From positions 2,162 to 46,330 of the forward strand of contig CAXTTL010000009.1 of assembly GCA_964247135.1 (NCBI GenBank): 44,169 nucleotides of DNA. The letters are read 5' to 3'. The stretch's first letter is position 1. Every line of letters begins with the position of its first letter. Below, piece by piece: positions 1-44,169 of the stretch. This stretch comes from an uncultured Deinococcales bacterium. GTDB lineage: Bacteria; Deinococcota; Deinococci; Deinococcales; JAAFIG01. A model generated the notes under the pieces. That model was not told where the DNA came from. It did no database searches and saw only the letters and a list, made by a program, of their open reading frames with translations. A program made the position numbers and the translations under genes.

Positions 1-195
1 TAGGGCGCGTTCGATTCGGACTCCCTCGAGCAGTTCGATGTCTGGTTCATCGGCTCGGGTGTGCGCTCGAATGCCTTTCGCGGTTTGGGCGTTGTCCGTC
101 CAGATTTGTTCGAGGTGAATTAAGGCACACTGGCGCGGGCAATACGCGTAGTGCTGCAAAGCGGATAAGGCGATAGACTCGAGTTCGGATTTCAT
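1..195 (-). CDS. cas4: CRISPR-associated exonuclease Cas4, N-terminal 65 codons (truncated by window edge)
   Basis: Not in the ORF track. Hand translation from ATG at 195: MKSELESIALSALQHYAYCPRQCALIHLEQIWTDNAQTAKGIRAHTRADEP..., the Cas4 N-terminal 'SALQHYxYCPRQ' Fe-S motif. TAATG overlap with the cas7 stop. Confidence 0.93.
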   Translation of the reverse strand, partial: MKSELESIALSALQHYAYCPRQCALIHLEQIWTDNAQTAKGIRAHTRADEPDIELLEGVRIERAL

Positions 196-1346
196 TACAC
201 GAGCCGCGTAAGTGTTACGCCCTTGAATCCTTGCGTTTCGAGAGAGATTTCTTTTCCTACACCAACTTCAGGGAGTTTGATAGTATTTTTGTATTCATCA
301 AAGTTGCGTGGTGAACCGCCAACTTTTTGAATCTGAATCAAGTCAAAAAGCTTGTGAGCGGCTGCATTTCCAAGCTTGCTTTCGTGGCTAAACACGTAAA
401 GCCCTCGGCATTCCATTTGCCCTCTCGAGGCACTACGATCCAATCCCCACATCATCTCAAGTGCCTGCCAGAACAACTCGAGGTCTTTTGGGGTGACGGC
501 ATGATCCATACCAAGGTTTGCTAAATGCGGTGAGTAGAAGCCATGTCCAACATACAAACCGTAATGGATAAGAGCTTTACGCCCGATCTCAGTTTCTTTA
601 CGTTTTGCATCCTCCGATTTTGTAATTGCAACGCGAGTGATGGTTACATCTCGAGTAAGAACAGGGTCGATACTGCGGGAAAAGGTAAGTTGCATTGGTC
701 CACGTACCTGACCAGCATTCAATCCTGTAGACATGACTGCACCGAACATTCGTACATCATAAAAATTTTCGCACATCCAACGTCGCGCTTTGTCTTCATT
801 GGCACGACTTTTTTCTGGTTTTCCTGCTTCTTTGGCAATGTCGTTAATGAACTTTTTTACTGATTTATCCAAATCGTCTATCTCGTCAAGCGCCGTTTTC
901 AATTCATCACTTGAAAGTTCGCCTGTGTACACGAGTAAAGCGGATTCAGCCTCGTCGTCACTGTCTTCAAAGCTGAAGCCTTCGGGTAAGCTAGAGGCAA
1001 CTTCCCGAAGTTTTAGTAAGAGTTCCTTGGCTACTTCTTTCGTAACTGTTTTGCCTGTCGGGATACCTTGCTCAACGTAAGATCGTTTGATTTGTTCGTT
1101 CAATATCCCCCGATGTTCGATAAAAATTTTGTACTTGGCTTGCATGGTTTCGTCCATTTCCTGTGCCGCCAATGCCACAAAGTTCCGAATCTTGCGTTTG
1201 AGTGCGACATCCGTCACCAATCCTTGCAAGGTTTCTGGGTCTGTGCGCGGCATGTTGCCACCATCTGGGTCGCCATTTGGGTTGCCATCCGTCACATCAA
1301 AAATCAATACGAAGTCATGGCGTTTGCTGGGGTCAGTGTAAATCAT
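195..1346 (-). CDS. cas7: Type I-C Cas7/Csd2 backbone subunit with a long acidic insertion
   Basis: Motifs GNPNGDPD..NMPRTD, LVTDVALKRKIRN, FYDVRMFGAV, GQVRGPMQ, DRSASRG, HESKLGNA; position after cas8c. Confidence 0.96.
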   Translation of the reverse strand: MIYTDPSKRHDFVLIFDVTDGNPNGDPDGGNMPRTDPETLQGLVTDVALKRKIRNFVALAAQEMDETMQAKYKIFIEHRGILNEQIKRSYVEQGIPTGKTVTKEVAKELLLKLREVASSLPEGFSFEDSDDEAESALLVYTGELSSDELKTALDEIDDLDKSVKKFINDIAKEAGKPEKSRANEDKARRWMCENFYDVRMFGAVMSTGLNAGQVRGPMQLTFSRSIDPVLTRDVTITRVAITKSEDAKRKETEIGRKALIHYGLYVGHGFYSPHLANLGMDHAVTPKDLELFWQALEMMWGLDRSASRGQMECRGLYVFSHESKLGNAAAHKLFDLIQIQKVGGSPRNFDEYKNTIKLPEVGVGKEISLETQGFKGVTLTRLV

Positions 1347-1804
1347 GGTTTAACTCCTGTCGGGATTTGAGAAGTCACAGTGCTCTGGTTGCGACGGGCA
1401 ATCATTTGTGCGCGGTTTTCAGCACGTCGGTGGTAGAACCCAAGTGCAAAAATGCCTTGCTGTACGATTGAAAGTGTTTTCGGAAAGCGTGGGGTATCGT
1501 CTGTATCTTGCTTGAATGGCTTCAGAATGGTTTCAAGTTCTTGTTCAAGTGCGTTCCAAGTTCCTTTTTTCTGATTGCGAAGTTTGCCCAGGTGCGCTCG
1601 AGCGCCCTTGAGAAGTGGTGCAAATGCAATAGCAGGAGTGCTTGATGCTGAGCCGTAGTACCTTTCTACGATTGAGGCATTGACTTTTCCCAGGGCAGCT
1701 CGCTGAATTGCTTCGAGTTCAGCAAGCAAACATCCGCATTGGTACGCGATTGCATCATCACGTTCAAGGTTAGGCGCGGGCGTGAGTTTCTCGAGATCGT
1801 CCAT
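1343..1804 (-). CDS. cas11: Cas11 small subunit, predicted internal in-frame translation product of cas8c (153 aa)
   Basis: In-frame ATG at 1804 (MDDLEKLTPAP...) preceded by GGGAGAATCAC (SD-like GGAG), immediately before the conserved C-terminal helical domain. Internal Cas11 translation is established for type I-C. Confidence 0.75.
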   Translation of the reverse strand: MDDLEKLTPAPNLERDDAIAYQCGCLLAELEAIQRAALGKVNASIVERYYGSASSTPAIAFAPLLKGARAHLGKLRNQKKGTWNALEQELETILKPFKQDTDDTPRFPKTLSIVQQGIFALGFYHRRAENRAQMIARRNQSTVTSQIPTGVKP

Positions 1805-3253
1805 GTGATTCTCCCATTCGGGTTGAGTAGAAAGCGCTAGTTTGATGAATGCGGCTTGTGCGTGTGTGACATGCTCACGCGCACCGTTTTGCATAACTGT
1901 ACCGACCGCGCAACGCCGCGCAACCTGAGCCAACCATTCGCTCGAGATCACACCACCTTGCAGCGCAATACCAACCAAATGACTGATGACTCGAGCAGGA
2001 ATTTCTTTACTTGCATCAAATTTACGAATCTTGTACGAACGTCGGTAAAGCGCTTCCGCAAGCCGATACATACCGAGTGGATCATCGGTCTGACCATATT
2101 CATCCACGATGTTTTGCGCTCTAAACCATCGCTCTAGGTTACGGGCTGCATCTGGAACGGTAGTTTCAAGCCAATTTCGCACAACTACTCGTGCGCCTGA
2201 TCCAGACAAAGCCAGTGCATAGAAAGCGTTTGGGCGTTGACCGTGCGCTTCTGCGCCAGTGAAAATACTGATAAGCATTTGTTTGACCTCAGCCGCTTTT
2301 GGCTGTTGGAGTGGCTTACGTGGGTTGAATATACTTTTTTCCCGTGTCCAAAAGACGTATACAACTGATCCAATATATAACCTAGAATCCTCGATTGAGA
2401 GCAATTGGTTAAGTGCTTTAGTAAACCGTTCAGCAGCATCACGTGATATTGGCGAGGTCAGTGAATTCTCAAGCGCATAAGAAGAAAAAGCACTCCCTTG
2501 AGCAGAAACAAAAGATTTTCGGGCTGGTTCACCTTTTGATTTTCTGGGTATACCATTGATTTTTCCTGGCAAGCGTTTTTCGACTAGACCTATATTGCCA
2601 GTAACCAAGCACATCATCGATGTCTCACTGTTTTCGACATTGCCCTGCGCCGAATTTGCGGTATATCCAGCCCAAAACAGTTGTGCAGGGACGGATTCGA
2701 TAGCTGGAATAGATTCCCCTACTCGAAATGTCACTGTGTCAGCCCCATCAAATGTCACAGGTAATTTTGATTGTAAAATTGCGGGATCGAGACTCAAAGA
2801 TTTCAGGAAATTGGCTATCAATTGAATTTCATTGTTACTCGTTGAGTCTGCATATTCCTCAGCAATCCAATTCGCACATTTCTCAGTTAATTGAATGAAT
2901 GCTTGATGTTGCAATTTGACTTGCTCAAGTGATCCATTTTTTTTGCGGGGTATTCCCAACGCATACTCGCCCGTATCAGCCAGTAATTTTGGACGGATCG
3001 ATCTTCCTGTCCGATCACGATACGGAACAACTAGTTGTATATCTTCGTCGATAGAAGTAAAGCTCTCGAGTTGAAGCGCAAAAGTTGAAGAATCCGCTAC
3101 AACCAACTGCATATCTTCATTGATAGGAGTAAAGTTTTCAAGTGTTCCGCTGATTGAGAGATTAACATACCAGCGAATTCTCGTTCCTGCATACATTTCA
3201 GGAGGCAGATTCATTTGTGTATCGGCGTATTCTTTTAGTTTTGCAAGAATCAC
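1343..3253 (-). CDS. cas8c: Type I-C large subunit Cas8c/Csd1
   Basis: MILxxLxEYA start, LLADTGEYALG, CLVTG, AFSSY, FYALALSGSGARVVVRxW; C-terminal AYxCGxLLAxLE..Q..A, ERYYGSASSTP, QQGIFALGFYH. GTG start overlaps the cas5 stop. Confidence 0.95.
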   Translation of the reverse strand: MILAKLKEYADTQMNLPPEMYAGTRIRWYVNLSISGTLENFTPINEDMQLVVADSSTFALQLESFTSIDEDIQLVVPYRDRTGRSIRPKLLADTGEYALGIPRKKNGSLEQVKLQHQAFIQLTEKCANWIAEEYADSTSNNEIQLIANFLKSLSLDPAILQSKLPVTFDGADTVTFRVGESIPAIESVPAQLFWAGYTANSAQGNVENSETSMMCLVTGNIGLVEKRLPGKINGIPRKSKGEPARKSFVSAQGSAFSSYALENSLTSPISRDAAERFTKALNQLLSIEDSRLYIGSVVYVFWTREKSIFNPRKPLQQPKAAEVKQMLISIFTGAEAHGQRPNAFYALALSGSGARVVVRNWLETTVPDAARNLERWFRAQNIVDEYGQTDDPLGMYRLAEALYRRSYKIRKFDASKEIPARVISHLVGIALQGGVISSEWLAQVARRCAVGTVMQNGAREHVTHAQAAFIKLALSTQPEWENHMDDLEKLTPAPNLERDDAIAYQCGCLLAELEAIQRAALGKVNASIVERYYGSASSTPAIAFAPLLKGARAHLGKLRNQKKGTWNALEQELETILKPFKQDTDDTPRFPKTLSIVQQGIFALGFYHRRAENRAQMIARRNQSTVTSQIPTGVKP

Positions 3254-3936
3254 GTAACACCTCCATACAAGTCTTGCGGAACGTATAAAACGCCATTCTC
3301 GAGTTTCGCTCGGAAGAATTTTGGTTTCGCTTGCCCCTCTACCACGCGTGAGCCGTTTTCATCCTTCAAAATGTAATTTAGTTTTCCGCTCTTAATAGGC
3401 ACAAATTCCAGATCAAAGAGCATCAGACCAAATTCATCGGTAATGGATTGCGCTTTTTCAGTTCCGTCTGGCTTCTCGAAATATCCTGTAAATTCTCGAG
3501 TCCCCAAATACGGTTGATGATGACATCGCCCTCTTTCTACACGACGGTTAAATTGAGCAATATATTTCATTGGATGTACACCAGATGCAATTGCATGAGG
3601 TCTTAGATCAAGTGTGGCTTTGATGATATACGCCACATCGCGCAAAGCAAGCGTGTGCCGTTGAGCGCGGTCTTCGTCTGCGTAGTAGTTGCGTTCGGAT
3701 CGTGTTTGAACTTTGTTGATTTCATTTCTCAAGATTGATGCACGACGAATCGGATTAAGGACGTGAATCTCGAGAACGCGCCATCGGAACTCAGGCTTCC
3801 AGAGTACCGCCTCAAGAATTCCTCGTGCTGCACTGGGTGTCATGATTTCGTAAGTAACTCGTTCCGTCCCAAACTCAGGTCGGGTGAAGCACGCAAAATC
3901 GCCTCGGACTTTGATTTCAAGCGGTGGACTGTTCAT
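3250..3936 (-). CDS. cas5: Type I-C Cas5 (Cas5c/Cas5d; crRNA-processing subunit)
   Basis: GDFACFTRPE..ERVTYEIMTPSAARGILEAVLWKP, RNE, RAQRHTLALRDVAYII, QPYLGTREF; SD AGGAGAG upstream. Confidence 0.96.
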   Translation of the reverse strand: MNSPPLEIKVRGDFACFTRPEFGTERVTYEIMTPSAARGILEAVLWKPEFRWRVLEIHVLNPIRRASILRNEINKVQTRSERNYYADEDRAQRHTLALRDVAYIIKATLDLRPHAIASGVHPMKYIAQFNRRVERGRCHHQPYLGTREFTGYFEKPDGTEKAQSITDEFGLMLFDLEFVPIKSGKLNYILKDENGSRVVEGQAKPKFFRAKLENGVLYVPQDLYGGVT

Positions 3937-3949
3937 AATGTTCTCTCCT

Positions 3950-6247
3950 TTAAAAACCAGCTAAATCCTCCGCAGACCATGCAGACAGTTCAATACCAGT
4001 GATGTCGTCATAACGGAAAATGGGCCATTCATAAATCTCTGGTGCAATCTCGGTTGTGATGCTTTGCCATTCTTTAAAGTCATCTTCGCGCAAGTTCACA
4101 AGGTACGGTTGTAAGTTGCGATGGTCGCTAAAATGCAATCCTCGAGCTTGTATTTTTTGAATCAATTTCTTAGCCTCCTCATCAAATGGAATCACGACAG
4201 GGGTGGTTTCATCCCGAATGAGTCGAGATTCTGATGCTACCTTGGGGAAATTCAGTTCCTCGCGTAAGCCTTGAACGCCGTACTTATCGGACGGAACGGC
4301 TTGATAAAGTCTGCCGTAATACGCATCAAAAATCGCTGGACTATTTAAATCAATGCCTTTTTCAAGTTGACATTTTGCTTCAGCCAACGCAATGGCATAT
4401 TCACCTTGCGGTGACCCTCCGCCCTCTGGAACAAAAATCACTACCCGCCCTGGTATGGGTTGCCCATTGCGCTCGAGTTTGCCGTTTCGGTTGCACCGAC
4501 CAGCCGCCTGTACCATGCGCTCAAGTGGTCCGAGAGCACGGTACACAGCAGGGAAATCCAAATCTACTCCTGCTTCAATCACTTGGGTGCTTATCAGACG
4601 GACGGGAAGATTATTCTCGAGGCGTTCTGTGATCTTCTCGAGAACCTGAGAACGATGCCGACCGCAAAGCAATGTAGATAAGTGAAACAACGAATCAAGT
4701 TCGTCACAGGCTTTAAGAAGTGGTTTGAGTTTTCCGAGCAATTTCAACGCATCTTTTCGGGTATTAAGAACTGCTAACACCTGGCGCTCTGGTTCGTCTG
4801 CAATGCGTTTCGCTAAATCTTTCCACGGTATCGGCTCGAGGTTTGACGAGTTATATTCAACTCTTTTGAGGCGACTAAAATGGTCACTTGCCATCTCTGG
4901 CGAAATGATGTCGCGGATTGTGCCAGGTTTAAAACCTGTGAAGTACCGATCTTGACGCTCGAGAGCCGGTTGTGTGGCTGTGCATAGCACTACACTTACG
5001 CCGTATCGATTGGTTAATTCTTGCAACACATCAGTGATTGGTGTCAGAAGACCAATGGGCAAGGCTTGTACTTCATCCAGCACGATTACGCTACGGGCAA
5101 TGTTATGAAGTTTGCGGCATTTCGATGGATAATTCCCGAACAAACTTTCAAAAAGCTGTACCGTGGTCGTAACAATCAATTGTGCATCCCAGTTTTGCGT
5201 GGCAAGCCTAGCCACAGCCTGGGCTTCGTCAATTACTTCAATCTCGGCTGATGTGAGCTTATCGCGTTCTGCTTTGGTTTCGCGTTTGATTGCACTGTGA
5301 TGCTCAAGAACTGCGTTCAACCCAAGGTTTCGGAACACTTTTCGGTATACTTTTGCGTTTTGGTCAATAATGCTCGTGTAGGGTACAGCAAAAATCACGC
5401 GCTCAAATTGATGAGTCTCTTGGTGCTGTAAAGCATGAGCAAGAGCAAATGCAAGTCCAGACAGGGTTTTCCCACCACCAGTCGGAACCGTTAATCGGAA
5501 CACACCAGGCTTGCATGTCGCAACATTCAAACACGCCTCGTAAACCTCTGCCCGAACTCGATTTACGTCTGTCTGGAGAACTGTACTTGCCGAAGATTTT
5601 TGAATCAAGACTTGCTGATGTCGTTTCAAACGCAGCATATATGATTCAAGAGGAATGCTTTTTCCACGCTTGGCAAAAGCCTCTGGATTGAAATGGTTTT
5701 CCGTATCGAGATAATCTGCATCTGTAAGGCTCGAGAATAAAAATCGCACAAACAATTCATACGCTTTTGGTTCTTCAGGTAAGTTTTGGTAAAGCAACTC
5801 AATATCTTCAGGAGGCTCGAGCGAGCCAAGTGCTATGCCAGCAATTGGCTCAGTTGTTTCCCAAGTCTGACGGTCTTTGGGATCATTAACTTTCCGGTAC
5901 AAATCACTCTGATTATGTAAACCCGCATGGTGTCCCGCAATAATTGGTGCAAGAAGACTTAACTTTTCCTCTGCATAAATTGCCCCGTGAATTGCATGGG
6001 GAACACTTTTTGTAGGTGCGGTTTGACCATTTTTATCTGCTTGAAAACATTGATCCAAATACTTTTGGAAATCTGGATTGAATTTACCGAAATCATGCCA
6101 TAAGCCTGCCACATGGGCAAGTTGACCACCATTAAATTTATCAGCACGTTCTCGAGCCATCTCAGCAACACACAATAAATGTTTCTTGAGATCGTGCCAT
6201 TCGTCCGTTCCTTTTCTTGGCGTGTGTGCCACAAACTCTGGTTTCAT
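3950..6247 (-). CDS. cas3: Cas3 HD nuclease-helicase
   Basis: HD domain (LWHDFGK, IAGHHAGL, LTDADYLDT) followed by SF2 helicase motifs VPTGGGKT, DEVQ, TAT, STQVIEAGVDLDF, QAAGRCNR. Confidence 0.97.
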   Translation of the reverse strand: MKPEFVAHTPRKGTDEWHDLKKHLLCVAEMARERADKFNGGQLAHVAGLWHDFGKFNPDFQKYLDQCFQADKNGQTAPTKSVPHAIHGAIYAEEKLSLLAPIIAGHHAGLHNQSDLYRKVNDPKDRQTWETTEPIAGIALGSLEPPEDIELLYQNLPEEPKAYELFVRFLFSSLTDADYLDTENHFNPEAFAKRGKSIPLESYMLRLKRHQQVLIQKSSASTVLQTDVNRVRAEVYEACLNVATCKPGVFRLTVPTGGGKTLSGLAFALAHALQHQETHQFERVIFAVPYTSIIDQNAKVYRKVFRNLGLNAVLEHHSAIKRETKAERDKLTSAEIEVIDEAQAVARLATQNWDAQLIVTTTVQLFESLFGNYPSKCRKLHNIARSVIVLDEVQALPIGLLTPITDVLQELTNRYGVSVVLCTATQPALERQDRYFTGFKPGTIRDIISPEMASDHFSRLKRVEYNSSNLEPIPWKDLAKRIADEPERQVLAVLNTRKDALKLLGKLKPLLKACDELDSLFHLSTLLCGRHRSQVLEKITERLENNLPVRLISTQVIEAGVDLDFPAVYRALGPLERMVQAAGRCNRNGKLERNGQPIPGRVVIFVPEGGGSPQGEYAIALAEAKCQLEKGIDLNSPAIFDAYYGRLYQAVPSDKYGVQGLREELNFPKVASESRLIRDETTPVVIPFDEEAKKLIQKIQARGLHFSDHRNLQPYLVNLREDDFKEWQSITTEIAPEIYEWPIFRYDDITGIELSAWSAEDLAGF

Positions 6248-7260
6248 TCGTATCTCCTCAAAAGTTCCCGTGCATCATTTAACCAGAGTTCACGCAGGTT
6301 TTGAGGCTTCAAAATTTCAACATTCGCGCCCCAACTTCTTGCCCAGACCAGCACCTCGAGCGGAATACCGTCATTGTTAACACCTGCTTGGATTTGTATG
6401 GTTCTCGAGCCGTCTGTGTGATGCTCGAGGGTTCGCATGTTTGGGTAGCCGCCCTCTTCGAGACGGTGAATCACCGATGCTGCGAACCGTAGTGTTACCG
6501 CAATACTTTTTCCGTCAGAATCGCCCATGATTCCCCAGGCGTTGGAGAGGTATTTGGCTGGGTCAAAATCGCTGGGGATTTCGTAGCTTGCGTCCAAGAG
6601 TTTGGCTTCGCGCATTCTGGAGAGTTTGAAGGTGCGTACCGCGTTTTGAAAACCGTGTTCAAAGCCAATCACGTAATGATCCAGGTTGGTACGAGAAATT
6701 TCGCAGCAGTAAATCGAGACAATGTTTTCGCGCCATGTGCCGCTGCCGCCTGGTTTGAGGTATTCAAATCTGATTTGGCGTCGTTGTACCCAGGCGTCGT
6801 TGATGTACTCGAGGGTGCGGGAGAGTTGAATTGGACGTTGGGTTTTGTGGTTTTTTTGGCTTTGCTCGAGGACGTGACGGATGTGATCTGGAAGCTTTCG
6901 TGTCAATTGTTCGACCATGCGGTGATAGATTTGGCTTTTGGTTGGTGCGTGATGGTCAAAAAGCCGTGCGATGGTGTGAACCGCCAGCACTTCTTGTTGA
7001 TTCAGTCCGTGTTTTTCGGGGATGTGGTACTTCGGGGTTTTGTCGTCACTTTTCACAATGCCGCGTTGCAGTTTTTCTTGGTTTAAGAATTGAAGGTCTC
7101 GGCGTAAGATTCGTTGCGCACTCTCGAGTTTGATGGTTTCTTGTTCGATTTCATCGGCGTAAAATTTTCGCGCCAGTTGATTCATTGTGCGTGGTTTGTC
7201 GCGTAGCAGTTGCTCGAGTGCGAACAACCGTTCGACTTTGTTCCATGAAAGATCAGACAT
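6244..7260 (-). CDS. HTH-WYL-WCX transcriptional regulator
   Basis: N-terminal wHTH (KVERLFAL..QRILRRDLQFL), WYL core (RRQIRFEY..HYVIG..VRTFKLSRM), FDPAKYLSNAWGI, C-terminal WARSWGANVEILKPQNLR. ATGA overlap with cas3. Confidence 0.93.
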   Translation of the reverse strand: MSDLSWNKVERLFALEQLLRDKPRTMNQLARKFYADEIEQETIKLESAQRILRRDLQFLNQEKLQRGIVKSDDKTPKYHIPEKHGLNQQEVLAVHTIARLFDHHAPTKSQIYHRMVEQLTRKLPDHIRHVLEQSQKNHKTQRPIQLSRTLEYINDAWVQRRQIRFEYLKPGGSGTWRENIVSIYCCEISRTNLDHYVIGFEHGFQNAVRTFKLSRMREAKLLDASYEIPSDFDPAKYLSNAWGIMGDSDGKSIAVTLRFAASVIHRLEEGGYPNMRTLEHHTDGSRTIQIQAGVNNDGIPLEVLVWARSWGANVEILKPQNLRELWLNDARELLRRYE

Positions 7261-7266
7261 GGACTC

Positions 7267-7298
7267 AGGTTACTCATTGGCTGTCGAGAGGTCGTCGA
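7267..7298 (-). promoter_or_regulatory. Putative leaderless promoter of the WYL-cas operon with two 11-bp-spaced direct repeats
   Basis: Minus strand: TCGACGA(7298-7292) CCTC TCGACAG(7287-7281) CCAATGAG TAACCT(7272-7267) GAGTCC ATG. TAnnnT lies 6 nt before the ATG; no SD and no good -35. Confidence 0.55.
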
Positions 7299-7347
7299 AA
7301 AAATTAAAACTTGAATTTAAGACGCAGGTTATTTGCGTGTATCATTG

Positions 7348-8967
7348 TCAATCTAAATTTTGGCGAATATCATTGATCCATTTGCTGTACACGCCTTCGA
7401 GCAATCTGGATTTGTCTTTGGCTCGTCTGGCGTCGTAATGCCACCGCGTGTTATCTTGTCCGAGAATATAAGCTTCGCCTTTGTTTTGAATGCTGTCATC
7501 CCAGCCCAGGCTCTCGCGCAATTGTTTTGTCAATGCCCAAAGTGCTTGTGAGGCAAGACGTTTGTTGTTCGTTTCGGGGTACAGGGCATCAATCATATTT
7601 TCGCTGCTGGCTTGCCCGTTGTGCTCGAGCAGGTAAACCAGCAGTTCTGCGACTTTTGAATTTGATTTAAGGCGAATGCTTTGTTGGTTCACTTCGACCC
7701 TCAGCACGCCCAAAGCCTGAACGTCTATTAAAAGTGGTGTTTGGCTGGGCAGTGACGAAAAGAAATAACCGTGTTGCTCGGCAAGGGCAAACAATTCTGG
7801 GAAGCAATGGCGTTCCTCGAGCACACAAAGTCGTTTCGGGTCAATGTTTTGAAACTGCTCGAGCGCTTGGCTTGTGCGTCCCTCCAGGCGGGCGAGTTCG
7901 GCGTTTAAAAGACTTAAACGTATTTTTGCCTCTCCGTTTTGTGCTGGATGCTCGAGCAGTGACAATTGCTTTTGCGTTTCTTGAATGTCACCCCGTTGGA
8001 GTGAGGTGGCAGCAATCAATATTCGGATTTTATCGGTTTCATCGCTACGGTCAAGCGCTTCCCACAAGAGGTCGAGTGCGGCGTTCAATTGACCTGCACA
8101 ACGCAGCGTGTGTCCTAAACCACACATGGCGGCAATTCGGTCATCACCATCATTTTTGTTGTTGACGTATTGAAGACCGCGCTCATAGGCAAAGATCGCC
8201 CTGGTCCATTGTCCTTGGCTGCGACGCACCGCGCCAATACCACTCCAGGCTCTCGAGCGAAACGCTTTGGCGTCTTGGCGGTTGCTGAGTTCTCGAACGG
8301 TGTAAAAATGTTGTTCGGCTTCGGGCAATCGCAACTCGAGCGTCACCAGTCCAAGGTTGTATTTGATCCAGGCTGCGTAGTACGGATCGTGTTTTAAGAG
8401 CGCATGGGCTTGATTGTATTGGGTTTGCGCCGTGGTCAATTCGTGGTTTAGAAAACAACACGAACCGTATTCCATATGGCAAAGACCGAGTGATCGTCCC
8501 GTCAGCAATGAAAGCGCTGTGGTGAAAGATTGATGCCAACCCTCACGTTTTAAGGCGGCTAAACATTCGCCCTGAATCCGCCATGCCAAACCTGGGTTAA
8601 AAGTTGTTTCGAGGCTTGTGAGGGTGTTGAGGGCATCAAGATACCGTTCCAGTTTGCGATATGCCCAGGCAAGATATGCGGCGGCGTGTTGTTGAATGGT
8701 TTGATTAAAATGCGGCGGCATCTCGAGAATCAGTTGTGGTTCACGTCCGTTGCAGGCGATTTGCAAGCTGATGTTGATCCAATTGGGTTGACAGCGCAAG
8801 GTCACAGGGACGTGTTGGAGTAATTTTGCCAGTACAGCAAATTGATACAGGGTTTTTGCTTTTTCAAAGGCGTGGCAAAATGTTCGCAGTGCCGTAACCC
8901 AATCTTTGTTCTTGATCAAAATCTCAAGGCTCTGGGCATACAGGGCAATGTTCTCCGAAGATGGCAC
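7348..8967 (-). CDS. TPR-repeat protein with C-terminal winged-helix (SARP/OmpR-like) DNA-binding domain; putative transcriptional regulator
   Basis: Serial TPR-like units (AWIKYNLGLV, AWSGIGAVRRSQGQWTRAIFAYERGL, AMCGLGHTLRCAGQLNAALDLL). C-terminal IDVQALGVLRVEVN..KVAELLVYLLEH..MIDALYPE..LTKQLRESLG..Y.L..WHYDA is typical of SARP-type wHTH, but the BTAD is very short. Confidence 0.8.
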   Translation of the reverse strand: MPSSENIALYAQSLEILIKNKDWVTALRTFCHAFEKAKTLYQFAVLAKLLQHVPVTLRCQPNWINISLQIACNGREPQLILEMPPHFNQTIQQHAAAYLAWAYRKLERYLDALNTLTSLETTFNPGLAWRIQGECLAALKREGWHQSFTTALSLLTGRSLGLCHMEYGSCCFLNHELTTAQTQYNQAHALLKHDPYYAAWIKYNLGLVTLELRLPEAEQHFYTVRELSNRQDAKAFRSRAWSGIGAVRRSQGQWTRAIFAYERGLQYVNNKNDGDDRIAAMCGLGHTLRCAGQLNAALDLLWEALDRSDETDKIRILIAATSLQRGDIQETQKQLSLLEHPAQNGEAKIRLSLLNAELARLEGRTSQALEQFQNIDPKRLCVLEERHCFPELFALAEQHGYFFSSLPSQTPLLIDVQALGVLRVEVNQQSIRLKSNSKVAELLVYLLEHNGQASSENMIDALYPETNNKRLASQALWALTKQLRESLGWDDSIQNKGEAYILGQDNTRWHYDARRAKDKSRLLEGVYSKWINDIRQNLD

Positions 8968-8972
8968 GTCAT

Positions 8973-8978
8973 ATTCTA
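8973..8978 (-). promoter_or_regulatory. Putative -10 box (TAGAAT) of a leaderless promoter for the TPR regulator
   Basis: Minus strand TAGAAT-ATGAC-GTG(start 8967); no SD is visible. Confidence 0.5.
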
Positions 8979-8979
8979 A

Positions 8980-9011
8980 GGGTTTGCGGTCATGCGCATG
9001 ACCGCAAACCC
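8980..9011. repeat. Perfect 32-bp palindrome between the peptide ORF and the TPR gene (terminator, stabiliser or operator)
   Basis: GGGTTTGCGGTCATGC|GCATGACCGCAAACCC equals its own reverse complement. Starts 8 nt after the peptide stop; only TT follows on the minus strand. Confidence 0.9.
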
Positions 9012-9019
9012 AGATTTAT

Positions 9020-9151
9020 TCAACCACCGCCAGCGCCTGTTTTTGGATCATCCGCCAAGATCATCGGTGCTGGTTGAACCAAGTGCGCCGTGCTTAACCC
9101 TGCAAGACCAAGAATTCCGAGCACTAAAACCCATGCCAAAACTTTGCGCAT
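9020..9151 (-). CDS. 43-aa small protein with signal-peptide/TM-like N-terminus and polar Gly-rich C-terminus (candidate signalling pro-peptide)
   Basis: MRKVLAWVLVLGILGLAGLSTAHLVQPAPMILADDPKTGAGGG*. ATG at 9151 with AAGGGG SD 5 nt upstream; basic N-region, ~16-aa hydrophobic core, S-T-A possible cleavage site. It is the 3' part of track ORF 9020..9352. Confidence 0.75.
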   Translation of the reverse strand: MRKVLAWVLVLGILGLAGLSTAHLVQPAPMILADDPKTGAGGG

Positions 9152-9216
9152 ACAAACCCCTTCGGCTCGGGCGCAGCCAAGAAAAACGCCCACCCAGACA
9201 TGCTTCAAACGCCGCA

Positions 9217-9242
9217 CGGTGCACAAAGCGCTTTGTGCACCG
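9217..9242. repeat. Perfect 26-bp palindrome upstream of the peptide ORF
   Basis: CGGTGCACAAAGC|GCTTTGTGCACCG; followed by GCATTTTT on the + strand and by TGCGGCGTTTGAAGC on the - strand. Confidence 0.9.
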
Positions 9243-9393
9243 GCATTTTTGAATGTCAGAAGGACTGTTCTTGTCCGAGGGTGATGCTCGAGGTGAGGCA
9301 CTCTTGGATGGGGTTTGATTTTAAACACGAGAATCGCGTGCCCATGCGTCAATTCGTGACGTGCTGATGTGACTATTCAAAGTTCAGGGCATC

Positions 9394-9421
9394 AAAAAAA
9401 TGGCAGCCTTTAAGGCTGCCA
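9394..9421 (-). terminator. Rho-independent terminator after the DUF3224 gene
   Basis: Inverted repeat TGGCAGCCTT-N-AAGGCTGCCA (9401-9421) followed by T7 on the minus strand. Insulates the peptide/TPR/cas region from upstream transcription. Confidence 0.85.
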
Positions 9422-9455
9422 AAAAATAACTTATTCTGAAATTTTTTAAATCAAC

Positions 9456-9848
9456 TCACTCGAGCGCGTACTCAAATTCGTAAGAATGCACACCACCCTC
9501 AATGATGATTTTCATTGTGCCGCAGAGTCCTGTCAATTCATCTGTCCCAGAATCTGGCACAACACCAACCTCGAGTTTTGGCGCACCCCTGTTCATGGTG
9601 CCGGTGTGTTGAAGCACAAAACTGCCCGCACGGTTTTGCAACGTTCCGTTCACCCGTTCGATGGCGACATATCCCGCCGAGCCTTTGACCGCCGTGCCAG
9701 CCGAAAGCATCTCGCCGCGACTGGTGGCTGTCAGGTCGCCAAAAAATTGTTTGTCGATGTCCAAGCGACCAAGGCTGGCATCGGCTGTGGGGTTATTGAG
9801 CGTTAAAGGGCTGATTTTGACTTCAAACGTTCCGCTGGCTCGAGGCAT
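9456..9848 (-). CDS. DUF3224 family protein
   Basis: ASGTFEVK..IDKQFFGDL..GEMLSA..SAGYVAIERVNGTL..GSFVLQH..VVPDSGTDELTGL.G..HSYEFEY pattern; SD AAGGAG. Confidence 0.85.
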   Translation of the reverse strand: MPRASGTFEVKISPLTLNNPTADASLGRLDIDKQFFGDLTATSRGEMLSAGTAVKGSAGYVAIERVNGTLQNRAGSFVLQHTGTMNRGAPKLEVGVVPDSGTDELTGLCGTMKIIIEGGVHSYEFEYALE

Positions 9849-9863
9849 GATGCTCCTTTAAAT

Positions 9864-10382
9864 TTAAATTGAGAGGTATCGTTCTTGCAAAATCTTAAGG
9901 TGATGCCTGACGTGACCGACCATGATGTACGCCAATGCCAGCACCGTAATTCGGTTGTTGCTGGCAATGCCCTCCGCAGTCCAGGCGTCAGCACTCAAAT
10001 GCTTGAACATCAAAACGTTGGCGGTTCGCAGCGCCACAAATTCGGCGCAAAGATCGCCCAGTGAAATCTGATCAAAACCGGCTTGAGCCACGTACTGCTT
10101 TTCATCAAAACCCGAGAGCTGCGCCGTGTCGGCTCGAGAAAACGTAAACGCCCGAAAGGCAAAAACCCGTTCACCGTCGATCAGATGCCCGACCATTTGA
10201 CGGATGCTCCACTTGTCGGCGCCGTAACGAAAAAGGGATTTTTCTTCGGAAATACCGCCCAGCAAGGCTCGAGTTTGTTCGATCTGCGACTCGAGTTCTG
10301 GCAGGATTTCGCTTTCTGGCACGAGTGAAACGTAAGTTTCGTAAAACGGGTTGTACTCGGTTTTATCGGGGCGCTGGTTCAT
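9864..10382 (-). CDS. DinB family protein
   Basis: YGADKWSIRQMVGHLIDGERVFAFRA, GFDE..Y, GHVRHH metal-binding histidines; SD AAGGAG. Confidence 0.88.
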   Translation of the reverse strand: MNQRPDKTEYNPFYETYVSLVPESEILPELESQIEQTRALLGGISEEKSLFRYGADKWSIRQMVGHLIDGERVFAFRAFTFSRADTAQLSGFDEKQYVAQAGFDQISLGDLCAEFVALRTANVLMFKHLSADAWTAEGIASNNRITVLALAYIMVGHVRHHLKILQERYLSI

Positions 10383-10391
10383 GGTTTCTCC

Positions 10392-11330
10392 TTAAACATT
10401 GCTGGTGATTTGAACCTCGTTCAGGCGGCGCCTTGCAACGACGGCGGTCGGAAAGCTGGGCGAAAGCATCAGGGCGCGAGCCAGCGCCACGGCGGTGCCG
10501 TAACGTAAACTCTCGGTCCAGTCCATGTTCTGGGTGATGCCAACAATCGTGCCCGCCAGCAGTGCATCGCCGCAACCGACGGTGTTTTTGACCTGAACCC
10601 TGGGCGGCGAGGCTTGAAAACACGAGTATTTGGTCAGCATGATCGCCCCCTCGCCACCCAAGGACAACAGCACGTTTTGCGCCCCCAAGGCTTGAATCTT
10701 TCTGGCGGCAGCCACCGCATCGCTGAGGTCCTGAATTTTGGTGCCCAGCAGCATTTCAGCCTCCACACGGTTGGGTTTGACCAACCAAGGTTCGGCTCTC
10801 AGTGCCAACTCGAGGGCAGAGCCTTCGGCGTCGACCACCACTTTCGCGCCGCGAAGTTGAATTTTACGGGTCAAATCGGCGTACACGGTGCTCTGAATGC
10901 CGCGCGGCAAACTGCCCGCCAGCACCACCACACTGTTGGGCAAAATTCGTTTTAACAGGGTCGTCTCGAGGGTTTGCCACTCGAGCAAATCGAGCGTGGG
11001 ACCGCTGGCGTTAAACTCGGTGACTTGAGCGCCGTCAACCAACTTAAAATTGCAACGGCTCGAACCGGCAATCGGAATTTTCACCAGTTCAAAATTGGTA
11101 TCGACCAACAAACTCGAGATCGCTTGACCGACCACATCGCCGAGCGGGGCAATGGCGATGCTCGAGATGCCCAGTTTGGCGGCGGCTTGGGCAACGTTGA
11201 TGCCTTTGCCGCTGGCTTCGATAAAGGCGCTCTGGGCGCGGTTCATGCCCCCCAAAGTCACCCCAGTGTGGACTTGGGTGATGTCAAGGGCAGGGTTAAG
11301 GGTCAGGGTGATGATTCTGGCTTGGGTCAT
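10392..11330 (-). CDS. 1-phosphofructokinase/hexose kinase (PfkB/FruK/LacC family)
   Basis: TLTLNPALD, GKGINVA, LAGSLPRG, VKPNRxE, SLGGEGA, NTVGCGDA. Confidence 0.9.
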   Translation of the reverse strand: MTQARIITLTLNPALDITQVHTGVTLGGMNRAQSAFIEASGKGINVAQAAAKLGISSIAIAPLGDVVGQAISSLLVDTNFELVKIPIAGSSRCNFKLVDGAQVTEFNASGPTLDLLEWQTLETTLLKRILPNSVVVLAGSLPRGIQSTVYADLTRKIQLRGAKVVVDAEGSALELALRAEPWLVKPNRVEAEMLLGTKIQDLSDAVAAARKIQALGAQNVLLSLGGEGAIMLTKYSCFQASPPRVQVKNTVGCGDALLAGTIVGITQNMDWTESLRYGTAVALARALMLSPSFPTAVVARRRLNEVQITSNV

Positions 11331-12807
11331 GGGTGTTGGTATCCTCGTGAAGTATGGCGTTCAGTCTATCGTGTTCTCGCAAAACCCGAGCATACCTTGC
11401 CTGGAGTGCGCTGTTGTCGTGTTCTGGCACAAATTGCTTGATCGAAGATGGCGTTTTAACCCGATTGCCTTGGTGATGCCACGCCAGCAGCGCCGCCCCG
11501 AGCGCACTGGCGTGTGGGCTGGAGTGTACCTCGAGCGGCACGCCGAAAATGTTGGCTTTGCACTGCATCCAAACCTCGCTCTGGGTCGAACCGCCAACCG
11601 CCCGAATGCGGCTGGGCGCAATCGTCAAGCGTTGCAAACTGCGGTTTGACTCGAGGCACAAGCCTTCCAGCACGGCTTTTGCCAGGTGTCCAAGATCGTG
11701 GGTTTCGCGCAAACCCAAAAACATGCCGCCCGTCAGGGCAGTGTCGAAGGGGTCGTCGCTTGGGTTGCGCAGGTGCGGCACGAACAGGGGCGTGTCGCCC
11801 TGACACCGACCCGCCAGCTCGAGAATTCTGGCTCGAGCGCCTTCAAAATCGCTTTGGTTCGCAACGGTGCGCACAAACCAGTCAAACGTCGAACCCGCCG
11901 CGCGAAAAGTCGTCATGGCGTACCACTGATCGGCAAGCGCATGATGTCCGACCACAAGCCCAGGCTGTTCGAGCACGGCTTTGATTTGATCGCGTGTCAG
12001 AATTTGCATGAAGGTTTCGACGGTCCCGCAGGCGTGCATGACCGCACCAGGAGCGTTAACACCGAGCGCGAACGCCGCACAGGTCTGGTCGTGTGCCGCC
12101 TCGAGCACACTGGTGCCAACCTGTAAACCCGTCAATGTTGCCGCCTCGAGGGTCACTTTCCCAATACTTTCCCCTGGCATTCTGAGTGGCGCGAGCACAT
12201 CTCCAACACCGCATTGTTTGGCGAGGCTGGCGTTCCACCTCGAGCTTTTTAAATCGAGCAGCAAGGTTCTGGAGGCTTGGGTTAGACCCATTTGAATGGT
12301 GCCAGTCAGTTGCAACGCAATCCAGTCCGCCAAAGACAGCCAACGCGTTTCGGGCGTGAACAATTCTGGACGCTCGAGCCTCAGCCACAAGATTTTTAAA
12401 AGCGAATACGTGTGATCCGCCATCAAACCCGAACTGGCACGCAAGCTTTCGAGGGAAACGGTTTGCTCGAGCTGTTCGAGCACAATTTTGGGTCGGTTAT
12501 CAAACCACGCCAACATTCTCGGCTCGAGCAGCAGGTTTGACGTGTTCACCAGCACGCCAGATTCGCCAAAACTGCTGATACCGATGGCTTTGATCTGATC
12601 TGCATAACCTTTTACGGCTTCTCGAATCAGTCTTGCCGTGACCTCCCACAAATCTCGAGCATCGTGTTCGGCAGATTCTTCGGCGAGACGGGTGATCGGG
12701 GTTGGGGTTTCCAACAGGCGAACCACTTCGGATTCGGGCGTGAAGACCCCGACCTTGATGGCGCTCGTGCCAAGGTCGATGCCGAGCAGCAAATCTCGAG
12801 GTTTCAT
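11296..12807 (-). CDS. FGGY-family carbohydrate kinase
   Basis: LLGIDLGTSAIK, ISSFGESG, AWFDNR, ASRTLLLD, AHDQ, GTVE, AVLEG, VGG, SALGAALLA. Start trimmed to ATG 12807 (CAGGAAAAA upstream). Confidence 0.88.
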   Translation of the reverse strand: MKPRDLLLGIDLGTSAIKVGVFTPESEVVRLLETPTPITRLAEESAEHDARDLWEVTARLIREAVKGYADQIKAIGISSFGESGVLVNTSNLLLEPRMLAWFDNRPKIVLEQLEQTVSLESLRASSGLMADHTYSLLKILWLRLERPELFTPETRWLSLADWIALQLTGTIQMGLTQASRTLLLDLKSSRWNASLAKQCGVGDVLAPLRMPGESIGKVTLEAATLTGLQVGTSVLEAAHDQTCAAFALGVNAPGAVMHACGTVETFMQILTRDQIKAVLEQPGLVVGHHALADQWYAMTTFRAAGSTFDWFVRTVANQSDFEGARARILELAGRCQGDTPLFVPHLRNPSDDPFDTALTGGMFLGLRETHDLGHLAKAVLEGLCLESNRSLQRLTIAPSRIRAVGGSTQSEVWMQCKANIFGVPLEVHSSPHASALGAALLAWHHQGNRVKTPSSIKQFVPEHDNSALQARYARVLREHDRLNAILHEDTNTHDPSQNHHPDP

Positions 12808-12821
12808 GATTGATTTTTCCT

Positions 12822-12845
12822 GTAGGGGCGCATCGCTATGCGCCC
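12822..12845 (+). repeat. GTAG-footed REP-like palindrome
   Basis: GTAG GGGCGCAT CGCT ATGCGCCC, intergenic. Confidence 0.7.
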
Positions 12846-12891
12846 TCGCAAGACCGCAATTTTTCAATTTTGGAATTGGAGGATTTGTTCT

Positions 12892-13788
12892 TCACAAGCG
12901 TTCCTCGAGCACCGCCAACGCCCCGTACAAGCTGGCGCTCGAGCCAAGTTTTGCCCAGACGAGTTTGACCGATTCTTTGGGGTAAGGGCGGCGCAGGTGC
13001 TCGAGAATCAGGTGAATAAATTTTTCTTTTGGGAAGTCTTGCATCAGCGGGATGCCGCCGCCAATCACGCAAACTTCGGGGTCGATCAGGTTGATGGTGG
13101 TGGCGATGGCGAAGGCTTGATCGCGGATAAAGTCTTGTATGGCTGGATTCAGGTTTTTATTTTGAGCACTGAACAATTCGGAAACTGGAATATTAAATTG
13201 CTTGCCAAGTTCATTTAAAGTATGCCCGCAAGCATACGCCTCGAGACAGTCTAGATTGCCGCAGACACAGATTTTGCCGCGCCCATGAATGGGGATGTGC
13301 CCGATTTCCATGCCGACCGAAAAACCACGGTACGGTTTACCATCAATCAAAAAACCTCCGCCGACACCTGTTCCCAAAAAAATTCCAACCGTCGAACTCG
13401 AACCCAGCGCCGCACCAGAGTGCTGCTCACCCAAAGTCAGCAATACAATGTCACGCTCGAGCCGCACGGGTTTTTGAAGTCTTGTTTCCAGGGTTGTTGC
13501 CAGCCTTAAACCCTCGAGTTGCGGGATGTTGGGACCAGAAAGCACCATGTCCATGTCACGGTCTAAACTGACTGGAACGCCCAGCACCACCGCATCAAAC
13601 TCGAGTTTGAATTGTATTGCATATTCGAGAATGATGTTCTCGAGTGCGGTTATTGGATCATCAACCCGCAAGCGTTCGGTCAGCACGCTCGAGCTGGCAC
13701 TTGAAGCCTTTCCAGCCGCCAGATGCCCGAGCGCGATTTTGGTACCGCCGATGTCGGCAACGATAATGGTTTTGGGCAACTTTGACAT
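12892..13788 (-). CDS. alsK: ROK-family sugar kinase, D-allose kinase-like
   Basis: ADIGGT, LERD, LGTGVGG, EIGHIP..CVCGNLDCLE. C-terminal AIATTINLIDP..GGG...FP....LRRPYP resembles E. coli AlsK as recalled; symbol is tentative. Confidence 0.75.
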   Translation of the reverse strand: MSKLPKTIIVADIGGTKIALGHLAAGKASSASSSVLTERLRVDDPITALENIILEYAIQFKLEFDAVVLGVPVSLDRDMDMVLSGPNIPQLEGLRLATTLETRLQKPVRLERDIVLLTLGEQHSGAALGSSSTVGIFLGTGVGGGFLIDGKPYRGFSVGMEIGHIPIHGRGKICVCGNLDCLEAYACGHTLNELGKQFNIPVSELFSAQNKNLNPAIQDFIRDQAFAIATTINLIDPEVCVIGGGIPLMQDFPKEKFIHLILEHLRRPYPKESVKLVWAKLGSSASLYGALAVLEERL

Positions 13789-13890
13789 CTGAGAACCTCG
13801 AGAAAATCGGGCGTTTATGGTATCGCGCAACGAATTGGCGCTTGGCTGAATGGTCGCTGTGACGACTCACGCTAAACGTTAAACTGGCTC

Positions 13891-13920
13891 TTGACTTCTT
13901 TTGTTAACTAAGTTTACTAT
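13891..13920 (+). promoter_or_regulatory. Sigma70-type promoter of the ROK regulator/ABC operon, overlapping an imperfect ACTT..AAGT dyad
   Basis: TTGACT-N18-TACTAT, then AGGAGG SD before GTG 13953. Confidence 0.55.
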
Positions 13921-13952
13921 AACCTTCCAAAGAAAGTCCAGGAGGTTATTCG

Positions 13953-15191
13953 GTGCTCGAACCAAGGCTGGTTCATCATGCCGCTGACGCGATTTCTCGC
14001 GGTCAACGCCCAGGGGATGTGCGCCGCGTCAACCGTGCCACGGCGCTCGAGTTGCTGCGCGAACGCCCGCAGGGTCGCGCCGAACTGGCACGCGCGATGG
14101 GACTCTCCAAAGCGGCGCTGGGAGGCTTGATCTGGGATTTAACCATTGAAGGTTTGGTGCTCGAGCATCCACCCACCGCGATTGCCCGTGGGCGACACCC
14201 AGCACCGTTGCAAGTCAACGCCAACCGTTTCAGCGTGCTCGGCGTGCACCTTGCCTCGCACGGGCTTGAGGTGGGTTTGTATGATGCGCTCGGCGTTCAA
14301 CAAGACGTTCTTTATGCCCCAAGCCACGTCGGAGAGGGGATTGAACGGGTGCTCGCCCAGGTGATTGAAACCAGCCGCGCCCTGATGGCTCGAGCCAAAA
14401 AAACAAAAATTGGTGAAGTCGCCGCCCTGGCGATTGCCAGCCCAGGTCCGCTCGATGCCGTGCGCGGCATTGTGCTTGGCGCACCCAAATTTTTAGACTT
14501 AAATGGCATCAACCTGAAGCTCAAACTCGAGCAAGCCCTGAAGCTTCCGGTCAGGCTCGAGCGCGATGTCAACGCCGCCGCGACCGGGTATTTGCGGCAA
14601 ACCAAAACACAAAATTTTGTTTATATTCTCATGACCGGACCTGGCATTGGCGCCAGCGTGGTCATCAACCGCGCCGTCTACCGTGGAACGCACGGTTTCG
14701 CGGGCGAATTTGGGCACGTCTCGCTCGACCCAAAAGGTTTGGTTTGTTCGTGCGGAAACCGTGGTTGTTTGGAACGTTACGCCTCGAGCGACGCCATCGA
14801 AAACAATTACAAAAAACGCAGCCGCAAAACCCTGGGCATTGCCGAAATCGCCATTCAAGCTCGAGGGGGCGACCCCAAGGCGCAAGCTGTTTTTGACGAG
14901 GCTGGGACTGCCATCGGTTTGGCAGCCGTGACCCTGGTCAATTTATTTGACCCATCCCAACTGGTGCTGGCAAGCTCTGGCACGAGCTTCACCGACCTCT
15001 TGACCCCAAGCTTGAAGCGCCAACTTGCCAAACGCGCCTACCCATACCTGAATTTGGGCGCTCAACTCAAGATCGAAAACGTCAGCCTCGAGCACCCCGT
15101 CGCGCCTGGCGCCGCCGAATGCGTGCTCGAGGCAATTTATCAGGGCGAAATATCTATTCCAAAATCAAAAATGGAGGTGATGATGGGTTAA
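13953..15191 (+). CDS. ROK-family transcriptional regulator (NagC/XylR-like)
   Basis: N-terminal HTH (RRVNR..LELLR..RAELARAMGLSKAA), then ROK domain PGP, ERDVNAAA, GIGA, GFAGEFGH, CSCGNRGCLE. Confidence 0.92.
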   Translation: MLEPRLVHHAADAISRGQRPGDVRRVNRATALELLRERPQGRAELARAMGLSKAALGGLIWDLTIEGLVLEHPPTAIARGRHPAPLQVNANRFSVLGVHLASHGLEVGLYDALGVQQDVLYAPSHVGEGIERVLAQVIETSRALMARAKKTKIGEVAALAIASPGPLDAVRGIVLGAPKFLDLNGINLKLKLEQALKLPVRLERDVNAAATGYLRQTKTQNFVYILMTGPGIGASVVINRAVYRGTHGFAGEFGHVSLDPKGLVCSCGNRGCLERYASSDAIENNYKKRSRKTLGIAEIAIQARGGDPKAQAVFDEAGTAIGLAAVTLVNLFDPSQLVLASSGTSFTDLLTPSLKRQLAKRAYPYLNLGAQLKIENVSLEHPVAPGAAECVLEAIYQGEISIPKSKMEVMMG

Positions 15192-15242
15192 ACGCAACAC
15201 GCGGCAACAAGCAATCACTCGAGAGTTTCTGTGGAGGATGAC

Positions 15243-16217
15243 ATGCGTAAATTGGCTTTGGCAGCATTGGGTTTGGCTTTACTGACCGCAATTCCAGGTT
15301 CGGCACAAACCAAGAAGTACAACATCACACTGATTCCAGGTTTGACCACCGACGGTTTTTACATCACCATGAACAAGGGCGCTCAAGAAGCCGCCGACAA
15401 GCTCGGCGTGACCTTAAGCTTCCAGGGCGCCGCCGACTTTAACCCCGTCACCCAAATCCCGATTCTGGACGCGGTGATCGCCCGTAAACCCGACGCGATT
15501 TTGATCGCCCCGACCGACAAAAAACAATTGATTGCCCCCTTAAAGAAAGCGAGTGACGCGGGCATCAAAGTGATTACCGTCGACACCTTTATTGGCGACA
15601 CCGGCAAGTACCAAACCGGCAGCGGCGACGCCGATTTCCCACTCTCATACGTGGCATCGGACAACGTTGAAGGCGGACGCGTGGCGGCTCGAGCGCTGGC
15701 GGCAGCCATCAATAAGCGCGGCAAGGTTTACGTCTCCAACGTCAAACCAGGCATCAGCACCACCGACCAACGCGAATCAGGCTTCAAAGAAGAAATGGCG
15801 AAATACAAGAACATCACCGTGCTCGAGACGCAATACAACGACGATGACGCCAACAAAGCCTCGAGTCAGTTCGCCGCCGTGCTCGCCCGCAACCCAGACA
15901 TCAAGGGCGTTTTCGGCGCGAACCTGTTCAGCGCCACCGGTGCAGCCAACGGTGTCAAAGCCGCCAAGAAAACAGGACGCGTCAAGGTTGTTGCCTTCGA
16001 CGCCCCAGAGAGCATTGTCAACGACCTGAAAAGCGGCACGGTGGACATTGCCATCGCCCAACACCCAGGCGAGATGGGCGCGGTCGGCGTGCAATATGCC
16101 GTCGATGCCCTGGACGGCAAGAAGATTCCAACCCGTTACGGCACGGGCTACACGATCATGAACAAAAAGAATATTGACGACCCAGCCGTGCAAAAATTCT
16201 TGTACTCCTCGAAATAA
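15243..16217 (+). CDS. Monosaccharide ABC transporter substrate-binding protein (RbsB-like)
   Basis: Signal peptide MRKLALAALGLALL..AQ, VITVDT, ASDNVEGG, VVAFDA, IAQHP; SD GGAGG, ATG 15243. Confidence 0.92.
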   Translation: MRKLALAALGLALLTAIPGSAQTKKYNITLIPGLTTDGFYITMNKGAQEAADKLGVTLSFQGAADFNPVTQIPILDAVIARKPDAILIAPTDKKQLIAPLKKASDAGIKVITVDTFIGDTGKYQTGSGDADFPLSYVASDNVEGGRVAARALAAAINKRGKVYVSNVKPGISTTDQRESGFKEEMAKYKNITVLETQYNDDDANKASSQFAAVLARNPDIKGVFGANLFSATGAANGVKAAKKTGRVKVVAFDAPESIVNDLKSGTVDIAIAQHPGEMGAVGVQYAVDALDGKKIPTRYGTGYTIMNKKNIDDPAVQKFLYSSK

Positions 16218-16267
16218 TTGTCAGACAAGGGCAAACAATCTCGAGTCACACGTGTAAAAGAACTGAA

Positions 16268-16349
16268 CTCCCTTCTCCCGCAAGCGGGAGAAGGCGACCC
16301 AAGCCCGTTAGGTGCTGTAGTAAGGGTCAAGAAGGTTGGGGATGAGGGT
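16268..16349. repeat. Intergenic hairpin/small repeat element after the SBP gene, interrupted by a 35-nt insert
   Basis: CCTTCTCCCGC-AA-GCGGGAGAAGG (16271-16294) ... AGAAGGTTGGGGATGAGGG (16330-16348). Confidence 0.6.
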
Positions 16350-16454
16350 GGTCAGAGCCGTCACTCCTTTTGTGTTGAGCAAAAAAATTCTCGAGCCATA
16401 TTTTGAAAGAGAAACAAAAATGCAAAAATCAAAAACATTAAACTCGAGGTGTCC

Positions 16455-17471
16455 ATGAGCCTTGCCGCCAAAACAGAAAAACCCCGCTCGAGTCTGTTGC
16501 AAACCCTCAGCGCGGTTTGGTCGTGGTTGTTCCTGGCGTTTCTGATGGTGTTCTTTGAGGTTTGGGCAAGGATTGCTTTTGGTCAAACGTTTTTGTTTAA
16601 CCTCAACAGCCTGCAAAGTATTTTGCTGGCAGCGGTGCAGCCGTTGTTGCTCGGGTTGGGTTTGACGTTTGTGATCGTGGCTGGCGGCATCGATTTGTCG
16701 GTTGGCTTTATTGTGGGTTTGGCGTCGGTGATTGGCGCTCGGGTCATGCAAGAACTCGGCTCGAGTCTGCCGCCCGTTTTGGCATTGTTGATTGGCATTG
16801 GCGTGGCATTGATTGCCTCAATCATTCCAGGCATCATCAACGGTTTACTGATCGCGTACTTAAAAGTTCCGCCATTTATTGGCACGCTCGGCATGTACGG
16901 CATCGCTCGAGGTGTGGGCTTTTTGAGCGCCAACGGTGTGACCGTGCCCGTCGATAATCCTGCCAATTCGGCGCTGGGCAACAGCAATGTTTTTGGCGAT
17001 TACCTGCCGATTCCAGTTTTGATAACCGTGGTGATCGTGTTTTTGATGCACTATATTTTGTCGCAAACCAAATTTGGGCAGTACACCTACGCGATAGGCG
17101 GCAACAAGCAGGCGGCGCAACGCGCGGGCATCAACGTCGAACGCCACACGATTGGCTTGTACATGCTGACCGCCTTGCTGGCTGGCATAGCCGGCATTGT
17201 TTACACGGGACGTTTTACCGCCGGCGCAGCCCAAGCGGGCGAACCAACTTTGCTCAACGCCATCGCCGCCGTGGTGATCGGCGGCGCGAGTCTGTTCGGT
17301 GGCGCCGGCACCATCGTTGGAACGGTGATTGGCGCCCTGATTATTGCCGTGATCGAATTCGGTTTGGTCTACATTAACGTCTCGCCGTTTTATCAATTTA
17401 TCGCCGTCGGCATGGTGATTATTTTGTCCGTGCTGGTCGATCAATCGCGCCGTAGCGTGGTGGGTTCGTGA
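16455..17471 (+). CDS. Monosaccharide ABC transporter permease (RbsC-like)
   Basis: GGIDLSVG, VPPFIGTLG, YAIGGN..AA..AGINV, AIAAVVIGGASLFGG.G. Confidence 0.93.
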   Translation: MSLAAKTEKPRSSLLQTLSAVWSWLFLAFLMVFFEVWARIAFGQTFLFNLNSLQSILLAAVQPLLLGLGLTFVIVAGGIDLSVGFIVGLASVIGARVMQELGSSLPPVLALLIGIGVALIASIIPGIINGLLIAYLKVPPFIGTLGMYGIARGVGFLSANGVTVPVDNPANSALGNSNVFGDYLPIPVLITVVIVFLMHYILSQTKFGQYTYAIGGNKQAAQRAGINVERHTIGLYMLTALLAGIAGIVYTGRFTAGAAQAGEPTLLNAIAAVVIGGASLFGGAGTIVGTVIGALIIAVIEFGLVYINVSPFYQFIAVGMVIILSVLVDQSRRSVVGS

Positions 17472-18211
17472 ACCGCGCAACCCCAATTCTCGAGGCGAGG
17501 GGTTTGTCCAAGCGCTTTGGTGGTCATCAGGCATTGTTCAACGTTTCTTTTCAATTGTTCCCAGGCGAGGTGTTGGCGCTGGCGGGCGACAACGGCGCGG
17601 GCAAAAGCACGCTCATCAAGTGCATCTCGGGTGCACACCTGCCCAACGACGGACAGATTTTCATGGATGGCTTGCAGGTGCACATCACCAACCCGCAGGA
17701 GTCTCGAGCGGCTGGGATCGAAACCATCTACCAGGATTTGGCACTCGCCGAGAACCTGGATGTGGGTGCGAACGTTTTTTTGGGGCGCGAACCGATGACC
17801 AAAGCCTTCGGGATTTTTCCGATGATTGACCGCAAAAAAATGCGTTCAGCCAGCGCCAAAGTGCTCGACACGCTCGAGATTCACACGCGGCTGGACAAAC
17901 CCGTCGGCGATTTGTCGGGCGGTCAAAAGCAAGCCGTGGCGATTGGTCGCGCGATTCACTGGAAGGCTCGAGTCTTGATCATGGACGAACCCACCGCCGC
18001 GCTGGGCGTTCCCGAGCAACGCAAGGTCGTGGAGTTGATTCATTTGCTGAAATCTCAGGGCGTGTCGATTATTTTTATTTCACACAATTTAATTGATATT
18101 TTTGCCGTCGCAGACCGCATCATGGTCTTGCGTCGCGGTGAACTGGCGGGCGAGCGACTTTCCAAAGACACCAACGGCGACGAGATCGTCAAACTGATGG
18201 TTGGGGGTTGA
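17468..18211 (+). CDS. Sugar ABC transporter ATP-binding protein
   Basis: GDNGAGKST, LSGGQ, IMDEPT, ISH. Confidence 0.95.
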   Translation: MNRATPILEARGLSKRFGGHQALFNVSFQLFPGEVLALAGDNGAGKSTLIKCISGAHLPNDGQIFMDGLQVHITNPQESRAAGIETIYQDLALAENLDVGANVFLGREPMTKAFGIFPMIDRKKMRSASAKVLDTLEIHTRLDKPVGDLSGGQKQAVAIGRAIHWKARVLIMDEPTAALGVPEQRKVVELIHLLKSQGVSIIFISHNLIDIFAVADRIMVLRRGELAGERLSKDTNGDEIVKLMVGG

Positions 18212-18219
18212 GGCGCAGT

Positions 18220-19143
18220 ATGCCAAGTTTAGGGATTTTGACTTCGGGTGGCGATTCTCCAGGCATGAACATGGCAATCTGGCAAGCCAATGCCGCCATG
18301 CAAGCGCTGGGTTGGCAGGTGCACGGCATCCGTGAAGGTTTTGCAGGCTTGTTGCGCGGCGATTTTCTCAACCTCGAGACATCGGGCACCATGCGTTACA
18401 CCCGTTACGGTGGCACGTTTTTGGCTTCATCCCGTGACCCAGATTTCGGTTCTAAAATCCCAGAAGCCATGACTCAACTCGAGCAGGCTGGCATCACGCA
18501 TTTGCTGGTACTCGGCGGCAACGGCTCAATTCGCGGTGCGGCAGCGCTGGCAAACGCTGGCATCAAGGTCATTGGAATTCCGGCAACCATCGACAACGAC
18601 GTGGCGGGTTCTGAAGATTCGATTGGCTTTGACACCGCCTGCAATTTTGGCTTGCAGATGATCGACCAATTCCGCGACACGCTCGAGGCGCTGCCGAGGT
18701 TGTGCGTGCTCGAGACTTTGGGTGGTGACAGCGGATTTCTGGCGCTCGAGGTTGGACGTGCCGGCGGTGCGGATTGCGTTTTGTCGCCCGAGCATCCAAT
18801 CTCGAGTGAGGAGCTTTTGAAGCTTGCCCAAACTGCCATCAAGCATCATCATTACGCCCTGATTGTTGCCAGCGAAGGCTATCCAGACCTCGAGCAAACG
18901 GTGCTTGAACTCGAGCAGGAGCTGCGATTGCGCCTGCGGTTTTCCAGACCCTCACACGCCATGCGCGGCGGTCGTCCGAGCAGTCACGACCGGTCGTTGG
19001 CGGCGGCGCTGGCATTGGCAGCTTGTAGCGCCCTGGCTCGAAACGAATCTGGCATGATGGGCTGGCAGGATGGCAAAGCAAAACGTGTGGATTTTAAAGA
19101 CATTCCAAACCAAAAAATCTTGAAACTGGACACATCAAAATGA
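18220..19143 (+). CDS. PfkA-family phosphofructokinase-like kinase with divergent sugar-binding motifs
   Basis: GILTSGGDSPGMN, GGT.L.SSR, GGNGS, PATIDND, IGFDTA; but ETLGG replaces EVMGR. Confidence 0.85.
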   Translation: MPSLGILTSGGDSPGMNMAIWQANAAMQALGWQVHGIREGFAGLLRGDFLNLETSGTMRYTRYGGTFLASSRDPDFGSKIPEAMTQLEQAGITHLLVLGGNGSIRGAAALANAGIKVIGIPATIDNDVAGSEDSIGFDTACNFGLQMIDQFRDTLEALPRLCVLETLGGDSGFLALEVGRAGGADCVLSPEHPISSEELLKLAQTAIKHHHYALIVASEGYPDLEQTVLELEQELRLRLRFSRPSHAMRGGRPSSHDRSLAAALALAACSALARNESGMMGWQDGKAKRVDFKDIPNQKILKLDTSK

Positions 19144-19189
19144 AACCAAAAAAACAGAATCTCGAGACACCCATAAACAATCCCAATTC

Positions 19190-19218
19190 GTAGGGGATGG
19201 TCTCAGACCATCCCCTAC
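19190..19218. repeat. GTAG-footed REP-like palindrome
   Basis: GTAGGGGATGGTCT-C-AGACCATCCCCTAC, perfect 14-bp arms, intergenic. Confidence 0.8.
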
Positions 19219-19259
19219 AGGTCAATCATCCACCATCTCAAAATCACCCTGGAGGAAAC

Positions 19260-20114
19260 ATGCCCTTAGTCACCGCCAACGACGTTCTGATTCCCGCTCG
19301 AGCCGCCGGTTATGCCGTGGGCGCTTTCAACTGCATCAACCTCGAGTTTGTTGGGGCTTGCATTGCTGCCGCCGAAGCTGAGAACAGCCCCGTGATGATC
19401 GCCACGACCACGGGCGCACTCAAGTACGCGAGCTGGGTGGGTTTTCCCGTCGCGATTCGCGCGATGGCGGAGGTGAGCAAAGTGCCTGTGGTCTTGCACC
19501 TCGACCACGGGCAGACCCTAGAGGAGATTGAACGGGCGCTCAAGGCTGGTTTCTCGAGCATCATGATTGATGCCTCGCACATGTCGTTTGAAGACAACGT
19601 GGCGCTCACCAAGCAAGCCGCCGACATGGCGCATCGGTACAACGTCAGCCTCGAGGCGGAGATTGGGCAGATTGGCGGCAAGGAGGACGACATTGTGGCG
19701 GAGGAGGCGCTGACCGACCCTGGCATGGTGGCTGAATTTGTGCGTTTGACGGGTTTGGATATTCTCGCGCCCGCCTTCGGTTCGGCGCATCAAAAAAACC
19801 GTGGGGAAATCTTTTTGGACTTTGATCGGCTCGAGAAAATTGCGGCGGCAACCCCACTGCCTTTGGTCTTGCACGGTGGTTCCGGCGTGCCGTTTGAGAG
19901 CATGAAAAAAGTCATCGCCAGGGGGGTGGGCAAGGTCAATTTGGGTACGGAGTTGCAAAAAACCTTTTCGGGTAAACTCCGTGAAACCATTGAAGCAAAC
20001 CCGAGCGAATGGGATGGGCGAAAATTGTTCAAGCCAAGCATCGAGACGCTCACCAACGTCGTGCGTGACCGCATGAAAACCATCGGCTCGAGCGGCAAGG
20101 GCGGCGCGGCGTGA
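19260..20114 (+). CDS. Class II ketose-bisphosphate aldolase (fructose/tagatose)
   Basis: YAVGAFN, VVLHLDHG, GFSSIMIDAS, EAEIG.IGGKED, GSAH, LVLHGGSG, KVN; SD GGAGG, ATG 19260. Confidence 0.93.
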   Translation: MPLVTANDVLIPARAAGYAVGAFNCINLEFVGACIAAAEAENSPVMIATTTGALKYASWVGFPVAIRAMAEVSKVPVVLHLDHGQTLEEIERALKAGFSSIMIDASHMSFEDNVALTKQAADMAHRYNVSLEAEIGQIGGKEDDIVAEEALTDPGMVAEFVRLTGLDILAPAFGSAHQKNRGEIFLDFDRLEKIAAATPLPLVLHGGSGVPFESMKKVIARGVGKVNLGTELQKTFSGKLRETIEANPSEWDGRKLFKPSIETLTNVVRDRMKTIGSSGKGGAA

Positions 20115-20944
20115 ATGCCAGATTAAACCGTTTGATGGGCAGCGATGGCAAATGTTTTGATGTCGCCATCGATCACGGTTTTTTTGGTGAACTCGGTTTT
20201 CTCTCGGGCATCGAAAACATGGATGCCGCCGTGAAAGCCGTGGTCGCCGCTGCACCCGATGCGGTGCAACTCAGCATCGGGCAAGCGAAGCGTTTGCAAG
20301 CCGTTTCGGGCAAGCAAAAACCCTCACTCGTGCTCAGAACCGACATCGCCAATGTTTACGGCTCGAGCTTGCCAGCAACGCTTTTCAGTGAATTGATCGA
20401 CCAGCCGCTCGAGCAGGCATTGCGTCTGGATGCCGCCTGCGTGGTGGTGAACTTGTTCATGCTGCCAGGTCAACCCGAAGTTCACAGGGCTTGTATTCAA
20501 AACATCAACAAACTCAAACCGCAATGTGAGCGTTACGGAATGCCCCTAATGATCGAACCGCTGGTGATGCAGGATAACACCAAATCTGGGGGTTACATGG
20601 TGGACGGCACACTCGAGAAAATTTTGCCCTTGGTGCGTCAAGCCGTCGAATTGGGCGCGGACATCATCAAAGCCGACCCTTGCGATAATGCACTCGAGTA
20701 TCACAGGGTCATTGAAGTGGCGGGAGATGTTCCCGTTTTGGTGCGCGGCGGTGGACGCGTGAGCGATCAGGAAATTCTCGAGCGAACTTATGAATTGATG
20801 CAGCAGGGCGCGATGGGGATTGTGTACGGACGCAACGTGATTCAGCATAAAAATCCAACACTCATGACCAAAGCTCTGATGGCAATTGTGCATGACAATG
20901 CCAAGCCAGATCGGGCACTTTCCATTCTCGAGGGTGCGTCATGA
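20111..20944 (+). CDS. Class I aldolase (DhnA/FbaB/LsrF-like)
   Basis: VAIDHG, MPLMIEP, VRQAVELGADIIK, VLVRGGG, GIVYGRNVIQH. Confidence 0.88.
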   Translation: MNARLNRLMGSDGKCFDVAIDHGFFGELGFLSGIENMDAAVKAVVAAAPDAVQLSIGQAKRLQAVSGKQKPSLVLRTDIANVYGSSLPATLFSELIDQPLEQALRLDAACVVVNLFMLPGQPEVHRACIQNINKLKPQCERYGMPLMIEPLVMQDNTKSGGYMVDGTLEKILPLVRQAVELGADIIKADPCDNALEYHRVIEVAGDVPVLVRGGGRVSDQEILERTYELMQQGAMGIVYGRNVIQHKNPTLMTKALMAIVHDNAKPDRALSILEGAS

Positions 20945-22086
20945 GCCAGCAGGTTTTGCGATTTGGCGTGATCGGTTGTGGCTTGATGGGACGCGAGTTT
21001 GCATCGGCGGCGGCGCGTTGGGCGCATTTGCTCGAGATGGATGTCAAACCCAAAATTGTGGCGGTCTGCGATACCAACCCGAAATTGATGGAATGGTTTT
21101 TGAACAGTTTCTCGAGCGTGGCGCAATGCACCACCGATTTTCAAGCGCTTCTGGAGAATCCCGAAGTGGATGCGGTTTACTGCGCCGTGCCGCACAATTT
21201 GCACCAAGATTTGTACCTGGCGATCATCAAAGCGGGCAAGCATTTGCTGGGCGAAAAACCGTTTGGCATGAATCTCGAGCAAAACACTGCGATTCTGGCG
21301 GAACTTCAGAACCATCCCGAATTGATCGTGCGATGCTCGAGCGAATTTCCGTTCTTTCCAGCCGCGCAAAAGATTTTCAACATGGCGCTCGAGCAACAAT
21401 TTGGACGGATTATTGAAGTTGAGGCGGGCTTTCATCACTCGAGTGACCTTGACCCGAACAAGCCCATCAATTGGAAACGCATGATCGCCGTTAATGGCGA
21501 GTACGGCGTGATGGGCGACCTGGGATTTCACACGGTGCACATTCCGTTTCGCTTGGGTTGGAAGCCGCAGAATGTTCGGGCGGTGCTTTCAAATATCATC
21601 ACCGAACGACCCGATGGCACCGGCAAACTTGTGCCTTGCGAAACTTGGGACAACGCGCATTTACTCTCGAGCGTTTTGCATGACGGTTACGAATTTCCAA
21701 TGAACCTGTCCATGAAACGCATCGCGCCAGGCGAGCAGAACACTTGGTTTATTCGGATTGCTGGCACAAAACAGAGCGCCGAATTCAGCACCAAATATCC
21801 CAAAACACTTCGTACCATGCCCTACTCGAGCGGCAACCCCCAGGCTTGGCACGACCTCGACGTTGGCTATGACACGGCGTACCCGACCATCACGGGCAAC
21901 ATTTTTGAATTTGGTCTGGGCGATGCGATCCTGCAAATGTGGGCGGCGTTCTGCGATGAAGTTGCGGGCAACACCCCGCGATTTCAGTGCGCCACCGCGC
22001 TCGAGGCGGCAAGCAGTCACAAGTTGTTCACCGCAGCGCTCGAGTCGCAGCGCAACAGTTCGGTGGTTGCGTTAAACTGGGAATAA
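20941..22086 (+). CDS. Gfo/Idh/MocA family oxidoreductase
   Basis: GVIGCGLMG Rossmann motif, VDAVYCAVPHNLH, GKHLLGEKP, GVMGDLGFH. Confidence 0.92.
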   Translation: MSQQVLRFGVIGCGLMGREFASAAARWAHLLEMDVKPKIVAVCDTNPKLMEWFLNSFSSVAQCTTDFQALLENPEVDAVYCAVPHNLHQDLYLAIIKAGKHLLGEKPFGMNLEQNTAILAELQNHPELIVRCSSEFPFFPAAQKIFNMALEQQFGRIIEVEAGFHHSSDLDPNKPINWKRMIAVNGEYGVMGDLGFHTVHIPFRLGWKPQNVRAVLSNIITERPDGTGKLVPCETWDNAHLLSSVLHDGYEFPMNLSMKRIAPGEQNTWFIRIAGTKQSAEFSTKYPKTLRTMPYSSGNPQAWHDLDVGYDTAYPTITGNIFEFGLGDAILQMWAAFCDEVAGNTPRFQCATALEAASSHKLFTAALESQRNSSVVALNWE

Positions 22087-22088
22087 TC

Positions 22089-23069
22089 ATGAATTCAGAA
22101 CCGCTCGAGGTGGTATCCACAGGTATTTTCGTTGCCGATTGCGTGGCGCGTCCAGTCGTTGGCACGCCCGCCAAGGGCAAGCTCGAGCTGGTGGATTCGA
22201 TTGGGTTGTACTCGGGTGGTTCGGCTGCCAGCACGGGTTACGGGCTGGCGCGGTTTGGGATTAAAACCGCCGTGATCGGACGCATTGGCAATGACGGTTT
22301 TGGCGATTTTATGCTGAATGAAACAAAACGTCACGGCGCGATTGCCATGCTCGAGCGCGATGAAACTGCGGGAACTTCTTCGACATTGGTGACCGTGGAC
22401 GAGGACGGCGAGCGTTCGTTTTTGCACTACATTGGCGCGAACGCGAACCTTCGACCCTCGGATATTTCACTGGTTAAATTAAAATCTCGAGGCACAAAAA
22501 TCATTCATGTCGCTGGTTATTTCGCGCTGCCAGGGATGGAAGGCATCGACGGCAGCCCCACACGGGATTTGTTCAAGGAGGCTCGAGGGTTGGGTATTCA
22601 AACGTCCTTGGATAGCGTTTGGGATGCCAGAGGGCGTTGGATGCAGTTGATCGGCACGGTGCTGCCCGAAACCGATTACTTCTGCCCGAATCTTCAAGAG
22701 GCTCGAGCCATCACCAACCTGCCCGAGAACGCCGCGCCGCTCGAGGTGGCAACGGCTTTATTTCAAGCTGGCGTGCGCGAGATCGTGGCGCTCAAAATGG
22801 GCGAACACGGTTCGTTCGTGATGGACAAAAACGGGCGGCATCACACGGTTGGCATCGCTCGAGTGCCAAGCATCGACGGCACGGGTTCGGGCGATGCGTT
22901 TATTGCTGGATTCTTGGCGGCGCGTTTGAAGGGCTTGAACATGCTCGAGGCAGCAAAGTGCGGAAACGCCGCAGGCGCGATGTGCGTGCGGGCTGTGGGC
23001 GCAATGACGGGCATCACCGATTGGCAAGAACTGACGCAAATCGCCGCCAGCATTCAGGAGGTTTTATGA
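22089..23069 (+). CDS. PfkB-family carbohydrate kinase
   Basis: GGSAA..G.GLARFG, GRIGNDGFG, GERSF, PNLQEA, KMGEHGS, DGTGSGDAFIAGF. Start trimmed to ATG 22089. Confidence 0.9.
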   Translation: MNSEPLEVVSTGIFVADCVARPVVGTPAKGKLELVDSIGLYSGGSAASTGYGLARFGIKTAVIGRIGNDGFGDFMLNETKRHGAIAMLERDETAGTSSTLVTVDEDGERSFLHYIGANANLRPSDISLVKLKSRGTKIIHVAGYFALPGMEGIDGSPTRDLFKEARGLGIQTSLDSVWDARGRWMQLIGTVLPETDYFCPNLQEARAITNLPENAAPLEVATALFQAGVREIVALKMGEHGSFVMDKNGRHHTVGIARVPSIDGTGSGDAFIAGFLAARLKGLNMLEAAKCGNAAGAMCVRAVGAMTGITDWQELTQIAASIQEVL

Positions 23070-23767
23070 ATCGCAGCCAGATCAACCAAATCATTCGAGA
23101 CGGTGAAAATTTTGCGCTCGAGCACGGTTTTAAACTGCCACCGTTTGCTTTCTGGACGCCCGAAGATTGGGCAACAAAGGGCGCAGAATGCCGCGAGATT
23201 GTCGAGAACGGTTTGGGTTGGGATGTCACCGATTTTGGCTTGAACGATTACGCCAACAAAGGCGTGTTGTTGTTCACGGTGCGCAACGGAAAACTCGAGA
23301 ACTTAAAAACGGGGCGCGGCAAAATTTACTGCGAAAAAATTTTGATCTGCAAACCAAACCAACTGGTCTTGCACCATTATCACAAATCCAAAACCGAAGA
23401 CATCATCAACCGTGGCGGCGGCACGCTCGAGATTGTGCTGCACTGGGCTGATCAACGCAGCGCGAACAAGCAAAGTCAATTCACCGATCAACCAATTACG
23501 GTGTCTTGCGACGGTATTCAGCGCACCGTGCCTGCGGGTGGTGTGGTGCTGCTCGAGCCTGGGGGAAGCATCACCCTCGAGCCTTACGTGTACCATCAGT
23601 TTCAGGCGGTGGGTGCTGCGGTGCTGGCAGGCGAGGTTTCGACGGTCAACGATGATGCGAACGATAATTTCTTCCTCGAGGCGGTTGGGCGGTTTCCAGA
23701 AATTGTGGAAGATGAAGCGCCGTACCGATTGTTGATGACCGAATATGGAACGCAATACACGCATTGA
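23066..23767 (+). CDS. D-lyxose/D-mannose family ketol-isomerase (cupin)
   Basis: MNRSQIN..LPPFAFW..LGWDVTDFG..LFTVRNG..YCEK..HYHKSKTEDIINRGGG..GEVSTVNDD..DN.F; SD AGGAGG, ATG 23066 overlapping the previous stop. Confidence 0.92.
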   Translation: MNRSQINQIIRDGENFALEHGFKLPPFAFWTPEDWATKGAECREIVENGLGWDVTDFGLNDYANKGVLLFTVRNGKLENLKTGRGKIYCEKILICKPNQLVLHHYHKSKTEDIINRGGGTLEIVLHWADQRSANKQSQFTDQPITVSCDGIQRTVPAGGVVLLEPGGSITLEPYVYHQFQAVGAAVLAGEVSTVNDDANDNFFLEAVGRFPEIVEDEAPYRLLMTEYGTQYTH

Positions 23768-23786
23768 TGCTCGAGTAACTTAAAAA

Positions 23787-24815
23787 TTAATTCAATCCCA
23801 ACCAACCGTCCTTACCAAACGTCAACGTTTCCACCTGAAATTTCACCGCACCAAACGCATCGGCATCGTAATAGTGATAGACCATCCGAATCGTGCCGTT
23901 GTCGTCAAACACGGTTTGTCCGCCAGGTCCACGAATGTTGTCATGACCCTCGAGCACCAGATCGCCGTCGCCCGCCATCATGGGCCAGTTGTCGCGGCGC
24001 ACGTAAGGTCCAGTAATATTTTTGGATCGTCCCATTTTGATTTTGTAATTGCTGTTCGCGCCTTGGCAGCAGGTGTCAAAGGAGACGAACAAATAGTAAT
24101 AGCCTTTTTGGTAGATTAAACTGGCGGCTTCAATCGCGCCCCCACTGCGCGAGGCGAGCGGGTAGAACTTGGTGTCCTGGCTCGAGAGCAAATTGGTTTT
24201 GGCATCCAGTTTGCGCATTTTGATGCCGTCCCAGTACGACCCAAACGCCAGCCACGGCTGCCCTTTGGCATCGACCACGCGGTTGGCGTCAATCGCGTTC
24301 CAGTTATCTGTTTTGTGTGACCGAATGACCATGCCTTCATCGACCCATTTGTATTTTGGGTCGCTCGAGTCGAGCGTGACGTTGCTTGCCAACCCAATCA
24401 CGGAATCGTTTTTGCCAAAGTGCGATGCGGCATAGTAAACCAAGTATTTGCCGTTTACAAAAGAAATATCGGGCGCCCAAAGGTTGGGGACTTTGCCAAT
24501 TTCTTTGGCAATCCAAGTTGGCAGCGCATTAAACATCGTGCCGACGTATTCCCAGTTTTGCATGTCGCTCGAGCGACGAATTTGCACGCTGCCCTCGCCC
24601 AAGCCGTTCTCGTCGCCGGTGGCAAACACGTAATAATAATTTCCTGCTTTGATCATGCTGGGGTCGTGGGCGCGAATGTCGCCGCTCAATTCTGGTTTGC
24701 TGGTTTTTTGCGTTACTGCATTCTCGAGCGTCAAGCCAAATCCGAGCGTGCCAAGTATCAAAACCAGTGCTTTGAACCTCAAGACTGATCCCCGAGCGAT
24801 CCTTATATTTGACAT
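23787..24815 (-). CDS. Secreted GH43 endo-1,5-alpha-L-arabinanase
   Basis: Hydrophobic N-terminus, AHDPS, LWAPDI, NAIDAN, FGSYWDGI, AIEA, SFDTCCQG, GPGGQ. Confidence 0.9.
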   Translation of the reverse strand: MSNIRIARGSVLRFKALVLILGTLGFGLTLENAVTQKTSKPELSGDIRAHDPSMIKAGNYYYVFATGDENGLGEGSVQIRRSSDMQNWEYVGTMFNALPTWIAKEIGKVPNLWAPDISFVNGKYLVYYAASHFGKNDSVIGLASNVTLDSSDPKYKWVDEGMVIRSHKTDNWNAIDANRVVDAKGQPWLAFGSYWDGIKMRKLDAKTNLLSSQDTKFYPLASRSGGAIEAASLIYQKGYYYLFVSFDTCCQGANSNYKIKMGRSKNITGPYVRRDNWPMMAGDGDLVLEGHDNIRGPGGQTVFDDNGTIRMVYHYYDADAFGAVKFQVETLTFGKDGWLGLN

Positions 24816-24868
24816 GATTGCCTCTGTTTCTTTTTAGAACATTCAGAGCGAAAATATGGTGCTCGAGT

Positions 24869-26377
24869 TTAGTTTCTTAACCCTTGAGCCAGGGCGTAAT
24901 ACAAATCGTTTTGCCTCAATTCGGTTTTCAGTTCACGCAAGCGGGTGTCGTCATCGATCACCACAAGTTCGATGCCTGCAATCTCGGCAAAATCTTCCAT
25001 GATTTCCGCCGTCACGCCGTAACTGAAACCTGTGTGGTGTGCGCCACCAGCGTAAATCCAGGCGGCACAGGCGGTTTTAAAATCGGGTTTGCATTCCCAG
25101 ACGGCTCGAGCCACGGGCAGTTTGGGGAGTTCTGGATGCGTGACGACTTCGACCTCGTTGACGATCAACCGAAAGCGGTTGCCCATGTCCACCAGGCTGG
25201 CGTTGATGGCATTTCCAGGGTGGGCGTTAAAAACAAGTCGTACAGGGTCTGCTTTGCCGCCAATGCCGAGCGGATGAATCTCGAGTTTTGGTTTGCTCTC
25301 CGCAATGGTCGGGCACACCTCGAGCATGTGTGAACCGAGCACTTGATGCCCGTCGGGGCTGAGGTGATAGGTGTAATCTTCCATGAAACTTGTGCCACCA
25401 GGCAAGCCTGCATCCATGACTTTCATGGCGCGAAGAAGTACCGAGGTTTTCCAGTCGCCCTCGCCGCCAAAGCCGTAACCGTCCGCCATGAGGCGTTGCA
25501 CCGCCAAACCAGGCAGTTGTTTTAAACCGTGCAGGTCTTCAAAACTCGTGGTGAAGCCTTTAAACCCACCCTCCTCGAGAAATGCCCTTAAACCCAATTC
25601 GATTCGAGCACCATCGCGCAGTTCCTCATGGCGAGTGCCATCAGATTTCAAACCTCGAGCGACCTCGTACAAGTGCTCGTATTCGGCGCACAAGGCATTC
25701 ACAGCCGCTTCGGAGACGGAATTGACCTTGTGTACCAGATCACCCACGCCGTAACCGTTCACAGCCGCCCCAAAGCGCATTTCAAACGCGACCTTATCGC
25801 CTTCGGTCACGGCAACATTGCGCATGTTGTCGCCAAAACGCGCAAATTTTGCGCCCTGCAAATCGTGCCAACCCCGCACGGCTCGAGTCCAGGCAGCGAG
25901 ACGATCTTGCACTTCGGGGTCCGCCCAGTGACCGACCACAACCTTGCGCCCGAGCCGCATCCTCGAGTGCAGGAAACCCGCCTCACGGTCGCCGTGGGCG
26001 GCTTGATTTAAATTCATAAAATCCATGTCAATCGTTTCCCACGGCAAATCGCGGTTGAACTGGGTGTGCAGATGGCAGAACGGTTTTTGCAAACTCGAGA
26101 GTCCTGCAATCCACATTTTGGACGGCGAGAAGGTGTGCATCCACAAAATCAAACCTGCACAATTTGCGTCTGAATTCGCCTCGAGCATCAACGCCCGAAT
26201 CTCGTCAGGAGTGGTGAGGAGCGCTTTAAAAATAATCTTGAGCGGAATGTTCTGGCTGTCATCAAGCCCAAGGGCAACGGCTCGAGCATTCTGAGCCACT
26301 TCTTTCAACGCCTCTTCGCCGTAAAGATGCTGCGAGCCGCAAACAAACCAAATTTCGGGGGTGGCAAGTTGAATCAT
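24869..26377 (-). CDS. araA: L-arabinose isomerase
   Basis: [76 protein letters not shown]. Confidence 0.97.
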
Positions 26378-26387
26378 GATCTCCTCT

Positions 26388-27755
26388 TTATGTCCGCTCG
26401 AGTGGCGAGAAGTTTGCTGGCAACCAGGTTTGTTGGGCGGTTAAAAGCTCACTGACCATCACTCTGATTTGCTCGAGCGTCAGGGTTGCCGCCGTGAGCG
26501 GGTCGAGCATGATGGCGTGATACACGTGTTCGACATTGCCCGACAATATTGCTTCGACCGCGAGTTCTTGAACGTTGATGTTGGTACGGTTGACCGCAGC
26601 GCATTGCGCGGGTAATTTTCCAACCGCCGTCGGTTGCACGCCGTTGCCATCGACCAGACACGGCACCTCGACGCAGCAACCTTCGGGCAAATTCGGAATC
26701 AAATTGCGGTTTTCGACATTTCCAGAAACCACAATTGGCGTGTTGGTTTCAATGCTGTGAATGATTCTTGCGCCGTACTCGAGGGAAGGCTCGAGTTTGG
26801 TTTTGAGTTGCTCGAGCAAGTCGTAAATTCCGGCGTCGTTGTGCTGGGTGCAAATCTGGTAATAATCCCAACGGTTGGGAATAAAGTCGTTGACCATCTC
26901 GACGTTTTTGCGAAAGTACGGCAGGTACTCGCTGGCATGGTGGCTGGACTCGGTGTGAAAGTATCCGAACGCATCCATGACCTGCGTGCGGACGCGCTCT
27001 TGACCGCCCTCGTAATTGGAATCCTGATAACCGTGGCTGTGATCGCCAAAATCTTGCAACATTTTTGACGGTTTTGAAGCCGCCAAGTGCCGGTCTCGCA
27101 TGGTCTGACGAAGCCGTGGTTGAAGATCAACGCCGCCTTGCTTGAACTCGAGAAACCACGCCTGATGGTTGATGCCAGCCGCCACAAACCGCACCTCGTT
27201 GTAAGGTACGCCCATCTGCGCCGCGAGCATTTGCGAGGTGTTCTGAACGCTGTGACACAAGCCAATCGTGTCAATGCCAGAGCGTGCCAGCAGCCAGCAA
27301 TTCATCGCCATCGGGTTGGCGTAATTGAGAAGCAGCGCATTCGGGCAAAGTTGTTTCATATCAGCGGCAATCTCGAGGTACGCCGATGCAGACCGTAAAA
27401 ACCTAAACACGCCGCCAGGTCCAAGGGTGTCGCCTACGGCTTGGTCGATGCCGTACTTGCGCGGAATTTCGACATCGAGTTTGTAGGCTTCCAAGCCGCC
27501 GACTTGAAAGGTCACAATCACATAATCGGCGTTCTTCAAGGCTTCTTTGCGATCAAGCGTGCTCTCGACTCGAGTTGGAAAACCATGATGCGCGATCAGT
27601 TCTTGCACCGCTTTGGTCATGCGCTCGAGGTTGCCCGCGTGAATGTCCATCAGGGCAATGCTCGAATCACGCAATTCTGGGAACGCCAGAATATCCCCGA
27701 CCAGACGCAACGGAAAGACAAAACCACCAGCCCCAATGATTGCTATTTTCGCCAT
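26388..27755 (-). CDS. GH4 NAD-dependent glycoside hydrolase (alpha-galactosidase-like)
   Basis: [47 protein letters not shown]. Confidence 0.92.
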
Positions 27756-27781
27756 GAAAACTCCAAAAAAATGCTCGAGAT

Positions 27782-28432
27782 TTACTGCCCGTAAACGTTG
27801 GTGTAACGGTCGTACAATTTGTCAATGTCGGCTTGCGCAATGGGTTGAACGTCGCCCAGTTGCATTGCCAAGAACACGGTTCGCGCCACGTCCTCGCACA
27901 TGACCGCCGCTTTGATCGCACTTTTCGCGTTTTTACCAAGCGCAAACACGCCGTGGTTTTTTAAAATAATTGCGGGACTGCGGTGTCCAGTCAAGACCCG
28001 CACGACCTCACGCCCGATTTCCTCGCCGCCAATCAACGCAAAACCGCCGCACGGAATCGGACCGCCAAATTCGTCTGCCATCGCCGTCAAAACGCAGGGG
28101 ATTTCTCGAGCATTCGCCGCCCATGCTGTGGCATACGGGCTGTGCGTGTGAACAATCGCGCCGACCTCGGGCATGTGCCTGTAAATGTAGGCGTGGGTTG
28201 TAGTGTCGGATGATGGCTTCAAATTTCCCTCGATCACGTTCGCCTCGAGATCGGTCACGACCATGTTCTCAGGGCTTAACTCTTCAAACAACAAACCGCT
28301 GGGCTTGATGACCATCTGGCTCGAGTCAACATCCCGCGCACTTAAATTTCCACCCGTCCAAGTCACCAAATTGTTTTTGGGCAACTCGAGATGCCATTTT
28401 GCGACTTCGATTCGCAGTTGCTCGAGCATCAT
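27782..28432 (-). CDS. araD: L-ribulose-5-phosphate 4-epimerase
   Basis: LVTWTGGNLS, IKPSG, KPSSDT..H, VHTHS..ATAWA, NHGVF, HDRY-like YDRY.NVYGQ end. Confidence 0.93.
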   Translation of the reverse strand: MMLEQLRIEVAKWHLELPKNNLVTWTGGNLSARDVDSSQMVIKPSGLLFEELSPENMVVTDLEANVIEGNLKPSSDTTTHAYIYRHMPEVGAIVHTHSPYATAWAANAREIPCVLTAMADEFGGPIPCGGFALIGGEEIGREVVRVLTGHRSPAIILKNHGVFALGKNAKSAIKAAVMCEDVARTVFLAMQLGDVQPIAQADIDKLYDRYTNVYGQ

Positions 28433-28504
28433 GGGTTCTTTCTGGTGTTAGGTGACATTGGTTTCTCCTTGAAAATGTGAATCGGACTCGAGGCATGACA
28501 GGCA

Positions 28505-28528
28505 GGGCGCAGCAAGCAGCGCCCCTAC
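28505..28528 (-). repeat. GTAG-footed REP-like palindrome
   Basis: Minus strand GTAG GGGCGC TGCTTGCT GCGCCC immediately after the araB stop. Confidence 0.7.
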
Positions 28529-28530
28529 AG

Positions 28531-30189
28531 TTATTTTTTGGTTTGGTTGCGGATGGCTTTCAGGCGTTTCATGGCATCGTTCGCGCCGCGTCCAAAATAA
28601 TCGTGCAAGGTTTTATACTCGGCGTACAGGGCGTCATAAATTTTTGAATGCTCGAGGTTGGGTTTAAAGGCGCTTTTGATGGATTTGCCCATGACGTTGG
28701 CGGCGGCGTAAATGTCTGGATAGACACCAGCGGCAACGGCGGCATGAATCGCGCTGCCCAAAGCCGGACCTTGGCTCGAGGCTGCCACACTGAGTTCGCG
28801 TCCGGTGACATCGGCGTAAATTTGCAAGAGCATTTTATTTTTGATCAAGCCGCCCGCGATCACCAGTTCTTTGACTGGAACGCCAGAGGCTTCAAAGGCT
28901 TCGATGATCGTGCGCGTGCCGTAAGCGGTGCTTTCAATCAGGGCGCGATACATATCTGGCGCTCGAGTGGCAAGCGTCATGCCGATCATCATGCCGCTCA
29001 GTTCGGTGTCCACCAACACGCTGCGGTTGCCGTTCCACCAATCCAGGGCAATCAGACCGTGCTCGCCTGGGGCTTGCGTTTGGGCAAGGCTGGTCAGGTA
29101 GGCGTGAATGTCCATTCCTGCCTCTCGAGCTGCGTTGTGGTATTCGGGCGGGACGCCGTGTTTGACAAACCAACCAAAGATATCTCCGACGCCACTTTGC
29201 CCTGCCTCGTAACCGAACATGCCTGGGCTGACGCCGCCGTCCACCACGCCGCACATGCCTGGAACTTCGGCGAGGGTGGCGCCGTTCATGATGTGGCAAG
29301 TTGACGTTCCCATGATCAAAACCATCTGCCCTGGTTGCACGGCATTGGCGGCGGTCACGGCAACGTGCGCGTCAACGTTCGCCACCGCCACGGCGATGCC
29401 CTCTGAAAGCCCAGTCCAAGCCGCAGCCTGTGCAGTCAAACCGCCAACTCGAGCGCCCAAAGCGTCCAGTTTGTGTGAAAGTTTATCTTGGGCAAAATCG
29501 GCAAAATCAGGATTTAACGCGCCCAAAAATTCGCGGCTGGGATACTGCCCATCTTGAAAATTCGCTTTGTAACCGGCGGTGCAGGTGTTGCAAGTTTCCA
29601 CACCCGAAAGTTGCCAGATCACCCAATCGGCAGCCTCGAGAATGCGGTCTGCGGCGGCGTACATTTCTGGGGCTTCCTCGAGAATCTGTAAGGCTTTGGC
29701 AAGCATCCATTCGCTCGAGATTTTGCCGCCGTAACGCGGCATCCAAGTTTCATTTCGGGCGTGAGCCAGTGCATTAATGCGGTCTGCGTGGGGTTGCGCG
29801 GCGTGGTGCTTCCAGAGTTTGACGTAGGCATGAGGATTATTTTTGAATTCGGGCAGAAAGCACAATGGCGTGCCATCTTTTTTGATCGGCAGTACCGTGC
29901 AAGCCGTAAAATCAATCCCAATCCCAATCACGTCTCGAGCCTCAATGCCAGCATTTTGCACCGCTTCGGGAATCGTGTGTTTGAACACCTCGAGGTAATC
30001 CTGCGGGTCTTGCAACGCCCATTCTGGAGCAAGTGTTGCGCCGCTCGAGTACAGGGTTTCATCCATGACGCCGTGAGGATAGTCAAAAACCGCGCTCCCA
30101 AGTTCTGCGCCGTCACTGACCCGCACGACCACGGCACGCCCAGAAAGCGTGCCGAAATCGACCCCAATCGTATATTGTTCTTTTGACAT
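28531..30189 (-). CDS. araB: L-ribulokinase
   Basis: IGVDFGTLSGRA, DFTACT, KLWKHHAAQ, YGGKISSEW, VDAH, MGTSTCH, EAGQSGVGD, LDWWNGNRS. Confidence 0.96.
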   Translation of the reverse strand: MSKEQYTIGVDFGTLSGRAVVVRVSDGAELGSAVFDYPHGVMDETLYSSGATLAPEWALQDPQDYLEVFKHTIPEAVQNAGIEARDVIGIGIDFTACTVLPIKKDGTPLCFLPEFKNNPHAYVKLWKHHAAQPHADRINALAHARNETWMPRYGGKISSEWMLAKALQILEEAPEMYAAADRILEAADWVIWQLSGVETCNTCTAGYKANFQDGQYPSREFLGALNPDFADFAQDKLSHKLDALGARVGGLTAQAAAWTGLSEGIAVAVANVDAHVAVTAANAVQPGQMVLIMGTSTCHIMNGATLAEVPGMCGVVDGGVSPGMFGYEAGQSGVGDIFGWFVKHGVPPEYHNAAREAGMDIHAYLTSLAQTQAPGEHGLIALDWWNGNRSVLVDTELSGMMIGMTLATRAPDMYRALIESTAYGTRTIIEAFEASGVPVKELVIAGGLIKNKMLLQIYADVTGRELSVAASSQGPALGSAIHAAVAAGVYPDIYAAANVMGKSIKSAFKPNLEHSKIYDALYAEYKTLHDYFGRGANDAMKRLKAIRNQTKK

Positions 30190-30218
30190 GCATTCATCCT
30201 AACGGAAATGCTCGAGCC

Positions 30219-31712
30219 TCAATGCGCAACCGTGATGGTCGTGAATGACATCGGCGGCAGGCTGATGCTGATTTTCGCATCTTTGATGCTGATGCCCGAA
30301 AGCGCCTGAGCAACAACCGTGTTGGGATTTTCAAAACTGTTGGCGGCTTTGGGATCATTGCCCGAAACTTGCCACGCGCCAGTCACGGTTTTAACGGCTG
30401 TGCCTTGCCAAGAAATTTCAGTCTCGAGGGTTTCGGTTTGGCTGCGGTTGACCAGGAACGCCGCGCCGCTCGAGCTTGCCTCATCGAAGCTGGCGGAAAC
30501 GTCAAGCAGTGGCATCTCGCCGTAACGTTTGGTGTCGTGGCTTGGGACGTTCACCAGCGCATCGAGCGAAACCCCAGCCGCGTGACGGCTAAAAAGCTCG
30601 AGCGGGTAAAAAATACTTTGCTTGAACATGCCGTTTTTGTTGGTCATGATCGGCGCGATCACGTTGACAATTTGGGCGATGCAGGCAATTTTTAAAACGT
30701 CCGCTTTGCGCAAAAACACCGACAACCACTGCGCCACCACCAGCGCATCCTCGAGGTTATAGACTTCCTCGAGAATATGCGGCGCACTTTCCCATTTGCC
30801 GTCGCCGTCGGTGGCGCGGTACCAGACGTTCCATTCGTCCCAGGACAATTTGACATCGTGTTTGGAGCGTTTTAAAGCTTTGACGTAACGCAAGGTTGCC
30901 GCCAGGGTATCAAGCTGGCTTTCAAACTGGGCGCTCATGGACAGGAAACTGTCGGTGTCATCTGTTTTATTGTCGGCATAAAAGTGCAAGGATAAATAAT
31001 TCACGTCCTCCCAACACGTCTCGAGCGTCACCCGATCCCATTCTGGATAGGTCGGCATGAAGGTGCTCGAGGAACCGCACAAGATCAACTCGAGGTTTTG
31101 ATCCACGGTGCGCATCAGCTTGGCTGCCTCTTTGGCTTTTGCGCCGTACTCGAGGGCGCTGAGATGCCCGATCTGCCACGGACCATCCATCTCGTTGCCC
31201 AAACACCAGTAACGCACATTGTACGGGTCGCTCGAGCCATTTTTGGCGCGAAGGTCGGCGTAATGTGTACCCGTGCTCGAGTTGCAGTATTCGACCAGAT
31301 CGGCGGCTTCCTGAATGCCGCCCGTGCCAAGGTTGACCGCCATCATGGGCGCAGTGCCAACGTCGCGGCAGAATGCCATAAAATCGTCTGTGCCAAACTG
31401 ATTGGTTTCAATCGAACGCCACGCCAGCTCGCGCCGCGTTGGACGGTTTTCTTTTGCGCCAATGCCGTCGAGCCATTTGTAACCGCTGACAAAATTGCCG
31501 CCAGGGTAACGAATCGCCCTGAAATTCAGCGCTTTTAACGCCTCGAGTACGTCCGTGCGGAAACCTCGAGCGTCGGCTTTTGGCGAGCCTGGGTCGTAAA
31601 TGCCTTCGTAAATGCAGCGTCCCATGTGCTCGGCAAAACCGCTGAACAAGAGTGGCGAAATTTGACCAATCACGCGATTGGTGTCCAAAGAAACCTTGGC
31701 TTGGTGTGACAC
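30219..31712 (-). CDS. abfA: GH51 alpha-L-arabinofuranosidase
   Basis: FAEHMGRCIYEGIY, RYPGGNFVS, LAWRSIETNQFG, WCLGNEMDGPWQIG, DEWNVW, AQIVNVI; GTG 31712 with AGAGGAGG SD. Confidence 0.95.
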   Translation of the reverse strand: MSHQAKVSLDTNRVIGQISPLLFSGFAEHMGRCIYEGIYDPGSPKADARGFRTDVLEALKALNFRAIRYPGGNFVSGYKWLDGIGAKENRPTRRELAWRSIETNQFGTDDFMAFCRDVGTAPMMAVNLGTGGIQEAADLVEYCNSSTGTHYADLRAKNGSSDPYNVRYWCLGNEMDGPWQIGHLSALEYGAKAKEAAKLMRTVDQNLELILCGSSSTFMPTYPEWDRVTLETCWEDVNYLSLHFYADNKTDDTDSFLSMSAQFESQLDTLAATLRYVKALKRSKHDVKLSWDEWNVWYRATDGDGKWESAPHILEEVYNLEDALVVAQWLSVFLRKADVLKIACIAQIVNVIAPIMTNKNGMFKQSIFYPLELFSRHAAGVSLDALVNVPSHDTKRYGEMPLLDVSASFDEASSSGAAFLVNRSQTETLETEISWQGTAVKTVTGAWQVSGNDPKAANSFENPNTVVAQALSGISIKDAKISISLPPMSFTTITVAH

Positions 31713-31925
31713 TGAAAATCCTCCTCTAAAAACAATATGCGAAGATGTGGGTGAATGAACGGATGGTTGATGTGTAGAACCGATCAAAGTTGATCTGAAT
31801 TTGAAAATTGAAAAACGTTTTACACCTCGAGCATCATTTTGATTTGCTCAAGAAACTCAACAATGATTGCTTGTTCTGAGAATACGTGGTTTGAATTGTT
31901 GATTTCAAAATCGTTTGCTCGAGAT

Positions 31926-32756
31926 TTATTTCAATCCCACGGTTGCCATCACACCCTCGGTCACACGCCGTTGAAAGATCAAATAGGCGGCAACGGTTGG
32001 CAGGGCGGCAAGCACGGCGGTTGCCATTGTTTTGGCATATGCCACACCGTAAGCGCTTTGAACTTGGGTAATCCCCACGGGAATGGTCAGCATTGGCGTG
32101 GCGGACATGATCAAAAAGGGCCAGAAGAAATTGTTCCACGCCGAAATAAAAGTGATGATGGCGAGCGCCCTGGTGATGCCCCAATTGAGCGGCAAGTACA
32201 TGCCGAACAAGACCTGAAATTCACTCGCGCCATCAATTCTGGCGGCATCGCCGATCTCTCGAGGGACTTGATCAAAAAATTGTTTGTAAATCACGACCGC
32301 CACCGGCGCAGCCAGTTGCGGCAGCACCACGCCCGCATAAGAATTGACCAGTCCAAGGCGGTTCATGAACATGAACAGCGGAATGATGCTGGCTTGAAAG
32401 GGAATCATAAAACCTGCCAGCACAAACCAGAAAAAATATTTTTTGCCAGGAAACTCGAGTTGCGAAACCGCATACGCGCAGAGCATCGCCAGCAGCAGCA
32501 CGAAAAAGGTAATCAAGAGCGAGGTCACGGCGCTGTTCAGGTACCAGCGCAAAATTGGACTGTTGAGGAGCACATAACTGTACGCCGTAAAATCAAACGG
32601 TTGTGGAATCCAGGTCGGAACCGCCGCAATGGTTTGGGTTTCTTCTTTTAAGGACGTGACCAACATCCAGTACAACGGAAAAAACCAGACCAGCGCAAAA
32701 AGCAGGGTTAACAACGTTCCAGAAATGCCGAGCATGGCGGTCAGTCTTTGTTTCAC
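31926..32756 (-). CDS. Carbohydrate ABC transporter permease
   Basis: EAA-type loop EIGDAARIDGASEF, FISAWNNFFWP. Confidence 0.93.
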   Translation of the reverse strand: MKQRLTAMLGISGTLLTLLFALVWFFPLYWMLVTSLKEETQTIAAVPTWIPQPFDFTAYSYVLLNSPILRWYLNSAVTSLLITFFVLLLAMLCAYAVSQLEFPGKKYFFWFVLAGFMIPFQASIIPLFMFMNRLGLVNSYAGVVLPQLAAPVAVVIYKQFFDQVPREIGDAARIDGASEFQVLFGMYLPLNWGITRALAIITFISAWNNFFWPFLIMSATPMLTIPVGITQVQSAYGVAYAKTMATAVLAALPTVAAYLIFQRRVTEGVMATVGLK

Positions 32757-33655
32757 GTGGACCTCGAGCTGCCGAGCAATTTGTTTTGAATCAGTGAGGC
32801 GACCACGATCACCAGCAGCAAGACCACCGCTATCGCCGAGGCGTAACCGCCGTTTTGTTTTTGAAACGCCTCTTGGTAGAGTTGCAACAACAAGACTTTG
32901 GTCGTGTCGTATGGTCCGCCACCCGTCAACAGATAGACTTGATCGAAAATTTTAAACTGCGCGATCAATTGCAGCACCAGCACCAAACTGGTCACGGGCC
33001 AAACCGATGGCCAGGTGATGTACCTAAACATCTGCCCACCATCTGCACCGTCCAGCGCGGCGGCTTCATAGTATTCTTTGGGGATGTTTTGAAGTGCCGC
33101 GACAAACAAGAGCATGTTAAAACCGACCGTCCACCAAATCGTGATAAACGCCACGGCGGGCATGGCAAAGCTGGGGTCTTCAAACCAGGCGGTGGTGCCG
33201 TGAAAAACGGTGTTGAAAATCCCAAAGTTGGAATTGAGAATCCAGCGCCAAACACCTGTCACCACGCCAACGGGCAACATGTTTGGGATAAAAAAAGCCG
33301 CCATCACAAGATTGCTTAAACGTCTTAAACGCACGACCATCAGCGCAAAGACAAAGCCCAGCAAGGTGTTGGGAACAACGGTCAGCAAAATAAAATAAAC
33401 CGTGTGCCACAACGAACTCCAAAAGTTCGGATCGTTGATCAGCTTGACGTAATTTGCCCCACCAATAAAATTGCCAACACCCGCAATATCAGAATTGGTA
33501 AAACTCAGTTGAAAGACCCTGAACGTCGGGTAAATCAAGAAGATGATGTACACCAAAGCAAATGGCACAAGAAACAAACCCGCCACCAACCAGCGGCGCA
33601 ATGTGTGTGGATTACGCACCCCTCGAGAATTTAAAGTTGTGATTGATTGCGCCAT
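32753..33655 (-). CDS. Carbohydrate ABC transporter permease
   Basis: IWWTVGFNMLLFVAALQNIP.EYYEAAALDGA, FKIFDQVY.LT.GGP, GYASA. Confidence 0.93.
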   Translation of the reverse strand: MAQSITTLNSRGVRNPHTLRRWLVAGLFLVPFALVYIIFLIYPTFRVFQLSFTNSDIAGVGNFIGGANYVKLINDPNFWSSLWHTVYFILLTVVPNTLLGFVFALMVVRLRRLSNLVMAAFFIPNMLPVGVVTGVWRWILNSNFGIFNTVFHGTTAWFEDPSFAMPAVAFITIWWTVGFNMLLFVAALQNIPKEYYEAAALDGADGGQMFRYITWPSVWPVTSLVLVLQLIAQFKIFDQVYLLTGGGPYDTTKVLLLQLYQEAFQKQNGGYASAIAVVLLLVIVVASLIQNKLLGSSRST

Positions 33656-33708
33656 AAACCTCGAGTCCTTGGTGTTTGTTTATACAAGCTCTTTTTTCGC
33701 TCGAGTGT

Positions 33709-33751
33709 TCAGGTGAAAGGTCAAAGTCGTGCGCTTTTTCCTTTCACCTGA
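33709..33751. other. Intercistronic hairpin downstream of the SBP gene (mRNA stabiliser/attenuator)
   Basis: TCAGGTGAAAGG(33709-33720)...CCTTTCACCTGA(33740-33751), 12-bp perfect arms, 9 nt after the SBP stop. Confidence 0.7.
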
Positions 33752-33760
33752 TCTGAGGGG

Positions 33761-35071
33761 TTACTTCTTGTCGAAGCCAATCAATTCGCTTTGGAATTTG
33801 GCAAGGGCTTGGTCTGCCGTGACTTGACCCACCAGCGCTGGGGTCAGTGAATTACCGACCAGATCGTAGACGGGTCCACCGACACCAAAGTACGACAAGG
33901 TTGGCTCGAGCACCACATCTTTGGAGGCGGTTGGGCTGTAATCGGCGTTGGGTTGCAGGGTCTTGTAGGCTTCACTTTTCAGGGTGTCTTGGTTGGCTGG
34001 AATATGCCCGCCGCCCGCCCAGGTCACACCGCCTTTGGTTTCAACGTAGTTGATGAATTTCATGACGGCAGCGAATTTTTCGGCGCTCATGGGTTTTTTG
34101 CTGTTGTTTGGAATGGCGAGCATGTGCGAATCTGCCCAGGTTTTTTGGTTGTCAAACAACTTCGGGAATGCCATCACGCCGTAATCGAAGAGTTTGCCCT
34201 TGGCTTTGAGGTCAACCATGGTCGGGACTTCCCAGTTGCCGACGATCATGAATGCCGAACGTCCTGCGGTGAACAAACCAATCATCGATGGGTAATCGGA
34301 ATTCTTGGAAATCAAACCATCTTTGGTCCAGCCGATCATGGTGTCCAGGGCTTTCTTGCCACGGGTCGCCAAATCGTTGGTCGAGAGCTTGCCACCCTTC
34401 ACCAACGCCCCATTTTGTTGATTGAGTAGTGTGTAGAAAATCCTCCAGACATCGGCTGGGTCTTGGGCGCTCGAGGTGGCAATCGGTTGGACTCCCGCTT
34501 TTTCTTTGATGGTGCGCAAGGTGGCGGTGAAGTTGTCCACGCCGGTCAAACCCGTTGGTTTGCCGCTGGCATCAAGCACCCCTGCTTTTTTCAAAATGTC
34601 TTTGTTGTAGTACAGCACCAAGGTATGTGTGTCGAGCGGCACACCGTAAAGCTTGTTCTCGCCACCTTCGGATTTGGCATAACCCAATGAGGCTTTGACC
34701 AGTGAGGGTAAGAATTTGCTGACGGGTAAGCCTGCCGCCGCCAGTTCTTCGTTGGTGAATGGTCGCAAGTCTTTGCCTTTGATGCCCGCGCCCAAATGCG
34801 AAAGGTGATACGTCATGACGTCGGGGGTCTCGCCTGCCACGACCGAGGTATGAATTTTGGTGTAAAACGGTTCGCCCCAGGTCAGGGTCGAATTCTCGAT
34901 TTGAATGTCGGCTTGGCTTTTGTTGAAATCCGCCACGATTTGTTTCATGCGTACACCGTCACCGCCGCCAAAAAAGTCCCAGTACACGACCTTCACGGGT
35001 CCACTTTGGGCAAAAACGCCAGCGACGGTTGCGGCGGCAATGACTGTTCCTATGGCTACTTTAAAACGCAT
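33761..35071 (-). CDS. Oligosaccharide ABC transporter substrate-binding protein
   Basis: Signal peptide MRFKVAIG..VFAQ, WDFFGGGDG, LYGVPLDTH..LYYNKD, GNWE, WADSH; SD AGGAGG, ATG 35071. Confidence 0.92.
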   Translation of the reverse strand: MRFKVAIGTVIAAATVAGVFAQSGPVKVVYWDFFGGGDGVRMKQIVADFNKSQADIQIENSTLTWGEPFYTKIHTSVVAGETPDVMTYHLSHLGAGIKGKDLRPFTNEELAAAGLPVSKFLPSLVKASLGYAKSEGGENKLYGVPLDTHTLVLYYNKDILKKAGVLDASGKPTGLTGVDNFTATLRTIKEKAGVQPIATSSAQDPADVWRIFYTLLNQQNGALVKGGKLSTNDLATRGKKALDTMIGWTKDGLISKNSDYPSMIGLFTAGRSAFMIVGNWEVPTMVDLKAKGKLFDYGVMAFPKLFDNQKTWADSHMLAIPNNSKKPMSAEKFAAVMKFINYVETKGGVTWAGGGHIPANQDTLKSEAYKTLQPNADYSPTASKDVVLEPTLSYFGVGGPVYDLVGNSLTPALVGQVTADQALAKFQSELIGFDKK

Positions 35072-35189
35072 AAATTCCTCCTGAATTTGGTATCGCAATC
35101 TGACTGAATCGGAATCCCATTCTTTTGGCTCGAGTGACCTCCTTAAACGTTTGAACGCTTTGATCTTGGGTTTTGCTGAGAACCACTTT

Positions 35190-35395
35190 CAACCAATTGT
35201 AAATTCCTGGCAAGCTGCATGAGCCTCGAGTCAAAAGCAAAATGTTGTTTTGGAATTTATTGGGTTCTGACAAAGATTTTTCAACGCGATTGCAACTCGA
35301 GGCACATAAGCACAACGTGCAGATGTTTGAGCATCGCGGGCGGAAAAACTTTAAATTGGTTGACGCTTCTGTAATTTAGTGATACCAATTGGTTG
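35190..35395. promoter_or_regulatory. Three exact copies of CAACCAATT in the divergent promoter region (candidate GntR operators)
   Basis: CAACCAATT at 35190-35198 (+); AATTGGTTG at 35354-35362 and 35387-35395. Confidence 0.55.
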
Positions 35396-36402
35396 TGTCA
35401 ACAGCCGACCAAACCCATGAAGCCATCCAACGTCTCGCTCGAGCCATGCCAGGACTGAAATTGCCTGGAGAACGCGAACTTGCCGAAAAATACGAGGTCA
35501 GCCGTCAGCAAGTGCGCCGCGTTTTGGCACGCCTTGCCACTGAGGGCGTAATTGAACGCCGCCAAGGCAGTGGTACCTATGCCGCCATGCTCAAACCCGA
35601 AACCATGCGCCGCATCGGTCTGTGGATTGACAAACGCCTTCGATTGCGCGACGACCCGTTCTTTACCCTGATGATCGAACGCATTCTGCACGCCTGCCAC
35701 GATGACAACATTCGGTGTACCGTCGAACGCGTCGATGAAAACCATCCACCTCGAGCCTGGGAAGACGGCATTCTGACGCTCGGCATGGCAGCCACCACCC
35801 TGTTGCCACGCCTGAGCAGCCAAGACCCGCCCGCCGTCGGCTTGTTCGTCGATTTTGCCTTAAGCCCAAACAGCCACATCAGCCTTTTGCAAATGGACGA
35901 CTTTGGTGCGGGACGCAATGCCGTACAATGGTTGACAAGTCAAGGTTGTTCGAGGTTGGTCTTTGTTGGACGCATGGGCTTGCCCGTTTCAGATGCAAGG
36001 CTTGCGGGCGCACGCGAAGCCAGCCTGAGTTTGGGCATTCCTTTAGAGGCAATTGACGCCCGCATGAATTACCCCGCAGGTTTAACCGTGGGGTCAGACC
36101 TGAAAATCTCGGGCGGCGACAAAACGGGCATCTTCTGCGCCAACGACTGGCTGGCGCTCGGCGTTCACGCTGGCTTAAGTGGTCACGGTTCGCAAACTCG
36201 AGATTCTGTGGTCATGGCTGGCGTCGATGGTCTGCCCGTTGTCGCTGACCCTCGAGTTGGCGTCCGTTCATTGCGTGCGCCGCTCGAGACCATTGCCAGC
36301 GATGCGTTGGCAGAATTGCGCCGTTTAAGTGGTTTTCCACCCGTTGGAGGTCGGGTGGTACGGTATCCGTTAACCTGGGCGGACGAGTCCAAAACGGGTT
36401 AA
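35389..36402 (+). CDS. GntR-HTH + LacI-type sugar-binding domain regulator (AraR-like architecture)
   Basis: KLPGERELA..YEVSR..VRR.L..L..EG.IERRQGSGTY; C-terminal IFCAND.LALG, GVDG. Start uncertain (TTG 35389 or GTG 35395). Confidence 0.88.
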   Translation: MVVSTADQTHEAIQRLARAMPGLKLPGERELAEKYEVSRQQVRRVLARLATEGVIERRQGSGTYAAMLKPETMRRIGLWIDKRLRLRDDPFFTLMIERILHACHDDNIRCTVERVDENHPPRAWEDGILTLGMAATTLLPRLSSQDPPAVGLFVDFALSPNSHISLLQMDDFGAGRNAVQWLTSQGCSRLVFVGRMGLPVSDARLAGAREASLSLGIPLEAIDARMNYPAGLTVGSDLKISGGDKTGIFCANDWLALGVHAGLSGHGSQTRDSVVMAGVDGLPVVADPRVGVRSLRAPLETIASDALAELRRLSGFPPVGGRVVRYPLTWADESKTG

Positions 36403-36426
36403 CGTTTCTCGAGTTGTGGAGGTTTT

Positions 36427-37293
36427 ATGTCGGACACCAATTACAAATCCGAACTGGTCGGCGTTTTCGGGCATCCCGTCAATGAGAATCCAACCATTGT
36501 CATGCAGGAGGCAGGCTTTAAGGCGCTCGGTTTAAACTGGCGATACTTGAACATCGAAGTTCTGCCCCAAGACCTCGAGCGTGCCGTGCAAGGTTTACGC
36601 GCCATGAATTTTGCGGGCATCAACTGCACCATTCCGCACAAGGTCGCGGTGCTCGGGTTTTTGGATGAAATCGCGCCCGATGCGCGGGTGATGGGCGCGG
36701 TCAACACCGTTCGGCGCGAGGGCAACAAATTGATTGGCGAAAACACCGATGGCAAAGGTTTTATTCGTGCTTTAACCGAAGATGCCAAACTCGAGGTTCG
36801 CGGCAAAAAAGTGGTGATTTTGGGCGCGGGCGGTGCGGCTCGAGCGATGACGGTGGAACTCGCGTTGAACGGTGCGACACACATTACGGTGGTTAACCGT
36901 GACGAAACTCGAGGGTTGGCATTGGTGAAACTCTTGAACGAGAACACGCCCGTCAAAGCCGAATTCGTCCATTGGCTCGAGACTTATGTTGTGCCAGATG
37001 GCACGGATATTCTGGCAAATGCGACCTCAATTGGTTTGTACCCGAACATTTCAGACCGCCCGAACCTCGAGTACGATTCGATCACACCAAACATGACCGT
37101 CTGTGATGTGATTCCAAACCCGCCACACACGCCGTTTTTGCAAGAAGCGGAGGCTCGAGGGGCGGGAACTTTGGATGGTTTGGGAATGCTGGTCTACCAG
37201 GGCGCAATCGCCTTCAAAATGTGGACGGGTCTTGAGCCAGACGTGAGGGTAATGCGTGAGGCGTTGGAAAAAGTTTTTCAACCTGGGGCGTGA
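36427..37293 (+). CDS. aroE: Shikimate dehydrogenase (AroE/YdiB family)
   Basis: GINCTIPHK, GAVNTV, GENTDGKGF, GAGGAARA, NATSIG, DGLGMLVYQGA.AF.MWTG; SD GGAGG. Confidence 0.9.
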   Translation: MSDTNYKSELVGVFGHPVNENPTIVMQEAGFKALGLNWRYLNIEVLPQDLERAVQGLRAMNFAGINCTIPHKVAVLGFLDEIAPDARVMGAVNTVRREGNKLIGENTDGKGFIRALTEDAKLEVRGKKVVILGAGGAARAMTVELALNGATHITVVNRDETRGLALVKLLNENTPVKAEFVHWLETYVVPDGTDILANATSIGLYPNISDRPNLEYDSITPNMTVCDVIPNPPHTPFLQEAEARGAGTLDGLGMLVYQGAIAFKMWTGLEPDVRVMREALEKVFQPGA

Positions 37294-37640
37294 TATTTCA
37301 CTTCGTGTTCAAGCTTCTCGAGCGTTTGCAATTTCTCGAGGCTGAGGTAAGCGTTTTTGCGCCAAGGGCGATACTCGCGTTTGCCATCGATGACCGCGTA
37401 GCCTCGAGCACCAATTTCGATCCATTTGGCACGGTTCTCGAGCAGGTGGGCGCGAATGTTTTCGAGCGCCACGTTTAAATCCGTGTCGCCCATCACCCGA
37501 GCGGCACGAATCAAACTCGAGTTCTCGAGCGGGAAAAGCTCGAGCGTTGAAGCCTCAAACTCGAGCAACCTTTTTGCCAGCCCGATTTCGAGCGGTTCAA
37601 AAAAAACGATAAACGCATCCAATTCCACGCCGCGACTCAT
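37278..37640 (-). CDS. Hypothetical protein (120 aa)
   Basis: ORF fills the gap between two genes; TAAACT-N6-ATG leaderless-type start at 37640; no recognisable motif. Confidence 0.55.
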   Translation of the reverse strand: MSRGVELDAFIVFFEPLEIGLAKRLLEFEASTLELFPLENSSLIRAARVMGDTDLNVALENIRAHLLENRAKWIEIGARGYAVIDGKREYRPWRKNAYLSLEKLQTLEKLEHEVKYHAPG

Positions 37641-37690
37641 GGGCAAAGTTTAATGATAAGCAACCTTGCGGATGTCCCAGCAAAAATTTT

Positions 37691-38250
37691 ATGCCAGAAT
37701 TTTGTATGGCTCGAGTTACCGAACTTGCCACAACCTTACTCGCTTCAGACGCCAAAACCATCGGCGAACATTTTGCGCTCATGCCGTTGCGCACCATCCT
37801 CGAGCTTCGAGGATATTTGCTCGAGACTGAGCAACATACGCTGTTGATTGATGGTTTGTTGGCAGGATTGCAACATATTGAACCTCGAGTGCGTTACAAC
37901 TGCGCCCTGGCGATGGATCATATTGCCGATGAACGCTGCGCCGAACTGCTGCGGGCATTGCTCGAGGATGCTGTTCCCAGGGTAAGGCGTGCGGCGCTGC
38001 ATTCTTTAAGCTGCGAGGCTTGCAAGGTCACGCCACTGCCCGTGCCAGGGGACTTGATCGAAACCCTCATTGCCAAAGCCAACACCGACCCCAGCATTCG
38101 CGTGCGACGTGCGGGGTGGGCAGCCTGATCGAAACCTGCGGCAACCCTCGGGTTTTAAAAGCCTTACAAGACCTTAAAACCCGAGAAGTCGATGCGGACA
38201 TTGGGCGCCAGTTGAAACGTGCCTTCAAAACTCAAACGGTTGCGTCGTAA
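37691..38250 (+). pseudogene. HEAT-repeat protein gene split by a single-base frameshift
   Basis: HEAT-like units EPRVRYNCALAM, DAVPRVRRAALHSL, DPSIRVRRA. The third unit continues as VGSLIETCGNPRVLKALQDL only after a frame change at GCGGGGTG (38111-38118). Confidence 0.7.
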
Positions 38251-38696
38251 GCACGAGGGTCAAGCTTGCCCATCAGTTCGCGCAGATCGGTTTTGTTGCT
38301 GCGTTCGGTTTCAATAATATTCTCGAGCAACGCCACCATCTCGGGATCGTCTTGCAGGATTGGGCGCAACTCGTGGTAACTTTCGACATCGTGAGACTCG
38401 GCTTTCAGTGCGTTCGATAAAGCCTCCCAAGTATTTGTGCCCTCAAGATGACCCAGCTCGAGCGGCGGAATTGTTGCCTTGAAATGAGCCATCAGCGTCT
38501 CGAGTTGTCCGAGGTGCCGTTGTTTACGTTCGGCAATCGTCAAAAGTTGCGCTTGATCTTGCGGGTATTTCATGGCGGCAGCCAGTTTTTTGACCAGTTC
38601 GGCTTCGCTGGCTTCCTCGAGGTAACGTTGCTCGAGGGCTTTTTTTGCCTCAGCCACGGGATCGGGAAAAAGTCCCTGCAACCAACCCAGCTTCAT
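38232..38696 (-). CDS. Ferritin-like four-helix-bundle protein
   Basis: Helical pattern YLEE / IAERKQRH / LKAE..Y / IIETERSN resembles a degenerate E..ExxH repeat; ATGA overlap with the upstream gene. Confidence 0.6.
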   Translation of the reverse strand: MKLGWLQGLFPDPVAEAKKALEQRYLEEASEAELVKKLAAAMKYPQDQAQLLTIAERKQRHLGQLETLMAHFKATIPPLELGHLEGTNTWEALSNALKAESHDVESYHELRPILQDDPEMVALLENIIETERSNKTDLRELMGKLDPRAYDATV

Positions 38697-39790
38697 GCGC
38701 GGTCTGGATGACGTTGCAAGCCAGCCAAGCCTCCCATTTCAGTCTCGAGTTGCCGACCCATTTCGCCCTGCAAGAAACGCACTTTTAAACCAAAATTCTC
38801 GCGCAGTCCACCGATCACGTCACGCAACTGCTTGCCCTCGACCGCGCCGCCCGTCAGGGTCGAAATGCCCTGGGCTGGGTAGACGCCAAAAACATAACCC
38901 TGCTCATCGCGCCAGACGGGTGTGCTCGAGCCGTCACCCGAAACCAGAAGCTCAAAGACGCTGCCCTCCTGGACTGCCGTCAGCGTCATCTCAGCCCCGC
39001 TCACGCCCCGTTCGCGGACATTGGCGAGCGCGGCTTCGTCGGCGTTGCTGACCGCCGTCTCGAGAGCCGATTGCGCCGCCTCGAGCACCTGGGCGGCGCT
39101 GGCATCGCCAGGAACTTTGAATTCGCCCACCAGTGCACCTGTCAAATCCGAGGTCAGCTCTGCCTTCAGGCTTTCACGCAACTCTGGCGGACCCGCGATC
39201 AGCAGTTGCTCGAGCGTCCCCGATTGCCGCAAGTGGGTCAATTGCTCGACCACTTTGTTCCAAAACACCTGATCCTGATGTTCGACGTATTGGTTGTCGT
39301 CGAAGTTGCGGGCAGCTTCGCGTCGTCCACCGAGCGCAAGCGCATCGTGCATTTCACGAATCTCGCCCAGGCGCACATCAAACAGACGTCCCCAGTCGTG
39401 ATCCACAAGCACAATGATGTTGTGCGGATTGGCTGCCAGCACCGCATTTAATGGTTCCAAATCTGGTGCGCCGTAATGCGCGGACTCTGGAAGCTCGAGT
39501 TGCACATCGACCACGCGCCTTTGCAGGTGCCCATGTTCGTCCCAGAGAAAATAGGCGCGGGTTCGGGTGGTGTGTCCGGCTTCGGTCAGGTCCGCCATCA
39601 CGTATTCGCTCAGGCTGGTCGGAATTTCGTCTTGGGTCAAAAGGTTTTTAATCCGAATGCGCATCGCGCCGCCCTGATTGACTGGACTGGCTGGGTTGAC
39701 CACACAAATCACACTCAAGACCTGATCTGTGGGCAGTTCGCTCGAGAGGGACTGAAGGCTGGGTTCGTCGAAGTTTTGTGGGGCGAACAT
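38693..39790 (-). CDS. Bacterial aeRF1-like protein (baeRF/VLRF1-type annotation; Balon-like)
   Basis: VLS..V.NP, RAYF, QLELPE....G.P.LEPL, IVLVDH..GRLF.V.LGEI.E, LLIAGPPE, GV.G...TL.AVQEG.V..LL, L..EMGGLAGL.R; no catalytic GGQ. Confidence 0.75.
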   Translation of the reverse strand: MFAPQNFDEPSLQSLSSELPTDQVLSVICVVNPASPVNQGGAMRIRIKNLLTQDEIPTSLSEYVMADLTEAGHTTRTRAYFLWDEHGHLQRRVVDVQLELPESAHYGAPDLEPLNAVLAANPHNIIVLVDHDWGRLFDVRLGEIREMHDALALGGRREAARNFDDNQYVEHQDQVFWNKVVEQLTHLRQSGTLEQLLIAGPPELRESLKAELTSDLTGALVGEFKVPGDASAAQVLEAAQSALETAVSNADEAALANVRERGVSGAEMTLTAVQEGSVFELLVSGDGSSTPVWRDEQGYVFGVYPAQGISTLTGGAVEGKQLRDVIGGLRENFGLKVRFLQGEMGRQLETEMGGLAGLQRHPDRA

Positions 39791-39899
39791 GTTGTATCTC
39801 CTTTTCTAAATCTCGAGCGGCGAAGTCGTTCGCTCGTCTTGTGGCTGCATTGTTTGGGGTTTAAAGCCAACTTCCAATCGTTCATTCCGGTGCAGGTCT

Positions 39900-42464
39900 T
39901 CAATGCTTGAGCGCTGAGCTGACGATCCCTCTCGAGCGGATCACTTTGAAAGCTTCGATCCAACCCACACCGACCAGTGCCGCCAGTACACACCAGCCAA
40001 ATTGAGGCAATGAAACCTCGCTAAACCCGAACAACTGCTGGGCGGGTTGGATAAACAAGGTCACCAGCAGCAAACCCAACGTCAGAACGAGCATCAACCA
40101 GAGCGTTTTGTTGGGGATCAAGATGGTTTCCAGAACCGAAAACCTGAACGAACGGTTGACAAGGGTCAGAAAAATATTGCTGAGCACCAGCGTCGAAAAA
40201 ACCAGGGTGCGGATCACGCCCAGAGGCTGACCTTGTTGCATGAAAACAAAATAAACACCCAACACCGCCAGCGCAATTCCCAAGCCCTGCGCGATGCTCC
40301 AAGCCAGTTCTGACCCCGCAAAAAGCGAGCTGGTCAGGGCACGTGGTTGCTGCTGCATCTGTCCCTTTTCGGCGGGTTCGTTCTCGAAGGCAATCGAGCA
40401 GGTGGGTCCCATCACCAGCTCGAGAAAAATGATATGCACTGGACTGAACAGATTGGCAATTTTCCAACTTGCCAGCAGCGGCACCGCCACGGTCAAAACG
40501 ATTGGAATGTGAATTGAGACGATGTACGAGACAGCCTTCTTGAAATTCTGATAAATTCGGCGACCCTGGGCTACGGCATCAACCATGCTGCCCAAATCAT
40601 CGTTGACCAGCACCAGCGATGCCGCCTGTTTTGCGACCTCTGTGCCGCGTTTGCCCATAGCCACACCGATGTGCGCGGCTTTCAGAGCCGGACCGTCATT
40701 GACCCCGTCGCCGGTCATGGCGACCACCTCACCATTTTGTTTTAAGGCGTTCACCACCCGCAATTTGGCTCCTGGAAACATTCGGGCAAAGACCGAAGTT
40801 TTTGCCACCTCGAGCCGCAATGTGGCATCATCCATGTTCATGACTTGTTCGCCGGTGGTCAGCGTTTCAGCGCCCTCCAAACCGACTTGTCGCGCAATGG
40901 CTTGGGCGGTCTCAATGGAATCGCCGGTAATCAATTTCACCCGAATGCCCGCCTCGGTAAACGCCCGCACCACCGCCGCCGCGTTTGGTTTGGGAGGATT
41001 CTCGAGCGCCACAAGTCCCAGAAACGACCAGTCAAAATCATCCTGGAGTTTTGGAAAATTTGGTGCCTGGTATGTCCCTCGAGCCACGCCAAGCACCCGA
41101 AGTCCCTGGGTTGAAAGCTCGAGCGCAACCCTGCGAATCTGTGCGGCAACACCAGGCTCTGGACGGCAGACCGCCAGAATATGTTCGAGCGCCCCTTTGC
41201 CCGCCACGAAAATTTCGCCGCTCGAGGATTGCCGGACGTGGGTCATCATCGGCGGCGAACCGTCCAGCGGATACTCTTGAACCATCGGAAACAAGTCAAC
41301 CGTTTTTGTCGGGTCAACCGTTGCAAAAGCCGTGACAATCGCTTTTTCCATTTCATCAAAAGGAACATTTTCGCTCGCCCAACGCGCATACGCCAGCACC
41401 TGTTGGGTCGAATTCGGTAGGGCAATATTATTCTCGAGCAACGGCACAAGCCTTTGACTTGTACCGTCGTAGACCTGCCTTACAGCCATTCCAGTTTGGG
41501 TGATCGTGCCCGTTTTGTCGGTGCAAATCACGGTCGCCGAACCGAGGCTTTCAACCGTCTGAGGTTGCTTGGTCAGCACACCCATACGACTTAAGCGGGC
41601 TGCGCCCAGCGCCATAAAACTGCTGAACGCCATCGGAATTTCTTCTGGCAAAATAGCCATTGCCAGCGTCAAACCAAAAAGCAGTGCCGTCAGCCAATTA
41701 CCAGAATGAGCGTAGTTGATGCCCCAGACCAGCAAAAACGCGAATATGCCAATCCAAGCCATGCGAATCACAAACTGGTTGACTTGAAGCTGAAGCGGCG
41801 TTTTTTCGCTTTTGATGCCGCCGATGCTGCGCCCAATTTTTCCAAGTTCGGTTTGCTTGCCCACTGCACTCACCAAAAACTCTGCGCTGCCAGTGGTGCT
41901 GGTGGTGCCAGCAAAAACTTGATCGCCAACAGATTTTGTGACACTGACCGACTCTCCAGTCAAAATCGATTCGTCGAGTGAAAAGTCGTTGCTGTCCTGA
42001 ATCAAACCATCCGCCGAAATCCGTTCGCCCTCCTCGATCAGCACGGTATCACCGACAACAATATCTTCGACGGGTATGGCGTTTAAAGCACCATTGCGCC
42101 AGACTTGCGCTTTGGGTTGCGTGAGTTCATGGAGCACCCCCAAAGCCTGATCGCTGCGCACCGACTGATAGACCGAAATGCCCGACACCACCAAAAGCGC
42201 AACGCCCAGCGTGATCGCCTCTGCAATTTCGCCAAGACCAACATAAATGCCGCAAGCCACCAACAGCAGTAAAAACATTGGCTCGGTCACCACTTCTTTG
42301 ATGGTCACGAACAAATATGGCGTGGTCTCGGCTGATAGGATATTGCGCCCATTTAAGGACAGAGATTTGGCGACAGCCTCATCGTTTAAGCCTTGAACAA
42401 CTCGCAATTGGTGCGGCAAATCTTTTTTTGGAATTCTTTTGGGTGCGTACAATTCTTGCCTCAT
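39900..42464 (-). CDS. Cation-translocating P-type ATPase (P2, Ca2+-type)
   Basis: DESILTGES, PEE, ICTDKTGT, KGA, LITGD, FAR..P..K, MTGDGVNDGPALK; SD GAGGAG, ATG 42464. Confidence 0.95.
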   Translation of the reverse strand: MRQELYAPKRIPKKDLPHQLRVVQGLNDEAVAKSLSLNGRNILSAETTPYLFVTIKEVVTEPMFLLLLVACGIYVGLGEIAEAITLGVALLVVSGISVYQSVRSDQALGVLHELTQPKAQVWRNGALNAIPVEDIVVGDTVLIEEGERISADGLIQDSNDFSLDESILTGESVSVTKSVGDQVFAGTTSTTGSAEFLVSAVGKQTELGKIGRSIGGIKSEKTPLQLQVNQFVIRMAWIGIFAFLLVWGINYAHSGNWLTALLFGLTLAMAILPEEIPMAFSSFMALGAARLSRMGVLTKQPQTVESLGSATVICTDKTGTITQTGMAVRQVYDGTSQRLVPLLENNIALPNSTQQVLAYARWASENVPFDEMEKAIVTAFATVDPTKTVDLFPMVQEYPLDGSPPMMTHVRQSSSGEIFVAGKGALEHILAVCRPEPGVAAQIRRVALELSTQGLRVLGVARGTYQAPNFPKLQDDFDWSFLGLVALENPPKPNAAAVVRAFTEAGIRVKLITGDSIETAQAIARQVGLEGAETLTTGEQVMNMDDATLRLEVAKTSVFARMFPGAKLRVVNALKQNGEVVAMTGDGVNDGPALKAAHIGVAMGKRGTEVAKQAASLVLVNDDLGSMVDAVAQGRRIYQNFKKAVSYIVSIHIPIVLTVAVPLLASWKIANLFSPVHIIFLELVMGPTCSIAFENEPAEKGQMQQQPRALTSSLFAGSELAWSIAQGLGIALAVLGVYFVFMQQGQPLGVIRTLVFSTLVLSNIFLTLVNRSFRFSVLETILIPNKTLWLMLVLTLGLLLVTLFIQPAQQLFGFSEVSLPQFGWCVLAALVGVGWIEAFKVIRSRGIVSSALKH

Positions 42465-42492
42465 CGCTGAACTCCTCAAATCAATGTGCCGA

Positions 42493-42756
42493 TTAAAGCT
42501 GTTTAAAATCAGATTTGGTCAACCATTCCTGCCGAACGGTGTCAGCATTTTTGTTCAAACTCACCGTGTCACCATCAACTTTTTTGACCCACTCGAGCGG
42601 AATATAACGGCGTTTGCCGTCGGGCATGTCGCGTTTGCGCAGTTTGATAAAATTGTCTTTTTTGACCCCAACCACCGTGCCGATATGAATTCTGGTACCG
42701 TCGCCGCTGGCATGAATCAACATGTCTTTATGGATACTTTTTGCCATTTTTTTCAT
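42493..42756 (-). CDS. DUF2171-like small protein (87 aa) with its own RBS, in frame with the upstream bfr-like sequence
   Basis: IH.DM.I..S.DG..HIGTV......IKL.K.D..DGK.RYIPLEWV.KVD...V.LNK.AD.VRQEW; GAGGGAGAAATC ATG at 42756. Confidence 0.75.
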   Translation of the reverse strand: MKKMAKSIHKDMLIHASGDGTRIHIGTVVGVKKDNFIKLRKRDMPDGKRRYIPLEWVKKVDGDTVSLNKNADTVRQEWLTKSDFKQL

Positions 42757-43173
42757 GATTTCTCCCTCTTCTTGACCCAATTGATTTTCCTGAACACGCT
42801 TGGACTTGCGTGACAAGAGCGGATCGGAATACACGACCTGTCGCCAATTGACCCCATCTTCCTGAGTCTCGAGCAAGGATGCCACAAGTTCCCGCACCGT
42901 ATTTTGGTTCAGCCCGAGCACGCCAAAGTCTTCTACACCAAGCTCAAAAAGCTCGAGCTTGGCAATGGTTGGGATGCCTTGGAGCGATAAAATCATGCCA
43001 ATCAGCATCTCAGAGTGGTTGATCTCATCGGCGGCAATGCGTTTGAGTTGGCTCGCCAAGAACGAATCACCCAAACTGGCAGATTGTTCGCTGTGCAACA
43101 TGTAATGACTGATCGCCGCCAGTTCTTCGGAAAGTCGAGTGTTCAGGTCAGTGATCATTTCCGTCTTGCCCAT
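42757..43173 (-). pseudogene. Degenerate bacterioferritin-like sequence reading through into the DUF2171-like ORF
   Basis: LNTRLSEELAAISHYMLHSE..G...L......ADEINHSE.LI..IL.LQG.P matches Bfr helices A/B. Helix C appears largely missing and there is no stop before the next RBS. Confidence 0.6.
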
Positions 43174-43207
43174 ACATTTCAGCCTCCAACTTTGCTCGAG
43201 CAACACT

Positions 43208-43729
43208 TCAGACGGGATTTGAGCTTTTATTGTTTTCAGACACGATTTCCAGATCGCTGGCTTGCTGATGTTCAAGCACCCCTCGAGCCAGTTCGATCTG
43301 GGTTTCGTTGCCGTGTACCATGACCAGAAAACCACCATTTTGAACAACTGTTTGGTACTTCAGGGCTTTATCTAGTGGTAAGCCGTAACCCATCAACGCG
43401 TCGGTCAAACCCCCACTGGAAGTCCCCACAAGCGCACCGTCAAGCAGACCAAAAAAATTAGCGGACAGCGGTCCTGCCACCAGCAGCGGTCCAACTCCAG
43501 GCAGCGTCAGGGCGGCAGCCCCGAGCAGCAAACCACCAATGGCACCCAACAACGGTGTTGGGGCTTGGACATCGCTGGGTGCGACCATGCCCTGCACCTG
43601 TTCGGTGGATTGCATGTTTTGCGTCACAATAGAAATACTTGGGTATGGAAAACCCGCCTCACCGAGCGCACGAACTGTAGCCTCGGCACGTTGGTGACTG
43701 TTAAAATGTCCAGTGATCACTTGCTCCAT
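43208..43729 (-). CDS. General stress protein (YflT-like domain + glycine-zipper membrane segment)
   Basis: ITGHF.S...AE..V..L.EAGF....ISIV, LPGVGPLLVAGPL, GGLTDALMGYGLP...A.KY...V..G.FLV.VHG; SD GGGAG, ATG 43729. Confidence 0.8.
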   Translation of the reverse strand: MEQVITGHFNSHQRAEATVRALGEAGFPYPSISIVTQNMQSTEQVQGMVAPSDVQAPTPLLGAIGGLLLGAAALTLPGVGPLLVAGPLSANFFGLLDGALVGTSSGGLTDALMGYGLPLDKALKYQTVVQNGGFLVMVHGNETQIELARGVLEHQQASDLEIVSENNKSSNPV

Positions 43730-44169
43730 CTTCACTCCCGTGGGTCGCCCTGTCATAAATTTGATTTCAGATATTCGATGAAAACTCGAGTTTTAAACAG
43801 CTCGAGCCTTGCCAAAAACTCAGCCACCCACAATGATCTGATTGTTGACCGATGTCACACCTTTTCGCTCCAAGCTGCCTGTGCCGCCTCATCACGTTTG
43901 CTCAGTTCTATTCTTCGAGCCGCCATTACCAGAAGGTTACGAATTTCATTTTTTCAGCTCAAAACACGTTGCTCGAGCATTGGCAAGGGTTGAACATGAA
44001 AATCTGGCACGAATGGATTGTTCAGGCTCACGGGTGTACCTGCTTGCTGCAAGGCACGCACGCAAATCCGTTCACCCGCTTTGATGCGTTCGGCTAAAAC
44101 AATCGTTTCGGGCATTGGGGTGTCTTTAATATCGTGGTTTAAAAAAGCCAGAAAACGTCGGTAATGCTC

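What the first reader, a model, noticed from the sequence alone, without database searches (positions are those of the whole stretch)
3950..9242. Candidate peptide-signalling (quorum-sensing-like) module controlling a type I-C CRISPR-Cas system
Seen: behind an insulating terminator (9394-9421), all on the minus strand: a 43-aa ORF with signal-peptide-like N-terminus and C-terminal ADDPKTGAGGG tail (9151-9020), a 32-bp palindrome, a 539-aa TPR protein with C-terminal wHTH (8967-7348), WYL, then cas3-cas5-cas8c-cas7-cas4. Known: RRNPP systems (Rap-Phr, NprR, PlcR, AimR-AimP) pair a ~40-50-aa exported pro-peptide with an adjacent TPR receptor, mainly in Bacillota, with any HTH at the N-terminus; CRISPR control by quorum sensing is best known via AHL/AI-2. 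Inference: an RRNPP-analogous but architecturally distinct pair (TPR first, SARP-like wHTH last, probably non-Bacillota host) dedicated to density- or infection-dependent cas expression. I do not know of this being described, but could not search.
Basis: partly seen in the sequence, partly recalled or inferred. Interest (0 to 1): 0.88.

Follow-up and report, generated by a model that had tools for sequence, protein, structure and literature searches.

The report
Peptide-sensing switch beside CRISPR genes
A tiny exported-looking peptide gene and a peptide-binding-type DNA regulator sit together in front of CRISPR immunity genes throughout the Deinococcus-Thermus group, which suggests that these bacteria switch on antiviral immunity in response to a peptide signal.

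Summary

**The gene pair is conserved.** I examined 84 homologues of the TPR protein from one bacterial order. All named relatives are Deinococcota. Of the 84, 75 have a small same-strand ORF with a hydrophobic N-terminus just upstream. In 63 of them the ORF ends in an acidic, glycine-rich tail. Among 355 control genes, 3 do. The ORF is under purifying selection (dN/dS 0.17-0.42).

**The regulator.** Its C-terminal domain folds as an OmpR/SARP-type winged helix; the best structural match is AfsR.

**Link to cas genes.** In 60 of 84 cases a WYL regulator, free or fused to Cas3, follows directly. Type I-C (25) or I-E (20) genes come next.

**New here: a SARP-type promoter box.** The WYL-cas3 promoter carries two direct repeats 11 bp apart, followed by a -10 hexamer. 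This is found in 44 of 59 loci, against about 1 in shuffles and 0 of 40 upstream of the peptide genes.

**The 32-bp palindrome** is more likely an RNA hairpin than an operator.

**Not shown:** export, processing, re-uptake and binding of the peptide. The co-fold gave no verdict.

**Prior record:** the TPR family was listed once, as "C3a198, TPR protein", with no function assigned.

The parts
9401..9421 (-). Intrinsic-terminator-like stem-loop plus T run that ends the upstream DUF3224 gene and sets the module apart.
   Evidence: 9 pairs, loop of 3, then TTTTTTT.
9217..9242 (.). Perfect 26-bp palindrome in the region upstream of the small ORF. It may be an operator or a 5' leader hairpin. It is conserved with changes in the three closest orthologues and not in the 54% one.
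   Evidence: I5; alignment A2.
9165..9198 (-). 34-nt block upstream of the small ORF that is almost invariant in all four orthologues, more conserved than the coding sequence. Role unknown.
   Evidence: alignment A2, invariant columns.
9020..9151 (-). Small ORF of 43 codons plus stop. It has a basic N-terminus, a hydrophobic core of about 16 residues, S-T-A before H22, and the conserved C-terminal tail ADDPKTGAGGG. This is the proposed exported pro-peptide.
   Evidence: alignment A5; dN/dS 0.17-0.42, always 43 codons; 63 of 84 against 3 of 355.
8980..9011 (-). Perfect 32-bp palindrome, a 14-bp stem with a 4-nt loop, that begins 8 nt after the stop codon. Read as an RNA hairpin (terminator, attenuator or stabiliser) without a T run.
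   Evidence: I6; z -4.97; stem kept but loop changed in orthologues; unrelated hairpins elsewhere; 36 of 57 against 4 of 59.
8973..8978 (-). -10-like hexamer TAGAAT, 5 nt before the GTG start of the TPR gene. Orthologues have TACAAT at the same place. This suggests a separate promoter and a leaderless mRNA.
   Evidence: It is kept in one orthologue despite an insertion of about 150 nt. Inference only.
7348..8967 (-). 539-aa cytoplasmic regulator. Residues 1-400 are an all-helical TPR solenoid; residues 412-539 (nt 7351-7734) are an OmpR/SARP-type winged helix.
   Evidence: pLDDT 93.8; pLDDT 95.7; AfsR, E 7.6e-5, TM 0.72; then EmbR, YycF, PhoP, PhoB.
7281..7298 (-). SARP-type box: TCGAC twice, 11 nt apart. 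The 3' heptamer TCGACAG lies 8 nt before the -10 hexamer.
   Evidence: 32 of 59 against 0.33 in shuffles; 44 of 59 against 1.24; 0 of 40 and 0 of 44 in controls; 2 exact hits in 5.09 Mb; the rule as quoted in PMC10936776.
7267..7272 (-). -10-like hexamer TAACCT, 6 nt before the ATG of the WYL gene (leaderless start inferred).
6244..7260 (-). WYL regulator (HTH-WYL-WCX), first gene of the cas operon. Its stop overlaps the cas3 start.
   Evidence: In other loci it is fused to Cas3.
3950..6247 (-). cas3 (HD nuclease plus helicase).
3250..3936 (-). cas5 (type I-C).
   Evidence: Cas_Cas5d, 6.1e-32.
1343..3253 (-). cas8c/csd1.
   Evidence: Cas_Csd1, 2e-94.
195..1346 (-). cas7 (type I-C).
   Evidence: Cas_Cas7, 4.2e-88.
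1..195 (-). Start of cas4. The rest of cas4, ORFs sized like cas1 and cas2, and the CRISPR array lie beyond the window edge.

Best explanation
This is a three-part regulatory cassette in front of a type I-C CRISPR-Cas operon.

1. **Pro-peptide.** The 43-aa product has a Sec-type signal sequence and a conserved C-terminal tail. I propose that it is exported and trimmed, and that its C-terminal part is taken up again.
2. **Receptor and activator.** The 539-aa cytoplasmic protein would bind that peptide in its TPR solenoid. Its C-terminal SARP-type winged helix would bind the two TCGAC repeats, which stand in place of a -35 element at the WYL-cas3 promoter. From there it would recruit RNA polymerase, as SARPs do.
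3. **Second input.** The WYL protein is the first product of the operon. It would add an intracellular signal of the nucleic-acid or damage kind.

cas3 and Cascade would then be expressed according to a peptide signal that reports population density or infection. The hairpin after the small ORF would keep peptide transcripts abundant and separate from the regulator's own, probably leaderless, transcript.

**Shown here:** the parts, their conservation as a set, the fold of the DNA-binding domain, and the box.

**Inferred:** which protein binds the box, export, processing, uptake, binding, and whether the peptide switches the regulator on or off.
For: **Pairing of the small ORF with the regulator.**
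- 75 of 84 TPR genes have a hydrophobic-N small ORF that ends within 560 nt upstream on the same strand.
- 63 of these have an acidic, Gly-rich end, 51 end in GG, and 10 more carry variant tails such as PKCC..G or KPC..GC. The control is 3 of 355 other genes.
- 71 of 75 have K/R before the hydrophobic core, and 75 of 75 have a small -1/-3 site after it.
- dN/dS is 0.17-0.42 and the length is fixed at 43 codons in four orthologues.
- The pairing holds whatever lies downstream.
- Paralogues in the window's own genome carry different tails, and one locus has two tandem small ORFs.
- One RefSeq record annotates such an ORF as a 57-aa hypothetical protein with the same kind of tail.

**The regulator.**
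- The fold is confident.
- The best structural matches of the C-terminal domain are AfsR, EmbR and OmpR/PhoB effector domains.
- 20 of 38 C-terminal domains give weak Trans_reg_C matches.

**The target.**
- WYL, or a WYL-Cas3 fusion, lies directly downstream on the same strand in 60 of 84 cases (33 of 44, 27 of 40).
- The box NNGAY-N6-NNGAY-N7-11-TANNNT occurs in 32 of 59 WYL-upstream regions, against a mean of 0.33 and a maximum of 3 in 500 shuffles.
- A relaxed form occurs in 44 of 59, against 1.24 with a maximum of 5. It occurs in 0 of 40 regions upstream of peptide ORFs and 0 of 44 upstream of TPR genes.
- The geometry matches the SARP promoter rule: direct repeats 11 bp apart, with the 3' repeat 8 bp from the -10 (PMC10936776, passage read).
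- Three paralogues that lack WYL still have AAGAC-N6-AAGAC boxes downstream of the TPR gene. This favours the TPR protein, not WYL, as the binder.
- The box type goes with residues of the recognition helix. This is confounded by kinship.

**Uptake.** The genome has 26 matches to peptide-binding SBP_bac_5 proteins, so an uptake route exists. This is not specific evidence.
Against: - There is no direct evidence that the peptide is made, exported, cut, taken up or bound.
- The tail is unusually well conserved across receptors that are only about 30% identical. Peptides of known RRNPP systems usually diverge fast (recalled). That conservation could reflect a constraint other than receptor recognition.
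- Two 55%-identical receptors in one genome have the same peptide tail.
- 9 of 84 TPR genes had no small ORF by my detector. One of these (L038) does show one, with an apparent gap of 483 nt from a rough start estimate. Two more are visibly degraded: a truncated motif remnant at L037, where the detector's own hit is spurious, and a frameshift at L054. One has no upstream sequence on its contig.
- 15 of 59 WYL promoters lack the box even in the relaxed form.
- Loci come from related genomes and were picked by similarity to the query, so the counts overstate independence.
- Gene starts were estimated, not annotated.
Confidence: 0.5

Rival explanations
1. The small ORF is a cis-acting leader of the secretion-monitor kind, as in SecM, MifM and VemP (recalled). 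These have a signal sequence plus a C-terminal stalling motif. A ribosome that pauses at the Pro/Gly-rich end would melt the hairpin just downstream and let transcription or translation run into the regulator gene. Export would pull the nascent chain and relieve the pause. The cassette would then report Sec or membrane failure, for instance during infection, and no diffusible signal would be involved.
For: - The ORF has a signal-like N-terminus and a conserved C-terminal motif with Pro and Gly.
- A stable hairpin follows the ORF in 36 of 57 loci with a spacer of at least 30 nt, against 4 of 59 control spacers.
- The hairpin starts a median of 5 nt after the stop, and within 12 nt in 43 of 55, which is inside a ribosome footprint.
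- High conservation of the tail across distant paralogues fits a ribosome-directed motif.
Against: - 16 of 73 loci have less than 30 nt between the stop and the TPR start, and one close orthologue has no hairpin at all.
- A -10-like hexamer sits between the hairpin and the regulator's start in the four close orthologues, which points to a separate promoter.
- Stop codons are used evenly: 26 TGA, 22 TAA, 25 TAG.
- Deep paralogues have quite different tails.
- This reading leaves the TPR solenoid without a ligand.
Confidence: 0.12
2. The peptide is an exported end product with its own extracellular or periplasmic job, such as antimicrobial, adhesive or envelope-related. It only shares a neighbourhood or regulation with the TPR regulator, which senses something else.
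For: - Binding is not shown.
- Non-cas paralogues lie next to secreted S8 proteases, a DUF11 surface-type protein and Tectonin-domain proteins, so part of the family deals with secreted products.
Against: - The box that marks the regulator's target is absent upstream of the peptide ORFs (0 of 40), so the peptide is not an output through that box.
- The pairing is nearly constant while the downstream genes vary between I-C, I-E, an I-B-like set, III-B and non-cas genes.
- No modifying enzyme, dedicated exporter or immunity gene is consistently nearby.
Confidence: 0.15
3. The small protein stays in the membrane as an uncleaved anchor and tethers or masks the regulator. Release on envelope damage would free the regulator.
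For: - The hydrophobic stretch of about 16-20 residues could serve as a signal anchor.
- A full-length TPR homologue of the model among solved structures is a transmembrane anti-sigma factor, DdvA, at rank 29.
Against: - With a basic N-terminus the conserved tail should face outward, away from a cytoplasmic regulator (positive-inside rule, recalled).
- The regulator has no signal or membrane segment.
- A small -1/-3 cleavage-type site follows the core in 75 of 75 (a crude rule).
Confidence: 0.08

Closest known systems
RRNPP(A) peptide quorum-sensing pairs of Bacillota (Rap-Phr, NprR-NprX, PlcR-PapR, PrgX, AimR-AimP)
   Same: An adjacent gene pair: a small pro-peptide with a signal-like N-terminus whose conserved, presumably active part is at the C-terminal end, and a cytoplasmic TPR-type protein with a DNA-binding domain. 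Tandem duplicated pro-peptides occur in both (PMC11343458, abstract in a search listing).
   Different: - The DNA-binding domain is an OmpR/SARP winged helix at the C-terminus, not an N-terminal XRE-type HTH.
- There is no sequence or listed fold match to RRNPP receptors.
- The host phylum is Deinococcota.
- The peptide tail is far more conserved.
- The output is CRISPR-Cas.
- Two large RRNPP surveys hold no mention of Deinococcus, Thermus or CRISPR in their main text (term look-ups).
SARP activators (AfsR, DnrI, ActII-ORF4, EmbR)
   Same: The fold of the DNA-binding domain. The target promoter layout: direct repeats 11 bp apart, with the 3' repeat 8 bp from the -10 (PMC10936776, passage). Large SARPs also carry TPR sensor domains.
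   Different: The domain order is reversed, with TPR first and the winged helix last. No BTAD or NOD domain was detected. It is paired with a small exported-type ORF. It is found in Deinococcota next to cas genes.
C3a198 'TPR protein' (Shah et al. 2019, RNA Biol, PMC6546367) and PADLOC-DB models PDLC01092 and PDLC01171
   Same: It is the same protein family. There are full-length matches at E 1.7e-89 and 1.6e-117. It is listed as a putative CRISPR accessory family: 3 members, example Mrub_1490, subtype III-B (table row seen).
   Different: That entry gives only 'TPR protein'.
WYL-domain regulators of defence and damage responses (BrxR, CapW, DdaA, PafBC, DriD; WYL-Cas3 fusions)
   Same: The second regulator of the cassette is HTH-WYL-WCX. 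WYL next to or fused to Cas3 is known (PMC4012209, passage; PMC5529391, table). A WYL activator of CRISPR-Cas is known in Acinetobacter (PMC12392091, passages).
   Different: Here WYL is itself placed behind a SARP-type box and a peptide/TPR pair, which implies layered control.
Quorum-sensing control of CRISPR-Cas by AHL (Serratia, Pseudomonas)
   Same: The idea that cas expression follows a cell-cell signal (PMC5179492, abstract in a listing; PMC10013973, passages).
   Different: Those systems use global LuxIR-type circuits and small molecules. This one would be a peptide circuit encoded inside the cas locus itself.

Membership tests
RRNPP(A) receptors | Cytoplasmic receptor with a TPR-type peptide-binding domain. 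| tested here: met
   TPR_12 at 7.1e-12. All-helical solenoid over residues 1-400, pLDDT 93.8. No signal or membrane segment.
RRNPP(A) receptors | N-terminal HTH (XRE-type) or Rap-type N-terminal effector domain. | tested here: not met
   The DNA-binding domain is C-terminal and of OmpR/SARP type.
RRNPP(A) receptors | Homology to Rap, NprR, PlcR, PrgX or AimR by sequence or fold. | tested here: not met
   No such Pfam family at E up to 0.1. None among the listed Foldseek rows for the whole model. A weak or missing match does not prove different ancestry.
RRNPP(A) receptors | Adjacent gene for a small pro-peptide with an export signal. | tested here: met
   75 of 84, of which 63 have the conserved type of tail. 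Control 3 of 355. The signal features come from a crude rule only; SignalP was not available.
RRNPP(A) receptors | The peptide is secreted, processed, re-imported (Opp) and binds the receptor. | not testable with these tools
   26 SBP_bac_5 matches show that importers exist. Nothing more can be said.
SARP activators | OmpR-type winged-helix DNA-binding domain. | tested here: met
   Foldseek: AfsR at E 7.6e-5 and TM 0.72, then EmbR and PhoB-family domains. Weak profile hits to CarR, EmbR and AfsR. Trans_reg_C in 20 of 38 members, below Pfam's cut-off for the window's own protein.
SARP activators | Winged helix at the N-terminus followed by a BTAD domain. | tested here: not met
   The domain spans residues 412-539 of 539. 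There is no PF03704 match.
SARP activators | Target promoters with direct repeats 11 or 22 bp apart, the 3' repeat 8 bp from the -10. | tested here: met
   In the window: TCGAC at 7298-7294 and 7287-7283, and the heptamer TCGACAG 8 nt before TAACCT. 32 of 59 strict and 44 of 59 relaxed, against 0.33 and 1.24 in shuffles. That this protein is the binder is an inference.
WYL regulators (class with WCX) | N-terminal HTH, WYL domain and WCX domain. | tested here: met
   WYL at 1.7e-9 and WCX at 2.7e-9. HTH_11 was seen in a fused relative. PADLOC WYL models also match.
Type I-C CRISPR-Cas | cas3, cas5c, cas8c, cas7, cas4, cas1, cas2 and an array. | tested here: met
   Pfam matches for Cas3, Cas5, Csd1 and Cas7. 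cas4, ORFs the size of cas1 and cas2, and repeats lie at the contig start. The last three ORFs were not scanned against families.
C3a198 / PADLOC 'TPR' accessory family | Full-length match to the family profile. | tested here: met
   PDLC01171 at 1.6e-117 (profile positions 8-501 of 504). PDLC01092 at 1.7e-89 (positions 3-519 of 523).

The most novel reading that the evidence does not exclude
Deinococcota have evolved, independently of Bacillota, their own class of cytoplasmic peptide receptors: a TPR solenoid plus a C-terminal SARP-type winged helix, each with a Sec-exported pro-peptide. Most members are wired directly into CRISPR-Cas loci of types I-C, I-E, an I-B-like set and III-B through a SARP box ahead of WYL-cas3. 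Adaptive immunity in this phylum would then be switched by cell-to-cell or infection-reporting peptide signals encoded inside the immune locus itself.
Probability: 0.45. Interest if true: 0.9.

Novelty: new variant of a known kind. Interest (0 to 1): 0.8.

Why it matters
- **Peptide signalling outside Bacillota.** Signalling through cytoplasmic TPR receptors is regarded as a Bacillota trait. A second, non-homologous solution in another phylum would change that picture. It would also give a search pattern (small exported ORF plus TPR plus DNA-binding domain) for other phyla.
- **How cas genes are switched on.** It would be the first peptide circuit dedicated to CRISPR-Cas, and it would make the long-open question of how type I cas genes are turned on in nature directly testable. 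The promoter box, the regulator and a candidate ligand are all defined, and culturable non-pathogenic carriers exist, such as Allomeiothermus silvanus DSM 9946 and several Deinococcus species.
- **Value independent of the peptide idea.** The SARP-type box ahead of WYL-cas3 is a concrete, checkable regulatory element. It also gives a function to a listed but uncharacterised CRISPR accessory family.

Tried and rejected
- **Co-fold.** I co-folded the full regulator with the 43-aa pro-peptide, using my own alignments A3 and A5. There was no verdict: the scores were 0.20 and 0.10 against a mark of 0.32, and the controls were not run. This is neither for nor against binding. The tool's 30-residue minimum kept me from testing the mature C-terminal fragment alone.
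- **Sequencing runs.** No RNA holder is listed. There are two DNA runs with small shares of the words.
- **Rfam on 7200-9500.** There were only two sub-threshold sRNA matches, both over the upstream gene's terminator. No known RNA family covers the leader or the hairpin.
- **Foldseek of the whole model.** Only generic TPR proteins came back, which is uninformative for family.
- **Profile of the whole protein against the PDB.** It was dominated by designed TPRs, so I repeated the search with the C-terminal domain alone.
- **The search for related loci with A3 and A4.** A closer alignment, A6, found only 5 close loci.
- **Alignment A1.** It used the wrong strand for two loci and was discarded for A2.
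- **Earlier findings of this scan.** Nothing was returned.
- **The 32-bp palindrome as an operator.** I rejected this as the main reading. The stem is kept but the loop replaced in the 75% orthologue. Other loci have hairpins of unrelated sequence, some with T runs.
- **The SARP box as an auto-induction site for the peptide gene.** Rejected: 0 of 40.
- **Chance ORF.** Rejected.
- **A typed-sequence script.** I obtained the same figures from the stored loci instead.
- **Literature.** Searches for this module found only the C3a198 table row.

Full report
**1. What is in the window**

All features lie on the minus strand.
- A terminator-like stem-loop at 9421-9401 closes a DUF3224 gene.
- About 250 nt further on starts a 43-codon ORF, 9151-9020. 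It reads MRKVLAWVLVLGILGLAGLSTAHLVQPAPMILADDPKTGAGGG and is preceded by GAAGGGG.
- Eight nucleotides after its stop lies a perfect 32-bp palindrome, 9011-8980.
- Then come TAGAAT and, 5 nt later, the GTG of a 539-aa ORF, 8967-7348.
- Pfam sees only TPR repeats in that ORF.
- Next come WYL+WCX (7260-6244), Cas3, Cas5, Csd1/Cas8c and Cas7, and the start of cas4.
- The rest of cas4, ORFs sized like cas1 and cas2, and CRISPR repeats lie on the same contig just beyond the window.

**2. Host and family**

- The window is part of a 5.09-Mb, 386-contig assembly that is 84% complete.
- Close relatives of the TPR protein carry titles of uncultured Deinococcales.
- Named plasmid records with homologues are 7 Deinococcus and 1 Allomeiothermus.
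- Three of ten representative clusters that I looked up carry organism names: Meiothermus, Calidithermus and Deinococcus. Every named carrier I saw belongs to Deinococcota.
- In a sample of 201 genomes of the order, 105 have a match at E up to 1e-3, often several per genome. By family the counts are 17 of 18, 14 of 53, 39 of 53, 0 of 23 and 34 of 53.
- The window's own genome has four full-length paralogues.
- A profile of the C-terminal domain finds 171 clusters at E up to 1e-10 among 1.84 billion representatives. Nearly all are 520-600 aa with the domain at the very end, or are fragments. This is a small family with a fixed architecture.

**3. The small ORF is a real, conserved partner**

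I fetched up to 20 kb around 44 homologues (40 best-scoring plus the 4 in the window's own genome) and around 40 lower-scoring ones. One of the second set had no match. One locus has two genes. That gives 84 TPR genes in all.

A rule-based scan looked for a stop-bounded frame that ends within 560 nt upstream on the same strand, has a hydrophobic core, and is followed by 12-60 further residues. It found a candidate at 75 of 84 genes.
- 63 end in an acidic, Gly-rich tail and 51 end in GG.
- 10 more have variant tails, such as PKCC..G or KPC..GC.
- 2 are probably spurious hits (L037 and the C70 paralogue).
- The same scan on 355 other genes of at least 150 aa, in the first 44 of these loci, gave 3.

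The nine misses break down as follows.
- One (L038) does show the ORF, with an apparent gap of 483 nt from a rough start estimate.
- One (L054) has the motif out of frame with its hydrophobic part, which indicates a frameshift.
- One (L053) has an opposite-strand ORF in its place.
- One starts at a contig end.
- The other five show no such ORF in the looser listing.
- Separately, L037, counted above as a spurious hit, has a truncated motif remnant behind a tRNA gene.

Further properties of the ORF:
- The tail consensus among cas-linked members is [A/G]-D-[D/G/E]-x-P-K-x-G-x-G-G-stop (alignment A5).
- Four orthologues, whose regulators are 54-100% identical, all have exactly 43 codons and dN/dS of 0.17-0.42.
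- Basic residues precede the core in 71 of 75, and a small -1/-3 site follows it in 75 of 75. This is a crude rule and no substitute for SignalP.
- Neither Pfam, NCBIfam nor PADLOC has a model for the peptide.
- One RefSeq record annotates it as a 57-aa hypothetical protein.
- In the gene table of the Allomeiothermus plasmid it is not listed.

**4. The regulator**

- AlphaFold on a 57-sequence alignment gives a confident model: pLDDT 93.8, pTM 0.90. Helical repeats run to about residue 400. Then come a beta-sheet, three helices and a wing over residues 412-511, followed by a last helix.
- The C-terminal 128 residues were folded alone (pLDDT 95.7). They match AfsR best (E 7.6e-5, TM 0.72), then EmbR and many OmpR/PhoB effector domains.
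- Sequence profiles agree weakly. CarR, EmbR and AfsR are the top real hits in the PDB. Trans_reg_C matches 20 of 38 members with a best E of 5e-5.
- The whole model matches only generic TPR proteins, and no RRNPP receptor appears among the listed rows.

**5. What follows the regulator**

- A WYL gene, or a gene for an HTH-WYL-WCX-HD-helicase fusion of about 1080 aa, lies directly downstream on the same strand in 33 of 44 and 27 of 40 cases. In three more cases it sits on the opposite strand.
- Type I-C genes follow in 25 cases and type I-E genes in 20.
- Two close orthologues have WYL or Cas6, then a DevR-type Cas7 and Cas3, an I-B-like set.
- One paralogue precedes Cmr2, Cmr3 and RAMP genes, which is type III-B.
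- Paralogues without cas genes lie beside S8 proteases, BTAD-AAA-TPR STAND proteins, a DUF11 protein and Tectonin-domain proteins.
- One named Deinococcus plasmid has the peptide, TPR and WYL genes but no cas genes after them.
- The link to WYL-cas3 holds even for homologues that are only 25-28% identical to the query.
- Caveat: the loci were chosen by similarity to a cas-linked query and come from related genomes.

**6. A SARP-type box at the WYL-cas3 promoter (new here)**

In the window, the 87-nt spacer between the regulator and WYL holds four elements in order:
- TCGAC at 7298-7294 and again at 7287-7283, 11 nt apart;
- 8 nt after the heptamer TCGACAG;
- TAACCT at 7272-7267;
- 6 nt, then the ATG.

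Counts across loci:
- The pattern NNGAY-N6-NNGAY-N7-11-TANNNT is found in 32 of the 59 WYL-upstream regions examined. One of the 60 was dropped by the rule that the WYL match must begin within its first 60 residues. The mean in 500 shuffles is 0.33, with a maximum of 3.
- Allowing one mismatch in the second unit and C at the first -10 position gives 44 of 59, against 1.24 with a maximum of 5.
- The same pattern occurs in 0 of 40 regions upstream of the peptide ORFs and 0 of 44 upstream of the TPR genes.
- The exact window form occurs twice in the 5.09-Mb assembly. One is this site. The other is an intergenic site before an SDR-like ORF.

Interpretation:
- The repeat unit differs between clades (TCGAC, GCGAC, TGGAC, GTGAC) and goes with residues of the recognition helix. 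Kinship confounds this, so it is only a lead.
- Three WYL-less paralogues have AAGAC-N6-AAGAC boxes before their downstream gene.
- The layout is the one given for SARP promoters: direct repeats 11 or 22 bp apart, with the 3' repeat 8 bp from the -10 (PMC10936776, introduction passage).
- I infer that the TPR-winged-helix protein binds here and activates WYL-cas3. I have not shown it.

**7. The palindrome**

- As RNA it is a very stable hairpin (z -4.97).
- In the 75% and 71% orthologues the outer stem is kept but the centre is replaced. The 54% orthologue has none. More distant loci have hairpins of unrelated sequence, some with T runs.
- Among loci with at least 30 nt between the small ORF and the regulator, 36 of 57 spacers fold with z at or below -2, against 4 of 59 TPR-WYL spacers.
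- The stem starts a median of 5 nt after the stop.
- Structure without sequence conservation points to an RNA-level role: termination, attenuation or stabilisation of the small transcript. It does not point to an operator.
- Two other elements upstream of the small ORF remain unexplained. One is a 26-bp palindrome at 9242-9217. The other is a 34-nt block at 9198-9165 that is almost invariant in four orthologues.

**8. Mechanism and odds**

- The best reading is a peptide-responsive, SARP-like activator of the cas operon with a WYL co-regulator. It is analogous in logic to RRNPP systems but is not a member of that family. I put it at 0.5 as a whole.
- Its sub-claims differ in strength. My own estimates are: conserved cassette about 0.9, regulator acting at the box about 0.7, peptide as its ligand about 0.45.
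- The main rival is a SecM-like cis-acting leader that reads secretion stress through the hairpin (0.12).
- The other rivals are a peptide with its own extracellular job (0.15) and a membrane tether (0.08).

**9. What is known**

- The TPR family is in PADLOC-DB. It is cluster 198, 'C3a198, TPR protein', in a 2019 survey of type III accessory genes (PMC6546367, table row).
- WYL beside or fused to Cas3 is known (PMC4012209, PMC5529391; passages).
- AHL control of CRISPR-Cas is known (PMC10013973, passages).
- I found no description of the peptide partner, the winged helix, the box, or peptide signalling in Deinococcota. The searches were made, plus term look-ups in two RRNPP surveys and a CRISPR-linked-gene preprint.
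- The library misses most subscription papers, and supplements were closed, so a prior mention cannot be excluded.

**10. Verdict**

I rate it a new variant of a known kind (a cytoplasmic peptide-receptor circuit) and of high interest.

Noticed in passing
Whole window; also the whole assembly: CTCGAG is a highly iterated palindrome. There are 265 copies in the 44-kb window against 7.7 expected. There are 33,926 in the 5.09-Mb assembly against about 1,240 for a random hexamer. This resembles HIP1 of cyanobacteria (recalled). It inflates chance matches to TCGA-containing motifs, which is why the box was tested against shuffles and internal controls.
   Followed up: partly
G000:C18:32132 (+), outside the window: This is the only other exact copy in the assembly of the TCGAC-N6-TCGAC-N9-11-TAnnnT pattern. 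It is intergenic, about 25 nt before an SDR-like ORF. It may be a second target or chance.
   Followed up: partly
L004 / L074 (G000:C1, about 16.2-18.7 kb): A paralogous regulator in the same genome is preceded by two tandem small ORFs with similar but not identical tails, and by two large secreted-type S8 proteases. One protease has RCC1 repeats. Tectonin-domain proteins follow. Tandem pro-peptides and extracellular proteases recall RRNPP pro-peptide processing.
   Followed up: partly
window 9165-9198 (-): A 34-nt block upstream of the small ORF is almost invariant in four orthologues whose peptides are only 65-77% identical. It is more conserved than any coding part nearby. It can form a short GC stem with a T-rich loop. 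No function has been assigned.
   Followed up: partly
window 9217-9242: A perfect 26-bp palindrome sits upstream of the small ORF. It is conserved with changes in the three closest orthologues. On the plus strand it reads as terminator-like. It may be an operator for the WYL protein or another dimeric regulator.
   Followed up: no
One precedes a type III-B module. One signal may address two receptors.
   Followed up: no
L054, L037, L053: Three loci show decay of the small ORF while the regulator and cas genes stay intact: a frameshift, a truncation behind a tRNA gene, and replacement by an opposite-strand ORF.
   Followed up: partly
window 9456-10382 (-): DUF3224 and DinB_2 genes lie upstream of the cassette. 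They are syntenic in two other loci of the same family of genomes.
   Followed up: no
L082 (NC_014213.1): In the Allomeiothermus silvanus plasmid the I-C genes run straight into a type III-B module (cmr1, cas10) on the same strand behind the same regulator. One switch may therefore serve two CRISPR types.
   Followed up: no
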